In this document: positions 1 through 64,000 of the stretch, piece by piece
How the letters are laid out: each line of letters opens with the position of its first letter
Position numbering within the stretch: the stretch's first letter is position 1
Source: an uncultured virus (IMG/VR IMGVR_UViG_3300028840_003539)
Taxonomy: Duplodnaviria; Heunggongvirae; Uroviricota; Caudoviricetes
Virus record (IMG/VR): IMGVR_UViG_3300028840_003539
DNA length: 64,000 nucleotides
Direction: 5' to 3' (one strand)
Notes under the pieces: generated by a model
Seen by the model: the letters and a program-made list of their open reading frames with translations, nothing else
What the model was told of the DNA's origin: nothing
Database searches by the model: none
Translations under genes and position numbers: made by a program

Positions 1-324
1 CCCGGGCAAGAGCTTCCCGTGGGAGCGGTACGAGCACTTCGGGCTGGAGATCATCAGGTAGACCTATCGGGAACGGCCTGCTGCTCCTCGCACGGGTTGG
101 GCGGGCCAGCGCAGCCCTTGCCGGCCGTGGGCCGTTCCCGTCTAGCGCACGCAGCCCCGGCGTGTCTTGGCCTTGATCCACGGCGCAGCGTCGACGCCGT
201 CGCAGACGTGCGGCTTGACCCACCAGGAGCCATCGTGGAAGCACACCCAACCAGCTAAACGGCATACCCCGCCGCCTGGCGCAGCAGAGAAGCAAAGGCG
301 GAAGCTGGTCCAGTCGTCATGCAT

Positions 325-1509
325 CTAGCCTTCCTTGATCGCCGTCAGCCGCTCCCGCAGCAGCTCTCCCACCGCGACCGGCGACACCCGTGCGCGCGCC
401 TGGTGGGCTAGCTCTGCCACCGTCGAGCCCGAACGGACCAGCTGGAAAGCGACCCTGAGCTGCCGCGTCAGGTCTTCGAGGTTGGGGTCCCACCACTTCT
501 GTCCGGGCCTGCCAGGCACGTCGGTCAGCTGCGACCAGTAGGTCAACGCTCCTGGCGGCGTTTCTACTGCGTCGGCGGGCACCACGACCAGGTTGCCGGC
601 GGCAGCAGCTTCCCAGGCGGGCAGGCAGAAGCCTTCGCCGCGCGTGGCGGTGACAAAGACGTGGTTGATGGCGTGCAGCTTGCAGATCCAGCTGTAGGGC
701 CTGGGCCGCGTCGACAGGTGCACGACGGGTGCGTCGAACGGCTGCGGTTGTTGTCCGCGTAACCAGTCGAGTTGCTCGTGCAGCAGCTTGTCGTGCGCCA
801 CGACATCACGCCCAGACGGAGCCGGGCTGTGGATGACCAGCTCGACCGGGTCGGACGACGTCCAGCCTGTGTTGAAGTACGCCTGCAGCAAGCCGTCGCG
901 AACGTTCTTTCGCTCATCCCAGCTCCCGACGTAATAGAAGCACACGGGCGAGGTGTGCTTGTACTCGTGCGGCCCGATGTTGGGGTGCACCCTCGGCGCG
1001 ATGTCGGGCGCCACCTCCTTGGGTGGCGTCTCCAGCAGCTCGGGCTGCAACGCGTGCGGGATGACGTAGATGGGCTTTTCGACGCCGGCCTGCAGCAGCG
1101 TCTGCTGAACTTGCTCGGACACCGCCCAGACCTCGTCACAGCGATTGATCGGCGACACGACGTCGTCGGGTAGCCTGTCCGTGCTCCAGGACGCCACGAC
1201 GATGTTGTACCAGTCCTTCGTCCAGAAGCGGCCGGCGGCCAGCAGGGCCACGTCGATGACGTTCAGGCGGCGCAGGCCGCTGAACGATGGCTTGTCGCGC
1301 GCACACAGGTAACATGCGTGCAGCCAATCCTCCGGCGGGTTCGCCGGCGGCCACGGCATAATGTCGATCTGCTCCTCCGTCACGCCTATGGTGCGCAGCG
1401 CCGCGAGGTAGCCCCGCATCGAGTAGCCACGCCCGGAGATGCCGCAGTCGCCGATGTAGCGGATGGGGTAGGGGAACCAGTTAGGCACAGGCACGACCTT
1501 CCCGTTCAT
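325..1509 (-). CDS. GT-B glycosyltransferase (GT4-like)
   Basis: VIPHAL, FYYVGSWDERKN and HVFVTATRGEGFCLPAWEAAAAG (E-x7-E) motifs. Start moved to ATG 1509, which overlaps the integrase stop and follows GGAGG. Confidence 0.85.
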   Translation of the reverse strand: MNGKVVPVPNWFPYPIRYIGDCGISGRGYSMRGYLAALRTIGVTEEQIDIMPWPPANPPEDWLHACYLCARDKPSFSGLRRLNVIDVALLAAGRFWTKDWYNIVVASWSTDRLPDDVVSPINRCDEVWAVSEQVQQTLLQAGVEKPIYVIPHALQPELLETPPKEVAPDIAPRVHPNIGPHEYKHTSPVCFYYVGSWDERKNVRDGLLQAYFNTGWTSSDPVELVIHSPAPSGRDVVAHDKLLHEQLDWLRGQQPQPFDAPVVHLSTRPRPYSWICKLHAINHVFVTATRGEGFCLPAWEAAAAGNLVVVPADAVETPPGALTYWSQLTDVPGRPGQKWWDPNLEDLTRQLRVAFQLVRSGSTVAELAHQARARVSPVAVGELLRERLTAIKEG

Positions 1510-2186
1510 TCGAAGTCCTCCTCCGTCGCTCGCCGAAAGGCAGCATCCGCGACCTCGCGGCCACGCCCGGTCTCGGCGATGTAGTGCTCCCAGCTCGTCT
1601 CGGCCGACCGGTGGCCCAGGAGCTTCGCCACCGTCTTGAGTGCGCTGCGGGCGTCCAGCCCTTGCCGCTCGGCTTCCTGGAACAGGTGCGTGGCCCGAGC
1701 GTGCCGCAGGGCGTGCGGGTGCGCGACAGATCGATCCACGCCGGCGGCCAGGCACACGTCCCGCACGGCGTTGTAGACGGTCTGCCTGGTCACGCCGCGG
1801 ACCTTCCCGTTGCGCGCGTAGCCAGGAAAGATGAACCGCGCCGGGTCAGCGTAGGCTGCCACGGCCACGTCTGCGATCCGGTGGTGCTCCTGCACCCACT
1901 GGGTCAGCATCTGCGCCAGCTCGGGCGAGACGGTCGCCCAGCCGGCCGCAGAGCCCTTGCCGCGGGGCAGGTACAGCTGCGCCGGGTTCAGGTGCAGCCG
2001 CTTCAGATGGTCCAGCCGCATCTGGCTGATCTCGCCGGCGCGCAGCGCCACCTCATATAATAGTCTCACCAGCACGTGCTCGAACACGCCCGTGGACGCT
2101 GCCTGCCGCATCACCGCCCTGGTCTCGGCGAACGTCAGGTGCTTCCGAGGCCCCTTGCGGGGCTCAGGGACGGGCTTGTAGGGCAT
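1506..2186 (-). CDS. Tyrosine recombinase, catalytic domain only (FimB/E- or XerC/D-like)
   Basis: ALRAGE (Arg), HPHALRH (HxxR) and LLGH...Y motifs. About 226 aa with no N-terminal binding domain; TGATG coupling at 2186. Confidence 0.9.
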   Translation of the reverse strand: MPYKPVPEPRKGPRKHLTFAETRAVMRQAASTGVFEHVLVRLLYEVALRAGEISQMRLDHLKRLHLNPAQLYLPRGKGSAAGWATVSPELAQMLTQWVQEHHRIADVAVAAYADPARFIFPGYARNGKVRGVTRQTVYNAVRDVCLAAGVDRSVAHPHALRHARATHLFQEAERQGLDARSALKTVAKLLGHRSAETSWEHYIAETGRGREVADAAFRRATEEDFE

Positions 2187-2539
2187 CACCACCACCCGCG
2201 GGAAAGCGCGAAGAGCATCAACCCACCGATTCCCGTACCGGTCAAGACGCCACAGGCCCAGTACCACAGCGGGTGGAGCGGATCGCGGCGTCTGTCCCCG
2301 AGCTGCTCGTTGGCACGGTCGATCGCCTGGTGCCAGTGCCCTGCGAGCCAGTCAACCTGTCGGCCGACGTCCGAAACGACCGACCTGACAGTACGGGCGG
2401 TTGCCTCCAGGCGCGCGAGGCGGGCGTGCAGCGTCTCGGGCTGCTTCGCCGGCGTGCGGAAGGGCTGCGTCTCGGGCCGGCGCGCCCCAGGCGGGAAGTC
2501 GTCGACCATTGCTATGTTGCCTTGCAGGTCCGAAGTCAT
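2186..2539 (-). CDS. Hypothetical coiled-coil protein with C-terminal TM helix
   Basis: Coupled to neighbours; C-terminal hydrophobic stretch. Confidence 0.55.
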   Translation of the reverse strand: MTSDLQGNIAMVDDFPPGARRPETQPFRTPAKQPETLHARLARLEATARTVRSVVSDVGRQVDWLAGHWHQAIDRANEQLGDRRRDPLHPLWYWACGVLTGTGIGGLMLFALSRGWW

Positions 2540-2541
2540 CG

Positions 2542-2949
2542 CTACATCTCCCCCTTGGCGCGCGCTGCATGCGCCCGGCTGGACGCGAGCTTGTTGATGG
2601 CGTCCCGCACTTCGAGCGCGATGGCGAAGAGCACGTTCGCCTGCTCCGCGGTTGGCGCGGATCGCCAATCCTCCAACCACGACTCTGCGCCCGAGGAAGC
2701 GCGCGGGTGCGTCAGCCCGCCTACGGCTTCCAGCTTCGCTGGCCATTGCAGCGCGCGGAAGGCACGCACCAAGGCGCGCACGTGCTCCGGGTTGTAGCTG
2801 CACGGCGCTTCCTGCTCCGCTGCGGCACACGTGAGCGCGCCGCTCAGCATATCCGCGCAGCTTGCCACGATCTCTGCACAGGCCCCGGCGCGTGGGGCAA
2901 GGCCCCGCAAACGGGCCTCGACCGCCTTGATCGCTTCGATGTCAGCCAT
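2542..2949 (-). CDS. Hypothetical protein
   Basis: 135-aa ORF tiling the minus-strand operon. Confidence 0.55.
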   Translation of the reverse strand: MADIEAIKAVEARLRGLAPRAGACAEIVASCADMLSGALTCAAAEQEAPCSYNPEHVRALVRAFRALQWPAKLEAVGGLTHPRASSGAESWLEDWRSAPTAEQANVLFAIALEVRDAINKLASSRAHAARAKGEM

Positions 2950-3252
2950 TCGCTAAAACTCCAATGATTTCAATGTGTTACCACTACTTTTACCGTCTTC
3001 GAGGATAGTATTTTGGCGCACGCGTTCTGTGGGTCCGCGGGGCTCTTCTTGTTCCTTTTGGGTTGCCGTCCGCCCCAAACCACCCGTAGCCTACAGCTCG
3101 CCCGCTTGCGTCGAGCACTGAGTAAACCGGGCCGCGATCGGGGTCGTCTTCAACAAACTCCGCCCTGACAGCGTGTCCCCAGAAGGCGCGGTACTTGTGA
3201 AACCACGCCACCAGGTCTTTGCAGTCAGTCTCACGCAGCGAGGTCATCGCTT

Positions 3253-3780
3253 CTACCGCCTGGCGATCTCTGATTCCGCCGCACGCCGGTACCACCACGG
3301 CCCGATGCCGGGCAGCGCGAAGACGTAGGCGCAGCTGTGGTTGACGGCGCGGCCGAAACGGTCTGCGCGGTTGCGCACCTCGCCGGCTGTGCGGCCGGCG
3401 TGAAGCATCTGGCGCCACCTCCACCGATCGGCGACCAGTTCAAACCAGCACCGGAAGACAGCGAGCCCGACCCAGGGCGGCATCGCGTAGTACAGCAGCA
3501 GGAAGAGAGGCACACCGCACCAGGCGCGCACGGTCTTGCCGAAGAACCAGCCCAAGATCGGCACGGTCCACCCGAGCAGCTCGTAGGTCCAGTTGTGCCC
3601 AGCCTCGTGGGCAAGCGTGTTGAACGGGAGGTTGTGGTGCTCGGCCGCGTAGATCTGCAGCGGCCCGAGGGCGAACGGGCGCCCACCGGTCAACCACGAG
3701 AGCCGGGTGGTCAGCCTCGCTGCGGGCCAGAACGTGCGCGCGACGTCCTGGTAGTGGTTCTTGTTCGCTGTCCAGCTCAC
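3253..3780 (-). CDS. Membrane protein with HExxH zincin-like motif
   Basis: TLAHEAGH followed by hydrophobic helices; GTG start overlaps the upstream stop. Confidence 0.5.
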   Translation of the reverse strand: MSWTANKNHYQDVARTFWPAARLTTRLSWLTGGRPFALGPLQIYAAEHHNLPFNTLAHEAGHNWTYELLGWTVPILGWFFGKTVRAWCGVPLFLLLYYAMPPWVGLAVFRCWFELVADRWRWRQMLHAGRTAGEVRNRADRFGRAVNHSCAYVFALPGIGPWWYRRAAESEIARR

Positions 3781-4220
3781 GGGATCTCTCCCGTCCCGCC
3801 GCAGCGGCGGCACCGGCGCTCGATCATGCCCACCTCGGTCACCTTGCCGCTTCCGCCGCAGTCTGGGCACGGCACGCCACGCAGCTTCAGCTTGGGTCGC
3901 GCCTTGCGCTTCGCCCGCAGCCGCGCAACACCCGCGTCGTGCTTCGCGCGCGCCTTCACGCGCGCCTCGTCATCGAGCCCCGACGGAATACCGAGTGCGT
4001 CGAGCACAGAACTGCAGCCGCAAGCGCAGTCATCAGGGTGGTGCGCCTGCGCGTCCGGCGCCGGCCTACCGTAGAACGACTCGCGCCGGCACACGGCCAG
4101 CTCGAACGCTTCGAGGCACGACATCAGGTACTCGGCCAAGATGAAGTCGGGCGTGTCCGACGCGTTCTCGCGGCTGTGCGTGTTTAGCAGCTCGCCGATC
4201 TCCGTGCTCAGCTTGCTCAT
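3777..4220 (-). CDS. Phage protein with C-terminal CxxCxGxG zinc finger
   Basis: CPDCGGSG and CRRCGGTG; N-terminal SRENASDTPDFILAEYL motif recalled from phage hypothetical proteins. Confidence 0.6.
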   Translation of the reverse strand: MSKLSTEIGELLNTHSRENASDTPDFILAEYLMSCLEAFELAVCRRESFYGRPAPDAQAHHPDDCACGCSSVLDALGIPSGLDDEARVKARAKHDAGVARLRAKRKARPKLKLRGVPCPDCGGSGKVTEVGMIERRCRRCGGTGEIP

Positions 4221-4879
4221 CGCCATCCTCCTGCACCCTCGCAGTCGCAGCTCGGGTGGTGTCCGGGGATCGGGCAGCCCTTGACGGGCCGCACGTCCTC
4301 GACCGCGTTCCCCCACGCGTCCCAGCCGTAGCGCGCCTCACGGGCGAACATCTCCAGGCGCGGCCCTGGCGAGACGTGCTCGATGTCGTCGTAGGCTTGC
4401 TGCGGCTTCTCGCTGTGCTCGCCCCGAGGCGCGAGCAGCAGGGTCGTCGGGCACGACCGGGGCTTCTTCATCGACTTCCAGCGCGCTGGCAGCGTGCCGC
4501 GCACGCCGAACAGCAGCAGCTCGTGCTGGCCGCGCAGGTACTGGCCGAGGCCGGGGCGCTGGGGCTTCCACACAGCTTCGGAGTACCGCTCGACGAGGGG
4601 CTGTTCCATCTTCGCCCACGCCCGGTTGGTCACGTAGCGGAAGCCGAGCGCGCCCATCAGCCAGAGCCCGTCCGGCAGGAAGTTGTTGGTCACCCAGAGC
4701 CACAGGTGGGCGTTGGCGGCGGGGCGCCAGCACGGCGCCGTCACCATCACGCGCAGGATGTCCTCGCGCTTCTTGATGAGCGGGTAGTGCCGGTCGGCGC
4801 CCCGCTTGATCTTGCCGCCGCCGGTTTCGTTCCAGGGCGGGTCGGCGACGATGCAGGGGTATTCGGCGGCCCAGGCCAT
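4217..4879 (-). CDS. MT-A70 family adenine methyltransferase
   Basis: IVADPPW, HLWLWVTN, GLGQYLRGQHELLLFG, HSEKP and RLEMFAR...GWDAWGN. Confidence 0.92.
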   Translation of the reverse strand: MAWAAEYPCIVADPPWNETGGGKIKRGADRHYPLIKKREDILRVMVTAPCWRPAANAHLWLWVTNNFLPDGLWLMGALGFRYVTNRAWAKMEQPLVERYSEAVWKPQRPGLGQYLRGQHELLLFGVRGTLPARWKSMKKPRSCPTTLLLAPRGEHSEKPQQAYDDIEHVSPGPRLEMFAREARYGWDAWGNAVEDVRPVKGCPIPGHHPSCDCEGAGGWR

Positions 4880-6640
4880 CAGTCTCTCCACGGCGGCAGG
4901 TAGCGCACGTACAGTCGCCCTAGCCGCAGTGACTTGTGCACGCCGGGCTGCCGCTCCGAGAAGCTCAGGCGGTTGCGCCGCAGGTCTTTGACCACCAAGC
5001 CGTGGCCGCGCCAAAAGCGGAACCAGGCGTGGCCGGCGGCGATGTCGATGTTGAAGGAGAAGGTCATCCCGTCGCTCCCACCGTCTCGTTCCAGTCTGCC
5101 GTCAAAGACTCTCCTTCATCGCGTTCAGCAACAGCTCAACCGGCAAGGTGTCTTGTGCTTTCTCTGAGCACTGATCGCACACGGCAACCCAGAGGCTCGG
5201 GAGTCCTGGACACAGCAGCTGCATCCAGGGATCATTCGGCAGCGGCCCGTTGCAGTGTGCGCAGATGGCGTCGCTGCACTCGTCGTAGCCTTCTTCAAGC
5301 CGGAGCTGCGAACGCAGCTTCATCCCGTCGTGCTTCGCTACTTCCTTGATCCCTTTCATTGCCCTACCTGGCCCTTCAGCTTCCGCTCCGCGCGTGGCAG
5401 CGGCCCTACGTTGCCTTCGAACGCTTCTCCGCAGTGGTGGCAGCCTCGCGCACCCACGAACACCTTCTCGCCGCAGGCAGAACAGACGTACTCTGGCTCC
5501 GCCGCGTCTGATGGTGCGTGGTAGGCGTGTGCGCTCTTCGACCCATCGATGAAGCCCGACTTGTAGGCAGCCTTCATCAGATCCACGACCGACGACACGC
5601 CGATGTGAATCGCTGTCGGCGCGTTCTGCAGCAGCTCGTCAAGCTTGTCCTTCGGCATCTCCATCAGCCTTGCAGTCCTTTCTTCTTGACCAACCACTCC
5701 GGCACCTCGAAGGTCGCCTCGTCGCCACGGCGCAGCCCAGCTGGGTAGCGGACGTGCGCCCGCGGCAGCCAGATCGGCTCGACGCCGTGCTCGACCAAGA
5801 CGCCCTTCTCGGTAGAGTTGAGGTAGATGAGATCGATCTTCGGCATCACCCTTCCCACCGCGGCAGCAGCCACTCAGGCTGCAAGCCGTAGACTGAGCAC
5901 ATGCCTTTGGCGAAGTCGCCGCCCTGACGAACTGGCAGCGCGCCGCGCAGCCAGTGCAGAACGAACATCCGACCGCACCGCCTGCATGCGAACAGGACGA
6001 CGGCTCGTGACGTCAAATATGGCCCAAACAGCTTCAGCTGGCGACGGTCTACACGCAGCGACACTGCCCAGTCGTGGCGCCCTAACGTGCATCGCACCCA
6101 ACCCCACCACGTCTGCCGCTTGCGCTGCAGTGGCAAGCGCGGGTCGCCGGGCGTGCGGTAGGGAGCATGCTGCGTCATCTTTGCCTTCGTCCGTCCGGTA
6201 GCACGGCGCGATCGTGCCCGATCTTCATCACGCTTCCCTGAGATGAAACAGGTTGCGGTAGACCTCTTTGCAGGCTCCGCGCCAAGCCGATTTCAGGCTG
6301 AGCCCATCCAGATAACTTTCCAGCAGCCACAGCAGGCAGTCTCGCTGCCGGGCGGACAGACGCAGCACGAACACAGCGCTTTGCGGTCGCGTCGGCACTG
6401 CGTGTTCTTGGTCCTCGCGTACGCCCATCGATCTACCCCTTGCAGCTTCGTCCGCCTGCCAGCACGTCAGCGATCGTGCTCACCTCTTGTACCGAAGCAG
6501 CTTGCAGAGCCTTGCGTAGATGGTTCCCGCGGGCCACTCGCGCCAGCGTCGGTAGTCCCTCGCAAACAACAGCTGGCGTCTGCGCTGCCGCAGCATGTGC
6601 CGTAGGGCAACAGCTTCTTCTTTGGTCAGGTTGAGGACCA

Positions 6641-7408
6641 TCAGCGCCTCCCAGCCTCGATGAAGTGGCCCATGAAGGGCCAGCTCTTGATCCACTCGCA
6701 GATGCTTCCCTCACAGCCCTCACGCCACATCGGCAGCCGGTGCTTGTGTCGCGAACCGAACATCCTGAAGCCCACCTCGTAGTTGAGCAGGTAGGTCGCC
6801 CGCTGCAAAAAGCCCTCGGGCAGCAAGTCCTTCATCGTGACCCGCTCTGCCCGCCTTGCCTTCGCGCCATCGGCCTCGCGGAAGTCGTCCACAGCCCGGT
6901 TCAGCTCGTCCAGGAAGAGCTGCGGCAACGGGTTCTCGAAGTCCTCCTGCACGAGATGGCGCTTTCCGAGCGTGTTCATCGTCGAGCACGAGTTGCGCAC
7001 CGTGCCGATCTTGTACGTGTCGACCTCTTGCCAGACGTAGCGCGGCAGCACGAAGTCGCACCACACGACGATGTAGCGCAGGAACTTGCGGTGATCGCCA
7101 CCGCGACGGATGAGCTTGCGGGCCAGCTCCATGTCCTTGGGGCCGATGCGTGGGCACTCGCGCGCGATCGGGTGACCCATACCAACAACACGTACGGCTT
7201 CGGCGCCAGCTTGGCCGCAACCGGCGCGCACCTTCGCCGTCGTATCGGTCACCTCGTTGCCGCAGATGTCCATCCAGATAGGAACGAAGCCTTGCGTGTC
7301 GAAGAACTTGAGGAAGGCGCTATCCGAGTCGGCCCAGCTGTCCATCGGGTTACGCATGCCACGGAAAGCTGCACGGAAGCCGTAGATTTCAGTGTGCTCG
7401 ATCTTCAT
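6641..7408 (-). CDS. Phage ThyX-like (flavin-dependent thymidylate synthase-like) protein
   Basis: RGMRNP..SW..SDS, DHRKFLR, EVDTYKIGTVRNSCSTM, LLPEGFLQR and RHKHRLP motifs. Confidence 0.6.
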   Translation of the reverse strand: MKIEHTEIYGFRAAFRGMRNPMDSWADSDSAFLKFFDTQGFVPIWMDICGNEVTDTTAKVRAGCGQAGAEAVRVVGMGHPIARECPRIGPKDMELARKLIRRGGDHRKFLRYIVVWCDFVLPRYVWQEVDTYKIGTVRNSCSTMNTLGKRHLVQEDFENPLPQLFLDELNRAVDDFREADGAKARRAERVTMKDLLPEGFLQRATYLLNYEVGFRMFGSRHKHRLPMWREGCEGSICEWIKSWPFMGHFIEAGRR

Positions 7409-7982
7409 GCCGACAAGACCTCCGTGCACTCCGGGCAGACGGCGAAGTCAGCCAGACGGGCGCTCGTACGCGTCCAGACGTGCGTCCAGCGAGCCTGCAG
7501 CGACGGCCTGCCGAAAGAAAAGCTCCAGGTCTCGCGCCGACTCTCGCGCCGCCAGTAGCGGAGACACACGTCGCGCTTGCAGTAGGGGCACCTCACGAAA
7601 GCCCGCCACGCCCGCCGTACGTCCCCGCCGCAGCCCGCGCGATCCTGCTGCCACCATTCTCGGCTTCCTCAACCTGCATGCGCATCTGCTTGCGGTTGAT
7701 CGCCTTGGCCCGCCGCTCCAGCTCATCGTCAGCCAGCGCTTCGCCGTGGTCTGCCTCACTCAACGTCGAAAGGTAGATGTCGGCAAACGGCAAGCACAGG
7801 ATGGCGCCGCTGGGCAGCTCGAACGACAGATACGACACCATCTCCTCTTCGTGCTCGTCCCAACTGACCACGCGGCCTCGCATGGCGCCCTGGTTGACGT
7901 TCTGGCGAAACCACAACGACGCCGTCGTGCCGGCAGCGAACTTCTCTTTCAGAAACCTCGGGGCTAGCATCTTCTTCACCTC

Positions 7983-8426
7983 CTACCTGTAGATTTGTTG
8001 CCAGGCACGCGTCAGCATCCGCTGCACGCGTGAATTCGGATCGAGCGCGTTGTCTGAGAAGACCTGTGCGCCGAAGGTGTCGCGCAGCCACATCGCTACG
8101 GCGCCGCTGCGGCTGACGCCCGCATCGCAGTGGACGCAGATGACCCTGATATCTCGCCGCACAGCGTCGGCGACGAAGCAGATGATCTCGCGCGCCATCC
8201 GGTCGTTGAACAGTCGATGCGGCCCGTAGACCTTGCCGAAGGCTTCGCCAGGCGCGGTCTCCAAGTCGTGGAACCAGAGACGCAGCGCAGCGACGTACGG
8301 CTCAGACAGCGCCGCCGCTGGGTCGCCGGGCGTCGAGATGGAAATCCAGACGCACGGGTGCGGCGGCTTCAACGTCCGCGCTCCGCTGCGGTCTGTGACG
8401 TAGACGTGCAGCCCGCTAGGTGACAT
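7983..8426 (-). CDS. Protein tyrosine/dual-specificity phosphatase-like protein
   Basis: VHCDAGVSRSGAV (HCx5R P-loop); ISISTP and LRLWFHD upstream. Confidence 0.85.
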   Translation of the reverse strand: MSPSGLHVYVTDRSGARTLKPPHPCVWISISTPGDPAAALSEPYVAALRLWFHDLETAPGEAFGKVYGPHRLFNDRMAREIICFVADAVRRDIRVICVHCDAGVSRSGAVAMWLRDTFGAQVFSDNALDPNSRVQRMLTRAWQQIYR

Positions 8427-8714
8427 CGTAGCCCTTCCGCTCAAGCGCACGGATGATGCGATCGACTTGCTCGCGCAGGGATCGTGCGGGCTCAAGATGC
8501 TCGACGGTCGGCTCGTACACAAGCCAGGACGACCCGAACTCCTCGCAGGCGTTGTCGAGCAGCTGTTGAAGCTCACGTGTTGCTTCTTCGACGCTGACGC
8601 TGTTCAGCGGCTCTTCGCTCTCGTACACGACAACGACTGACAGGCGAAACCGCTTCTGGTACGTCTGCTTGCCACTCGTCCGCATATGCTCTACTCCAGG
8701 CATCTTCCTGCTCC

Positions 8715-9152
8715 TCACTTCGCCGCTGGCGGTGCGGGCGCCGGTGCAAGCTTCGGCAGCGTGCGCTGCACTGGCCGCGGACGTTTCGCCGCGCCGAGCG
8801 CCTTGACCAGCGCCTTGACCGCCGTCGGGGTTGCTACTGTGCCGCGTCGGCGGCCGTTCGTCGGTCGGTTGAGCGCAGCCAGGTAGCCGCTGACGAACGA
8901 CGTGAGCGCTTCGACCTTCGCCTGGCAAGCTTCCGTCGCGCCGGCAGCCGCTTCGCGGTTGGACTTGACCCATGTCTGCAGCTCGTCGACCTTCTTGGCC
9001 AACGCCTTGTGGCTGACGGTGTTGGCGACGATCGCCTGGCGTGCCTTCTCCTCGGGCTTGACGGCGCCGTAGACCGCCACCGCGGCGACGGCGAGCGTCG
9101 CGGCGCCCTTGACGAGCTTGCGCGAGGCGGTTTTGACGTCATCGGTCATCAT
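8715..9152 (-). CDS. Membrane-anchored coiled-coil protein
   Basis: N-terminal hydrophobic helix followed by a heptad-like region. Confidence 0.55.
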   Translation of the reverse strand: MMTDDVKTASRKLVKGAATLAVAAVAVYGAVKPEEKARQAIVANTVSHKALAKKVDELQTWVKSNREAAAGATEACQAKVEALTSFVSGYLAALNRPTNGRRRGTVATPTAVKALVKALGAAKRPRPVQRTLPKLAPAPAPPAAK

Positions 9153-9868
9153 AAAAGCCCCTCGTCAGTGCTTGAGTATCCGTAGAACCGAGCGACCTCG
9201 CGCAGCTCTTTCCCCAACGATGTGCTTGCGCGTGGCATGTCGTCCCACGTCAGCGGTCGAACGTATCTGGTGTTCCCGCAGTGCGTGTTGAACGTCGTGT
9301 TGATGAACCGCGGCGTCTTCGCTGGCAGCCCGACTGCCGTAAGAATCTCGTCTGGGCGCTCAACACGGCAACGTGCTACAGCTCGACGTCGAGTGCCGGC
9401 CTGCGACAGGAGCCACGACATGGCTACGTGCTCCAAAGCGTCCGCGCGACCGCATGCGCACGCGCTGATCACCCGTACGGGATGCCGAAGCAAATGCACG
9501 ACGTTGACCCATGTCGGGAAGGTGTCGAACAAAGCGAATTGCCCAACAAGCCCGTTGCTTTCTGCGCGGGCCTCGTCAAACGGAACAGTAGGCAAGACTG
9601 GCCGTGTCTCTCCGTTCTTGTCTCGCCAGCGAATGCCGGTGTTCGTCGCCTCATGCACGCACGGCAGGCCGTGACGCGTCAGCAGCATTGCGGCGTACAT
9701 CGTCCCCGAAAAGGGAAAGCCCGTCAGGAGCCAACGCAAGCGTGGTGGGTAGGCGGGCTGGCTTCGTCGTGGCGTCCAAAGCGGCTGCGTCGAAGCCAGC
9801 GATGTTGCTGCGTGCGGCCCGACGATGACGCCTGCGTCGTAGCCAAGCACCGGCGGGAGATCAGTCAT
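9149..9868 (-). CDS. Sulfotransferase-like P-loop protein
   Basis: LLTGFPFSGT (PAPS-loop-like), CVHE and VVHLLRHP motifs. Overlaps the RT stop. Confidence 0.55.
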   Translation of the reverse strand: MTDLPPVLGYDAGVIVGPHAATSLASTQPLWTPRRSQPAYPPRLRWLLTGFPFSGTMYAAMLLTRHGLPCVHEATNTGIRWRDKNGETRPVLPTVPFDEARAESNGLVGQFALFDTFPTWVNVVHLLRHPVRVISACACGRADALEHVAMSWLLSQAGTRRRAVARCRVERPDEILTAVGLPAKTPRFINTTFNTHCGNTRYVRPLTWDDMPRASTSLGKELREVARFYGYSSTDEGLL

Positions 9869-10733
9869 CGCGGTGCTGCTCCCCGTACTTCAACTCGCGC
9901 AGCCGCTTCCGAAACGGCTCGGCGCGTTCCGGGTCGGTCATCGCGAGGTAGCTCGACAGCCCCTGCATCTCCTCGGTGAGCGCTGCGTCGGCACCGCCAC
10001 GCTTTTCCAACAGGTGCATGCCGGCGCGCAACCTTCGCCAGAGATTCCGCGGGGCTCTAACCGACGGGCGGCCCGCCTGCTCGTTGATCAGCAGCCCGGT
10101 AACCAGCATCGCGCCCGATTGGTCTGCGCGTCGGGTCTTGGCCGCGTTTATCGACAGGTGATGGTCGGCTAACGCTTGCGCAACTGCGTCTTCTGCCGGC
10201 AAGCAGTGTTCCCGCTGCGCCGAAAACGAGATGTCGTCGACAAAGCGCGTGTAGACGCCGGCGCACAGCCTCGACAGCCGTTCATCCAGTTCGTAGCACA
10301 CGACGTCGGCCAGAAAGGCGCTGGTCGGCGCCCCTTGTACAAGGCGGCCACGCCGCGTCGTGAGCAGCGTGAGCAACGAAGCCGCCTCGTAGTCGAAGAC
10401 GGCAGCGAGCCGCTGGCGCAGGCGGTCCGACGTCACGTGGTCGAAGAAGTCGACCACGTCGAAGCACAGCAGCACCTTGGCGCCGGCGTGCCTCCGGGCG
10501 TTCTTCAGTGGACCGAGGCGCCCCGTAGCGGCCTCGTGCGTCGGCAGCAGCTCGGTCAAGAACGCTAGCAGCGCACGCTGCACCGCCATCAGTGGCGGGG
10601 CTGGCGCGAAGACGAAACGCTTCCCGCCGGCCGGCTTCGGCACGACGTGCATCGTGTAGTCGTCTTGCACCCGCTGGCTCAGCTCGTCGTGGCTGTAGCC
10701 GGTGGCGCGCTCGATGGCAGAAAAGTCCAGCAC
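9861..10733 (-). CDS. Retron-type reverse transcriptase
   Basis: PKPAGGKR, NARRH (retron NAxxH), FDVVDFF, LVQGAPTS, YTRFVDD (YADD variant) and LVTGL (retron VTG); 290 aa. Confidence 0.92.
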   Translation of the reverse strand: MLDFSAIERATGYSHDELSQRVQDDYTMHVVPKPAGGKRFVFAPAPPLMAVQRALLAFLTELLPTHEAATGRLGPLKNARRHAGAKVLLCFDVVDFFDHVTSDRLRQRLAAVFDYEAASLLTLLTTRRGRLVQGAPTSAFLADVVCYELDERLSRLCAGVYTRFVDDISFSAQREHCLPAEDAVAQALADHHLSINAAKTRRADQSGAMLVTGLLINEQAGRPSVRAPRNLWRRLRAGMHLLEKRGGADAALTEEMQGLSSYLAMTDPERAEPFRKRLRELKYGEQHRDD

Positions 10734-12091
10734 CGTCTATTCCTGCAGGTAGCCGCGCGCCTTCATCTCCTCGATCACCGCGTGCTTCAGTTCGTCGTCG
10801 TAGTCCGTCTTCATGATCGCATCGCGCAACTGCTGCCACGCGGGCTCGGCTTCTGGCCCGTCGACCGTAGGGCAGTGCTCCAAGATCTCGACTTCCTTCC
10901 TCGCGAGGAAATCGTTCACACGCTCTTCGATGGTCATCACGTCCTCCTAGCCAAGCAGTGGAAGATGCAGCGCGCGCAGCAAAAGCCCGACGGGCACGAC
11001 GAGCAGTAGCACGCCGAGAAACATCGCGTACATGAACGGTGTCAACAGCATCGCCAGCCACGTCGGCAGTGGCTTCGGCAGCGCCGGCTGCTTCCAGGGG
11101 TTACGTTTCATAGGTTCGCCAGCGCGCTTTCTTTTCGAACAGCGACGGCACCTCGGCGTCGCGCCAGGCCATCTCGCTGCCGCACTGCGGGCACCGAATC
11201 TCAGCTATCCGACCCAGCACGCGCGCGATCGAGTCGTAGCGCGCGACCAGGACGCGGCATCCGCAGGTGAGGCAGGTGGCTTTGCGGGCGAAGATCACGA
11301 CGCCTCCCCAGGAAACTTGACGCCCCACTTCTTGCAGAAGCGTCGCGCGCCTTTCTCGTCGGTCCAACGTCGCATCGTCTGCGGATATCGGATGCGCTGG
11401 CCGCTATAGTAGCGGTCCCAGAGCCAGCCGATCTCGTAGTCGTCATGGCCGTACCGCGTGCAGAAGTGGCCGTAGCCGCTTGTCGACCGACGGCCCATCA
11501 GCGCAGCAACCCCGCCAGGTACAATATCGAAACTTTCACGAACGCGCGAACAGCCGCGCTGGTTATCGTCCTGCCGCCAGGGCTCAACATGAGCTTCGCT
11601 CTTTCCTTTGTCGCTGCAGGCCAGACGCAGATCAAGTCGTTATCTGGTCCTGCCCACACGCCAACGTGCCACCGCGGGTCCTTTACAGCGATACGTACCG
11701 AGCCCGGATGCGCGTACCAAACAGCGTCCCATCCAGCGACATGCATGAGTGTCTCGACCAGAAGCATCGTTCTACCTTAGCAGCCCTGCTTCTTCGAGCG
11801 CATCCAGCACGTCGGCGACGTCCAGCTCGCGCGTCGCGTCTTGGCGCTTGAGCTTCGACCGAGCCTCGCCGATCACGTCCTTGACTGCAGCGCGTTTGCC
11901 CAGGTACCAGCCGGTGAACTTCAGCGGCGCGTGTTGCCTGCAGATCTCCAGCACCTTGTCGGCTTCCGCGCACCACACCTCTTTTGCTTCGTCTGGCAGG
12001 TCGGTGTAGAAGTCGTCCGTGTCGCTCCACGTGTCGTGCACGTAGGCTGCGAGGGCTTCGCGCAGGTCGCGTGGCGTCGTCCTGTACGTTG

Positions 12092-12769
12092 TCATTCTTC
12101 TGGCTCCTCGAACGTGGCTTGGTAGGCGAGCGACACGACGTAGATGTCACGCGGCGCCGTGTGCGCCTGCAGGTCGAGGTAGAAGTGCTGCCGCGGGGGC
12201 GCGATCGGCGCGTCCGGCGTGCCGTCTGCCTTGAGCCAGCACGCCTGCAGCGTGACCGGACCTGCAGCGAGATCGAACAGCGGAATGCGCTCCGTCTGCG
12301 GCTGGTCGCCGATGTAGAGCTGCATGACGTTCTCGCGACCGAAGGTGCCGTCGCCCCACGCGTCGGGATCTCGGGGGTCGAGCGTAGAAAACTCGTAGGG
12401 CTTGTCGCGCACCAGGGGGACCGAAAAATCGACCACCTCTCGGACCATTATAGACGCATGCGGATGCAGCAGCCTGACCTGTGTGAAGCGCACGAGATCG
12501 ATGGAGCGACCAAACTGCTTCGACGGAATGCTGCAAGGAGGCTCCTTGGGCATCACGCCGTTTTCACGAAAGAGCCATGCGCTGTCGTACAGCATCTTTG
12601 CGCCAGGACCACACGAGCGGCCCCACAGGCGTTCTCGCAAGTCGATGGCGTAGTACAGCGTGCCGCAGTAGCAATCGTGCTGTCGTATGATGGGCATCAG
12701 CAATCTCCTGCTGTTGGCTTCTATCAGGCGTCTGACCACAACTCCTTCGCGACGTCCTTGAACGCGCAC
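12092..12769 (-). CDS. Hypothetical protein
   Basis: Long ORF in the operon; start uncertain. Confidence 0.55.
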   Translation of the reverse strand: MRVQGRREGVVVRRLIEANSRRLLMPIIRQHDCYCGTLYYAIDLRERLWGRSCGPGAKMLYDSAWLFRENGVMPKEPPCSIPSKQFGRSIDLVRFTQVRLLHPHASIMVREVVDFSVPLVRDKPYEFSTLDPRDPDAWGDGTFGRENVMQLYIGDQPQTERIPLFDLAAGPVTLQACWLKADGTPDAPIAPPRQHFYLDLQAHTAPRDIYVVSLAYQATFEEPEE

Positions 12770-14796
12770 CTAGCAGCTGCTGAAAACGCCCTGCCGCCGC
12801 GCCACAGAGACCACCAACGACGGCTTCGCTTTCGAAGCTGGCAGTTGATGCGGGCAGCGTAGATCAACACTGCGGCTCCGACCTGGTCTGGCGACATCTC
12901 GTCGTAGTTCTCCTTGACCAGCTGGTTGATGTCTTTTTGCAGCGCCAGCATCTGCTCGCCGATCTGCTGGGGCTCCTCGCGCGCCTGCTGCTCCCTACGC
13001 CTACGTTTGGCTTTCTTGCCGGACATCAGACTCCTCCTCCTCAGCTTTGACCACCACGCACGAGCCGTTCTTCAGCTCCAGCTGCAGTGTCTTCGCGTCC
13101 GTCGCTGTCTTGGTCCGCGGCTTGTCAAGTACGCCCTGGCTCTCGAAATACTTGTAGAGGATGCAGAACGCGGCAGCAGCCTCCTCTGCGTCTCCGATCT
13201 TGATGTCGACCTGCGACCCTGGGTTCTGACGTGCCACATCAGCCAAGCCGAGCTTGTAGAGCCCCCGTGACTGCAGCCGCTTCGCACCGCGCTTGAGCGC
13301 TTCCTCGAACGTCTCGTCGGTCACGCCTTGGCCTCCTCGGCGATGCTGATGCCAAGACGTGCTTCGATCCGCGACAGCGCATCGTCAGCATCGACGTCTA
13401 CGCTCTCGAAGATTTCACGGCACATCTGCGTGCGCAGAAAGCTGGCTGCGTGAAACCGCGCACGACTGCTCGGCGAGCGCAGGTCCGAAATCGCTTGGCG
13501 AACCATCTCGGCTGCCAGCATTCTCAGGTTGTCCGGGTCGACTTCTCGTGTCTCCATCAGCTGCCTCTCTCGTTGTCCATGCAAACGAGATGGTCGACGT
13601 AGTCGAGCAACTTCAGTACCAGAAGCTCGATGTTCTTGAGCCTGTCGTGGATATCCTGCAGGTCGATCTGCGGAATGCCCTTGCCGTAGCGGTCCGCGTC
13701 CAGCTTGTCTTCCGGTGGTCCTTGCTGTTCGTGGATCGGCGCGTCGTGCGCGAGCCCCGTCACTGGCTCGTGGCAGGGTGTCTGCCACGGCGTGCACAGC
13801 GCCACGCGTCGATCGCCACGCTTCTCGATCTTGCCTGCCTCAGTCAACTTACGCAGCGCCGTCGAGAGCTTCATGCCCCAGAGCCGTGTGCCCCAGTGCC
13901 GCCTGATCTCGCTGTCGGTCCGCCCTTCGCCGACCGCCCAGATATAGCGGTGCAGCTCGAACAGGCGCTCGCCGTGCATCTCGGATGGCTTCGGGCGTGC
14001 CTTCGCTTCACGCTCTTCCTCGCCTAAGCAACTCTTGCACCAGACGTGCGGACGGGGCGAACCGCCCGTGCCGCCCGTGCCGGGCTGCAGTGCGGGCACG
14101 GCACGTGCGGCTGTGCCTGGCGGCACCTCCTTGCCACACGCACAACAAAACAGGCGCTCGTATGGTTTCTCGCTCATCAGCATGGCTCCCAGTACGGCAC
14201 GACGAACGCGCCAGCGCAACCAGGGCACCTACGAAGTTCGCCACGGTCCTTGACCGACGGAGGCGAAGGAGCGAAGCCGGACGTCACCTCGACGGAGCGA
14301 CGGCGCTGCAGGACACGCATCCAGACGCCGCAGTGCGGACAGCGTGTGATGGCGAGACGTTCTTCGGTCACAGCAGTTCCCACCATCCACTTCGGGGATT
14401 CCTCGCGACGGGGCGGTCTGTTTCTTCGTCGACGTAGTCGTCACCGCCCTCATCTGGCACCGCGCGGCTGACGTACAGGGCGACATACCGCGGCGTGGCT
14501 GCGTGAATCACGAACGGTTGATTGCAATGGGCACACACGTCTGCGGTGTCGTTGAGCGCCACGGCGATTTCGATCGGCACCGCAGCCCCGTGGTAGTTCC
14601 GCATGGTGCATCTACCAGCTTTGCTCTGGACTTCAGTGATGCTGCCGCAGTGTGGACAGGCGATCATGACGGAGTCGAAGCAGCCCATACGTGTCCTCCG
14701 GCGGTGCTCAGCCTACTTAGCACGCACAGATCGGCACAGTCAACGAAAAAGTCAAAAGGGGCACAAAGCGAAGGAAGGAAAGGCGAAATGGAACGC

Positions 14797-14868
14797 TAGC
14801 GGCGACTGGAATCGAACCAGCGTGGTCCTGGTTATGAGCCAGGATCGGCAGCCAACAGCCTCGCCGCG
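14797..14868 (-). tRNA. tRNA with CAT anticodon (Met/fMet-like), atypical D arm
   Basis: Acceptor GCGGCG/CGCCGC with C1:T72 mismatch; anticodon arm CCTGG-CTCATAA-CCAGG; T arm GCTGG-TTCGATT-CCAGT. CCA is not encoded. Confidence 0.8.
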
Positions 14869-14882
14869 GCATGACGTCTGGC

Positions 14883-14910
14883 ATCGTAGCAAGACGGCGG
14901 GGGTTGTCAA
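14883..14910 (-). promoter_or_regulatory. sigma70-like promoter upstream of the tRNA
   Basis: TTGACA-16 bp-TACGAT with a TGn extension. Confidence 0.65.
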
Positions 14911-15031
14911 GACGCCCAGGATGGGCTAGACTCTTGGCTGTCCTCCTTCAGTTCGGCCATCTCATGCCCTTGGCCCCGAAACACCTGGGTGCACGAAGAC
15001 GTCGGGAGCTACGACGGTTGTCGACGTCTGC

Positions 15032-15568
15032 CTACGACGCGCCGCCCTCGATCATCCGCACGGCTTCATCAGCTGCCGCATTGATCTCGGCCATCCTGGC
15101 GTTGGCAGCAGCGCCTCCACCAGCGTCGGTGTGGAAAATGCGCGCCAGCTCGCGCTGTCGGGCTCTGACAGCTTCGACGGTGACGTTAGCGCGGTCAAGG
15201 CCCAGCATAGCGAAGGGATCGACACGTTGCGTCTGCTGGGCCTGTTGCTGCTGCTGTTGTGCCGCCTTCCGTCGTGCGCGATGCAGTGCTGCTGCCATCA
15301 TCGCTTTCTTGTGAAGGTCTTGCTCGACAGCCGTACCTACGAACTGGCCGCCTAGACGAACCAGCAGCCCGGTCAGCGCGTTTCCCTGTGCTTCGCGTTC
15401 TTCGGCGTAGGTCGTGATCAGATGCGTCAGCTCGTGGGCGATGCAGCGCTCGCCGTACGGGATCGGCTTGCCGCAGACTTCGCAGACGGGCTGCTTGGAC
15501 GGCTCCGGCGAAGGCGGCTTCTTACGCGCCTTCTTCTTGCTCGCCTTCTTAGTTCGCGCCATCGTCAA
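15032..15568 (-). CDS. Protein with C-terminal J-domain (HPD changed to HTD)
   Basis: DPFAMLGL...RELARIFHTDAGG...MAEINAA. Confidence 0.75.
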   Translation of the reverse strand: MTMARTKKASKKKARKKPPSPEPSKQPVCEVCGKPIPYGERCIAHELTHLITTYAEEREAQGNALTGLLVRLGGQFVGTAVEQDLHKKAMMAAALHRARRKAAQQQQQQAQQTQRVDPFAMLGLDRANVTVEAVRARQRELARIFHTDAGGGAAANARMAEINAAADEAVRMIEGGAS

Positions 15569-15760
15569 CGACCGTTGCTCGCTGTGCTAACGGGTGACTT
15601 GGGTGACATCGTGGACACGGCAGGTCGACCAGGTCGTCGACCAGCCGGTTCGGGCCTGGAAATGGGTGCTCGTAGGCTATGCCGCAGTCGCAGTAGACCC
15701 GGATGAACCTGTCGATGCTGCCACCAGGTTCGCACGACATCTTGTGAACGAGCTTCGTTT

Positions 15761-16009
15761 TCACAGCGCCTTCTTCCTCCGCGCGATCTTCAACAACTGC
15801 GCGTGCAGCTCAGCGAACGCGACATCGTACGCCCTGCACACACGCTGCAGCGTGAGCCACGACATCGTCAGGAACGGCATCTCGCCGTCGTTTTCAAGCT
15901 GGCAGAGCCGTGGATTTGACAGTCCGCTGGCTTCGGCGGCGGCACGTAGCGAGCGGCCAAGCTGGACCCGACGCTTCTTCAATGCTTTCGGCAACGTCGT
16001 GCGCGGCAT
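15761..16009 (-). CDS. XRE-family HTH regulator
   Basis: LKKRRVQLGRSLRAAAEASGLSNPRLCQLEND. Confidence 0.8.
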   Translation of the reverse strand: MPRTTLPKALKKRRVQLGRSLRAAAEASGLSNPRLCQLENDGEMPFLTMSWLTLQRVCRAYDVAFAELHAQLLKIARRKKAL

Positions 16010-16019
16010 AAGACGCAGG

Positions 16020-16295
16020 CTAGCAGATGGGTGCTTGGTGCGTCAAGCGCAAGCGCTTGCGCACCGCGGCTGCTTGCCTGCGGTCAAGCTCAATAGCGCC
16101 GGCTTCAACTGCCGCGCGTCGGCGGCGCGCTGTCAAATCGTAGTGCGGCACGAAAGAGTTGGCCTGGTACCAGGAACGACGCATCCCGATTTTGTCCGCT
16201 AGCGTGTGTAGCTCAGCCTCGGTGTCCGCAAACATGTGGCAGGAGCGTCCAAGGTGCCATCCGTAGTCGAAGAGGTTGTCGACGTAGACCGCCAT
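16020..16295 (-). CDS. DUF4031-like protein
   Basis: MAVYVD...CHMFADTEAELH..A.KIGMRRSWYQ...HYDLT. Confidence 0.8.
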   Translation of the reverse strand: MAVYVDNLFDYGWHLGRSCHMFADTEAELHTLADKIGMRRSWYQANSFVPHYDLTARRRRAAVEAGAIELDRRQAAAVRKRLRLTHQAPIC

Positions 16296-16891
16296 TAGGC
16301 CAACGCGTACCAGAGCAACCCGACGACGATGGCGACGGGTAGCCAGATTCCGCCTACGGGCTCATCCAACCAGCCGTCGATAGTCGCAAGATGCTTCTCG
16401 GCTCCTGCCTTGACTTCAGCCGGGTCAGCAGTGTACCAGCCGGCGCGACCGACTTCGGCGAAGTATTCGGTGTTGCCTGCCAGCAGCATCGCGTAGGCGT
16501 TGCTGTACCGAGGCTGGCGGACGACAGCGACGAGGTCGCGTACGGCTTCATCGAGCGTGTCGTAGGCTCGCCAGTACATCGAGAAGCACTTCTGGCCGGT
16601 GCCGGGAGCACACTTGAACTTCGACGTCGGATTGTTCGGGTATCCTGCCCTGCATTCACAGCTCTGAGCGACGACGTACGGCTTCGTAGCTCGCCAGGAT
16701 TCCGACGCTTTGAGACCAGCAAGCCGGTAGTTATCAACAGACCGTCCCCAGCCTGTGGACAGAGCTGTGTGCGCCGTCAGCAGGCGTGCTGGAACGTCGG
16801 GCAGCCCGGCTCGCATCAACGCGGCGTGCACCGACAGCGCGAAGTTCTTCGACCCGCCGAAATCAATCTTTTGCGCTGGGACTTCCGGCAT
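16295..16891 (-). CDS. GH73/FlgJ-like peptidoglycan hydrolase homolog with C-terminal TM
   Basis: ALSTGWG, LAGLKA, WRAYDTLDEA, PRY and AGWYTADP resemble GH73 motifs. Confidence 0.65.
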   Translation of the reverse strand: MPEVPAQKIDFGGSKNFALSVHAALMRAGLPDVPARLLTAHTALSTGWGRSVDNYRLAGLKASESWRATKPYVVAQSCECRAGYPNNPTSKFKCAPGTGQKCFSMYWRAYDTLDEAVRDLVAVVRQPRYSNAYAMLLAGNTEYFAEVGRAGWYTADPAEVKAGAEKHLATIDGWLDEPVGGIWLPVAIVVGLLWYALA

Positions 16892-17219
16892 CCCGCGCCT
16901 CCTCACGACTGCAGCGCGCCAGGACTTCGCGAATCCACTGCTTGAGCTTCGCGTCGCGCTCGCGGAGCTTGTTGGCTTCTTCTGGTGTGTAACAGATGAG
17001 TCCGTCGTGCTCGGGCGGTCGATGCGCTCTCGGTGTAGGAAGCACCGGTTTGGGCGGAAGCTCGCAGCGACTCTCGACGATGACGGGTGGAACTTGTGGC
17101 CCGGCCATAGGCTTAGTGCAGCAAGCACAGTCAATGCCGACGACCAACAACACCGCGCCGACTGCGATCGTCGCAGCTTGGCTGAACAGGATGGCGGCGT
17201 CAACGACATCACGGCTCAC
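16863..17219 (-). CDS. Putative o-spanin-like lipoprotein
   Basis: Hydrophobic N-terminus followed by Cys residues and a Pro-rich region; directly after the i-spanin-like gene. Confidence 0.45.
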   Translation of the reverse strand: MSRDVVDAAILFSQAATIAVGAVLLVVGIDCACCTKPMAGPQVPPVIVESRCELPPKPVLPTPRAHRPPEHDGLICYTPEEANKLRERDAKLKQWIREVLARCSREEARDAGSPSAKD

Positions 17220-17536
17220 AGCTGATCTCCCAGCTCGTCGTTGAGTAGCTTCTCGACCGCTTCGGGGTCTTTGCACTCAGCAAGCTTCTCGTGTAGCCCG
17301 TTGATCGTCTTGCGCAGCACTTCGATCTGCGCTTGGCAGTTGTGGCGGTCTTGCCGAATGACGTTCACCTCGGTACGAAGACGCTCGATCGCGCCTCGCG
17401 CGTCCTTCAGCAAGCCAGCCATGTTGTCGCGGGTGACTTCGGCCCTGTGCCGCTTGCTGCGTTCACGCAGTCCCCAGATGAGCAGCGCGATGCCGAGGAC
17501 GAGGCCGCTGCCGGCGCTGATGAGTGCTCCGGTCAT
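17216..17536 (-). CDS. Putative i-spanin-like protein
   Basis: N-terminal TM helix plus a long coiled coil. Confidence 0.5.
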   Translation of the reverse strand: MTGALISAGSGLVLGIALLIWGLRERSKRHRAEVTRDNMAGLLKDARGAIERLRTEVNVIRQDRHNCQAQIEVLRKTINGLHEKLAECKDPEAVEKLLNDELGDQL

Positions 17537-18318
17537 GGCGGCATTCTTTCGAGCACAGCGTCCATCGCTACCTGGATCGCTGGCGGCAACGCTTCCAGCT
17601 GGTCGCGTGTCAGTCGACCTGTCGCTGCCATGGTGGCAAGCACCTCCACACCGGTTGGCCGACGGAGGTTCTTCAACCCAGTCTGAACGCGCTCAGCAAA
17701 CTCAGCCACCTCGCGATATTCAGGGTGCTCTTCGTCTGCTGCAACTGCTTCTACGTCCTGCCAGTCCTCGGCAGAGAGTCGCCGTGGCAAGCCGATCGTC
17801 ACTTGCCCTACGTTGCGTCTGTAGGATTCTGCGTCAGCGTTAGACCAAGCTGCGAGCGCGCTGATGACTTCGGGCACGGTTTCCGCGTTGACAACACGGT
17901 CGACGTACTCGTCGGTGCGCAGCAGCTCCTCTATCGGCATCTCGTCGTCCGCGACAAGCTGCGCGTACGTGTCGAGCGTCGGTCTGCCCCGTCGGTCGAC
18001 CGTGAAGCCGTCGAAGAACGGAAAGGTACCTGCCTTTGTGCGCACGAACCACTCGTGTCGATGCTGGTAGACGTCGACTGGGGCGTGCTCATTGAAGCGC
18101 TTCTTGGTCGTGTTGGACTGAAATCCGCCGGAGTCCAACGTGACGTCGCCGTTGGGGTGGAACGTCACGACATTGGTTCGGTGAAAGCGGATGATGCGTC
18201 GACCGTCCGGTGTGGTGTACTCCAGCGTCGAATGGCCGATGAGGTCTGCTTCGACGTGCTCCTCGGGCAAGTCGTCGATCATCTCGCGCTTGCTTCGTCG
18301 GACGCTGTAGAAGCTCAT
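17533..18318 (-). CDS. Hypothetical phage protein
   Basis: 261-aa ORF coupled to both neighbours. Confidence 0.6.
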   Translation of the reverse strand: MSFYSVRRSKREMIDDLPEEHVEADLIGHSTLEYTTPDGRRIIRFHRTNVVTFHPNGDVTLDSGGFQSNTTKKRFNEHAPVDVYQHRHEWFVRTKAGTFPFFDGFTVDRRGRPTLDTYAQLVADDEMPIEELLRTDEYVDRVVNAETVPEVISALAAWSNADAESYRRNVGQVTIGLPRRLSAEDWQDVEAVAADEEHPEYREVAEFAERVQTGLKNLRRPTGVEVLATMAATGRLTRDQLEALPPAIQVAMDAVLERMPP

Positions 18319-18735
18319 CGCTTCAACGCTTTCTCGATCGCCTTCCGCTGCGCGACCTGCTGTGCGATCCGCAGCCGGTCAAGCGCGGTCAGCCCCTTCG
18401 CCTGCGCAAACTGTGCGGCGACCGCGTAGTGGTCTCCGCCACGGCGCCGAATCAAGTCGGCGATGCGACGGACGTCAGCTTGCTGCAGGCGGCGTCGGGG
18501 TGACATCAGTAATCCTCCAACACGATTTCGATCTCGTCATCGACGAAGGTTAGCTCAGTAAGCGCGTTTTCTACGTGCTTCTTCGCTCTTTGTACGTGGC
18601 CTCGTGCGCGGCCGGGGAACCCTTTGCGGCGCAGAAGCTGGCGTAACACGCTCGCCGCGTCTTCGAGGCGTTCTCCTACCTCTTCGGTTTTTTCACGCAT
18701 CGTGAGCAGCTGTTGCACCAACACTCGGGATGCCA

Positions 18736-19272
18736 TCAGACGGCCTCTTTCTTTCCTTCCGCCAGCTTGCCGAAGATCTTGGGCAGCACCTTCTGACCCA
18801 GCGTCTTCCAGAACAACATCGCTTCGCCGCTCGTCGCGAGTCCGCTCCAGACGAACGTCTTCCAATTCCACGGCTCGGTTGCGAGCGCTTCAGGAATCGT
18901 GCCGGCGAAGCCAAGCAAGACGGCGACGAAGCCTACCTGCCACATGCTCAGCTTGCCAATGATGAACTTGGACGCGAACCGTCGCCAGAGGAACAGCAGC
19001 ATCAAGATGCAACCGGCGATGGCTTCGCGGTACTTGCCGTCCTTGAAGTCGGCCCAGATGCTCGTGCCGGTTTTGACCGCCTCGGGCACGTCCGTCGGCT
19101 CGCCTGCCTTCGTTTCGGCCTTTGCCGGTGCGGTTGCTGGAGCTGCCTTCGCCGGCACAGCCTTCGCCGGCACGGCAGCGTCGACTTCGGGCTTGGCAGC
19201 GTCAGGCGCGGCGTGAACTACGCCAGCCAACGAAAGGCACGTCAGTGCCACAACCAAGGATCTCGCCTTCAT
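18736..19272 (-). CDS. Signal-peptide multi-TM membrane protein (holin candidate)
   Basis: Signal peptide, Ala/Pro/Lys linker and 2-3 TM helices; near the lysis genes. Confidence 0.5.
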   Translation of the reverse strand: MKARSLVVALTCLSLAGVVHAAPDAAKPEVDAAVPAKAVPAKAAPATAPAKAETKAGEPTDVPEAVKTGTSIWADFKDGKYREAIAGCILMLLFLWRRFASKFIIGKLSMWQVGFVAVLLGFAGTIPEALATEPWNWKTFVWSGLATSGEAMLFWKTLGQKVLPKIFGKLAEGKKEAV

Positions 19273-19771
19273 CGTACACTCTCTTCCCTGGCGGCGGACG
19301 TCGGTAGTGTAACACAAGAGCTAGGCGTAGAACTCCCAGTCGCGCACCTTGAAACCTTCTCCCCGCAAACCGTCTATGGTTTCGATAGCTTTCGTGTAGG
19401 TGGGTGCTCTGACGACGAGGTAGTAAACGGCTTCTCCCTCGGGGCTCTGCGCTCCGATGCAACGGCAGGTCAGCACACCGACCGGCTGCGGGGGCTCCGC
19501 CGCGGCAGGCGCAGCCACACGTAGCCGGACCGTGCCCAGGAGATCTGCACCGTCCATTTCCAGCAGCATCAAGTCCATCTTGCGCCAGGCCGAGCTGACA
19601 GCGATGTCGACCGTGATGGCGCCGTCCATGAACGCTTGAAACAAACCTCGGACTTGGTCTTTGCAGTGCTCGACAGCTGCGATGTCGCGCTTTTCCCTCT
19701 CACTCATCGTGTGCCTCCAGCAATCAACCGGAGAGAGGGTAGCGGAGCCGTGCTTACTGTGTCAAGCGGCG

Positions 19772-20329
19772 CTAGGCGTTGTAGGCGTACGGCTTGTGTC
19801 CGTTCAGCGTGAGGTACTCGTCCTCGGCATGCCCGCCGACGTGCGCGTTGATGAGCAGCTCGCCCACTAACGGTGCCTCGGCGTACAACGCAAGGCGGAC
19901 CCACGGCGCGTGCACTTTCGTCGTCACCCAGAGGGCAAAGCCGTGGTAGGTCAGCGGCACGTTGAGCGTCATCACGCGCCTGGCGGGCTCCTGCGACACC
20001 ATGCCGCTGGGGTCCTGCACCTCGACCACTTCGCGCGACCAGGGCAGGCTGTTCGGGATGCCGATGAGGCCGCGCACGCTGGGCGGTGCTTGCAAGCTTT
20101 GTCTGACGTCGTCGCCCCAGAACTCACGCCACCAGTTCAACGTGAGCACGTTGCCGCCAGCTGCCGTGTAGACAAACTCGAACGTGCACAGACACGCTTC
20201 CTTGCCCGAGAACAACCGTACCGGCTTGGTGTGCGACACGTCGGCCGGCGGTGTCGGCACTACGCTGTTGAAGGGATTTCCGGCAGAGTCTTCCGCGACT
20301 TGCGTGTTGAAGATGCAGATCTTTGACAT
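19772..20329 (-). CDS. Hypothetical protein
   Basis: 185-aa ORF with upstream GGAG. Confidence 0.6.
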   Translation of the reverse strand: MSKICIFNTQVAEDSAGNPFNSVVPTPPADVSHTKPVRLFSGKEACLCTFEFVYTAAGGNVLTLNWWREFWGDDVRQSLQAPPSVRGLIGIPNSLPWSREVVEVQDPSGMVSQEPARRVMTLNVPLTYHGFALWVTTKVHAPWVRLALYAEAPLVGELLINAHVGGHAEDEYLTLNGHKPYAYNA

Positions 20330-20383
20330 CGGAGTCTCCAGGGAAGCAGACGGAAGGAGTCTAACGCATGCGGCGGGCGCTGT

Positions 20384-23245
20384 CTAGCCGACGTCGGCGA
20401 CCGAGTAGCCGGTAGTAGCCTGCCCGAAGATGTGCACGCTGCCACGAGGGCCTGGCAGGTCGAGGTGAAATTCCTCATTGACGATCTGCCGAACCCGCTC
20501 CGCGTCCTTCTCAGCCGTGTCGAGGTAGATGGCGTCGTGCCCATGGATGGACATCTGGCTGTCGAGGCCTTCGGCGTCGATGCGGTCCTGGATGTTGCAG
20601 AAGATGATGTTGCACACGTCGCCGGCAGCGAGCTGGATAGGCGTGTTGCGAAGCTTGTTCTCTTCGACTTCCTTCTGCGTCCAGTAGCGCTTGCGCCACA
20701 GCGGCGGGAAGGTCTGGTAGCCCTTGCTCAGCGCGTTGTCCATCTCGCGCATGGCCCAGCGGTCCCATTCGGGGAACCTACGCTTGAAGCCGTCCCAGAT
20801 CTTCGTGATGCGGTCTTCGGTCAGCGCCGCGCGAAGCTCGATGGGCACGCGGCGATCTTCCTGGATGGTCGTCAGGATCTTGGCCGGCTTCGCGCCGTAG
20901 AACAACGCGTAGACGACGCGCTTGACCATCGTGCGCCAGTTGCTGAGCAGCTTCTTGGCAGCCTTGGCTCGCTTCCAGACGGCGCGCGCTTGCTCAGGAA
21001 CTTCTTTAGCCTTCCACTTGAGCACGGTCGGCGCGTCGTGGCCCGTTGTGCGCATGAGCCACTGCGTGCATTCCGAAAACTCCTTGGCCTGTATCTTGTA
21101 CTGGTCACCGTAGACTTCCTCGCCGACCAGGCTGTGTGCGTCGTAGTTGCCGTCGAACTTCTTCCACGGCTCCAGCTCCTCGTCGAATTCCTCCTGGTTG
21201 AAGAGCTTGATCAGCTCTTCGAGGCCTGCGAGGCAAGCTGCGATGCGGTACTCGATCTGCGCTGCGTCGGCGCCAACCCAGATGCGGCCTGGAAGCGGGC
21301 GAAGGATCTTGCGCATCGCCTTCTGCCAGTTCTGCAGGTTGACTAGCTTGGACGTCCAGCGCGTCCCCTTCGTCCCCTCGGTGTTCCACGACACATATAG
21401 CCGCAGCCAGTCGGGGTAGTCGGGGTCGTCTTCGGCCTTGCGCAGCACGGGATCGATGAGGTGCTTGACGCGGTAGTCTTCCTCGGAGTAGTCGACGTAG
21501 GCGCGCACGAGCGCGCCCACCGTCGGATCTGCGAGGTAGTTGAGGATGCCCTTGTAGCTTGTCGAAAGGCGCTTCGTGGTCTCGTCTTTCGCCGCTCCGC
21601 CGTCTGTCCAGCGACCCGTCTTAAGCTTCAAGTATTCGAACAGGAACCAGCGTGCCTGGTGCGGGCTGTTGGGGTTGAAGTCGTCGGCTGACAGCTGTCG
21701 ATAGTCGGGCTGGTTGAACTTGCCTGACTTGCGCGCGCGGTCCTTGGCGTCGCGGTAGCGCTGCTTGTAGACGCTCTGCGATAGTTCCTCTTCGTGACCG
21801 CGCACGGCGTCGCGCATCTGCTGCAGCAGCTCTTCCATCTTCGCTGCGTGTTTCTCACGAAGCTCCAGCGCGGTCTTGCGGTGGATGGGAACGCCGTACA
21901 GCTCAGCGCGTCGCGCCAGCTCACTGACGCGCATCTGGTGAGCAGCGAGATCTACTCCCTCGTCGTTGACGTGGACGCGGCGTTCGGCCGCCCGCTGACG
22001 CAGGTACGGCACGATGTGGATGGTGTAGCGACAGTCGTCGCAGTTGTAGGTGTCGAGGTCGCTGTGGTCCGCCTCGCCGGCATTCTGCTTGTCCCAGAAG
22101 TCGACCTTCCATGGCGGGACGCTCAACCACATCTGCGCGGTGAAGTTGAGGTGGTGGTCAAGCTCCGGCTGAATCAGCCAGGCCAAATGCAGGCCGTCGT
22201 GCCAGTTGTCGTCGGTGCCGTAGTAGCGTTCGCAGACCGTCCTGTCGAAGCTGTAGTTCCAAGCCCACTTGTGCAGGTTCGCGTTGAGCAGCCGGCGAAT
22301 GATGGCGTCGCGTCGTTCTGCTTGCGCCGGTGTCCAGCACTCCTCGAAGCACTGCCGCTGCCTGTTCCACGCGACGATGGTGACGGCGAACGCTTCCTGG
22401 TAGGTAGCGAAGCCGAAGATGGTTATCTTCGCGGTGCGCGGTAGCTCTGTCGTCGTCTCGACGTCAACGGCGATCTCCTGCCGCTCGCGAATGACTCTGT
22501 CAACCGCTTCCTCAAGAATGTCGAGCGCGCCGTCCGGCCCAGCTGGGTGGTAGGGCGAGATGCAGTGACGTTCGCCGTACGTGCTGTCGGGCGGGACGTA
22601 GCCTGTCTGGGCAATCTCCGTCACCCGCCGCAGGATTTCGATGACGCCGTAGGTGTCCTTCGGATTGCGTAGCAGCGCTGCTGGGTGCAGCATCGGAACG
22701 ACGATGGTCCGATGTTCGATCGGCGCCAGCCGCATGTCGACGCCGCGCACGGTCGTCGGGATGACGGCGCCATGGCGCTTCTGGATGCCCCGCTGGCCTG
22801 TCAAGCTCTCCAACGCGTAGTTGCCGACGGCGAGCACGACCCGTGGCTTGACCAACGCCAGCTCGCTGTGCAGCCGCGCGCGGCACGTATCTTGTGTCGT
22901 GCGTTCCAGCACTGTCTTGTAGGGCAGGTAGATCGACTCGTTGCCGTATTCGTCGAAGGTCTGCACCGGACGCGGCTTGCACATCGCCGCGTTGGTGATG
23001 AAGAGCTTCTTCCGCGGCGGCGCATCGGCTTCTTCAAGCAGCCAGGTCAGCTCTTGTCCGGCTGGCCCGATGAAAGGACGGTGGTAGCGCTCCTCGACGT
23101 TGCCTGGTCCTTCGCCGACCAGCGCGATCAGCGCATCTGTCGAGCCCTCTGGCGGCACGACGATGTCCTTCTGCCGCGTGTGCAGAGGACACCGGTGGCA
23201 CTCCGGTCCAACCGGGTTGTAGATGTGCTGCTGCAGTGCTTGCAC
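20384..23245 (-). CDS. polA: Family A DNA polymerase with N-terminal family-4 uracil-DNA-glycosylase-like domain (SPO1-type architecture)
   Basis: UDG motifs CHRCPL, LVGEGPG, PFIGPAG and HPAALLR; exonuclease AVDVET; motif A DAAQIEYR; motif B RTMVKRVVYALFYG; motif C GHDA. Confidence 0.93.
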   Translation of the reverse strand: MQALQQHIYNPVGPECHRCPLHTRQKDIVVPPEGSTDALIALVGEGPGNVEERYHRPFIGPAGQELTWLLEEADAPPRKKLFITNAAMCKPRPVQTFDEYGNESIYLPYKTVLERTTQDTCRARLHSELALVKPRVVLAVGNYALESLTGQRGIQKRHGAVIPTTVRGVDMRLAPIEHRTIVVPMLHPAALLRNPKDTYGVIEILRRVTEIAQTGYVPPDSTYGERHCISPYHPAGPDGALDILEEAVDRVIRERQEIAVDVETTTELPRTAKITIFGFATYQEAFAVTIVAWNRQRQCFEECWTPAQAERRDAIIRRLLNANLHKWAWNYSFDRTVCERYYGTDDNWHDGLHLAWLIQPELDHHLNFTAQMWLSVPPWKVDFWDKQNAGEADHSDLDTYNCDDCRYTIHIVPYLRQRAAERRVHVNDEGVDLAAHQMRVSELARRAELYGVPIHRKTALELREKHAAKMEELLQQMRDAVRGHEEELSQSVYKQRYRDAKDRARKSGKFNQPDYRQLSADDFNPNSPHQARWFLFEYLKLKTGRWTDGGAAKDETTKRLSTSYKGILNYLADPTVGALVRAYVDYSEEDYRVKHLIDPVLRKAEDDPDYPDWLRLYVSWNTEGTKGTRWTSKLVNLQNWQKAMRKILRPLPGRIWVGADAAQIEYRIAACLAGLEELIKLFNQEEFDEELEPWKKFDGNYDAHSLVGEEVYGDQYKIQAKEFSECTQWLMRTTGHDAPTVLKWKAKEVPEQARAVWKRAKAAKKLLSNWRTMVKRVVYALFYGAKPAKILTTIQEDRRVPIELRAALTEDRITKIWDGFKRRFPEWDRWAMREMDNALSKGYQTFPPLWRKRYWTQKEVEENKLRNTPIQLAAGDVCNIIFCNIQDRIDAEGLDSQMSIHGHDAIYLDTAEKDAERVRQIVNEEFHLDLPGPRGSVHIFGQATTGYSVADVG

Positions 23246-23487
23246 TTAGCTATCGTCGCGGTACGCGTCCCACGCCAGCAGCAATTCGCTCGGCACGATG
23301 TCCGGCTCTTCGACTTCTACCTCGGGGTACAGCTCCGCTTGACGCTGCAGGTCCAGCTCGCATTCGTGCTCGCGGAACTCGCGGTCGGCGATCTCATGCA
23401 GAAACTCAGCCAGCCCGCGTGACGACGGGTCATCCCACATCGCGTCTGCACTGCAGACGGCGAAGCCTCGACCGACACGACAGTTCA

Positions 23488-23901
23488 TCATACGCTCCCG
23501 CTGCTCCAGCCGCCGGAAAGCTTCGGCACCTTGACTTCGTCTTCACTACGCTTCTCGGGGTTGCGGTACCGCCAGCCAGCACGCACCACAACTTGTACGA
23601 GCTGTCTGACGTCTGTAGCTTCAGCCTGCTTGGCGTTCATCAGTCCGCCGCGGACTGCAGCACACTGAGGCCGGCAGACGATGTGCACGATGTCTTGTTG
23701 TACGTCGTGCAGCCACCACCAGCCGAGCGGGACGTCGGGAAAGAATGGATGCCGGCCGACGCGACCACACTGGTTGCATTCGTAGTCGGTCTGGCCAGCC
23801 TTTCGCGGCATGCCAGCAAAAGGATCGCCGGGCCAAGGTTTGAAATCTGCGTCGTCTACCAGGCGACTGCCGTCGTCGCCCGGCGGAAGTTCTTGCGCCA
23901 T
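23488..23901 (-). CDS. Small zinc-finger protein
   Basis: CNQC and CRPQC; AAGGAGG RBS before ATG 23901. Confidence 0.6.
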   Translation of the reverse strand: MAQELPPGDDGSRLVDDADFKPWPGDPFAGMPRKAGQTDYECNQCGRVGRHPFFPDVPLGWWWLHDVQQDIVHIVCRPQCAAVRGGLMNAKQAEATDVRQLVQVVVRAGWRYRNPEKRSEDEVKVPKLSGGWSSGSV

Positions 23902-24074
23902 CGTGTGCCTCCTTCGAAAAAGCCGCCGTCGGGAGTCGAACCACGCTCGGCGGCTACGTCGTGCTATGCGAGGGGTCGAGGAGCCGACTCGATCCCGGTG
24001 GTGGTGCCTGGCTCCGCCTCCCGCCGCGCTCGACGTATGCATCGCACTGACGCGGGACTAGCGGAGGTGGACTG

Positions 24075-24785
24075 CTACGCCTGCGGGTTCAGATTGCCTC
24101 CTGGCTGCGCGCCCGCCGCCTCAGTGCTCGGAGCACCAGCGTTGTTTCCGCCCGTGCTCCTGGTCGTCATCGCGAACTGCTGCGGCATCAGGTGCTGCTG
24201 GGGCGGATGCGTCGGCGGCACTTCGGGAACGGCCGGATTGAGCCCCGCCTGCTGCAGCACACGCAGGGCGAAGCTCGACGGCGTCACCAGCTCATAGCCA
24301 CGCTGCACCTCGGAGAACTCCCGCGTCTCGACCTGTCCGGTCTCCTTGTCGGTCACCTGGCGCTCACGCCGGATGATCGTGACGTTGACGATCGCGCCGG
24401 GCTTGCCCGGGTCACCGATGAGCCAGTCCAGCGACAGCTGGGCGGCCTGGGTCTGTGGGTTGATGACCATGAACTGCGGTGCCAGAGACCACGGCGCCAC
24501 GGTCTTGTACAGACCCTTGAAGTAGTTCTGCGGGTTCTTGTCGCCCGTCAGCGCGAAGATGTCGTTGATCTCCAGTCCGACGGCGTGCTTGTTCTCCTCG
24601 TCGTACGCCTCCAACATCTTCAAGGTCACCATGCGGTGAGGCTTGTCGATCTTGGACTCACCGCCGATGCCGACGATCTCCGCCTTGTAGCGACCGGCAG
24701 GCACACTGCTTCCGCCACCCTCCCAGGCCTCGGTCGCCTCGTTGCTGTTCCAGGTGTCCAGTCCACGAAAATACTGAATAGCCAT
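24075..24785 (-). CDS. Putative ssDNA-binding protein (DUF669-like)
   Basis: VPAGRYKAEI OB-fold start and low-complexity tail; near the Sak4-like ATPase. Confidence 0.6.
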   Translation of the reverse strand: MAIQYFRGLDTWNSNEATEAWEGGGSSVPAGRYKAEIVGIGGESKIDKPHRMVTLKMLEAYDEENKHAVGLEINDIFALTGDKNPQNYFKGLYKTVAPWSLAPQFMVINPQTQAAQLSLDWLIGDPGKPGAIVNVTIIRRERQVTDKETGQVETREFSEVQRGYELVTPSSFALRVLQQAGLNPAVPEVPPTHPPQQHLMPQQFAMTTRSTGGNNAGAPSTEAAGAQPGGNLNPQA

Positions 24786-24801
24786 CTCGTACGTCCTCCT
24801 T

Positions 24802-25335
24802 CTAGGTCAGCTCTATCGGCTCCTGCTGACCTGAGCTTTTGGGTGTCGACGCAACACCCCGTTCATCCTCGCAAGCGGCCATGATGGCGTAGCCTGCAAT
24901 GTCTCGGTAGGGACTCTCGCCCCCGTAATGCTTCTGATTCGCAACGCGGAACAGCTTGTCGATGATTCGCGTTATCGTCAACAAGTCCCCATACTGCTCC
25001 ACGGTGATTCCGTGCGGGTAGAGAAGCTTCAGCACGTCGCCGGCCTTGCCGAAGCTGTTGCCGTAGGCCCGCTGCTTCTCGATCAGCATCCGGCCCAGCG
25101 CGATGGCGAACTCCGTGTAGCCTTCGCATGCTTCTTGGTCGGTGACTGCTGGCGCCGGCGGCTGCGTCAGCGTTAGTGCCGGTGCGTCGTTTGCTTCTGC
25201 CGTCGCCTGCACCTCCTCTGTCTTCTTCGAGTAGGCCGCGACGGCGAAGCCACAATGCGGGCACACGCGCCCTGGCGGCATGGCGAGCGCTTCCCAGTGA
25301 CAGCCCGGCTTCGGGCAGTAGTAGCCGGCCGACAT
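24802..25335 (-). CDS. Zinc ribbon plus nucleotide-modification-associated (DUF1599/Nmad1-like) domain
   Basis: KQRAYGNSF, RIIDKLFR and ESPYRDIAGYAI. Confidence 0.65.
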   Translation of the reverse strand: MSAGYYCPKPGCHWEALAMPPGRVCPHCGFAVAAYSKKTEEVQATAEANDAPALTLTQPPAPAVTDQEACEGYTEFAIALGRMLIEKQRAYGNSFGKAGDVLKLLYPHGITVEQYGDLLTITRIIDKLFRVANQKHYGGESPYRDIAGYAIMAACEDERGVASTPKSSGQQEPIELT

Positions 25336-25532
25336 CGCTACATCTCTTGTGGGCTCGGCTGCAGCCACGTCAGGTCGGGCGGGCAATGCAGCGCTTCCCA
25401 GAACAGGTCACAGACGCGTTGGACCGCTTCCACGCGCGCTCGCCCTCTCGCATGCTCCAGTTCGACGCGCAGCTCGTCCAGGTCGTGCCGGCTGATTGGC
25501 AGCACTGTTTTTTCGCCCATGGCTTCTACCTC

Positions 25533-26345
25533 CTAGTCGACCTTGAAAGTACCTTCGAGACGCCTTGCGAGCGCGTCCCAGTTCGGTTGCAGGCACCAGT
25601 CCTTGCCTTGGAACAGATGTTCGAAGTTGCCGCCGGCGACGAACGGCGGCGTATGGTTCGGCGGGCACTTGAGCAACAACGCGCGCGTCGTCTGCATCTC
25701 GCCCGTGGCTTGGTCCAGCGTTTCTTCCTTCTTCAAGTAGGCGATGATTCGGACCGTCGGCGCGAAGACCTTCTCCCAGTGGCTGCCGACAGCGGCGGGC
25801 TCGACCTTCAACACGATGTCGCCCGTCTTGATGTACTTGCTGTGGAAGACCCAGACGATGTTCAGCGGCAGCGTTTGCAGCGCGTTGACCATGTTGAGCA
25901 TGTGCTGCTTGACGACGTTCCACTGCCCGCCGCCTTTGCCTCCCATCTCGATCTTGCCGTAGTCGGACAGCTGGCTGACGACCATCTCGTCGTAGATCGT
26001 CGTCGTGTCGATCACGACGGTGCGCCAGTCGCGCTTCTGCCACTCCTCGCGGATGCGGCGCAGCACGATGTACTCCATGTCGGCGATCGGCAGCCGGCGC
26101 TTGTCGTCCTTGACGGTTGCGTAGTCGGGTGGCGGCGGCGCGTCCGGGTCGCCGCAGATCTGCTCCTGCCCCGGAATGAGCGGGCACGGCAGGATGGTGA
26201 TGTTCGGCCAGTTGGGATGCGCCGGCAGCGCGGTCCAGCCGCGCTCGGGCGCTGCAGAGATGAAGACTGGTCGCGGGAACGTCGCGGCGCACCAAGTCTT
26301 GCCGCTCTTGGCGTCGCCGTGGATGGCCATCGTGAGGTTCATCAT
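25533..26345 (-). CDS. AAA_24/Sak4-like P-loop ATPase (recombination)
   Basis: Walker A GDAKSGKT and Walker B TVVIDTTT. Confidence 0.85.
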   Translation of the reverse strand: MMNLTMAIHGDAKSGKTWCAATFPRPVFISAAPERGWTALPAHPNWPNITILPCPLIPGQEQICGDPDAPPPPDYATVKDDKRRLPIADMEYIVLRRIREEWQKRDWRTVVIDTTTIYDEMVVSQLSDYGKIEMGGKGGGQWNVVKQHMLNMVNALQTLPLNIVWVFHSKYIKTGDIVLKVEPAAVGSHWEKVFAPTVRIIAYLKKEETLDQATGEMQTTRALLLKCPPNHTPPFVAGGNFEHLFQGKDWCLQPNWDALARRLEGTFKVD

Positions 26346-27067
26346 TCGACAGCCTCCTTTGCTTGAGCTAGTAGATTGTTCAACTCGGCGCAATATCCAG
26401 TGGAGGTTTCCTGTAACGTTTTTGCCTCTTTTAGCGGAACGCTGCAACCGCCATGTAACTGCTTCGTCGCTTCAACTTCGATCTTCGTTCCGTGAAGCAC
26501 ATAGCTCAAACCAGTCAAGCCGGATTCGTCGTAGTGCTCTATGATCTTGTACCTGCCGTCGTGTATGCCTGCTAAGACTTCCTCGCGTCTAACTGCGAAG
26601 GCTAACGGCGCGGAGAAGAATCCGTGTTGTTCGTGTAAGAAGATTAGTACGTAGATATCTGCTCCGTACCACTTATACCTTTTGGCCGGAACGAATTCGC
26701 GAATGATGGAGGGCTTCGGTAGGTCTTTCAACGCAGGCCTCGCGATACCACGGGGCACCAACGCATTGCGTTCCCTGTCATAACCAAGCGCCGGGATGTG
26801 CCAGATTGCGTCCCCGATAGTCGTTTTCACGTCTACCGTTAGTGGCTTGTCTGCGCCGTTGAAGAGCACGAAGTCTTGCGGCGCTATTTTCGGCGTGTAC
26901 TCGACATGTGAAAAGCGGGCTGGTGCTTTCAGGTTCAAGCGCTGATTTCTTAACAGGTGAAGTGCATATACCAGCTCGCCTGCCGCACCTATCACGTGGC
27001 TAGACGGGCCGCTTATCCATTCTTCGGCCGCCGGAGTGTCCCACGCGACCTTTTTATGCTTCGACAT
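26342..27067 (-). CDS. PD-(D/E)XK restriction-endonuclease-like protein
   Basis: GAAGE...QDF...VDVKT; DNA is visibly lower in GC than the flanks. Confidence 0.6.
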   Translation of the reverse strand: MSKHKKVAWDTPAAEEWISGPSSHVIGAAGELVYALHLLRNQRLNLKAPARFSHVEYTPKIAPQDFVLFNGADKPLTVDVKTTIGDAIWHIPALGYDRERNALVPRGIARPALKDLPKPSIIREFVPAKRYKWYGADIYVLIFLHEQHGFFSAPLAFAVRREEVLAGIHDGRYKIIEHYDESGLTGLSYVLHGTKIEVEATKQLHGGCSVPLKEAKTLQETSTGYCAELNNLLAQAKEAVE

Positions 27068-28752
27068 CAGTCCTCCTTTTCGTCTTCATCCGGGCACGCC
27101 GCCAGCGCCGCCATCAGCGCCTTCAGGTCGCCCTCTTCATCTTTGCCCCCAAGCGTCTCGCACAACGACGTCGCTGCGGAGTCGTCCAGTGAGCGTGAAA
27201 TTGCAGCAGCCTTGCGCTGCAGATGCGAGTAGATCAGATCGTCAGCGGTGTCGACAGCGACGAGGTAGTTCCAGTCAACTTCGCCGCGCCGGCCGATGCG
27301 ATGCAGCCGACCTTCAGCCTGCAGCATGACCATCGGCACGTACCAGAGGTCGACGACGAGCCCTGCGCCGCAGCACTTCAGCTGGTCCATGGCTTGGCCC
27401 GTCGTCTTGAGCGTGCCGACGAACACCGCGGACTTGTCCATCTGCTTCAGTTCATCCTGCGGGCACGCTTCGAGCGCCTGCACCGTGTCGATTCGCTTCT
27501 TGCGCGTCGTGCCGCTGCTGATCGGACCGAAAACGAGGTGGCCGCGCTTCTTGACCGCGCGGGCGATCCACAACGCCGTCTCCTTGAACCAGGTGAACAC
27601 CGCGATCTTGTAGTGCGTCTCTGCAAGCCGTTCGATCTGCTCGATCGCTGCTTGTCGCTTCGCCTCGCTGATCAGCTTCAATGCTTTTGTCAGCGCCGTC
27701 AGCACCGCGCCGGGCTCGCTGTCGCCCATCAACGATGCTTCCAAGTCGTGCGCGAGCACAGCGTCGTACTCGACCATCGGTAGCTCGTCGAGCTGGTCAC
27801 GCAGCAGGTTGATTCTGGTGCGCGTGAACGTCGGCAGCTCGGCGCCGACGCTGAAGCGATCGACACGGCGCAGCGCGCCGCCAAAGCGTTGCTGCAGCTC
27901 CTCGATGTGCGTCTCACCTTTGCAGACCCACCCAAACTCGTTCTGCATGGCGTTGCAGTAGCGGACGGCAAACTCGACCCAGGTGCCCCACTGTCCTGGC
28001 TGCACCAGGTCGAGCAGGCTGTAGAGATCGATCAGGTTGTTGACCACCGGCGTCGCCGTCAGCGCGATGCGCTTGTGCACGTGGTTCTTGCGCGCCAGCT
28101 TCTTAGCTACCTTACGCGCTTTGATCTTGACGTTTCGCAGAATGTGCGCTTCGTCGAATACGATGCACGCAGGATGAATTCGCTGGTCGATCGTCTCGGC
28201 CCAGTCGTCGAGGATTTCGTAGTTGATGAAAAGCCCGTGGATGGTGCCGGTCTTCTTCTCATGTTCAACCAGCGCACTCCAGTATTTGTCGGGCGTCGTG
28301 GTCTGAAGCTGCGCCAGGTTCAGCCGGTAGTGCTGCCACGGGTCTGCGTGGGCGCCGACCCAGGCGCCGGCCGCGCTCAGCGGGCCACAGACGAGAAATG
28401 GTCCCTGCTGTGCAGCAACGTCCGTGATGATGTAGTGGAGCGTGACGATGGTCTTGCCCAGGCCAGTCCCCGCGGCGTAGATGCATCCCAGCGGCGTGTC
28501 GCGAATCCACTCGACACCTTCGCACTGGTACGGGCGCAGCACCAAGTCGCTCTCGGGCGCCTTGTGGCGTGGCGCGTGCTCGCCGTTGCGGGTGTCGCCG
28601 AGGACGTTCAACGGGAGGCGCCAGATCTGCTTGCTGCGGTTCTGCGTTGCGCCGGGCAACATGCGGTAGTGCTGCGGGTCGACGAAACCCGGCAGCACCA
28701 CGGACAGACGTACACCTTCGCGGCACAAGACCGCGCCCTTCGCATCCAGCAT
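27067..28752 (-). CDS. SNF2-family helicase
   Basis: LRPYQ, GTGLGKT, DEAH, LTATP and QAEGRLHRIG. Confidence 0.92.
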   Translation of the reverse strand: MLDAKGAVLCREGVRLSVVLPGFVDPQHYRMLPGATQNRSKQIWRLPLNVLGDTRNGEHAPRHKAPESDLVLRPYQCEGVEWIRDTPLGCIYAAGTGLGKTIVTLHYIITDVAAQQGPFLVCGPLSAAGAWVGAHADPWQHYRLNLAQLQTTTPDKYWSALVEHEKKTGTIHGLFINYEILDDWAETIDQRIHPACIVFDEAHILRNVKIKARKVAKKLARKNHVHKRIALTATPVVNNLIDLYSLLDLVQPGQWGTWVEFAVRYCNAMQNEFGWVCKGETHIEELQQRFGGALRRVDRFSVGAELPTFTRTRINLLRDQLDELPMVEYDAVLAHDLEASLMGDSEPGAVLTALTKALKLISEAKRQAAIEQIERLAETHYKIAVFTWFKETALWIARAVKKRGHLVFGPISSGTTRKKRIDTVQALEACPQDELKQMDKSAVFVGTLKTTGQAMDQLKCCGAGLVVDLWYVPMVMLQAEGRLHRIGRRGEVDWNYLVAVDTADDLIYSHLQRKAAAISRSLDDSAATSLCETLGGKDEEGDLKALMAALAACPDEDEKED

Positions 28753-28920
28753 TCAGATTCTCGCAAGCAAGCAGAGCAGGTCGCCACACAACATATCGTG
28801 GTTGAGCTGCGAGGCTCCACGAGATGTTGTGGTAGCGACAGTCTCGACCGATACCGCGAAAGCGGTTCGCGAGGCAAGAACTTTTTGCGAGAATCCGCTA
28901 AGGCCGCGAGAAGGTGGGGG

Positions 28921-29073
28921 CTACTTCGTGTCGTCTGTGAGAATCATCTCTACCAGCTCCGTCACGCGGATTCCGCGCTTCTCGGCTTCCTCCTTGAGCC
29001 TCTCGTAGGTCTCGCTGCGGACGGATACCTCAGTTCTCTTCGGACGTCGTACGACGCCATGCTGCTTTTTCAT
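28921..29073 (-). CDS. Ribbon-helix-helix DNA-binding protein (50 aa, missing from the ORF track)
   Basis: Hand translation MKKQHGVVRRPKRTEVSVRSETYERLKEEAEKRGIRVTELVEMILTDDTK*; GGAGG RBS. Confidence 0.75.
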   Translation of the reverse strand: MKKQHGVVRRPKRTEVSVRSETYERLKEEAEKRGIRVTELVEMILTDDTK

Positions 29074-29102
29074 TCGTCGCCTCCCTGTCACCTTGTTCAC
29101 CG

Positions 29103-30938
29103 TCAGTCTCGGCTACGACTACTAATAGCATTGACTTCGGTCGCGTCAACGAATTCCTGCTCCATCGGATGCGGCATCGACGCTTCACCGTCGGTCATCT
29201 CTCGAATGCAGTTCTTCACCGTCGGTGGCGGCGGTGCGTACTTACGCGTGCGTCGCTCACCCGCACGCAACGGCGAGCCTTCGACCAACGTCTCTTTCAC
29301 TTTCTCCTTCGGCACGACGACGGTGTGTGGGCGCCCGACGTGTTCACCCCGCCCAGCCAACGGCATCCACCACTCGTAGACTACCTCGTCGGCCAAGATA
29401 GCCAAGGCCTCGATCCGTTCGCGCGTCGACAGGCCGCAGAGCTTGCACAACTCGCTGAAGCGCAAGCCGTAGGGTGCCGCGCGCAGCTCGTCGCGCACGC
29501 GGTCGATCTTGACCATCAGCGTGCCGTAGCGCGCCTTGCGTGCGAACCAGAGCATCGACGGCAGCAGGTACTCGTGCATCATCCGTAGCGCCGGCAGCAG
29601 GCTTTCCAGACCGATGGGTTCGCCCGGTTGCGCCTTGCCTCGCGACAAGTGATAGATGAGCGCGAGTCGCTTGACCTGCACGTGCAACCGTGTCCACATC
29701 GACGCGATGCCCTCGTACGGCGGGTCTTCCATCCCGCCTGCGCCGGTGACGGCCTGCCATCGGAGAAGCTCCAGGCGCGCCTCTGGCGTCAAGTCGTAGG
29801 CGTTGAAGTTGCCGTCGGTGTCGCGTTGACCATTCCACGGGCAAACACGCCGCAGGTTCGTTAGGTAGCCCTTGATGTAGACGCGCGTATTCGGGTCGGG
29901 CTTGTTCGCTTCGGGACGGGGCTTCGCAGGCTTCGCCAGCGGCACGACGAAGAAGCGGCCGAAGAGTCCTCCGCCGATCAGCTCCTCGACCGCGTTGGCC
30001 TTGATGCCGCCACGCAGCAGGTTGGCGAAGGTCGTCAGCGCTACCAGCGACAGGTGCATCGGCGGCGTCGCCAGCTCGCCGCGGGTGATGGTCGTCGTGC
30101 GTACCTCGTCCCCGTCGTAGATCCTGCACAGGAACTCAGCCAGCGAGCTGCTCCACTCGGAGCCGAAGAGCTTGAACAAGCTCGTTGCCTCGTCAAGACA
30201 CCAGAAGCGCCACGGGCGGTTGACCAGGATCTTCAGCAGCGACGCGTCGCTGCGCGGCAACGTGCTGTCGTAGCTGTCGTCTGGCAGGCAGCTGCGCAGC
30301 AGCTTCAGCGAGTAGCTCTTGCGCCCGCCGCTCTCGGCCAGCACCAGCACGAAGAAGCTCGGCACGACGCCATCGTCGCCCTGAGCCACGCGCTGGCCGC
30401 GCCCGAGCTGCGCGGCGATTGCTGCAGTAATTCCAGCCCAGTGCGCCGCTGGCGAGATGTCGGTCGCAAGCCCCGCCCACTTCAAGTACAGCGGAATTAA
30501 ACCGTCTTTCGGGTAGTAGGTCGATTTGAAGTTCAGCTTGTAGAGGTTGTCGACTTCCTGCACCTTCTCCCACTGGTTGGCCCATATCGCTTTTGGCCCC
30601 AGGTCGGGTGTGCCTCCATCTACGAGCTTGGGCTGCGGCACAGCCGCCTCGTCGATCGTTGGCAGCGGCGTACCTACGGGCGCCGCCGCCTCCGCTGCCG
30701 CCTTCTCCGCAGCAGCACGTTCAGCGTCTTCTTTCTCAGCCTGCAGCTGCGCCCTGGTCCGCCGTGTGCGTGGTTTGGCGTCCTTGACGCCCTTGGGCCG
30801 GCCTCGGGACGCGGGCTCGTCTGGGCCGCGCTGGGCGTGCTGAGCTTCGGCGAGCTGCTGGCGGAGATCGTCGTCGTCGTCGTCGTAGCCGGCAGCTTCG
30901 CCGGACGTTTCAGACTGCTGCTTAGTTGCTAGCTCCAC
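29103..30938 (-). CDS. DUF3987/YfjI-like replication ATPase (helicase-related)
   Basis: LAESGGRKS, CLDE, IYDG and GLFGRF; AT-hook-like GRPKG in the N-terminus. Confidence 0.75.
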   Translation of the reverse strand: MELATKQQSETSGEAAGYDDDDDDLRQQLAEAQHAQRGPDEPASRGRPKGVKDAKPRTRRTRAQLQAEKEDAERAAAEKAAAEAAAPVGTPLPTIDEAAVPQPKLVDGGTPDLGPKAIWANQWEKVQEVDNLYKLNFKSTYYPKDGLIPLYLKWAGLATDISPAAHWAGITAAIAAQLGRGQRVAQGDDGVVPSFFVLVLAESGGRKSYSLKLLRSCLPDDSYDSTLPRSDASLLKILVNRPWRFWCLDEATSLFKLFGSEWSSSLAEFLCRIYDGDEVRTTTITRGELATPPMHLSLVALTTFANLLRGGIKANAVEELIGGGLFGRFFVVPLAKPAKPRPEANKPDPNTRVYIKGYLTNLRRVCPWNGQRDTDGNFNAYDLTPEARLELLRWQAVTGAGGMEDPPYEGIASMWTRLHVQVKRLALIYHLSRGKAQPGEPIGLESLLPALRMMHEYLLPSMLWFARKARYGTLMVKIDRVRDELRAAPYGLRFSELCKLCGLSTRERIEALAILADEVVYEWWMPLAGRGEHVGRPHTVVVPKEKVKETLVEGSPLRAGERRTRKYAPPPPTVKNCIREMTDGEASMPHPMEQEFVDATEVNAISSRSRD

Positions 30939-30949
30939 GGTTGTCCTCC

Positions 30950-31146
30950 TTTTTAAACCGCACGAAATCCCTTATACGCGTAGTGTGTTATATTTATAAT
31001 TATATAATCTGTTTATAATGTATATATACATACATACATATACTTATTAGTATTAAAATACTACCCCTTTTCCCTTTCGTGTTGGCACTGTACCCCGAAT
31101 CAGCGGTTTTCGTCAATCCGCGAACCGCTAAAATGCTTTAAAAGTA
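30950..31146. other. AT-rich candidate replication origin
   Basis: About 90 bp of nearly pure A/T with TACA repeats in GC-rich DNA, directly upstream of the replication ATPase. Confidence 0.6.
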
Positions 31147-31259
31147 TGGTAGGCGATGTGCGGGGGTGCGCTGCCGCACAGTCAGCGCTTCCACCATCGT
31201 ATCAACCAGCGGCGCTCGCCGCACTCACTTGGCCAGCACCCGGTAGCGGCGACCGGGCA

Positions 31260-31528
31260 TCAGCCGTCGGTCTGACCGAGCTGTTCAGCTTCGTTTCGCG
31301 CGACCTGGACGTGCGATGGCACGTCGATGTCTGTCAGCACGCCACACGCGCAGCAGCGGAACGTCGTGTAGACCGTCGTCTCGTCCCGTGCGTGGCTCTC
31401 TGTATGGAACAGGTCGCCCTGCTCGACGAGCAGTAAGGCGCCGCAGCCGCCGTTTCCGTTGCCCTTGCCTGTGCACTTCGTCTCTGTCGCCCAACCCTTC
31501 TGCGGGCGGCCTTTCTTCAGAACACGCA

Positions 31529-31529
<1 letters not shown>
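31260..31529 (-). CDS. Zinc-finger protein
   Basis: CTGKGNGNGGCG...FRCCACG. Confidence 0.65.
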
Positions 31530-33511
<1,982 letters not shown>

Positions 33512-33565
33512 GGGATTGTCCTCCAAGCAGCAGGGGTTGAGCGGCGTTGCGCCGCCGGCTGCTGG

Positions 33566-33594
33566 ATTCTATGCTAACGGGAGTTAGCAGTCAA
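33566..33594 (-). promoter_or_regulatory. sigma70-like promoter with palindromic operator
   Basis: TTGACT-17 bp-TAGAAT; TGCTAAC-N4-GTTAGCA at 33572-33589. Confidence 0.8.
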
Positions 33595-33600
33595 AGGAAA

Positions 33601-34200
33601 GAAGCCCACACCTCACCGTACCACACCTCGCCTCGCCACACCTCGCCGCGAAGCCCACACCGAACCGCACCATACCGGACCTAGCCTCGCCTCACCGAAC
33701 CAGACCACGAAGAACCCTTTCCACACCACACCCGACCTGCACCCTGGCACACCACGAGTCCCGCACCGCGCCCTACCTAAGCGCGCCGACCACACCTGGC
33801 CCGACCGCACCGGACCCAGGCCAGCCGTGAAGCCCCCACCTCACCCCGCCCGTCCACACCACACCTGGCCAAACCTTGAAACCCCGACCATACCGGACCC
33901 CGCCCGACCCGACCCGACCGGCCAGACTGAACCTCGCCATGCCGTACCACGCCACGAAACCCTCGCCGCACCTCACTTCACCGCACCGCACCCTGCCACG
34001 CCACGAAACCCGCACCGCACCCTGCCACGCCCGGCCCCGCCTCACCAGACCCGACCTGTCCCGACCAGACCAGGAAGCCCGCACCACGCCACGCCCGGCC
34101 CAACCACACCTAACCTCGAAACCCACACCTTGCCTCGCCCCGCTTCGCCACACCACGCCCCGCCAAGCCCGACCAGACCAAGCCGTGCCCTGCCACGCCT
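33601..34200 (-). repeat. Punctuated GGY-NN pentamer array (putative guide-RNA array)
   Basis: About 100 GGY+NN pentamers on the minus strand. GGG(C/T)TTC-type delimiters start at plus positions 33601, 33650, 33709, 33756, 33829, 33878, 33956, 34005, 34074 and 34118. Confidence 0.9.
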
Positions 34201-34788
34201 CTACTTGTCGCCGCCCTCCTCGGACTCGTCGCGGCGTGCCTTGTCCCGCGCGGCGCGCAGTGCAGCCGCGCCGGTCGAACCTCGCTTGATCTCCTTCTCC
34301 GTCTGCTTCAGCACGTCGAGCTGCTGCGCCGTCCAGCGTACGCGGTGCTCCAGCTCGGCAGCACGCTCGGGCGGCAGCTCAGTAGCGTCGAAGTTGGTCG
34401 CGGTCGAGAGCGTGGTCTTCGCGTCCTTGGAAGCGCGCTGAACACGCTTCGCGTAGACCGCGCCGTCCACGGTTTCTGCGTCGTGGATCCTGAACGTGCC
34501 GGTGCGGAACGGGCGCGTCACCTCGTACCGCCTGTACTGGCGGAAGTGGCGGTAGATCTTGCTGTGCAAGAACTTGCTCGCCTCGTAGTAGTCCTTCGGG
34601 ACGGGCGTCTCGCCACCGTCGGCGATGGGCACCCTGAGCCGTGCCCACTCACACACCTGGCGGTCGGAGAACGCGTCGCCACGCTTCAGCTTGTCCAGGT
34701 GCGGGAACAGGCGTTGCCATGCGCTCTCCGTCTTCGAGAGTACCTTCGCCGACACTTCTGCCGGCGCAGTCGTCGGCTCGTCACTCAT
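34201..34788 (-). CDS. Accessory protein between the RAMP-like gene and the array
   Basis: 195 aa, basic, with a helical C-terminus; its stop codon abuts the array. Confidence 0.75.
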   Translation of the reverse strand: MSDEPTTAPAEVSAKVLSKTESAWQRLFPHLDKLKRGDAFSDRQVCEWARLRVPIADGGETPVPKDYYEASKFLHSKIYRHFRQYRRYEVTRPFRTGTFRIHDAETVDGAVYAKRVQRASKDAKTTLSTATNFDATELPPERAAELEHRVRWTAQQLDVLKQTEKEIKRGSTGAAALRAARDKARRDESEEGGDK

Positions 34789-34791
34789 GGC

Positions 34792-35475
34792 CTACTCCTT
34801 GACGCGCTTGACCGTCGCGTCGAACGTACCGAACGGGCCAGGGTTGCGCGCGCTCGGGCGGTAGTCGCAGAGCCCTTGGAAGCGCCCGGCGAAGTTGAAC
34901 AGCTCCTCGACCGTGGTCTTGTCGATGGTGCCGTCGGTGTTGTCCACGCGGATACGCCCGGTGATCGACCAGTTGTGGAAGTGCGGGCGGCAGCGGATGT
35001 GCTTGTTGGTGCCGACCGTGACGCGACGCATGTCGATGGTGAAGCCGAGCTTCCTGACCTCTTCGGCCTGCTTGTCAAACTTCTCCATGTCCGCGATGGG
35101 TAGGAGCGCCTCGTAGTTCACCTGCTTGTCGCCGTCGAACGTCAGCGGGTAGTTGATGAGATTGAACTGGACCAGCGCGGCAACGGCGCCCTTCAGCGTC
35201 TTGCGCGAGCCTGGCATCTTGAAGCTCTTGCCAGCCTCGACGAGCATCTTGATCAGACTGGTCTGCGGGATGCTGATCAAGCCCGTTTTGCTGTCGATGT
35301 AGAGGTACGTGACCCAGGTCCACGCCGGGTGTCGGTCGTCGCCCCTGTCCGTGTTCTTGTGTAGCGGGTCGCGGCGCCAGGCCTTCACGCGGTCAGCCCC
35401 TTCGATATCTTCGGAGTGCATCAAGATCGGCATGCGGCCTTGAAGCGTGAATTCGTAGTTTTCGAGTTTTGCCAT
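34792..35475 (-). CDS. Cas7/RAMP-like RNA-binding protein (227 aa)
   Basis: beta1 FTLQGRMPILMH, ISIPQTSLIKML (IPxxxxK helix), thumb region RRVTV...IRCRP and Gly-rich loop GRFQGLCDYRP....GPFGTF. AAGGAGG RBS before ATG 35475. Confidence 0.75.
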   Translation of the reverse strand: MAKLENYEFTLQGRMPILMHSEDIEGADRVKAWRRDPLHKNTDRGDDRHPAWTWVTYLYIDSKTGLISIPQTSLIKMLVEAGKSFKMPGSRKTLKGAVAALVQFNLINYPLTFDGDKQVNYEALLPIADMEKFDKQAEEVRKLGFTIDMRRVTVGTNKHIRCRPHFHNWSITGRIRVDNTDGTIDKTTVEELFNFAGRFQGLCDYRPSARNPGPFGTFDATVKRVKE

Positions 35476-35503
35476 TTGGTTGTCCTCCTTGTTCAGGGCG
35501 TCG

Positions 35504-35686
35504 TCAGTTGCAGCCGGTTTGCTGTGTGCGTTTTTTGAGCCGAGTCCACACCAGCTTCTGCGCCGCGCGGAATGCTGCGGTCTCAAACTGCATGAGCTGG
35601 TAGAGAGTCAGCTCGGGGTACTGCTTACGAATCTTGGCGCGGAAGGCGTCTTCTGCTTCCTTCCGCATTTTCTTGTGGTCGGCCAT
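35504..35686 (-). CDS. Small basic helical protein
   Basis: 60 aa with GGAGG RBS; same operon as the RAMP-like gene. Confidence 0.6.
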   Translation of the reverse strand: MADHKKMRKEAEDAFRAKIRKQYPELTLYQLMQFETAAFRAAQKLVWTRLKKRTQQTGCN

Positions 35687-35689
35687 TTA

Positions 35690-35983
35690 CTACGCCCTCC
35701 CGCCTGCGCGAGTCCACGCGGTTGGCTTCAGCGTCCAACCTACGCCTTTGTGGTAGAGAGCCCCTTCCGCTTGCGTTCCGGTCAGAAAGGTCACAATGCG
35801 GGCGCCTTCGACGACGAACCAGACTGAGGTTAGCCCGACCGAGACGTGGCGGAAGTCGCGCGTGCGCTGCTCGCCGTCGCGAGCGACGACGACTGCGCTG
35901 GGCGCGAGCGCGAGGAACTCATCAAAGTCTGTGTCGGGGTAGCGCTCGGCGAAACGCCGGCGCGCGTGTCCAGATGGGACCAT
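35690..35983 (-). CDS. Small protein with SxHAxxRxxER motif (BECR/DUF4258-like)
   Basis: SGHARRRFAER, then beta-strands ending VWFVVEGARIVTFLT; AAGGAGG RBS. Confidence 0.5.
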   Translation of the reverse strand: MVPSGHARRRFAERYPDTDFDEFLALAPSAVVVARDGEQRTRDFRHVSVGLTSVWFVVEGARIVTFLTGTQAEGALYHKGVGWTLKPTAWTRAGGRA

Positions 35984-36061
35984 AGGAACCTCCTTTTCGT
36001 TGTCAGTGCAGACGTTCGCCGGTGTCTGCGTCCGGTGCCCTGTTCGGGCGTCAGTGCGGAC

Positions 36062-36090
36062 ATTATGCTAACTGCGGTTAGCAGAGTCAA
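36062..36090 (-). promoter_or_regulatory. sigma70-like promoter of the RAMP/array operon, with palindromic operator
   Basis: TTGACT-17 bp-CATAAT; TGCTAAC-N4-GTTAGCA at 36066-36083. Confidence 0.8.
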
Positions 36091-36722
36091 GCGGTGAAAA
36101 AGTCTGCCGGCAGCCCCAGCACCATGGCGTAGCGCTTGTAGGCCCGCTCCATCTGCGTCGTCAGCTTGCCGAACAGCTCGTCGCGGGCCTTCTCGTACGC
36201 CTTCGACGCTGCAGTAGCGTCGGCGGCACGTGCGTCTGCCCTGCGCTGCTGCGCTGGTGTGAGCTTGGCGTAGGCGTCTTCGATTCTCTTCTTCTGGCTC
36301 TTCGTCATTTCGTCAGCTCCTTTTCTTGTTGCGGATCCAAGCGGCAGCCGCTTCAGCGAGCCTGCCGTGTAGCGTTGTCTGGTTTCGGCTGAAGTCTTTG
36401 AGCCCCGGTCCGTGGCCAGCGACGTACTTGTGCACGTACGTCGTGTAGGACTCGCCGTTTGCGTCGATCCTCTCTTTCTTTTCTGTCTCGGTTCGTGTTG
36501 CCCGGTGGGCGCGTTTCAGTCTTCGTGTGCCTCGGTTCATTGCCTTCTCCTTTTTGAAAGGGCGGGCGTAGCCGGATTAGCTAGGTCCCAAGCCCGCCGA
36601 CAGACCACTAGAAGCCCGTGCGCCGGGGAACGGTGGCCGAAGGCGCGACGGCCCGACGCACAGCCACAATGCATCCGGCCCTGACGCGTGGTAACATGAC
36701 CTCCGTCGCGCCCCACTATTCA

Positions 36723-37595
36723 TCAGTCCTCCTCTGCCAGCTCCGCCGCGACCTCTTCAAGCCGCTCGCGGCCAGCTTGCTCGATCGCCAGTGCTCCGTC
36801 CCACAACGTCTGGTCGCGGACCAGCAACACGTTGTCCTCGACGAGCTGGGCCAGCACCGCCGGTTCCAGCGCGTCTAGCTCCCAGCTCTCGTCGCCGTGC
36901 TCGGCGCGGTAGGCCTCGTAGCGCGCGTCAGTGGTCTTGGCCGGGTTGGGCGGCGGCTGGTACTCCTCGATCTGGTCCATGTTGAGTGCGACCCGCCAGA
37001 CGTACGTCGGCGCACCAAACATCTCCAGCCGCTCGCGGATGTCACGGGTCATGTCCAACCCGCTCGGGTCGTGGTCGCCGAAGTGCAGCACCTTGACACG
37101 CTTGCCGCTGCGGATGTGCCGCCGCGCCGCACGCCACATCGCGCTCTGGCTGACGTAGCCGCGGCAGGAGAACAGCGGGACTCGTAGCTCGTCGCAGATC
37201 CGGCGGAAGACGCCGGCGAGTGCCTCCTTCTCAACCCAGACCTCGACCAGCTTAGGCTGCTTGGCCCACAGGTCCTCGCGGTACTGGCTGACGCAGGCCT
37301 CGACGATGTCGCTCGGGCTGTCCCAGCTCGGCAGCTTGTGCAGGCTTCGCGTCCGGTCTTCGATCGCGATCCAGCTCACCAGGCCGGCGAGGCGGGCGTC
37401 GCTGATCAACGCGCCCAGCTTGCTGTAGCTTTGGACGGTGTTGGGTAGCAGGTCGCGCGCCACGAACTGGTAGTAGAGCTGACGCAACGTCAAGTCGTAG
37501 CCCTGCGCCTGGTACTCCTCGATGATCTCGTTGGCCTGCTCGATCAACGTCAGCGAGGCCTTCCTGAACTTCTTGTCGATGTAGGTGATCTTCAC
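36723..37595 (-). CDS. TopoVI-A/Spo11-like wHTH-TOPRIM protein
   Basis: TLRQLYYQ, EVWVEKEAL, HFGDHDPSG (DxD) and WELDAL. Confidence 0.8.
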   Translation of the reverse strand: MKITYIDKKFRKASLTLIEQANEIIEEYQAQGYDLTLRQLYYQFVARDLLPNTVQSYSKLGALISDARLAGLVSWIAIEDRTRSLHKLPSWDSPSDIVEACVSQYREDLWAKQPKLVEVWVEKEALAGVFRRICDELRVPLFSCRGYVSQSAMWRAARRHIRSGKRVKVLHFGDHDPSGLDMTRDIRERLEMFGAPTYVWRVALNMDQIEEYQPPPNPAKTTDARYEAYRAEHGDESWELDALEPAVLAQLVEDNVLLVRDQTLWDGALAIEQAGRERLEEVAAELAEED

Positions 37596-37605
37596 TTTCG
37601 ACGCT

Positions 37606-38023
37606 TCACTTTCTGCAGACCGCGCAGCCGTCGTACTCCTGCGCGCTCCGGCGTAGCTTGCGGCCCGACTCGAATTCTGTACGTAGCTCTGCAAGCTGCA
37701 GTGGCCACTTGTCGCGGCCAGGTGTGCGGAACGTGCCGCCGAGCTTCTGCTCCAGCTCGACGGCTTGGCCGTAGATGTCTGGGTGCTGCTCGTGCAGCCG
37801 CTTCCACTCAGCCAGGCGCTGACCATAGCACCAGGCACAGTCGGTGCGCTTCGGGACGGAGACGCCAACGCTGTAGGTCGCGCCAGTGACGCTCCATCGC
37901 TGGCAGTTCGTTTCCGGTCGGCGTGCACACGAAGGCGAACGCCCGGTCCGGGTAGACCTCCCGGAGCCGCAGCGCCATTGCCGTCGAGTCCTTGCCACCG
38001 GAGAGGCCGACGACGTGTTTCAC
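37606..38023 (-). pseudogene. PAPS-reductase-like gene with internal deletion and frameshift
   Basis: SGGKDS N-terminus (ORF 37808-38023) and PKRTDCAWC C-terminus (ORF 37606-37998) lie in different frames, about 140 codons in total. Confidence 0.7.
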
Positions 38024-38808
38024 ACCATCACCCCCGGAGGAATCCTCGCGGGGATCGACTCGACGTCGCAGTCGTCACCCATCAGCAGCCAGTCATCGAA
38101 GACGTCCGACCAGTTGGCGATCGGCGGGTCCATGTCGTGCTCGGGGTCGTCGAAGAAGTGCCCCTGGTCCGCGCTGCTCTCTGAAGGGCCGTCGAAGGTG
38201 GTGGGCCGGCCGGCCGCGAGCCAGCAGGCGGTGTGGTAGATGACTGGGTCGTTGGAGTAGTCGTCGCCCAAGATGTCGACGCCACTGACGCGTCCGTAGC
38301 CGTCGTAGAGCCCGAAGACCATCCCGCCACCGCACGGCAGGTCGCAGTCGTCGGGGTCGACGCCGGAGGAAAACACGACCACGTGCCTCATCCAGCGGTT
38401 TTTCTCGTTGGCGCTGTACTCCGACAGCGCGGGGTGACCACAGTGCTTGCAGTCCCAGCTGAAAAGCCCCATGTTGGCCTCCTGAAGCCCGCCGCGCTCG
38501 GCGAGCATCTTGCGCTGCTGGTGCAGCGGCGTGATCGGCGCCGGCGCGATGACCGGCCCCTGTACTCTTGGCAGCGGTGACGCGTGGCGCTGGCCCGACG
38601 GCCAGCCGCGCCGTCGCATCTCGTTGACTTGTTCTTCGTGCCGGGCTCGCAGCGCTGCGCGGTGGCCGATCCAGCGCAGCGTCTCGGGGTGGCGGCTGTA
38701 GCCGCGGTCAGTGCCCATCACCGCCCAGATGCAGTGCAGCTCGCGGTGCTCACCGTTGAGCTGCTTGTCGGCCAAGGCGGCGACGGGCAGGTCCCAGATG
38801 CGCATCAC
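38020..38808 (-). CDS. Pyrimidine-dimer-glycosylase-like domain fused in frame to a second phage protein
   Basis: MRIWD...L.GEHRELH...HPET.RW...EM.RRG; internal AGGAGG plus ATG at 38472 (MGLFSWDC). Confidence 0.65.
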   Translation of the reverse strand: MMRIWDLPVAALADKQLNGEHRELHCIWAVMGTDRGYSRHPETLRWIGHRAALRARHEEQVNEMRRRGWPSGQRHASPLPRVQGPVIAPAPITPLHQQRKMLAERGGLQEANMGLFSWDCKHCGHPALSEYSANEKNRWMRHVVVFSSGVDPDDCDLPCGGGMVFGLYDGYGRVSGVDILGDDYSNDPVIYHTACWLAAGRPTTFDGPSESSADQGHFFDDPEHDMDPPIANWSDVFDDWLLMGDDCDVESIPARIPPGVMV

Positions 38809-40417
38809 CAGTTCCCCGTCGCCTTGGCGTTCTCGGTCGCCCAGACGTTGCCCTGGGCGTAGGCACGCACTGCGGCGCGATGGTCGCGCGTGCGCTGGTA
38901 GACTTCCTTGTAGGCGGCATCGCGGCTGTGCTTGCTCGTAGGCTCGCTGCGCTTGTCCTTCTGTGTGCTCTTCACGTCAGCACTCCCTTCTCGCGCAGCC
39001 AGGCCTCGGCCGCCTCGCGGCATTCGATGAGTACAGGCTTGACGACGTCTCGGAAGTCGGGGCCTAGTTCGTCGAGTATTCGGTGGCCGTTGACGGCGTG
39101 TCGTTGGTTGCTGCTAACGTGTTTGTTCGCCTCCCAGCAGACGACGCCATCGACCGGGCGCCACACTCTAGCCAGGAGTCGGCCGGTGCCGTCGAGTAGC
39201 GCGCCACCTTGGTAGTCTGACCAGGTCCAGGGCATGACGAGTTGCTGCTGTGCTTCTTCGAACAGACGCTGTGCGACACGCGGGTCGAAGCACGCGGCGA
39301 TCTCCGTCAAGATGTCAAGCTGCTCGCGGTAGAACTTGAGCCTTGCGACCTCGCGTCGGCGCTCGTTGACCACCGGGCGGTAGAAAACCTCCAGCGCCTT
39401 GGCCATGGTCGGTCCCGTGCCCACCACGCCGGCCAACGCCGGGTAACGCTTGCGCGTGTTCTGGCTGGGGCGCGCCTTCCAGCCGCCTTCACCAGCTCGG
39501 TTCAGTTCGATTAGACCGACTGACCGTTGTAGTAGATGTTGTTGCACCAGCCGCCGCACGCGTCCTTGTAGACGGACGTGGCGATCTCGGCGCCGTCCAC
39601 CGTTACTTTGATGTCCATCTAAATCCTCCTTACAGAGGGAGGCTTCATGTGCGCTTCTCCGTCCACTCGCGTGGTAAGAAGCCACCCTGCTTGAGCCAGA
39701 AGTCCAACGCTTCGAAGTGCTCCGTCGCGCTCCAAACCAAGTCTTCGAGCGCGGCTTCGGGGTCGCGCAGCGCGTCCTGCTCGTGCATCAGGCGCAGCTC
39801 GTCGAGCGCTTCGCGGGTCTTGCTCAGCGCCTTGTCAGGGTCCATGTGGTCCTCCGTCGATTCGCGCCAGCTAGGCCCAGCGCGGCTTGTGTGTTTCGAG
39901 AAGTGGATAGTCGGGCGGCAGGTAGCCGTAGCTCGCGACGCGGCGTGCAGGTTCGCGTGCTTGAGCGTTGGCCGGCGCCCGGTAGGGAATGTAGTTGTGG
40001 GGGCAGTGTCGGCTGCCCCACCGGCTGTTGGTGTGCTTGACCAGCTGCAAGACCCGGCCGGCACGCGACACGTACCAGCCGGGTATCTTGCAGTCGATGG
40101 CGGGGATGCGGGCACGCCTCACGGCTACTTGCCCGCTTTGCTTCGCTTCGCAGCGTACTGCGAGCTGATCACGTTGGCGCAGGCTCTCTTGCCGATGATG
40201 AACAGCCCGCGGGCGAGGTAGACGGGCATCTGGACGAAGCCCTTCTTGCCGCCGATCTCGTAGCGGATCGTCGCGATGCCGTCGGAGGCGCCCTTCATCG
40301 CCCTGAACGCCTCCGCCTCCAACCACACACGCAACGACACCTTGCGGTTGCCCGTGTGCAGCATCAGGCTGATCGCTTCGGTGCTCACGTAACTCTTCAA
40401 CTGCTGCGTGGTGCCGT

Positions 40418-40897
40418 TCACTTCGCACCCCCCTTCGGGACCAGGTTGCCAAGCCCGATCCGCTTGAGGTGATCGCCGAGGGTCTTGCTGATGTAGGGGC
40501 CGAGCAGCCCGCGCTCGTAGTTGCTAAGCGAGGTGTAGCTGAGACCAGCCTGCTTGGCGAATGCTGCCTGGGACAGCTTCAGCTCAGCGCGACGCTTCCG
40601 CAACGCAGCGGAGATCGCCTGCGCCTGCGCCTTCGTGACCTTGCGCCACTTCGGCTGCGTGACGTAGTGCCGCTTGCGCTTGACTGCCTTGGGCGGCTCC
40701 GCGTCGACCTCGGTGATCATCGCGCCGCTGACCTCGACCGGCCGCAGCCGATACAGGATCGGCTTGCTGCCGCCGTTGCGCGCGAGCAGGTGCCCGTCAG
40801 CGACCAGGCGCTGCAGGGCGGGGCCGAGCAGTGCCGGGGGAAGCTCCGCGATGGCAGCTTGCGGCACGTCGACCAGATCACAGTTCAGTACCTTCAT
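40418..40897 (-). CDS. Protein with C-terminal XRE HTH
   Basis: LRKRRAELKLSQAAFAKQAGLSYTSLSNYERG. Confidence 0.75.
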   Translation of the reverse strand: MKVLNCDLVDVPQAAIAELPPALLGPALQRLVADGHLLARNGGSKPILYRLRPVEVSGAMITEVDAEPPKAVKRKRHYVTQPKWRKVTKAQAQAISAALRKRRAELKLSQAAFAKQAGLSYTSLSNYERGLLGPYISKTLGDHLKRIGLGNLVPKGGAK

Positions 40898-40940
40898 GTC
40901 AGTCCTCCATTGCCGGCTTTCTGCCCGTAGTGCCGGCATG

Positions 40941-40971
40941 AAAAAGCCCCCGACACTGCGTCGGAGGCTTC
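40941..40971 (-). terminator. Intrinsic terminator or attenuator in the leader of the HTH gene
   Basis: GAAGCCTCCGAC-GCAGT-GTCGGGGGCTTTTT. Confidence 0.65.
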
Positions 40972-41291
40972 AGTGGTTTTCAAACCACCGTGCGACAGGC
41001 AATCCGAGTCATCGATCGTTAGCTGTTAGCTATGCAAAGTCCAGTTACCGTCGCGGTGAAGCAATCCGCCTTCGTACCACCGTTCGCCGTCGCTGCGTGA
41101 AGCAGTCCAGTACCACAGATTTTCACTGGCCGGGAAGTCCGGGCCAAGCTCAACCGTGGTGCCGTCGGGGCCGAACGCGTCGAGGCGTTCGAGGTTTTCC
41201 AACAACGAGTCAACGCTGCTGGTCTTGGCTGCAGCCCTGATAAGCTGCAGCGTTACTCCGTCACGTACCTTCAACATGGTCGCCGCCTCCG

Positions 41292-42446
41292 CTACCCGTG
41301 AACCAACTCACCGGCGAAGCGCTGCAGGTCCAGCTTCCGGTCAGCGTCGACGCTTTCGCCGTTCGCCATCCAGCTGATGACGTTGGACAGCTTCCACCGG
41401 CTTCCCGGTCCACTCGCGCCGTGCGCCGCTTCGGGGGTCGCGTCGTCGAAGATGACCTCGGCCTTCTGCTGTTCGGCCTTGGTCAGCTTGCCCGCGACCA
41501 GCTTCTTTGCCTCGGCCCACGTCAACTTCTTGTCAGCCGCCGCCGCGGTCGCAGCGTTGAGCTTGAACAGCCGGTCGTCCGACAGGGCATCGGTGGTGAC
41601 GTCGCGGATCGCCGACGCGAAGGTCTCCGCGTCGAGATCGTAGGTGCGCTGCGTGAGTTGCAGGTCCGCCGGCAGCCGGCTGCCGAGGTGCACCTTGCGC
41701 AGCTCGTTCTGCAGCGTCGCAAGGTTGGTGCACCAGGGCTTGTACTCGAAGCAGGACACCTCGACGCCGCCGGCGCCGAAGTCCGAGTTTCGCAGCTCCA
41801 TGCCGTAGGCCACGACCTCATCCTTGATCGGCTGAAAGACCTTCGGCAGCAAGCAGCGCAGGCTCGCCCTGATGTCGCTGAACACGCCATCGACGGGCAC
41901 CAGGCCAACCTGCTTCGCCGCGTCGGCGAACGCCGCAAACAGCACGCGGCTGTCCAGCCGGCGGTAGCGGTCCGACAGCACGCCGCGCACCTCGTAGCGG
42001 TTGGCACCGTCCTGTCGCTGTCCGATCGCGACAGCCCGCAGTAGCATCCGGTCCATGTTGTGCTCGTACAGCTCGCGCAACGTGTGCTGCGCAAGCTCAG
42101 CCTGCCAGCCTTCGCTGCTGTCACACAGGTCGCCGACAAACTTGCTCGGCACACCCACGCGCTGACACAGCTGCTGCTGCGCGTGACGGTGGACACGGGA
42201 CGCGATGGCCGCGTCCTTGCCCAGCACCACGATCGACGGCGCGTCATCCTGCGGCACGACGTGAATCTGCTTGGACAGCTCCACGCCGGTCCTGATAACG
42301 TCCTTCGGCTGGTACTGCTCGACCTTCATCAAGGTCTCGACGGCGCGCTGCGCTCCGGCAGCCGTCTGCTCGGCGATCTTCTGCTCGAACCACGCCTTGG
42401 TCTCGGCGCAGGCGACGTCGTAATCCCTTCCATCGTGATGTAACAT
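41292..42446 (-). CDS. DUF932-like phage/plasmid protein
   Basis: RGVLSDRYRRLD, LRNSDFGAG, WCTNLA, RKVHLG and WKLSNVIS. Confidence 0.7.
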   Translation of the reverse strand: MLHHDGRDYDVACAETKAWFEQKIAEQTAAGAQRAVETLMKVEQYQPKDVIRTGVELSKQIHVVPQDDAPSIVVLGKDAAIASRVHRHAQQQLCQRVGVPSKFVGDLCDSSEGWQAELAQHTLRELYEHNMDRMLLRAVAIGQRQDGANRYEVRGVLSDRYRRLDSRVLFAAFADAAKQVGLVPVDGVFSDIRASLRCLLPKVFQPIKDEVVAYGMELRNSDFGAGGVEVSCFEYKPWCTNLATLQNELRKVHLGSRLPADLQLTQRTYDLDAETFASAIRDVTTDALSDDRLFKLNAATAAAADKKLTWAEAKKLVAGKLTKAEQQKAEVIFDDATPEAAHGASGPGSRWKLSNVISWMANGESVDADRKLDLQRFAGELVHG

Positions 42447-43336
42447 GTCTGTCCTCCTTTTGTCGGCTTTCTGTCCGTAGTGCCGACGTTGAAGGATTGC
42501 CTGTCACACCGGGGTTTGAAAAACCCGGTCGCTAGACTTCCCTGCCAGCTGCCCGAGAGACGGTTGTTTAGCCTTCGTTGTCCTGCTGTGGCAGGTCGGA
42601 GCCTGTCTCGGTCCACGTGCCGCAGTTTTCGCAGCGACCGCCGCGCACCTTGGGGTCGGCGCAGCACGCTTGCGTGGTCGGCCGCCATCGGCGCAGCTCG
42701 GCGCCGAAGACCAGGCCGGCGTGGTTGCGGCCGTTCTGCTCGATGTACCACTGGGGCGGGTTGTCGAAGAGCACGTGCACGCCGAGGTAGCCTTCAAAGA
42801 TTCGATAGCTCGTAACGCGGCCAGCACCGAGGCTGTTCATGATGACTTCAACCTCGTCGCCGATCGCCGGGGGCTCGCCGCTGCCGCTCCAGGCGCCTGC
42901 CTCGGCGCCGAGGCGGTAGATCGGCTGGCCCTTGTCGTTGTCCTTGCCCGTCCTGACAGGCTCGCGACGGCCCCTCACGGCCGCACCGTGAGCTGGGCGA
43001 CCTTCCGTCGCTTGGCGTAGCGGACCGTGACGGTCTTGACGCCTTCTTCGACGAGCTGGGGCCGATTGATCGGCTTGCCGTCCCACGGGGACGTCAGGTC
43101 GCAAAGGATGAAATCCTTGTTGGCGTCCAGGTCGGCTTGGGCTGCAGCCTTGTTACGGTAGTCTCGACCATAGGCGGGTATCAGGGTCATGTGGTCCTCC
43201 TGTCTTTGCCTTTCAGGCAGCCGACAGGGGAGTCTAGCTGTGACTCAGCCGGGCCTTTGTATTGCCCGCTGGGGCCTGCTATTCGATTGTCAAGGACCCT
43301 GCCTCCTGTCCCCCGGGCTTGCCCGAAGGATGGGCT

Positions 43337-43365
43337 AAAATACCATACCTGGACTCCGGTGTCAA
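43337..43365 (-). promoter_or_regulatory. Leftward promoter at the divergence point
   Basis: TTGACA-17 bp-TATTTT with TGn. Confidence 0.65.
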
Positions 43366-43776
43366 CGAATTATTTCTCAATGATATCGAAGACTTAGGAA
43401 GGATTTTCGGGGCCTTCGACGATCGTCCTTGGGGCCTTCTTTGTCGCTTAGGAGACCTTCGAGGCCTTCGAAGGGAGTCTAGCCCAGATAGACGGCCCCC
43501 GTCGAGAAAAGCTCTCGCTGGGGGCCTGTGCTGCTTGCTTGCTGGTCGTCGGCGGTAGGCCCGACGCACGTTCGGGGCCGACGTTGCGCTGGCCTTTGTA
43601 GCCGCACAAGCGCGCTGGTGTCAAGCAGAAATGCCACAAGATGTAGCGTGAGCGCGCCAGCACACCACAAGATGTTGTGGTTTGGAACACGAAAACGCTT
43701 GCGCGAGCGCGTGGCGCCATGCTTGAGTACCAGTGCGGCGCAGCCGCGAGGCACACGACAACAACAGGAGCAGCGG

Positions 43777-44349
43777 ATGGCGGATGACGACCTCGGTTCG
43801 CTCGGCGGCGGACTGGAAGACCCCGAAACGACACCCCCAGAAGGGCCCGTGAGCGCGCCCGTACTGCCACAACCCGTCAACCAGGCCACGATGGTGTGCC
43901 TGCGTGGCCCGTGCGTGCATCTGTGGCGCTTGCTGCTGCGCTTCGACTCTTCGGTGAAGGACGTCATGACCGAGCGCTGCTGGACTTGTCTGGCCAGTCC
44001 TTCCAAGGAGTTCGACCTCAACGATCGGCACGTCTACTTCTGCGACCGCTGGTGGCCGCGCGCGTCGTTGCACGACGACGACGGCAAGGTGCTGATCAAG
44101 GTGCACCCGATCGCCGCGCGTGGGCACCGCCTGACCAGGCGCCGCGCCGAAACCCGGCCCGAGTTGCATCACGCGTGGGAGCGCGCGCTCGTGAAGCTCG
44201 GCTACGACTTCTCCTGGCGCGACTTCGACGCCGAGGCGCTTGGCGTCGATGACAACCTCCACCAGCGCAAGTTCAACGCGCCGGGTGGGCTCGAAGCTGC
44301 ACGCGAGGCCGCGAAGCCTCGGGGCGCGGGCATACCGGAGGACGAATGA
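43777..44349 (+). CDS. Cys-containing hypothetical protein
   Basis: AGGAG RBS; first gene of the rightward arm. Confidence 0.6.
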   Translation: MADDDLGSLGGGLEDPETTPPEGPVSAPVLPQPVNQATMVCLRGPCVHLWRLLLRFDSSVKDVMTERCWTCLASPSKEFDLNDRHVYFCDRWWPRASLHDDDGKVLIKVHPIAARGHRLTRRRAETRPELHHAWERALVKLGYDFSWRDFDAEALGVDDNLHQRKFNAPGGLEAAREAAKPRGAGIPEDE

Positions 44350-44835
44350 AAGAGCCACTGACCCCGCCGCAGCTGCCCGCCCGCACCATGCTCGAACGGC
44401 TGCAGGAAGTCCGACCCAAAGCAACCCTGATCGACCTGGAGCAGGTGCTGCGCGCACAGCGCAAGCGCGACAAGCGGCGAAAGTGCGCCGCTGCCGTGCG
44501 CTACCTTGACCACGCGATAGCGGCAGTCCACAGCGAGCAGGCCATGATTCAAGCGCGGCGGGCTGCGCTACCACGCCTGCAGCCCTGGCACGAGCACTAC
44601 AAAGGAGGCACGCGGCGATGACCAAGAAGGAAATTCGCACCCTCATTTCAGGGCACCTCGGTGCCCTGGTGTCGGCCGCCGGCAACATGCAAGACGTCCG
44701 CGCTGCGTTCGACGAGATCGCGGAGCAGGGTGACATGTTCTGGGCAGCGATGGCGATGCTGTGCAGCAGCGAGACCACGGACGCGATCGGCCACGCCGCA
44801 GTAGCGGACGCGATCAAGAAGGAAGGAGGCCTGCA

Positions 44836-45399
44836 ATGAACGAACTACCGAAGCATCTGAAGTACAACCCAGCGCCGGAGATCGTGCGCGCGCACGAGCA
44901 GTGGCAGTCAGCGCTTCGGCAGACGGTGTCGCAGCTTCAGTCGATGGGGCACGTCCGCGCGCCCGAGGCGATCAGCAACACGGTCATACCGTTGTTCGTG
45001 CATCTCGACGGGCTGTTCACGCTGCTGCAGGCTGACGTGGCCGCCTACGCCGAGCAGGTCATGGCGCTGTCGCAAGACGCCAGCTCCGACACGCAGGTGC
45101 TTGTCGGCCTGCATCCGCAGGATGCTGAAGCACTGGCCGACCTGACTGACCAGATCTATGCCAGCGTCGAGAAGGTGCGCAAGGGACTCAAGAAAGACTC
45201 CCCGCCGCACGAGCAGCTCGCCGGCGTGCTGCAGATGGTCGGTGACCTACAAGAGGCGATCATGAGCGCCTCGCTCGAAGAGGACGAGGTTCCAGCGGAC
45301 GAAGACGAAGACGTCCCGCCTGGCGAGGAGGTGCCGGCGCCGTCATCGGACGCGCCCGATGATGACCTGTCGGACACGCCGCTGCAGATCACCGGCTGA
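44836..45399 (+). CDS. Helical protein with acidic tail
   Basis: GGAGG RBS; ATGA coupling. Confidence 0.6.
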   Translation: MNELPKHLKYNPAPEIVRAHEQWQSALRQTVSQLQSMGHVRAPEAISNTVIPLFVHLDGLFTLLQADVAAYAEQVMALSQDASSDTQVLVGLHPQDAEALADLTDQIYASVEKVRKGLKKDSPPHEQLAGVLQMVGDLQEAIMSASLEEDEVPADEDEDVPPGEEVPAPSSDAPDDDLSDTPLQITG

Positions 45400-45410
45400 C
45401 GGAGGACAAG

Positions 45411-47357
45411 ATGTCAACGCAAGAGCCCCAAGCGCCGGCCGAGACGCCGGTCGAGACACCACAGGTCCCTGACTTCGACGAAGCGGCCGAGGCGGAAGCC
45501 AGCATCGAGGAGGCAGAGAAGCCACGTCCGACCCGGCGCAAGAAGACGCGGACGGGGCGTCGCGAAGACCCTGAGCTGACCGCGCGTCGGCAGGCCGCCT
45601 ACGAAGCAGGCGAGCGCAGCAAGGACAAGGAATACGACGAGTGGATCGAGCAGTGGGACTGGAACCAGCCGCGGATGTACTGCACGCTCAAACGAACATC
45701 TCCGCATCTGCACCTCGGCAAGCAGGTTGGTGGCCGGCTGGACGGCAAGCCCAACGGCTACTTCACCGAAGAAGAAATCCAGCAGCGCTTCGGCGGCGGC
45801 ACGTTCGTGGTCTACGTCTCGGGCATTGACCAGCGCACCGGAAAGTTCCGTGCGCTTGGCAACAAGCAGGTCGTCATCGGTGCCGAGCCAAGAATCGACG
45901 CACCGCCACAACAGGTGGTCGATGCTGGCACCGGCGCGCCACCGCAAGGAGGTATGGGCGTGTCAGACCTAGCACCGCAGGCGCAGAGCAGCCTTGTTGG
46001 CCTGCTCGGCGACACGATCAAGCACAGCCGCGAATCGGCTGGCAGTCACGGGCCGGTCGTCGACCCCGAGCTGCTCGACAAGATGCAGCTCGCCTACGAG
46101 CAGAAGTCCGCAGCCATCGCGAAGGCCGCTGACGACCGCATCTCAGACTTCCAGCAGCAGCTCAACGTCCTACGCATGGAGAACGAGAAGCTCCGCGCGG
46201 AGAACCACGGCTTCCAGTCGAAGATCGACGTTGAGGTCGGCAACGCGCGGTCAGAGAGCGAGCGCTTCGTCGGTCAGATGTTACCGACGTTCGCCCAGCA
46301 AGCTGACGCGCGGGTGCAGCAGATCCTCCACGACACCAGTGAGAGAGTCCGCAACATTCAGGAGCAGTACGCACGCGACCTGCAGAACCAGCAAGCGCAC
46401 TTCCAGCAGCAGCTCCAGAACCAGCAGACGTTGTTCCAAGCAGCCGAGAACAACGCGCAGACGCTCTTTCAGGGGCAGATTCAACACCTGCAGACCATCA
46501 ACGCGGCGTTGCAGGCGAAGATCGACGCGCTGGAGGGCGAATGCCGTGCGCTCCGCGACCAGGTGCTCAACATGCATCAGGAAGCCGCACGCAAGCAGGA
46601 CCCGATGGCTCGGCTGCAGGAGATGCAGACGTTTCAGGAAGTCATCCAGGGCATGGCGGGCAGGGGCGGGGGAGATGACGACCTCGGCGAGGACGCGAGC
46701 CCCGCGCTGAAGCTCGCAGCCCGGTTCGCGCCAGCCATCGCGGGCGCCATCGACGTCGCCAAGGCGAGGATGGGCATCGGAGACGCGCCTCAGATGCCGC
46801 CGCAGCAGATGCCGCAGCAGATGCCGCCGCAGATGCACGCGCCGCGCGTGCTGCCACCGCAAGCTGTGCCGCGTGTCGCGGCACCGTCACCAGGTGCGCT
46901 AGTCAAAGCGCCAACGCCGGCGATGGCACCAGGGCAGAAGCAGCAGGCGCCGCCGGTCCGACGCGCGCGCATCCCGCGCAAGGACGCCCAGGTACGCAAG
47001 CAAGACCTGGTCGCGGGCATCACGTTGCTCAACGCAGCCATCGCGGCGGGCACGGACCCTCAAACAGCCGCCGACACGGCGGCGGGGCAGATCGATCGCA
47101 ACACGCTCAACGCGCTGTGCGCACGTCGGCCCGAAGTCGTGATTCAGTCGCTGCAGGCGGCCGGGATACTTCAGGGCGCCGTGGCGTCGGAGCCTGGGCA
47201 GCAATACCTGGCGGTGTTCCTGCAGGCGTTATCGAAGCGGTTGAACCCGGCCCCGCCAGCGGCGCCGTCCACGACGCCGGCACCGGAGGAGTCGTCGAAG
47301 GCTGCCGAGCCGGCTGACGACGTGCTGCGCGAGGAGCCAGCCGATGGAGAAGCGTAA
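45411..47357 (+). CDS. Large Gln-rich coiled-coil protein
   Basis: 648 aa, long heptad region, QMPPQ repeats. Confidence 0.7.
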   Translation: MSTQEPQAPAETPVETPQVPDFDEAAEAEASIEEAEKPRPTRRKKTRTGRREDPELTARRQAAYEAGERSKDKEYDEWIEQWDWNQPRMYCTLKRTSPHLHLGKQVGGRLDGKPNGYFTEEEIQQRFGGGTFVVYVSGIDQRTGKFRALGNKQVVIGAEPRIDAPPQQVVDAGTGAPPQGGMGVSDLAPQAQSSLVGLLGDTIKHSRESAGSHGPVVDPELLDKMQLAYEQKSAAIAKAADDRISDFQQQLNVLRMENEKLRAENHGFQSKIDVEVGNARSESERFVGQMLPTFAQQADARVQQILHDTSERVRNIQEQYARDLQNQQAHFQQQLQNQQTLFQAAENNAQTLFQGQIQHLQTINAALQAKIDALEGECRALRDQVLNMHQEAARKQDPMARLQEMQTFQEVIQGMAGRGGGDDDLGEDASPALKLAARFAPAIAGAIDVAKARMGIGDAPQMPPQQMPQQMPPQMHAPRVLPPQAVPRVAAPSPGALVKAPTPAMAPGQKQQAPPVRRARIPRKDAQVRKQDLVAGITLLNAAIAAGTDPQTAADTAAGQIDRNTLNALCARRPEVVIQSLQAAGILQGAVASEPGQQYLAVFLQALSKRLNPAPPAAPSTTPAPEESSKAAEPADDVLREEPADGEA

Positions 47358-48609
47358 CCGCTACATCAACCGGCTGTTCATAGCGCGCGAGGCGCCACCG
47401 ATCAAGTTAGTCTACCAGGACGGGCGCGAGGAGCTATTCGCCGGGCCGTTGCCACAACTGATTGACCGGTTGAAGATCGAGATGGTCTTCGACGGCGCCA
47501 AGTTCCCGTGGACGTCGCCAGCCGGGCATCGAGACCACGCGCGAGAGCCTGGCTTCTTCATCGAGCCGCGCATCCAGTTCGGTTCCTACGCGCCGGTCGG
47601 CTTCATCACAGTCTTCACTAAGACGTCCAAGATGCGCTGCCCGAGCTTCTCGTTGCCCGTTGGACCATCGGACATGGGCGGCACGTGCCTGGTGGCGGGG
47701 CAGCGTGCCCTGGTCGAAGACGACGACCTGTTCATCTGCCACGGCTGCTACGCGAGCGACGGCAACTATCGTATGTCCAGCACCCAGCTGACAGCAGGTG
47801 TTCGGCGCATCGTGGTGATCCGCGCCCTGAAGCGCGGCAGCTTCGTCGACGCGATGGTCGAAGCAATCAGAGCCTACCGAGCCAAGCCGCGCCACGACGA
47901 CCTCAAAGCCAAGGTCGATGGCAAGTCACGCAAGGTCGGAACCTACCAGCTCGACACCCACTACGTCCGCATCCACGACGCAGGCGACGTGCTGTGGCAG
48001 CCTGGCTACCGCGAGGCGTGGACAGACATCGCCAGCCGGGTGCGCGACGTTCTCTTCTGGATGCCTACACGCGACTGGGCACTCGGTCGCAACGCAATTC
48101 GAAGACTGACTAGCACGCGAGCTAACCTCGTGGTACGACCGTCAGCTCTGCACGTTGGCGATCCGGCGCCCGAGGTGGAAGGACTCGATGCTGGCACGTC
48201 GGTCGCCTTCGACGCAGTCGAGCAAGGGCTTGCTGAAGTCAACTGCCCAGCCTACGACCAGAAGAAGGACAAGAGCTGCCAGACTGCACGGTGTCGAAGA
48301 TGTTGGACGCAACCGACCAAGACGATCAACTACGAGCCCCACGGCAGGGAGATGACGCGCAAGAAGCTCGCGGCTGCTATCGCGCGGCGCAATCCTCCAG
48401 CGTCGTTGGAGGACATCTACGACGCGTACCTCGGGGACCCGACGTCGAACCCAGCGGACGACACTGGCTTCGAAGTCTGGATGGCACGCAACGACCTCTA
48501 CGCGGCGGACTGGAGCCAGGCGGAGTGGTGGAGCCTGCTGCACGAGATAGGGCTTGACGGCGACGAGACAGCTGAGTACCTTGAGAACACCGCAGAGTGG
48601 CGGCCATAG
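47344..48609 (+). CDS. GP88-like Cys-rich (radical-SAM-related) protein
   Basis: TSKMRCPSFSLP, CHGCYA, RIHDAGD, FWMPTR and CPA...C...CRRCW. Confidence 0.7.
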   Translation: MEKRNRYINRLFIAREAPPIKLVYQDGREELFAGPLPQLIDRLKIEMVFDGAKFPWTSPAGHRDHAREPGFFIEPRIQFGSYAPVGFITVFTKTSKMRCPSFSLPVGPSDMGGTCLVAGQRALVEDDDLFICHGCYASDGNYRMSSTQLTAGVRRIVVIRALKRGSFVDAMVEAIRAYRAKPRHDDLKAKVDGKSRKVGTYQLDTHYVRIHDAGDVLWQPGYREAWTDIASRVRDVLFWMPTRDWALGRNAIRRLTSTRANLVVRPSALHVGDPAPEVEGLDAGTSVAFDAVEQGLAEVNCPAYDQKKDKSCQTARCRRCWTQPTKTINYEPHGREMTRKKLAAAIARRNPPASLEDIYDAYLGDPTSNPADDTGFEVWMARNDLYAADWSQAEWWSLLHEIGLDGDETAEYLENTAEWRP

Positions 48610-48691
48610 CCCCGTGGCCGCCCAGGCAAGCAGAGCAGGACGAAGACGTCACCTCGCCGATCCCGGTTGTGGGTGACGTCTATCTAAGTTG

Positions 48692-48720
48692 TTGACACTC
48701 CAAGATCGCTCGGGTAGCCT
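48692..48720 (+). promoter_or_regulatory. Promoter candidate for the putative virion operon
   Basis: TTGACA-17 bp-TAGCCT. Confidence 0.55.
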
Positions 48721-48772
48721 TCTTACTGTCCACCCCTGATATGCGCGCGCGGAACTGCTTGGAGAGCCTGCG

Positions 48773-49303
48773 ATGCTAGGCACTTACGCGCGTCCTTCGT
48801 GGCATTTGCCAGCGCCAACGCCTGAGCAGACTCTGCATTGGATGGCGAAGTTCATCCGACAGGGGCAGTACGACCACCGGCTTCGTGAGTTCGCAGAGCG
48901 CGAGATCGTCAGCGAGCTGTTCCCGCACGACTACCTGAGCGAGTACGCGGCGATCCTCAACTGGGTCCGCAGCAACATCAGGTACGTGCGGGACCCTCGC
49001 ACGGTCGAGCAGGTCAAGACCGCCGCCGTCGTGCTGGAAACGCGAACGGGGGACTGCGACGACATGTCGGTCTTGATCGGCGCGCTGGTGGGTCTCGTCG
49101 GCGGCCAGGTTCGCCTGGTCGCTGGCGGGCTCCCCAACGCACCACGCACGGCTTCCGGCCGGCCTGTCTTGTCACATGTCTGGCTGGAGGCCTACGACCC
49201 GACGAGCAGGTCGTGGGTGGTGCTCGACCCGGTGCCGGGCCGCAAGGTTCATCAGATGCTCGGTCGGATGACGAACCGGCTGACACTGGAGGTGCTCTCG
49301 TGA
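48773..49303 (+). CDS. Transglutaminase-like cysteine protease-fold protein
   Basis: IRYVRDP, GDCDD (Cys), SHVWLE (His) and WVVLDP (Asp). Confidence 0.85.
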   Translation: MLGTYARPSWHLPAPTPEQTLHWMAKFIRQGQYDHRLREFAEREIVSELFPHDYLSEYAAILNWVRSNIRYVRDPRTVEQVKTAAVVLETRTGDCDDMSVLIGALVGLVGGQVRLVAGGLPNAPRTASGRPVLSHVWLEAYDPTSRSWVVLDPVPGRKVHQMLGRMTNRLTLEVLS

Positions 49304-49647
49304 CCTGGAAGATCGACTCGACGACGGTGATCACCGCGGCGAACCAGGCGACGGAAGGTCGCATCAGGCTGCATCCAGGCGCCTGTGCCGACCTACGCGC
49401 GCTGCTGATGAAGACAACGGACCCCGACGAGTTCTTGCTGCCAGTCGGCTGGTCTCTCATCGTCGCCTACGACGAGGCGACCGACAAGATCGACTACTGG
49501 TACAAGTCGCCAACGGGGCAGCAGTGGACAGACCGCCAGTGCGGCACGGCTGCCGTTGAAGGCGTGTTTGGAGTAGGCGGCTGGCTGGTCGCAGCCGGCG
49601 TGCTCTTGGGAGGCTACCTCCTTTGGAAAAAGTACGGGAAGGAATAA
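49300..49647 (+). CDS. Small C-terminally anchored membrane protein
   Basis: TM helix followed by basic tail. Confidence 0.6.
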   Translation: MTWKIDSTTVITAANQATEGRIRLHPGACADLRALLMKTTDPDEFLLPVGWSLIVAYDEATDKIDYWYKSPTGQQWTDRQCGTAAVEGVFGVGGWLVAAGVLLGGYLLWKKYGKE

Positions 49648-49650
49648 CCG

Positions 49651-50475
49651 ATGAGCCATCCTTGGAAAGCGCAGCCGTACTACCTGTTTCACGATCCGCG
49701 CACGACTGGCACCGTGCCGGCCCCGATGGGCGCCTGCGACGTTCGTGGAACGCTCGCTGGGCTTCGGGTGCACGAGGCGCTCGCAGGCTACACGCGCGGC
49801 AGCTTCGCGCCCAAGAGCCCGTGGGCTGTGCCTGGCTACGTTGCGTCGGAGCCGACCGGCGTCGATGGCTACGGCTTCGGTGCTGACGTGGCGGGCTGCA
49901 AGCCGGCGGACGTGGCAGCGAAGGAGCTTTGGACTGCAGTCAAGAAGCTCAGTACCGAGCTGAAGAGCGTGCCAGACAGCGTCGCGCTTCCGATCTTGAC
50001 CAGCGTCGTCTCCGCCGGGGCGCGCGAAGCCAAGGCGGGCGAGAGTCGCTTCAAGTCCTGGCTTCAGAACACGTTCAAGCAGATCGCGTCGAAGGCTCTC
50101 GGCAGTGTCGTGGCCAGCGCGATACCCGACACGGTCTGGCGAGAACTCGCCAATCGAGCCTCGGCCGAAGTCTGGGGCGGGATGGCTGCACTCGAAGTCT
50201 GCACCGCGCCGACTGGCCCGACGACGTTCGAAGACCTTGCAAGGGTCGCCGAGGTCGGCTGGGAGCAGTGGGCGAAGGAAACGGGCGTGGCGCCGGCGCC
50301 TACTGGTCAGATCATCGCGACGGCGGTCACGCCGCAGCAACTGGTCAAGGCGGCGATGTCGCCACAGCTGACAGCCGCGCTGAAGCAACGTCAAGCGGCT
50401 GTGGCACCGACGCCGTCGAAGGCACCGTTGCTCATCGGGGCGGCGGCGCTGGCTGCGTTGCTGCTGTTGAAGTGA
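49651..50475 (+). CDS. Putative virion protein with C-terminal anchor
   Basis: Ends PLLIGAAALAALLLLK. Confidence 0.7.
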   Translation: MSHPWKAQPYYLFHDPRTTGTVPAPMGACDVRGTLAGLRVHEALAGYTRGSFAPKSPWAVPGYVASEPTGVDGYGFGADVAGCKPADVAAKELWTAVKKLSTELKSVPDSVALPILTSVVSAGAREAKAGESRFKSWLQNTFKQIASKALGSVVASAIPDTVWRELANRASAEVWGGMAALEVCTAPTGPTTFEDLARVAEVGWEQWAKETGVAPAPTGQIIATAVTPQQLVKAAMSPQLTAALKQRQAAVAPTPSKAPLLIGAAALAALLLLK

Positions 50476-50483
50476 GGCACGTG

Positions 50484-51149
50484 ATGAGCATCACCGGATG
50501 TGGAAGCTACGTTGGTGCGGGTGGGCAGCAGCTCGCGCGTAGCCGTCGTTCGTGGAACTCACCTGGATGCACCTCGTACGGGCTGGGCGACAGCGCCCTG
50601 GAAATGATTCGGGGCTGGTTCGTCGGCACCGAGGTTAAAGAGATCGCCAAGCTGACTCATCTGCTGACGACAGGAATCAACGAACTCCGCGACCGGCCCG
50701 TGCCTGCTTCTTTGTACACGGACAGACCGGACGTAGCCGCGCGGTTGACGACGTTGGCGAACTCAGTCAACGCGCTTCGCGACGCGTTCGTCCAGACCAT
50801 GAAGCCGTACCTGCCGGCAGACTGGGCGCCAAGCTGGCTACCCTCGCTCGACATCTGGCGCTCGTACGCGATCAACGTCACAGACGCTAAAGCCGTCGAG
50901 ACTGTGCTCCGGCAGCAGTTCGGCACGCTGCAGATGCTCGCGCGGCAGTTCGAGTCCATTACGGGAATCAAGACGAACGTGCCAGGGAAAGAGCCTGAGC
51001 TTCGCGCGTCGGAGGGCCTCGTTGACCTCGCTGTCAAGGTTGCAGGCTGGGGGCTCTTTCTGGGTCTGATTTGGTACGGCGGTCGTGCTTTGATTCGAGT
51101 TGGGGAGTCCCGCTACACGAGCCCGCCGCGCTACGCGACGAGGAGATGA
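50484..51149 (+). CDS. Putative virion membrane protein
   Basis: C-terminal TM helix. Confidence 0.65.
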   Translation: MSITGCGSYVGAGGQQLARSRRSWNSPGCTSYGLGDSALEMIRGWFVGTEVKEIAKLTHLLTTGINELRDRPVPASLYTDRPDVAARLTTLANSVNALRDAFVQTMKPYLPADWAPSWLPSLDIWRSYAINVTDAKAVETVLRQQFGTLQMLARQFESITGIKTNVPGKEPELRASEGLVDLAVKVAGWGLFLGLIWYGGRALIRVGESRYTSPPRYATRR

Positions 51150-51153
51150 CACG

Positions 51154-51534
51154 ATGGCATCGATGCGAATCGGTCCCTACAAGCGCCTCGGCATGGACCT
51201 GAAGACGACCTGGGGCACTTACCCTTCGCCGTACATCACGCAGCCTGCGAGCGCCGTGCTGCGCCCATGGCTGCCGCCAACCATCCGCGGACGCCATCCC
51301 TTTCGAACGCAGCCCAGGACGCTGACGTCGCTGCCACCAGACCCTGTGCTGCGTGCCGGCGCAGCGACCGACATCCTCATGCGAGGGCGTTCTTCGCTGG
51401 TACTGCCTGACGTGCCTGGCCACGGTGTCGGCGCCGAAGACCCGCAGGCCGAGACGAAGGTGGGCCTGTACATCTTCCTCGGCGTGCTCGGGCTGATGAC
51501 GATCAGCTGGCTGGCCTCGGGCAAGGAGGTGTAG
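51154..51534 (+). CDS. Pro-rich protein with C-terminal TM
   Basis: AGGAG RBS; TM helix. Confidence 0.6.
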   Translation: MASMRIGPYKRLGMDLKTTWGTYPSPYITQPASAVLRPWLPPTIRGRHPFRTQPRTLTSLPPDPVLRAGAATDILMRGRSSLVLPDVPGHGVGAEDPQAETKVGLYIFLGVLGLMTISWLASGKEV

Positions 51535-51535
51535 C

Positions 51536-52012
51536 GTGTACTACCCCGGCCTGCTTCCAGTTCCTGGCAGCGACGACCTGACGCTCAACGTGCTGCAGTT
51601 CCGCACGACCTGGCAGGAGACGCTGCGCATCGTCGACGGCATGCGGAACATGCCAATGTACATGTCCGCCCCACTGAAGGTGTCGCTCGACAGCCTACGA
51701 TTCTACGTGGGCACCGTGCTGGCGAAGATCGACGTGTTCCTACGTACGGGTGGCAGCGTGCGCGACGACGCTTTCGACATTCCGTCAGTGCACGACCCCA
51801 TCGAGCTGTTTCAGCAGGAGCTGCTGCGTACCAAGGCGCACTGGGATGCCTGGGCCGACGGAGAGACGGCGAGCTTCGCGGGCGTGCAGCAGGACCCCAC
51901 ACGTGAGCAGGCGTTGATGGAGGCGACGAAGCCTCCGTCGAACGTGGAGTCACTGATTTTCTTGGCCGGCGGTGCCCTGGTGATCGGCGCGCTGCTGCTG
52001 CTGAAGCGATAG
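51536..52012 (+). CDS. Putative virion protein with C-terminal anchor
   Basis: Ends LAGGALVIGALLLLKR. Confidence 0.65.
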   Translation: MYYPGLLPVPGSDDLTLNVLQFRTTWQETLRIVDGMRNMPMYMSAPLKVSLDSLRFYVGTVLAKIDVFLRTGGSVRDDAFDIPSVHDPIELFQQELLRTKAHWDAWADGETASFAGVQQDPTREQALMEATKPPSNVESLIFLAGGALVIGALLLLKR

Positions 52013-52022
52013 GAGAAAGAAG

Positions 52023-52460
52023 ATGCCAGCCGGTGACAGAACAGGGCCACGAGGACTCGGACCGATGACGGGCCGCAGAGCGGGCTACTGCGCAGGCTAC
52101 ACCTCGCCGGGCTTCACCCGGCCTACGTGGAGGCGTGGCTGGGGCTTCGGCCAGAGCATCATCCCGCCGTCGCCAGCGCTCCCAGCGGCGGAAGCGGCAG
52201 CAACTGCCGCCGTGACCGCGGCGCGCGAAGCGGTTGCCCAGCAGCAGGCGACTACCGGACAGATCATCACCGTAGCTGACCCGGCAGCTCTCGCCGCGCG
52301 AGCAGCAGCCCAGAAGGCTGCCGTGGCGGCCATGTTGACACCGCAGGCGCAGGCCGCGATGAAGACCTTGCCGGCGGCGGCGGCACCGATGTCGGACCAA
52401 ACCAAGAAGATGCTGGCGGTCGGCGGCGGGGTACTCCTCGCGCTGATGCTGCTCAGGTAA
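52023..52460 (+). CDS. DUF5320-like N-terminus plus C-terminal anchor
   Basis: MPAGDRTGPRGLGPMTGRRAGYCAGY; ends GGGVLLALMLLR. Confidence 0.65.
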   Translation: MPAGDRTGPRGLGPMTGRRAGYCAGYTSPGFTRPTWRRGWGFGQSIIPPSPALPAAEAAATAAVTAAREAVAQQQATTGQIITVADPAALAARAAAQKAAVAAMLTPQAQAAMKTLPAAAAPMSDQTKKMLAVGGGVLLALMLLR

Positions 52461-52470
52461 GGAGAAGACG

Positions 52471-52944
52471 ATGGCAGTCCCAGTCAACCAGATCACCACG
52501 CTGCAGCAGGCCTACACCTACGCGGTGGAAGCCGCAGCTGCCGCACAAACCGTCTGCCCGGCGGCGAAGGCTGCCTATCAAGGCGCTGCAAGCGCAATCA
52601 GCGCGAAGCAGGTGCAGGCTGACATCTCCTTCTACGACGACGAGACCGCCGTGCAGGATGCGGTGGCGCTGTTGAAGAGCGCAAACGCGAAGTGCACGGC
52701 GTCGAAGGTGACGACAGTCCCTGCCGCGACGCCGTCGGAGCCCGCGACGACGACTCCCACCGCCGCCTTGCCGAAGCCATCGCCCGCTGGCGTCTCCGCC
52801 GGCCTGCCGTGGTGGGCTTGGGGGCTGATCGCTGCCGGCGCAGTCTGGGCGATCAAGGGGACGAAGAAGACCAAGAAGCGCGCAGCCGCATCGCGCCGTC
52901 GGCGTAAGGTACGACGCAGCAGGCGGCGAGCACGGAGGATTTGA
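52471..52944 (+). CDS. Membrane protein with Arg/Lys-rich C-terminal tail
   Basis: TM helix followed by KKTKKRAAASRRRRKVRRSRRRARR. Confidence 0.7.
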   Translation: MAVPVNQITTLQQAYTYAVEAAAAAQTVCPAAKAAYQGAASAISAKQVQADISFYDDETAVQDAVALLKSANAKCTASKVTTVPAATPSEPATTTPTAALPKPSPAGVSAGLPWWAWGLIAAGAVWAIKGTKKTKKRAAASRRRRKVRRSRRRARRI

Positions 52945-53363
52945 TGCCCGCGTACAAGCTCACAGGCTACCACAGCCACCGTCATCCGTTCCTCGGCAGC
53001 GACGAGCACGCGATGGTGCAGCTGGCCGACGCAGGCAACGAGGGCAACATCATCGACCTCGACAACCCGCTCGCGCCAGGCATCTACGAAGCCCTCGCAG
53101 CCGAGGAGGAAGCCGCGCAGCAGCAACCGCTGTCGGTCGCCAAGGTCGCGCGGCCGTTCATCGCCGGCATCACGTCGGGGCTGATCGTCTACGGCATCGC
53201 GCGAGCCTACAAGGTCGACTCGAAGAAGGCCGCGCAGGTCTCGTTCGTCTTCGGCGGCGTCAGCGTGCTGTTCGGGCTCGCGAGCGACTTCATCTACCGT
53301 GAGATGAAGGCGTTGGCGGCGGCTCAAACTACGGAGACCATCACAACGCCAGAAGGGACTTGA
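52941..53363 (+). CDS. Two-TM membrane protein
   Basis: Two hydrophobic helices. Confidence 0.65.
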   Translation: MMPAYKLTGYHSHRHPFLGSDEHAMVQLADAGNEGNIIDLDNPLAPGIYEALAAEEEAAQQQPLSVAKVARPFIAGITSGLIVYGIARAYKVDSKKAAQVSFVFGGVSVLFGLASDFIYREMKALAAAQTTETITTPEGT

Positions 53364-53367
53364 GCCG

Positions 53368-53736
53368 ATGCAGACAGTCAAAGACACCGCCCCTCGCCGC
53401 TACGTCAGCCAACTGCCGTCCACGCCACAAATGGCGCGCTACACGGCGGCACCGAGCAGCTACACCGACCCTACGGTGCAGGCGAGCCCGCCGAATCCGT
53501 GGGGCAGCAGCTTGGGCGGGTGCGCTGGGTGCGGAGACCTCGGTGGCTATCCCGGCGAGGCGATCTTCGATCCGATGCTTCGACACAAGTTCAAGATGGC
53601 CGCTGGTGCAGCTGTTGGCTACGGCCTCGCCGCAACGAAGACCCCCGTGCCAGGTCTTGGTCGGATAAAGCCGCTCACCGGTGTGTTGCTCGGCGCCGTG
53701 ATGGGGCTCGGCGTCGGCCTGTTCCTGGACCTGTAG
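53368..53736 (+). CDS. Membrane protein
   Basis: Gly-rich hydrophobic C-terminus. Confidence 0.6.
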   Translation: MQTVKDTAPRRYVSQLPSTPQMARYTAAPSSYTDPTVQASPPNPWGSSLGGCAGCGDLGGYPGEAIFDPMLRHKFKMAAGAAVGYGLAATKTPVPGLGRIKPLTGVLLGAVMGLGVGLFLDL

Positions 53737-53748
53737 GGAGCCCCCGCG

Positions 53749-55746
53749 ATGACCCGCTACATCGGCCTCGGCGCAGACACGACGCAGCAAGCCATCGACG
53801 AAGGCACGAAGGCTGCCTCGCAGGCTATTGCTGACAGCGTGGCCGAGCGTGGGACGCGAACGCACCGCATCGCGCAAGGCGCGACGCAGTGGTCGATGAA
53901 GCAGTTGGACGCGCAGATCGACGCGTTCAAGAAGACGCAGGCGGGGAAGATCGTTTGGCAGTCGGGCCAGGTCGCTGACAGCGTCACCGGCATGGTCAAC
54001 GCAGCCAAGAAGGGCGACTACACCGGCGATGCCAGCGGCGTGTTCAACGTCGCGCGCGATGGTTTCAACCTAATTGAGAACACGGCGAACCTTGCCGTGA
54101 TGATCAGCGCGTCCTCTGAGGCAGTCGCACGCGAGGTGGTTGGTTGGGCTTCTGTTGGTGCGTCGTGCGCCGCCGGCGCGAGCGTAGCCGGCTGGGGTTG
54201 GCTTGCTTGCGGCTTGAGCGTCATCGCCAAAATGTTCGACTACGTCGGTGCAGCGCCGTACCAGGAAGCCTGGACGACGCCGCGCACGGTGTTCAAGCCG
54301 GACCAGGCGAGCGCCGGGCTCATCGCACAGGACGCACTGCGACTCGCGCAGGTGTTGAAGCATCACTACGGCGTGCGCAGCTTCGCCGAGATGTACAGCA
54401 GGCTTGGCGGGGGCAAGATCGACACGTTCAAGTGGCTGCTCAGGGAGACCGGGGTCTACCCCTACGCGCCGCGGATGGTCAACGGACGCATCATCACGCA
54501 GCAGGGCGCGCCAGTGCCGGGGCACAACCTCCGTACGATCCTGCAGCTGGTCGATTTCAAGCGAGACGCAGAAGCGGCGCACGACAACACGCGCGATGGG
54601 CTGGCAGTCCTGGCCGGGTACCGCTCTGGACTGGAGCCCGCCGGTCGCGGCCTGTTCCTGCGCTACGAGTCCGACCACGACATCAACCAGCGGTCGATCG
54701 CCAACGGCGCGTACTTCGCACGGGCTGGAATCGGAACGCAGGGGCATGCGCGTCTACGTTGCGATGTCACACGCGCGGGCGACCTGTCCGGCTGGCCGAA
54801 GGTATCTGCTCAGTTCTACGCCCGTGTGTTGGTCGACTTCCGCCCGTTCCTGATCGTTGACGAACTGATCAACTTCTTCGGAGCGATCACAGCGCGCGAG
54901 CTTGTGACGATCGGGCTGAACAATCGGCAGATGTTGATCAACTCGTATGGGTTCGGCACGAACAACCCGACCAAGCACCTGTTCGTCAGCGACTTGACAG
55001 GACAGCAGACGGGCGGCGGCAGCGACCCGCAGCGCGCCTACAGCAACGTTTGCTGGACGAACTTGTCACGGGCCACTGGCACAAACTGCATGCTGCAGAA
55101 CGCGCTGATTTCAGGCAGCGTCAGTGACGAAGTCCTGCGCGAGGCTGGCGCCATCCGACTGATGGCGGCGTTCTCGTACCTCCAGCAGGATTGGATGTGG
55201 TCGAGCAACTTCGACGAACTCCGGCAAGACCCGATTAGCCGTGTGGCGGCGATCCCGCGTGATGCCCTCGGCGTGCCGACCAACCCGGCCGACGAGATGG
55301 CGCTGCCGGTCGATCCCCGGCAAGCTTTCGGCACCAACCTGGCGACCGAGGAAGTGCCGACGAGCCCTCGCCACGGCACGATCGGGCGACAGTACGCCCA
55401 GCTCGCCGCGCAGGATGGCTCCGCCCTGGCGTTCTTCGTGCCAGGAAGCAACGGCTACGTGTCGGCACGGCGCAGCCCAAGCTATCTTCACCAGCTCATC
55501 GCCAAGCGCGCGAGCCTCATCCAGAACATCCTGAAGAAGGCCTCCGTCTTCATCGCGCAGCCGATCTGGTACGTCGCGAAGACGCCGGAGGAAGCGCGCG
55601 CCGCAGTGACCCAAATGTGGCTCGAAGCCCGTGCGAAGGGCGTCGACATCGAAGCGGCGCTGCGCGCTGCTCAACAGCCGAGCGGAGCAGGCGCCGCCGT
55701 CCTCTTGGGCGCGGCTGCGTTGCTCGCGTTGAAGTTTCTCAAGTAG
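53749..55746 (+). CDS. Large putative virion protein with C-terminal anchor
   Basis: 665 aa, internal hydrophobic hairpin; ends VLLGAAALLALKFLK. Confidence 0.75.
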   Translation: MTRYIGLGADTTQQAIDEGTKAASQAIADSVAERGTRTHRIAQGATQWSMKQLDAQIDAFKKTQAGKIVWQSGQVADSVTGMVNAAKKGDYTGDASGVFNVARDGFNLIENTANLAVMISASSEAVAREVVGWASVGASCAAGASVAGWGWLACGLSVIAKMFDYVGAAPYQEAWTTPRTVFKPDQASAGLIAQDALRLAQVLKHHYGVRSFAEMYSRLGGGKIDTFKWLLRETGVYPYAPRMVNGRIITQQGAPVPGHNLRTILQLVDFKRDAEAAHDNTRDGLAVLAGYRSGLEPAGRGLFLRYESDHDINQRSIANGAYFARAGIGTQGHARLRCDVTRAGDLSGWPKVSAQFYARVLVDFRPFLIVDELINFFGAITARELVTIGLNNRQMLINSYGFGTNNPTKHLFVSDLTGQQTGGGSDPQRAYSNVCWTNLSRATGTNCMLQNALISGSVSDEVLREAGAIRLMAAFSYLQQDWMWSSNFDELRQDPISRVAAIPRDALGVPTNPADEMALPVDPRQAFGTNLATEEVPTSPRHGTIGRQYAQLAAQDGSALAFFVPGSNGYVSARRSPSYLHQLIAKRASLIQNILKKASVFIAQPIWYVAKTPEEARAAVTQMWLEARAKGVDIEAALRAAQQPSGAGAAVLLGAAALLALKFLK

Positions 55747-55755
55747 GAGACGACG

Positions 55756-56223
55756 ATGAAAGACCGTTACTATTCCTTCGGGCAGGTGGCAGTTCCAGTC
55801 AGCGCGCTCGTGCCGAACATCACCGGCACCCGACGTGCTCCGGCGTCGTCAAACGTCGTCCCCGCAGCAGGCCAGCCTGTCTTGCCCAAAGACATCCAGG
55901 CCGCGCCAGCGTTCATACAGCAGCTCACAGCGCCGCGGACACCTCTGACCGCGCTGCAGCTCCCGTTCCGGCCGGGCGTGATGCTTCCGGGCGGCGCCCA
56001 GATGACGTCCGCGGACTTCGCCGCAGCATGCAAGCAAGCCGGCGGTACGGCAGTCGGAGCGAAAGTCTGCCAGTTCGCTGACGGGTCTCAGTACACCGTG
56101 GACGCTGCGGGGAAAGCGCAGTGTGTCAACAACGTAGGCCAGTGCGCGGGCAAGACCGTGGCAGGTGCGACGCCGCTGCTGCTCGGCGGGGCTGCCCTGC
56201 TGGCGTTGATGCTGCTGCGGTAG
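55756..56223 (+). CDS. Putative virion protein with C-terminal anchor
   Basis: Ends PLLLGGAALLALMLLR. Confidence 0.7.
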   Translation: MKDRYYSFGQVAVPVSALVPNITGTRRAPASSNVVPAAGQPVLPKDIQAAPAFIQQLTAPRTPLTALQLPFRPGVMLPGGAQMTSADFAAACKQAGGTAVGAKVCQFADGSQYTVDAAGKAQCVNNVGQCAGKTVAGATPLLLGGAALLALMLLR

Positions 56224-56233
56224 GAGACCTGAC

Positions 56234-57863
56234 GTGCGCTGGTGGCATTGGCTACTTCTGATTGGTGGAGGCGCGCTGTTGCTCGGCAGCAGCAACGGCG
56301 AGGTAGCCCGGCTGCGCCATCTCGTCGCGACGCGGCTGGAGCCAAGCGTAGCCGCGTGGGAGTTGCTGATCGCACACGACGGCGTCACAGCAGGAGACCC
56401 AAAGACGGGCAAGCAACACTACTGGAAAAACGTCGACACGGCGCTGACCGCGCTTCAAGCCAAAGCCGCGACCAGGACGGCGCCGGCTGCAGTCAGTGTC
56501 GAAGACATACGAAAGGGCTGAAAGATGAAAGTTTCGGATTGGGTCATGCTCGGTGGCGGAATCTTCCTCGGCTGGATGCTCTTGCGCGGCAAGTGCAGCA
56601 GCGCGCAGCTGTCAACGATCGCCGGCATCTACGGCATGCCGGCCGGCACCGTCGGCGTGCGGAAGCCGACAAGCCCCGGCGCGGCTGGCGGCATCGAGAT
56701 CTTCGACAGGCGTAACAACGCCGCCATCATGCACGTTCTCGACGGCGACTGTGACAAGGCCGTCGCGCAGGCTTCGACTGCCGTCGCGCAAGCCGCGGGC
56801 AACCGGATGTTCGCCACCAAGGCGTACGATGGCAGTCTCTACGTGGTGAGCTGATGGCGTACGAAGTGACGACGAAGCGTAGGCCTGTCCGCGTGCCGCT
56901 GCCGACGCGCCAGTTCGGTCTCGGCGACGCCATCGCACGCGCCACACGCGCAGTCGGCATCCAGCCGTGCGCGCCGTGCAAGCGTCGGCAGGCGGCGCTC
57001 AACCGCCTGCTCGTGTTCGGGAGGCGATGATGAAAGCTTGGCGGGAGCTATCTGCCACAGTCCACGACGCGTTGAACGACATCGTGACAAACGCGGGCGC
57101 TGAAGAGCTTAGTTCGCTGCAGGAGCGCGGCGTAGATCTTGAAGAGTTCTTCGGTGAGGAGCCAGACGACGTACTGCTCGACATGCTTGACGCGTTCGAG
57201 AAGCTCGTCGAGCTGCGGGATGAGTTCGGTGTGTTGGCGGAAGGCGAAGCGCTGCGTGAACCGTTGTACCCGAGAGGAAGCAACTGATGAACTGGTGGCT
57301 CATCGGAGGCGCGGCAGCGCTGGTGCTGATCGCACGGAAGGCGAAGGCTGCAAGCGCGCAGTGCCAGCACTGCTACGACGCCAAGAGCGCGGCGTACCGC
57401 GCCTGCACGGTGATCCCCGCAGAAAATCGTACAGCGCGTGAGACGTGCTTCCGCGTCGCCGACGCAGCGCTGTCAGCGTGCCTGAACCAGTGCCGAGGAG
57501 GATGAAATGTCTTGGTTGAAGTGGGGTCTGATTGCCGGCGGCGCGTACCTGGGGTACAGAGCGATCAAAGCAAGCACTGCGCCGACGCCCGAGGGTGGCG
57601 TCGTGACGCCGGGAACCACCGTCGTAGCCCAGTCGCCCAACGCGCTGCTTGAAGCAGCCCGCAAGCGCCTAGACCCCAACGTGGTCTGGACTTTGACGAC
57701 GTTCGCGACAAAGCCTTTCGTCGTTCTCCAAGGTACAGTGAACAACCAGCCATTTAGCAGGACCTTCGACAACCAGGCCGCCGCAATGGCGTGGGTGATG
57801 CAAGGGAAGTTGAATGCGCAAGGCACGCAGGCGCGCGTCAACTGGAACTGGCGAAACGAGTAG
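56234..57863 (+). other. Run of small genes, most with an N-terminal W..LIGG-type membrane anchor
   Basis: ORFs 56234-56521, 56525-56854, 57287-57505 and 57507-57863 have the anchor; 57027-57287 is acidic and lacks it. Confidence 0.6.
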
Positions 57864-57868
57864 CAAAG

Positions 57869-58222
57869 ATGCTTTACAGCGTCTACAACTGGAACAAGAA
57901 GGCCTACGACGTCTTCGAATCCCGCAGCGGCGAGGCCAACGGCCAGCGTCCGAAGCCACGCCGCACGGGTCCAGGTCCGCAAGGTCCCGGCCAGCAGCTA
58001 GAGTCGTTGCTGCCGATCCTTCCACTCGACGCGATCCTGCTCCGCACGGCGCGCAAGCCGGCTGGGCGCATCGCTATCCATCACACATCTCCGGCCGTCG
58101 GTCTTGGCTGGTCGCCGGAGGAAAGCTGGTTGGTGAGAAAGCCGTGGTTGATGTTAGGGATTGGAGCCCTCGGGTTGCTGGTGGGGTATCGGTTGCTTCA
58201 CCACATCGCGAGGAAGCTGTGA
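57869..58222 (+). CDS. Membrane protein
   Basis: MLYSVYNWNKKAYDVF...; C-terminal TM helix. Confidence 0.6.
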   Translation: MLYSVYNWNKKAYDVFESRSGEANGQRPKPRRTGPGPQGPGQQLESLLPILPLDAILLRTARKPAGRIAIHHTSPAVGLGWSPEESWLVRKPWLMLGIGALGLLVGYRLLHHIARKL

Positions 58223-58638
58223 ACGGTGACGAGAAAAAGCTTCTGACAGACTTGCAGTTGCAGATCGTCAAAGCTTCCACCAAGCAAGAGACGTGGGCGA
58301 AGACGCACGACGCTAGGCTGGAGAAGATCGAAGGCTCGCTTGAAATGACCAACGCCGCGGTACAGAGAATCGGCAGCGAGGTTGCTCTTATTCAAGGGCA
58401 GGCTTCCGCGCGCGACAAGCGCATCAGCACCGAGGCTTCTAGGGTTGCCAAGATCGAACGGCGCTTGCGAAGGCAGGAAGACACTGGCGTGCACAACGTC
58501 GCAGAGATGCAGGGGGCGCTAAAGGCACGCGAGGCGACACGCAAGGGCTTCCTTTTTGCGTTCGCCGTGCTAGGAGCCATCGGCGTCGTCGGCGGCATCG
58601 TCTTCGGCGTGTTGAAGATCACGGGGTGTGGGGGCTGA
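58219..58638 (+). CDS. Coiled-coil protein with C-terminal TM (XhlA/holin-like)
   Basis: Heptad region followed by TM helix. Confidence 0.55.
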   Translation: MNGDEKKLLTDLQLQIVKASTKQETWAKTHDARLEKIEGSLEMTNAAVQRIGSEVALIQGQASARDKRISTEASRVAKIERRLRRQEDTGVHNVAEMQGALKAREATRKGFLFAFAVLGAIGVVGGIVFGVLKITGCGG

Positions 58639-58641
58639 AAG

Positions 58642-59442
58642 ATGGCAGGCTGGAAAAAGCACGTAGTAGACGTGGCTCGTCTCAGCGCGCAAGTGAGTCA
58701 AGAGATGCAGAAGCATCTTGACGTCATTTTGGCAGAACGAATGTCGAAGCGCGCCGACCACGCACGTCTAGCAGCCTCGCAGGAAGCTCTCCGGCGGCTT
58801 CGTGAGCTGTGCCCAGGCATACGGGCATTTTCAGAGATGCCGCTGGAAGAAGCTGAAGCTGCAGTACGTGCGCTAGCTAGAGACAACCCGCGCGACCTGA
58901 CCGAGGCCGACCTCAAGCACCTCGACGTGTCGAAGCTCGACTACGGCACGCGACGCCGGAAGCCCCGCGGGACCTTCATCGAGCCGATCCGCAACCCCAG
59001 TGGTGCCGTCGCACGCTGCGAAGAGTTTCACGGCGACGGCGGCGCTTGTGATAGCTACGTCGAGAAGCAGCTCTGGATGCCCGGACCGATCGTGCTGATG
59101 GGTACCTGCATCGACTGCGGCTACAACGTCACCGACCGCAACAGCGAAAAGGACGGGCGCTACGTCCACGACCACAAGTCCGGCGTCAAGCTCTACCGCC
59201 GCGCCAAGACCGGCGAGCGCTCGACGAAGACGCTCACGCCGCCCCGCCAGGTGTTCGTGCTAGGCGACTGGCTCGGCTGCACGTACGACGACGGTGACGG
59301 TGAAAAAGAACTGACAGGCTCGTCGCGCGTCAAGGCGTGCACCGACAACGGCAGGCGGCTGTTCGCCATTCATTCGACCAAGGGCTGCCTCTACGTGATC
59401 TCGGGCGGCAGCTTCCGCATCCGAGACTGGATGTACGACTAG
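58642..59442 (+). CDS. Hypothetical protein
   Basis: 266-aa ORF. Confidence 0.65.
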   Translation: MAGWKKHVVDVARLSAQVSQEMQKHLDVILAERMSKRADHARLAASQEALRRLRELCPGIRAFSEMPLEEAEAAVRALARDNPRDLTEADLKHLDVSKLDYGTRRRKPRGTFIEPIRNPSGAVARCEEFHGDGGACDSYVEKQLWMPGPIVLMGTCIDCGYNVTDRNSEKDGRYVHDHKSGVKLYRRAKTGERSTKTLTPPRQVFVLGDWLGCTYDDGDGEKELTGSSRVKACTDNGRRLFAIHSTKGCLYVISGGSFRIRDWMYD

Positions 59443-59450
59443 GAGCTAGC

Positions 59451-60788
59451 ATGCCTACGAAGCCCAAGAGGTTGATGATCGAAGTCGATCTCAGGACCGA
59501 GCCAGGAACGCTGCACTCTATTCCTGCGCGGCCAGGCGACATCGTCATCGACGGCGATGGCAATGAAATCGCCACGGATCTCGACTACAACCGCCGTAAG
59601 GCTGCCATCGACTTCGTCGATCCGACGCAGCCGCCGCCGACGGAAGTAGTCGGTGACCGCTACGTCTTGAACCACACGCCAGGAACAGTCCATCCAGGTT
59701 GGGACAATGCGACGCAAGGTGACATCGTCGAGTTCGTCGAAGGACCGCTTCCGACCCTCAATAACTGGGTCGCACAGCCCCCGGTCATCGGCTGGACGAT
59801 CTATATAACGGCGCTGGACTACGACCTCCTGTTCGACAAGACCTCGACCTGGGTGCCGCGCATCCTCACAGGCGTTCCTGCAACGCGGTCAATCATAGCC
59901 GGCGCCGGCTTGGTCGGCGGCGGAAACCTGTCGGTGGACCGTACGATCGACGCCGTAGCGCATCCCGACGGGTCGATCGTCGTCAACCCGGACAACATCC
60001 AGGTCGGTGTGCTCGCGACTGATGGGCAGCACGGCGTACGCGGCGGCGGGACGCAGCACGCGTTGGCCACAACGCTCGTCGCTGGCTTCATGTCGCCCGC
60101 AGACAAGGCGAAGCTCGACGCGGCTGCGCTGTCGTTGTCTGACACGCCACCAGTCGACGTGACCAAGTCACCTGCCGCGGCAGGCATAGCAACCGAGGCC
60201 TCGCGCCAAGACCACAAACACGACGTTGCTACTGCAACCGCGGTTGAGTTGACCGACACGACGAACGCAGAAGGGGCAGCGACGTCGCTGGCGCGGTCCG
60301 ACCACAAGCACGCGCATGGAGACCGTGGAGGAGGTTCCCTGCATGCGTTGGCCACGACGCTCGTTGCCGGCTTCATGTCGCCGGCGGACAAGACGAAGCT
60401 CGACGGCCTTACGCCAGGCGGCGGCGGACAGAAGACCGAACACATCTCCATCCAGTCTGGGGACAGGGCGTACAGCAAGACCGGGCTCGGCGTCTACTTA
60501 GTCGTCGGCCGGTTCCGTTTCCGCGGGACGACTGTAATGGGTACGCCCGCCAACATCCGAGCGAACTACTGGCAGTCAGGCACTCCTGGTGCCGCCGTGT
60601 GGTGCAGAATCCAGGACGCCACCAACAACAACACAATTTGTAGCTCGGCGACGACGAGCCAACTCGACGACGAGTTCAGAGACCTCGGCGCGTTGAGTTC
60701 CTTGCCAGCAGGCCCTGCTACTTTCGAGGTGCAGGTAAAAGCGTCTGGCGGGCAGGTCCGAATCGGCGGCGTCATCATCGAATACTAG
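59451..60788 (+). CDS. Putative spike/fibre protein
   Basis: Gly/Thr-rich; duplicated HG.RGGG..HALATTLVAGFMSPADK.KLD module. Confidence 0.65.
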   Translation: MPTKPKRLMIEVDLRTEPGTLHSIPARPGDIVIDGDGNEIATDLDYNRRKAAIDFVDPTQPPPTEVVGDRYVLNHTPGTVHPGWDNATQGDIVEFVEGPLPTLNNWVAQPPVIGWTIYITALDYDLLFDKTSTWVPRILTGVPATRSIIAGAGLVGGGNLSVDRTIDAVAHPDGSIVVNPDNIQVGVLATDGQHGVRGGGTQHALATTLVAGFMSPADKAKLDAAALSLSDTPPVDVTKSPAAAGIATEASRQDHKHDVATATAVELTDTTNAEGAATSLARSDHKHAHGDRGGGSLHALATTLVAGFMSPADKTKLDGLTPGGGGQKTEHISIQSGDRAYSKTGLGVYLVVGRFRFRGTTVMGTPANIRANYWQSGTPGAAVWCRIQDATNNNTICSSATTSQLDDEFRDLGALSSLPAGPATFEVQVKASGGQVRIGGVIIEY

Positions 60789-60797
60789 GAGCGTGGC

Positions 60798-61409
60798 ATG
60801 AGCCTGGACTACTACAGAATCTGGTGCGTGACCGACGGCAAGTACGAGTACGAGTGGAGCGAAACGGAGCCGACAGTCTGCCCTGTCAACCCCGCGCATA
60901 CGATCGACCCGACGAAGACCGCCGTAGTCGACACACGCGCGGAGCTTGACATCATCGTCGACCCGGCACCAAGCGCCATCTTGCCAGGCGCGTCTCTCGT
61001 CGTCGCCAACGATCGCCCTGCGGTAGAAGTTCAAGACGGTGGTCTTGGCTGGGGTGCTGTGGACGCGCGTTGGCCGCACGAGCTGAACGCGAAGGCGCGG
61101 CTCAAGGTCTGCATCAAGTTCATCCTGAAATCGCTCGGGACGGGCACAGTCGCTCGCATGGGCGCCCGCGTCAAGGCAGGCGGGGAAGGCGACGATTCGT
61201 CCGAGACGTGGGAAGACACCCAGTACGTCGACGCTCCTGTAACGCACACGACGCTGGGCGAGATCTTCATAGCGGAGTTCGACCTCGACGCAAGCTCGTT
61301 CAACATCAACGACGCGGTCGCGCTGCAAGTCGGACGTGACGGAGCACACGCGAACGACACCCTCGACCAGCCAGTGCAGATCTTCTGCGTGAAGGGAGTT
61401 GCGATCTAA
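60798..61409 (+). CDS. Putative structural beta-rich protein
   Basis: 203 aa; AGGAG RBS. Confidence 0.6.
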   Translation: MSLDYYRIWCVTDGKYEYEWSETEPTVCPVNPAHTIDPTKTAVVDTRAELDIIVDPAPSAILPGASLVVANDRPAVEVQDGGLGWGAVDARWPHELNAKARLKVCIKFILKSLGTGTVARMGARVKAGGEGDDSSETWEDTQYVDAPVTHTTLGEIFIAEFDLDASSFNINDAVALQVGRDGAHANDTLDQPVQIFCVKGVAI

Positions 61410-61828
61410 TGCCAGGCAACGAGACAGTAAGCAAGTCCCCGCGTGCTTTTCTGCCCGTGCAGTGGACGAAGGAAGGCTTCACGGCAGGCCAGGCGGTGGG
61501 AGTTTCGCTGCAGATCAGCAGCTTTCCAGCGTCGATCTACGAGATGTCGCTGCTCCGCGAGACGTCGCTCCTGACGGTCGCCATCGTCCTGAGCGCGGCG
61601 CCAACCGCCGGTTTCATCCGCTTCGAACTGACGAAAAACGGCGTCGACACAGGCAAGACCGTGGACATGGACACGGCGAAAGGCACCAGGTACATGTGGG
61701 AATTTCGTCCCGGCGAGCTGACTGGTGCCAAAGGTGACCGGATTGGAGTAAAGTGGGGCAGCAGCGGGACGCTGACGCCGAGCGGAAGCATTGACGGAGC
61801 TGTGCTTCTCGAAGTGCAGGACGCATAA
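61409..61828 (+). CDS. Putative structural beta-rich protein
   Basis: 139 aa; coupled start. Confidence 0.6.
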   Translation: MPGNETVSKSPRAFLPVQWTKEGFTAGQAVGVSLQISSFPASIYEMSLLRETSLLTVAIVLSAAPTAGFIRFELTKNGVDTGKTVDMDTAKGTRYMWEFRPGELTGAKGDRIGVKWGSSGTLTPSGSIDGAVLLEVQDA

Positions 61829-61869
61829 AAACAACGCGCTCTGCCTGGGCGCGGCGAGGAGATTCGAAG

Positions 61870-63495
61870 ATGGCTGCTGGAGATACCAAGAAACCACACG
61901 TCAGTATAGATCCCGGTCAGCACAGCCCAGGCGTGCTGCCTACGCGGCCAGTCGGACCAGGCGAAATCCTCGTCGACGGCGACGGCAACCCCATCGGCGG
62001 CAGCACGATCATCATACCCGTCGATCCATCCGGCGATCTCGCGCTCGCGGAAGTCAACACGCTCGCTGAAACTCTCCGCAGCGAATTGCTGCAGAAGATT
62101 CAGGACGCCTTCGACGGCGCTGTCGCCATGATGGAAGCGTCGGACGATGAAGTAGTCGACGAGCAAGAAGACACCGCGCTGGCAACCATCGAAGCACTAA
62201 CGGTGAAGCTCCACGCGGAGATCACCCAGGTAGGCGAAGACGCCCTCTCGGGCGCCATCGCGCTCGTCGATGCGCTCAGGTTGGAGCTGGCGGAATCCGG
62301 CAGTGACACCGAAAGCGAGATTGCACAGTTCGAGCATGACATCTCCGAGCTGGAGCAACGTGTCACTGACTGCTTCGCTGGCGCGGTCGCACTCATCGAC
62401 AAGCTCGCGCTCGACGTAGCTGTCGCGAAGCAGCACGCCACCGCGGTAGGCGCAGCACTTGCAAACGTGCAGGAATCGCTGCAGCAGGAAATCTCCGACT
62501 GCTTCGCTAGCGCGGTCGCGCTCGTCGACAAGCACACGTGCTGCGACGATGCGTACGCGCTGGTAGATGCAGCCGCCGCGGTTGCGAAGAGTGATCTGGA
62601 AGAAGCCATCGATGACGTCTTTGGTGGCACCGTCGCGCTCGTCGACAGGTCCGCGCTGAAGCTAACCTCAGCCATTCATACCGAAGCTGGCGGGCTGGTG
62701 AGCAATGCCGCCGTAGGTTTGCAAGCTGCACTAGATCAGGCGACCGATTCTCTCCAGGCCGCCATCGCCGGCGTGGAAGATCGCCTCACGGCGCGCGTCG
62801 GCAGGCTGTACGAAGACCACACGACCGACGCTACGCCAAAGGTCATCGCGACGGTTACTCCGTCGCTCACACAAACCGTGCGCATCCTGGTCAAAATCCA
62901 GGCGCGACGAGCTGACCGGCGGCAGCACGCCGCGTACACGCTCGAAGCACTCGCGCGTGCCGTCGCGGCATGGGACACCTTGACGCTTTCCGTCGCGATC
63001 CCGAGCGACGGCGAAACAGTGACGATCGACGCCGTCACGTACACCTGGCGTGCTGCTCCGGTCGCAGCCTACGACGTCAACATCGGTGCCGACATCCAAG
63101 GTTCGATCGACAATCTCGTTGCCGCAATCAACCTGACTGGCACAGCCGGTGTCGACTACGGCCCTGGAACGCTGCAGCATCCAACCGTCTCGGCTGTGAA
63201 GACGTCGACGACGACGATGGACGCGGTCTACAAGACGCCAGGAGTCGTAGGAAACGGAATCGTCGCGACCGAGACGATGGTCAACGGCGTTTGGACCAAC
63301 GGCGGCGCAGGGCTGGCTGGTGGCTCGGACATGCTGGTGACGCTCTTCACCGACGACGACGATGTCGAAGACGACGTCGCCTGGGACGCCACGATGGCTG
63401 CGGGAGCTGGTCAGGACGTCGAGGTCAAGGTGATTGGCAAAGCCCTCGCCGACATTCGTTGGCTGGCCGAGGTTCGCGTCATCGAGCAACCGTGA
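61870..63495 (+). CDS. Putative spike/stalk protein with helical repeats
   Basis: Repeated D(A/C)FxGAVALVD module followed by a beta-rich C-terminal domain. Confidence 0.65.
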   Translation: MAAGDTKKPHVSIDPGQHSPGVLPTRPVGPGEILVDGDGNPIGGSTIIIPVDPSGDLALAEVNTLAETLRSELLQKIQDAFDGAVAMMEASDDEVVDEQEDTALATIEALTVKLHAEITQVGEDALSGAIALVDALRLELAESGSDTESEIAQFEHDISELEQRVTDCFAGAVALIDKLALDVAVAKQHATAVGAALANVQESLQQEISDCFASAVALVDKHTCCDDAYALVDAAAAVAKSDLEEAIDDVFGGTVALVDRSALKLTSAIHTEAGGLVSNAAVGLQAALDQATDSLQAAIAGVEDRLTARVGRLYEDHTTDATPKVIATVTPSLTQTVRILVKIQARRADRRQHAAYTLEALARAVAAWDTLTLSVAIPSDGETVTIDAVTYTWRAAPVAAYDVNIGADIQGSIDNLVAAINLTGTAGVDYGPGTLQHPTVSAVKTSTTTMDAVYKTPGVVGNGIVATETMVNGVWTNGGAGLAGGSDMLVTLFTDDDDVEDDVAWDATMAAGAGQDVEVKVIGKALADIRWLAEVRVIEQP

Positions 63496-63562
63496 TATAG
63501 TCTGCGCGATCCGCGCTAAATGAAACACCCGCGCTGGTGCGGGTAAGGAAAGGAAAAAGGAA

Positions 63563-64000
63563 ATGGCAACCTACGCACTGCCGACGAACATCATTCTCGG
63601 CAACAACGCAGAGAGCGTGCCCAAGGTCGTATTCCCGTTTCGGGACGCGCTCAACAAGCTGACGGGCGGCACGGGCGTCAACCCGGTAACCGACATCGGT
63701 GACCCCGCAGCGGGCATCGACGTCAGCCCGCTGTCCTACCAGGCCGGCTCACAGGATCTGGAAGACGGGCTGGTCGACGGCGCCCTCGCGACTCCCGTCG
63801 GCGGCTACTACTTCGCCTACGGCAGCGGCAACCGCGCCACGCCGCAGAGCAACCCGTTCCTCTTCGCCCAAGTCTTCGGCATGGAGATCGCCGAATTCTT
63901 CTCGTGGTGGTACGAGGGCACGGTGGGCATCGGGGCCGAAGTCGACGCGGAGATGGTGCTGAAAAGCGTGCCAGGACCCGCGTGGGTGCCCGGGACGCTC
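63563..64000 (+). CDS. Hypothetical protein, truncated by the window edge
   Basis: AAGGA RBS, ATG 63563 (MATYALPTNIILG...), frame open to the end. Confidence 0.65.
   Translation, partial: MATYALPTNIILGNNAESVPKVVFPFRDALNKLTGGTGVNPVTDIGDPAAGIDVSPLSYQAGSQDLEDGLVDGALATPVGGYYFAYGSGNRATPQSNPFLFAQVFGMEIAEFFSWWYEGTVGIGAEVDAEMVLKSVPGPAWVPGTL

Follow-up and report, generated by a model that had tools for sequence, protein, structure and literature searches.

A probable VIPR guide-RNA array of ten YNNGG-repeat units in the operon of a divergent vipr gene from an uncultured phage

The stretch of DNA analysed here, referred to as the window, comprises 64,000 nucleotides of an uncultured virus of the Caudoviricetes (IMG/VR record IMGVR_UViG_3300028840_003539). 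It encodes a phage-type DNA polymerase, a helicase, a primase, and a topoisomerase-like protein, and apart from the operon described below its predicted gene content resembles the replication module of a phage. Downstream of a predicted promoter near position 36090, the minus strand carries a 97-aa ORF, a 60-aa ORF, the gene vipr, a gene for a 195-aa protein, and a 600-nt repeat array, in this order (Table 1). The gene vipr is located two genes upstream of the array. Since the array directly follows the last stop codon and no space is left for a promoter of its own, it would form the 3' end of the operon transcript, and it is probably transcribed as such.

Table 1. Features of the operon, its repeat array and the adjacent gene, with coordinates in the window.
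Feature	Coordinates	Strand	Remarks
Sigma-70-like promoter (predicted)	36062..36090	-	TTGACT-17 nt-CATAAT, palindrome GCTAAC-N4-GTTAGC in spacer; consensus match only
97-aa ORF	35690..35983	-	First gene past promoter; no Pfam/PHROG match
60-aa ORF	35504..35686	-	No Pfam/PHROG match
vipr gene, 227 aa	34792..35475	-	Stop codon included; ATG at 35475 behind AAGGAGG; matches phrog_4652
195-aa gene, accessory (vap) position	34201..34788	-	Begins 3 nt past vipr stop
Putative vrRNA array, ten head-to-tail YNNGG-repeat units	33601..34200	-	First base directly after stop codon of 195-aa gene
Unit 1	34119..34200	-	About 15 pentamers with two slips
Unit 2	34075..34118	-	8 pentamers + GCTT
Unit 3	34006..34074	-	13 pentamers + GTTT
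Unit 4	33957..34005	-	9 pentamers (one without GG) + GTTT
Unit 5	33879..33956	-	About 15 pentamers with slips + GTTT
Unit 6	33830..33878	-	9 pentamers + GCTT
Unit 7	33757..33829	-	About 13 pentamers with slips; variant break GACT
Unit 8	33710..33756	-	About 8 pentamers with slips; variant break GTTCTT
Unit 9	33651..33709	-	11 pentamers + GCTT
Unit 10	33602..33650	-	9 pentamers + GCTT
Second promoter, same type (predicted)	33566..33594	-	TTGACT-17 nt-TAGAAT, same palindrome; 7 nt past last delimiter; consensus match
665-aa PD-(D/E)XK nuclease gene	31529..33526	-	PF12705, E = 2.9e-6

The upstream consensus match likely marks the start of the VIPR operon, while the second predicted promoter drives the next gene, which encodes the 665-aa nuclease. 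This nuclease is regarded as a neighbour only: it is preceded by a predicted promoter of its own, and none of the 55 array-bearing loci examined contains a homologue of it. Its PD-(D/E)XK domain is the one informative Pfam match among the proteins flanking the array. The palindrome GCTAAC-N4-GTTAGC is present in just two copies in the 64 kb (0.08 expected), one in each of the promoters bracketing the operon. The paired promoters may share a common operator, or they may be the mark of a cassette insertion between duplicated promoters.

Two gene calls near the operon merit a separate remark. ARAGORN reports a 90-nt tRNA-Pro (CGG) at 31683-31772 on the plus strand, within and antisense to the nuclease ORF; probably either this call is false or the ORF model of the nuclease is overlong. 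The ORF at 36723-37928 on the minus strand, listed with 401 aa, matches phrog_6247 'DNA topoisomerase' (1.2e-112) from residue 112 onward, and the actual start codon probably lies within the ORF as listed.

Relatives of this phage were not found in scans of viral contigs with the 195-aa protein, the nuclease, Vipr, and the DNA polymerase, each used singly. A metagenome scan recovered nothing but this DNA itself, at 99.99% identity and with a single indel at 36075. The contig concerned (L057, 99.99% over 12.6 kb) carries one extra G at this position, giving the upstream promoter a spacer of 18 instead of 17 nt. Among contigs from four DNA runs, none was an informative relative of the array.

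The array is read on the minus strand from 34200 to 33601 and consists of YNNGG pentamers in ten units, with GGG(C/T)TTC as punctuation. The first-pass annotation had located ten delimiters at plus-strand starts 33601, 33650, 33709, 33756, 33829, 33878, 33956, 34005, 34074, and 34118, and all ten were found there. The unit lengths it had given (49, 59, 47, 73, 49, 78, 49, 69, 44, and 83 nt) were recovered exactly, the proposed rule of 9+5n nt was confirmed on re-measurement for six of the ten units, and the unit it had chosen as an example, 34117-34074 on the minus strand, is spelled as given. Exact GGG(C/T)TTC is present on the minus strand at eight of the ten delimiters, the remaining two being GGGTTCTTC and GGGACTC. 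The motif GGGYTTC matches 29 times in the window, 8 of these matches lying within the 600 nt of the array.

One refinement of the earlier parse concerns the boundary between units. The final C of the delimiter doubles as the Y that opens the first pentamer of the next unit. Because this C belongs to the next unit, the true punctuation is just the 4-nt break G-Y-T-T, which gives a clean unit a length of 5n+4 nt. The conserved element following a unit, G-Y-T-T(C), is present after 8/10 units, comprises only 4-5 nt, and is unstructured.

The regularity of the tract is apparent in several measures. A greedy parse yields 103 in-register pentamers ending in GG, which cover 515 of 599 nt; 94 of the 103 begin with C or T. 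All 16 dinucleotides occur at NN in this parse, as had been claimed. Positional entropy, a measure suggested alongside that claim, amounts to 1.75 and 1.96 bits at pentamer positions 2 and 3 and to 0 at positions 4 and 5. At lags 5 and 10 the autocorrelation of G across the array amounts to 0.46 and 0.35, respectively, and at lags 1-4 it is negative. Runs of four or more YNNGG are found 13 times in the 64-kb window; 12 of them fall inside the array, all on the minus strand, and shuffled windows contain a mean of 0.84 such runs. The pattern of the array thus exceeds chance.

Other kinds of RNA element were looked for in the same tract. The array RNA folds no better than shuffled sequences (z = -1.27). 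Rfam gave no match to the array at the gathering threshold nor at E <= 1, and no ribozyme or tRNA-like element was identified in it. A CRISPR-array test on the tract detected only the 5-nt repeats and the 7-nt delimiter, and no direct repeats of 23-50 nt with unique spacers. Among the genes of the window, Pfam and PHROG searches identified no cas gene except the Cas7-like vipr, and neither cas1 nor cas2.

Units 2, 3, 6, 9, and 10 are without flaw, whereas units 1, 5, 7, and 8 contain register slips. In unit 4 the register is intact despite one pentamer without GG. Some of the slipped units may be decayed. In the available text of the report describing this class of RNA, vrRNAs are said to be internally degenerate in many cases (bioRxiv 10.64898/2026.04.26.720920).

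The 227-aa protein encoded by vipr is assigned to the Vipr proteins by a family profile and its predicted structure. A phmmer search of the PDB with the protein gave SUSP1 Vipr (36pp_D) as the best match, albeit a weak one (E = 0.12). Profile A1, built from the 227-aa protein and ten homologues, matches 36pp_D over the full length with E = 9.8e-51, a strong match that depends on the family profile and not on the window protein alone. Across the ORFs of the window, the profile has a single match, the 227-aa ORF. The AF2 model has a pLDDT of 83.9, and the top Foldseek matches, out of 37 at E <= 1e-3, are Csm3/Cas7. The residues that contact GGY are aligned as well, with H20, R163, D204, Y205, and R206 of the window protein corresponding to H17, R138, D177, W178, and R179 of SUSP1 Vipr. 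H20, R163, and D204 are invariant in 11/11 aligned Vipr rows, R206 is nearly so, and Y205 is an aromatic residue replacing W.

The window Vipr is divergent within its family. In the Vipr tree, which is midpoint-rooted, has weak deep nodes, and omits six duplicate rows and seven weak matches, it pairs with the homologue of locus L021 alone (35% identity, 100/100). It lies on a long branch, apart from the proteins of Felixounavirus wV8 and Pseudomonas phage LESphi2. An extra stretch of about 25 aa at residues of about 115-140 is present in the window Vipr and this nearest relative only and is absent in the nine other aligned homologues. The model shows this stretch as two helices, at a pLDDT of about 85-90.

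The 195-aa protein occupies the accessory position and has only five homologues in a large protein collection. It has no Pfam/PHROG match and no PDB sequence match below E = 1. Its AF2 model (pLDDT 71.6) consists of an N-terminal H-E-H-H-E-E domain followed by long C-terminal helices. Foldseek searches with this model gave no match at E <= 1e-3, the weak rows being mostly winged-helix regulators, so that a winged-helix likeness is weak at best, and an Atlas structure search leads to unnamed viral clusters. Comparison by hhalign with the proteins in the vap1 position of other systems (wV8 gp095, LESphi2 P21_8, and MakoManhole gp77) gave a probability of 0.55%, and no relatives were detected in the 55 array-bearing loci. 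The protein may be a lineage-specific DNA-binding partner and is put forward as a candidate for this role.

The 55 loci were obtained by scanning viral contigs with the RNA grammar alone, defined as six spaced GG steps followed by GGGYTTC. They range from 31 to 71% GC, and many contain 60-460 nt of the same pentamer code. A tblastn search with the window Vipr revealed homologues in 16 of the 55, adjoining their arrays. A match to the Vipr profile within 3 kb on each side of the array is found in 30/55 loci, a count that is circular for the ten loci that supplied profile rows and in which some of the other 25 loci are cut by contig ends. In every case inspected, the array is on the same strand as the neighbouring vipr operon.

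A head-to-tail arrangement with GTTT breaks is also found in L008, which has six 59-nt units, and in a low-GC group comprising L001, L009, L019, L025, L031, and L048. GTTT is the most frequent 4-nt linker across the loci, with 9 cases in 5 loci. The Vipr proteins of L008 and of the low-GC group form one clade (100/100). As this clade of seven and the pair formed by the window and L021 are separate, the compact layout requires at least two changes on the Vipr tree. Long tails outside the repeat code, with the potential to form hairpins, come after the repeats in LESphi2 and in wV8, which is related to SUSP1, and the tail after the repeats of Gordonia phage Trine looks tRNA-like. Two further loci, L022 and L033 (both at about 3037-3090 on the array strand), have a GGGYTTC ending followed by a short element resembling a tRNA T-arm, GGTTCGA/GGTTCAA.

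VIPR is a recently described (2026) RNA-guided gene silencer related to CRISPR, and it has been proposed as the source from which the CRISPR RAMP proteins descend. According to the available text of the first report, Vipr is a minimal RAMP protein, with an RRM core, a G-loop and a thumb, binding vrRNAs of 9-16 YNNGG repeats with a 3' tail, and the vrRNA caller requires at least four such repeats. In this code GGY is fixed and NN is the guide, the NN pairs reading double-stranded DNA with one base skipped between them. The natural targets named there are competing phages and satellites, and about 71% of the systems are virus- or provirus-borne. Seven types are distinguished, with layouts including "staggered arrays", hammerhead-separated arrays, and single vrRNAs. 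The legend of its fig. S18 describes staggered arrays as those in which one processed vrRNA ends where its successor begins, the two overlapping by 1 nt, and refers to 'individual processed vrRNAs' (bioRxiv 10.64898/2026.04.26.720920). The companion structural work, in the part available, describes one protomer per repeat, with named residues holding G1, G2, and Y3 and a Y pocket that excludes purines (bioRxiv 10.64898/2026.04.26.720927).

On the basis of its sequence and the modelled protein, the tract is very probably the guide-RNA array of a phage-encoded VIPR system, borne on the operon, with each unit constituting one vrRNA. The locus is assigned to VIPR because a Vipr protein is encoded in the same operon, its GGY contacts are conserved, and grammar and Vipr are linked in 30/55 loci. 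The earlier proposal of about ten separate guides of 7-15 pentamers with informative NN positions is supported by the published vrRNA logic and by the vipr gene in the operon; the delimiter, read there as a handle or processing site, is a candidate for such a site. The guides comprise 8-15 repeats per unit, compared to the published 9-16.

Of the published layouts, the staggered arrays are the closest. They have in common with this locus the Vipr RAMP gene, the YNNGG arrays, and abutting guides that overlap by one nucleotide, which in this array is the C of GGG(C/T)TTC. The array is classed as staggered because the 1-nt overlap of the legend fits the shared C at each break. This comparison is made with the text of the fig. 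S18 legend; the break in the present array is G-Y-T-T and its units measure 5n+4 nt. Hammerhead-interspersed arrays (types I and V; fig. S19 legend) likewise contain several vrRNAs per transcript that need to be separated. According to that legend they carry ribozymes, whereas none was identified here by Rfam and just 4 nt lie between the guides.

Type II VIPR, known from Escherichia phage SUSP1 and a P. fulva prophage (PDB 36pp), shares with the locus the order of vipr, a gene in the accessory position (here a candidate), and downstream array, the YNNGG repeats, the conserved GGY-contact residues, and carriage by a phage. Its vrRNA tail, in the text available, is about 40 nt long with a pseudoknot, whereas the tail here has 4 nt. 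The guides there number one plus three, compared to ten in one array here. SUSP1 Vipr is remote from the window Vipr in direct comparison, the latter has the additional helical stretch, and the 195-aa partner is unlike the proteins in the vap1 position. The absence of the ~40-nt tail, the unlike partner, and the Vipr branch shared with L021 only speak against membership in type II (the SUSP1 clade).

The backbones of Class 1 CRISPR-Cas systems, formed by Cas7/Csm3 on crRNA, exhibit the same fold, with one protomer per short RNA step and bases flipped at a fixed period. The period is 6 nt in these systems and 5 nt in the present array, whose guide bases are non-contiguous and whose guides are encoded in the genome and not acquired. 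CRISPR repeats are lacking here.

A mechanism for the array can be proposed by analogy to SUSP1. One Vipr protomer would bind each YNNGG repeat, holding GGY flipped out and presenting NN, as published for SUSP1 and assumed here. The NN pairs, with one base skipped, would recognise the double-stranded DNA of a competing mobile element, leading to transcriptional silencing, which is likewise published for SUSP1. At the G-Y-U-U break the register would be shifted by one base, placing a purine in the pyrimidine pocket of the next protomer, where C or U is expected. Since the G after GG is a purine, which the Y pocket does not admit, and since the 4-nt step disrupts the register, the Vipr filament would be predicted to stop at the break. 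A stopped filament would leave a bare G-Y-U-U linker that host nucleases could cut, yielding ten guides of 8-15 repeats without structured tail or ribozyme. The filament stop and the cutting by host nucleases are proposed here and are absent from the published text consulted. The U-rich break resembles the preference of RNase E, which cuts before uridine-rich stretches.

Three other explanations of the tract have to be weighed. The breaks of a VIPR array might not be cleavage sites; the transcript would then remain long, with consecutive Vipr filaments along it, or just a subset of the units would function as guides. This is considered improbable. It would be in line with the slips in four of the ten units and with the scope of the published small-RNA sequencing, which in the available text confirms ribozyme arrays and the single-vrRNA layout, staggered arrays not being among them (bioRxiv 10.64898/2026.04.26.720920). 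However, the legend on staggered arrays speaks of individual processed vrRNAs, and the position and sequence of the break are conserved in 8/10 units and recur in other phages. It is very unlikely that the units, all or in part, act as decoy or hijacking vrRNAs, which would load the Vipr of a rival phage or lure it to harmless sites. Such a function has a precedent in the orphan or solo vrRNAs of SUSP1 satellites, which redirect the VIPR of another element, as stated in the available part of a report that also gives a method for target scanning (bioRxiv 10.64898/2026.10.15.759431). It would also agree with the target searches, as no guide with a target was found in the window or in 347,406 bases of the loci. 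When the window was searched with the array masked, no guide scored above the shuffled nulls; unit 9, for example, reached 15/22 compared to a null maximum of 17. With 137 guides from all loci against the 347,406 bases, matches of at least 0.8 identity numbered 25, 25, 29, and 21 for skips of 0, 1, 2, and 3 bases, and none reached 0.9. The one-base-skip rule thus performed no better than skips of 0, 2, and 3 in these bases, a sample far too small to inform. That targets are missing is accounted for by how little DNA was searched, and the array is not an orphan but shares an operon with its own vipr gene. The composition of NN, expressed in bits per NN, is -3.82 for sense codon positions 1-2, -3.77 for the reverse complement of positions 2-3, and -3.93 for bulk dinucleotides; the codon-position fit is slightly better than bulk, but too weak and ambiguous for use.

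The tract might also act at the level of DNA, as an origin of replication, as a tract forming R-loops or G-quadruplexes, or as an array of protein-binding iterons within the replication module. It does sit amid replication and recombination genes, and the strand in the sense of transcription is G-rich, with GG every 5 nt. Nevertheless, this is judged extremely unlikely, as vipr genes accompany the grammar in 30/55 loci found by the pattern only and spanning 31-71% GC, the strand agrees with the adjacent vipr operon in all inspected cases, and the combination of variable NN and fixed GGY is the vrRNA code given in the available published text. Four early readings, namely RNA for a TRAP-like ring protein, an R-loop/G-quadruplex origin, Chi-like sites, and a ribosome or CsrA sponge, were given up in view of the linkage between the grammar and vipr genes.

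The reading as a VIPR guide-RNA array places the locus within a kind of system that is published (2026), and its staggered layout is most probably published likewise. Particular to the locus are the G-Y-T-T break, the divergent Vipr with its insert, and the unrelated partner gene. It is conceivable, though rather doubtful, that these features define an unclassified VIPR subtype, characterised by a long-branch Vipr with a helical insert of about 25 aa, a partner unlike vap1, and ten guides punctuated by G-Y-U-U alone as a self-sufficient signal. If so, neither a tail nor a ribozyme nor a dedicated endonuclease would be needed for multiplexed guides to mature.

The locus adds a compact example with ten guides, from an uncultured phage of 64% GC, to the known systems. 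As the staggered layout was, in the published text consulted, derived from sequence alone, a clean array such as this one is a good substrate for guide separation without tail or ribozyme. The pattern scan indicates that the GGG(C/T)TTC repeat ending is not confined to this phage and recurs in viral contigs spanning 31% to 71% GC. The array would offer a very small format for multiplex guides.
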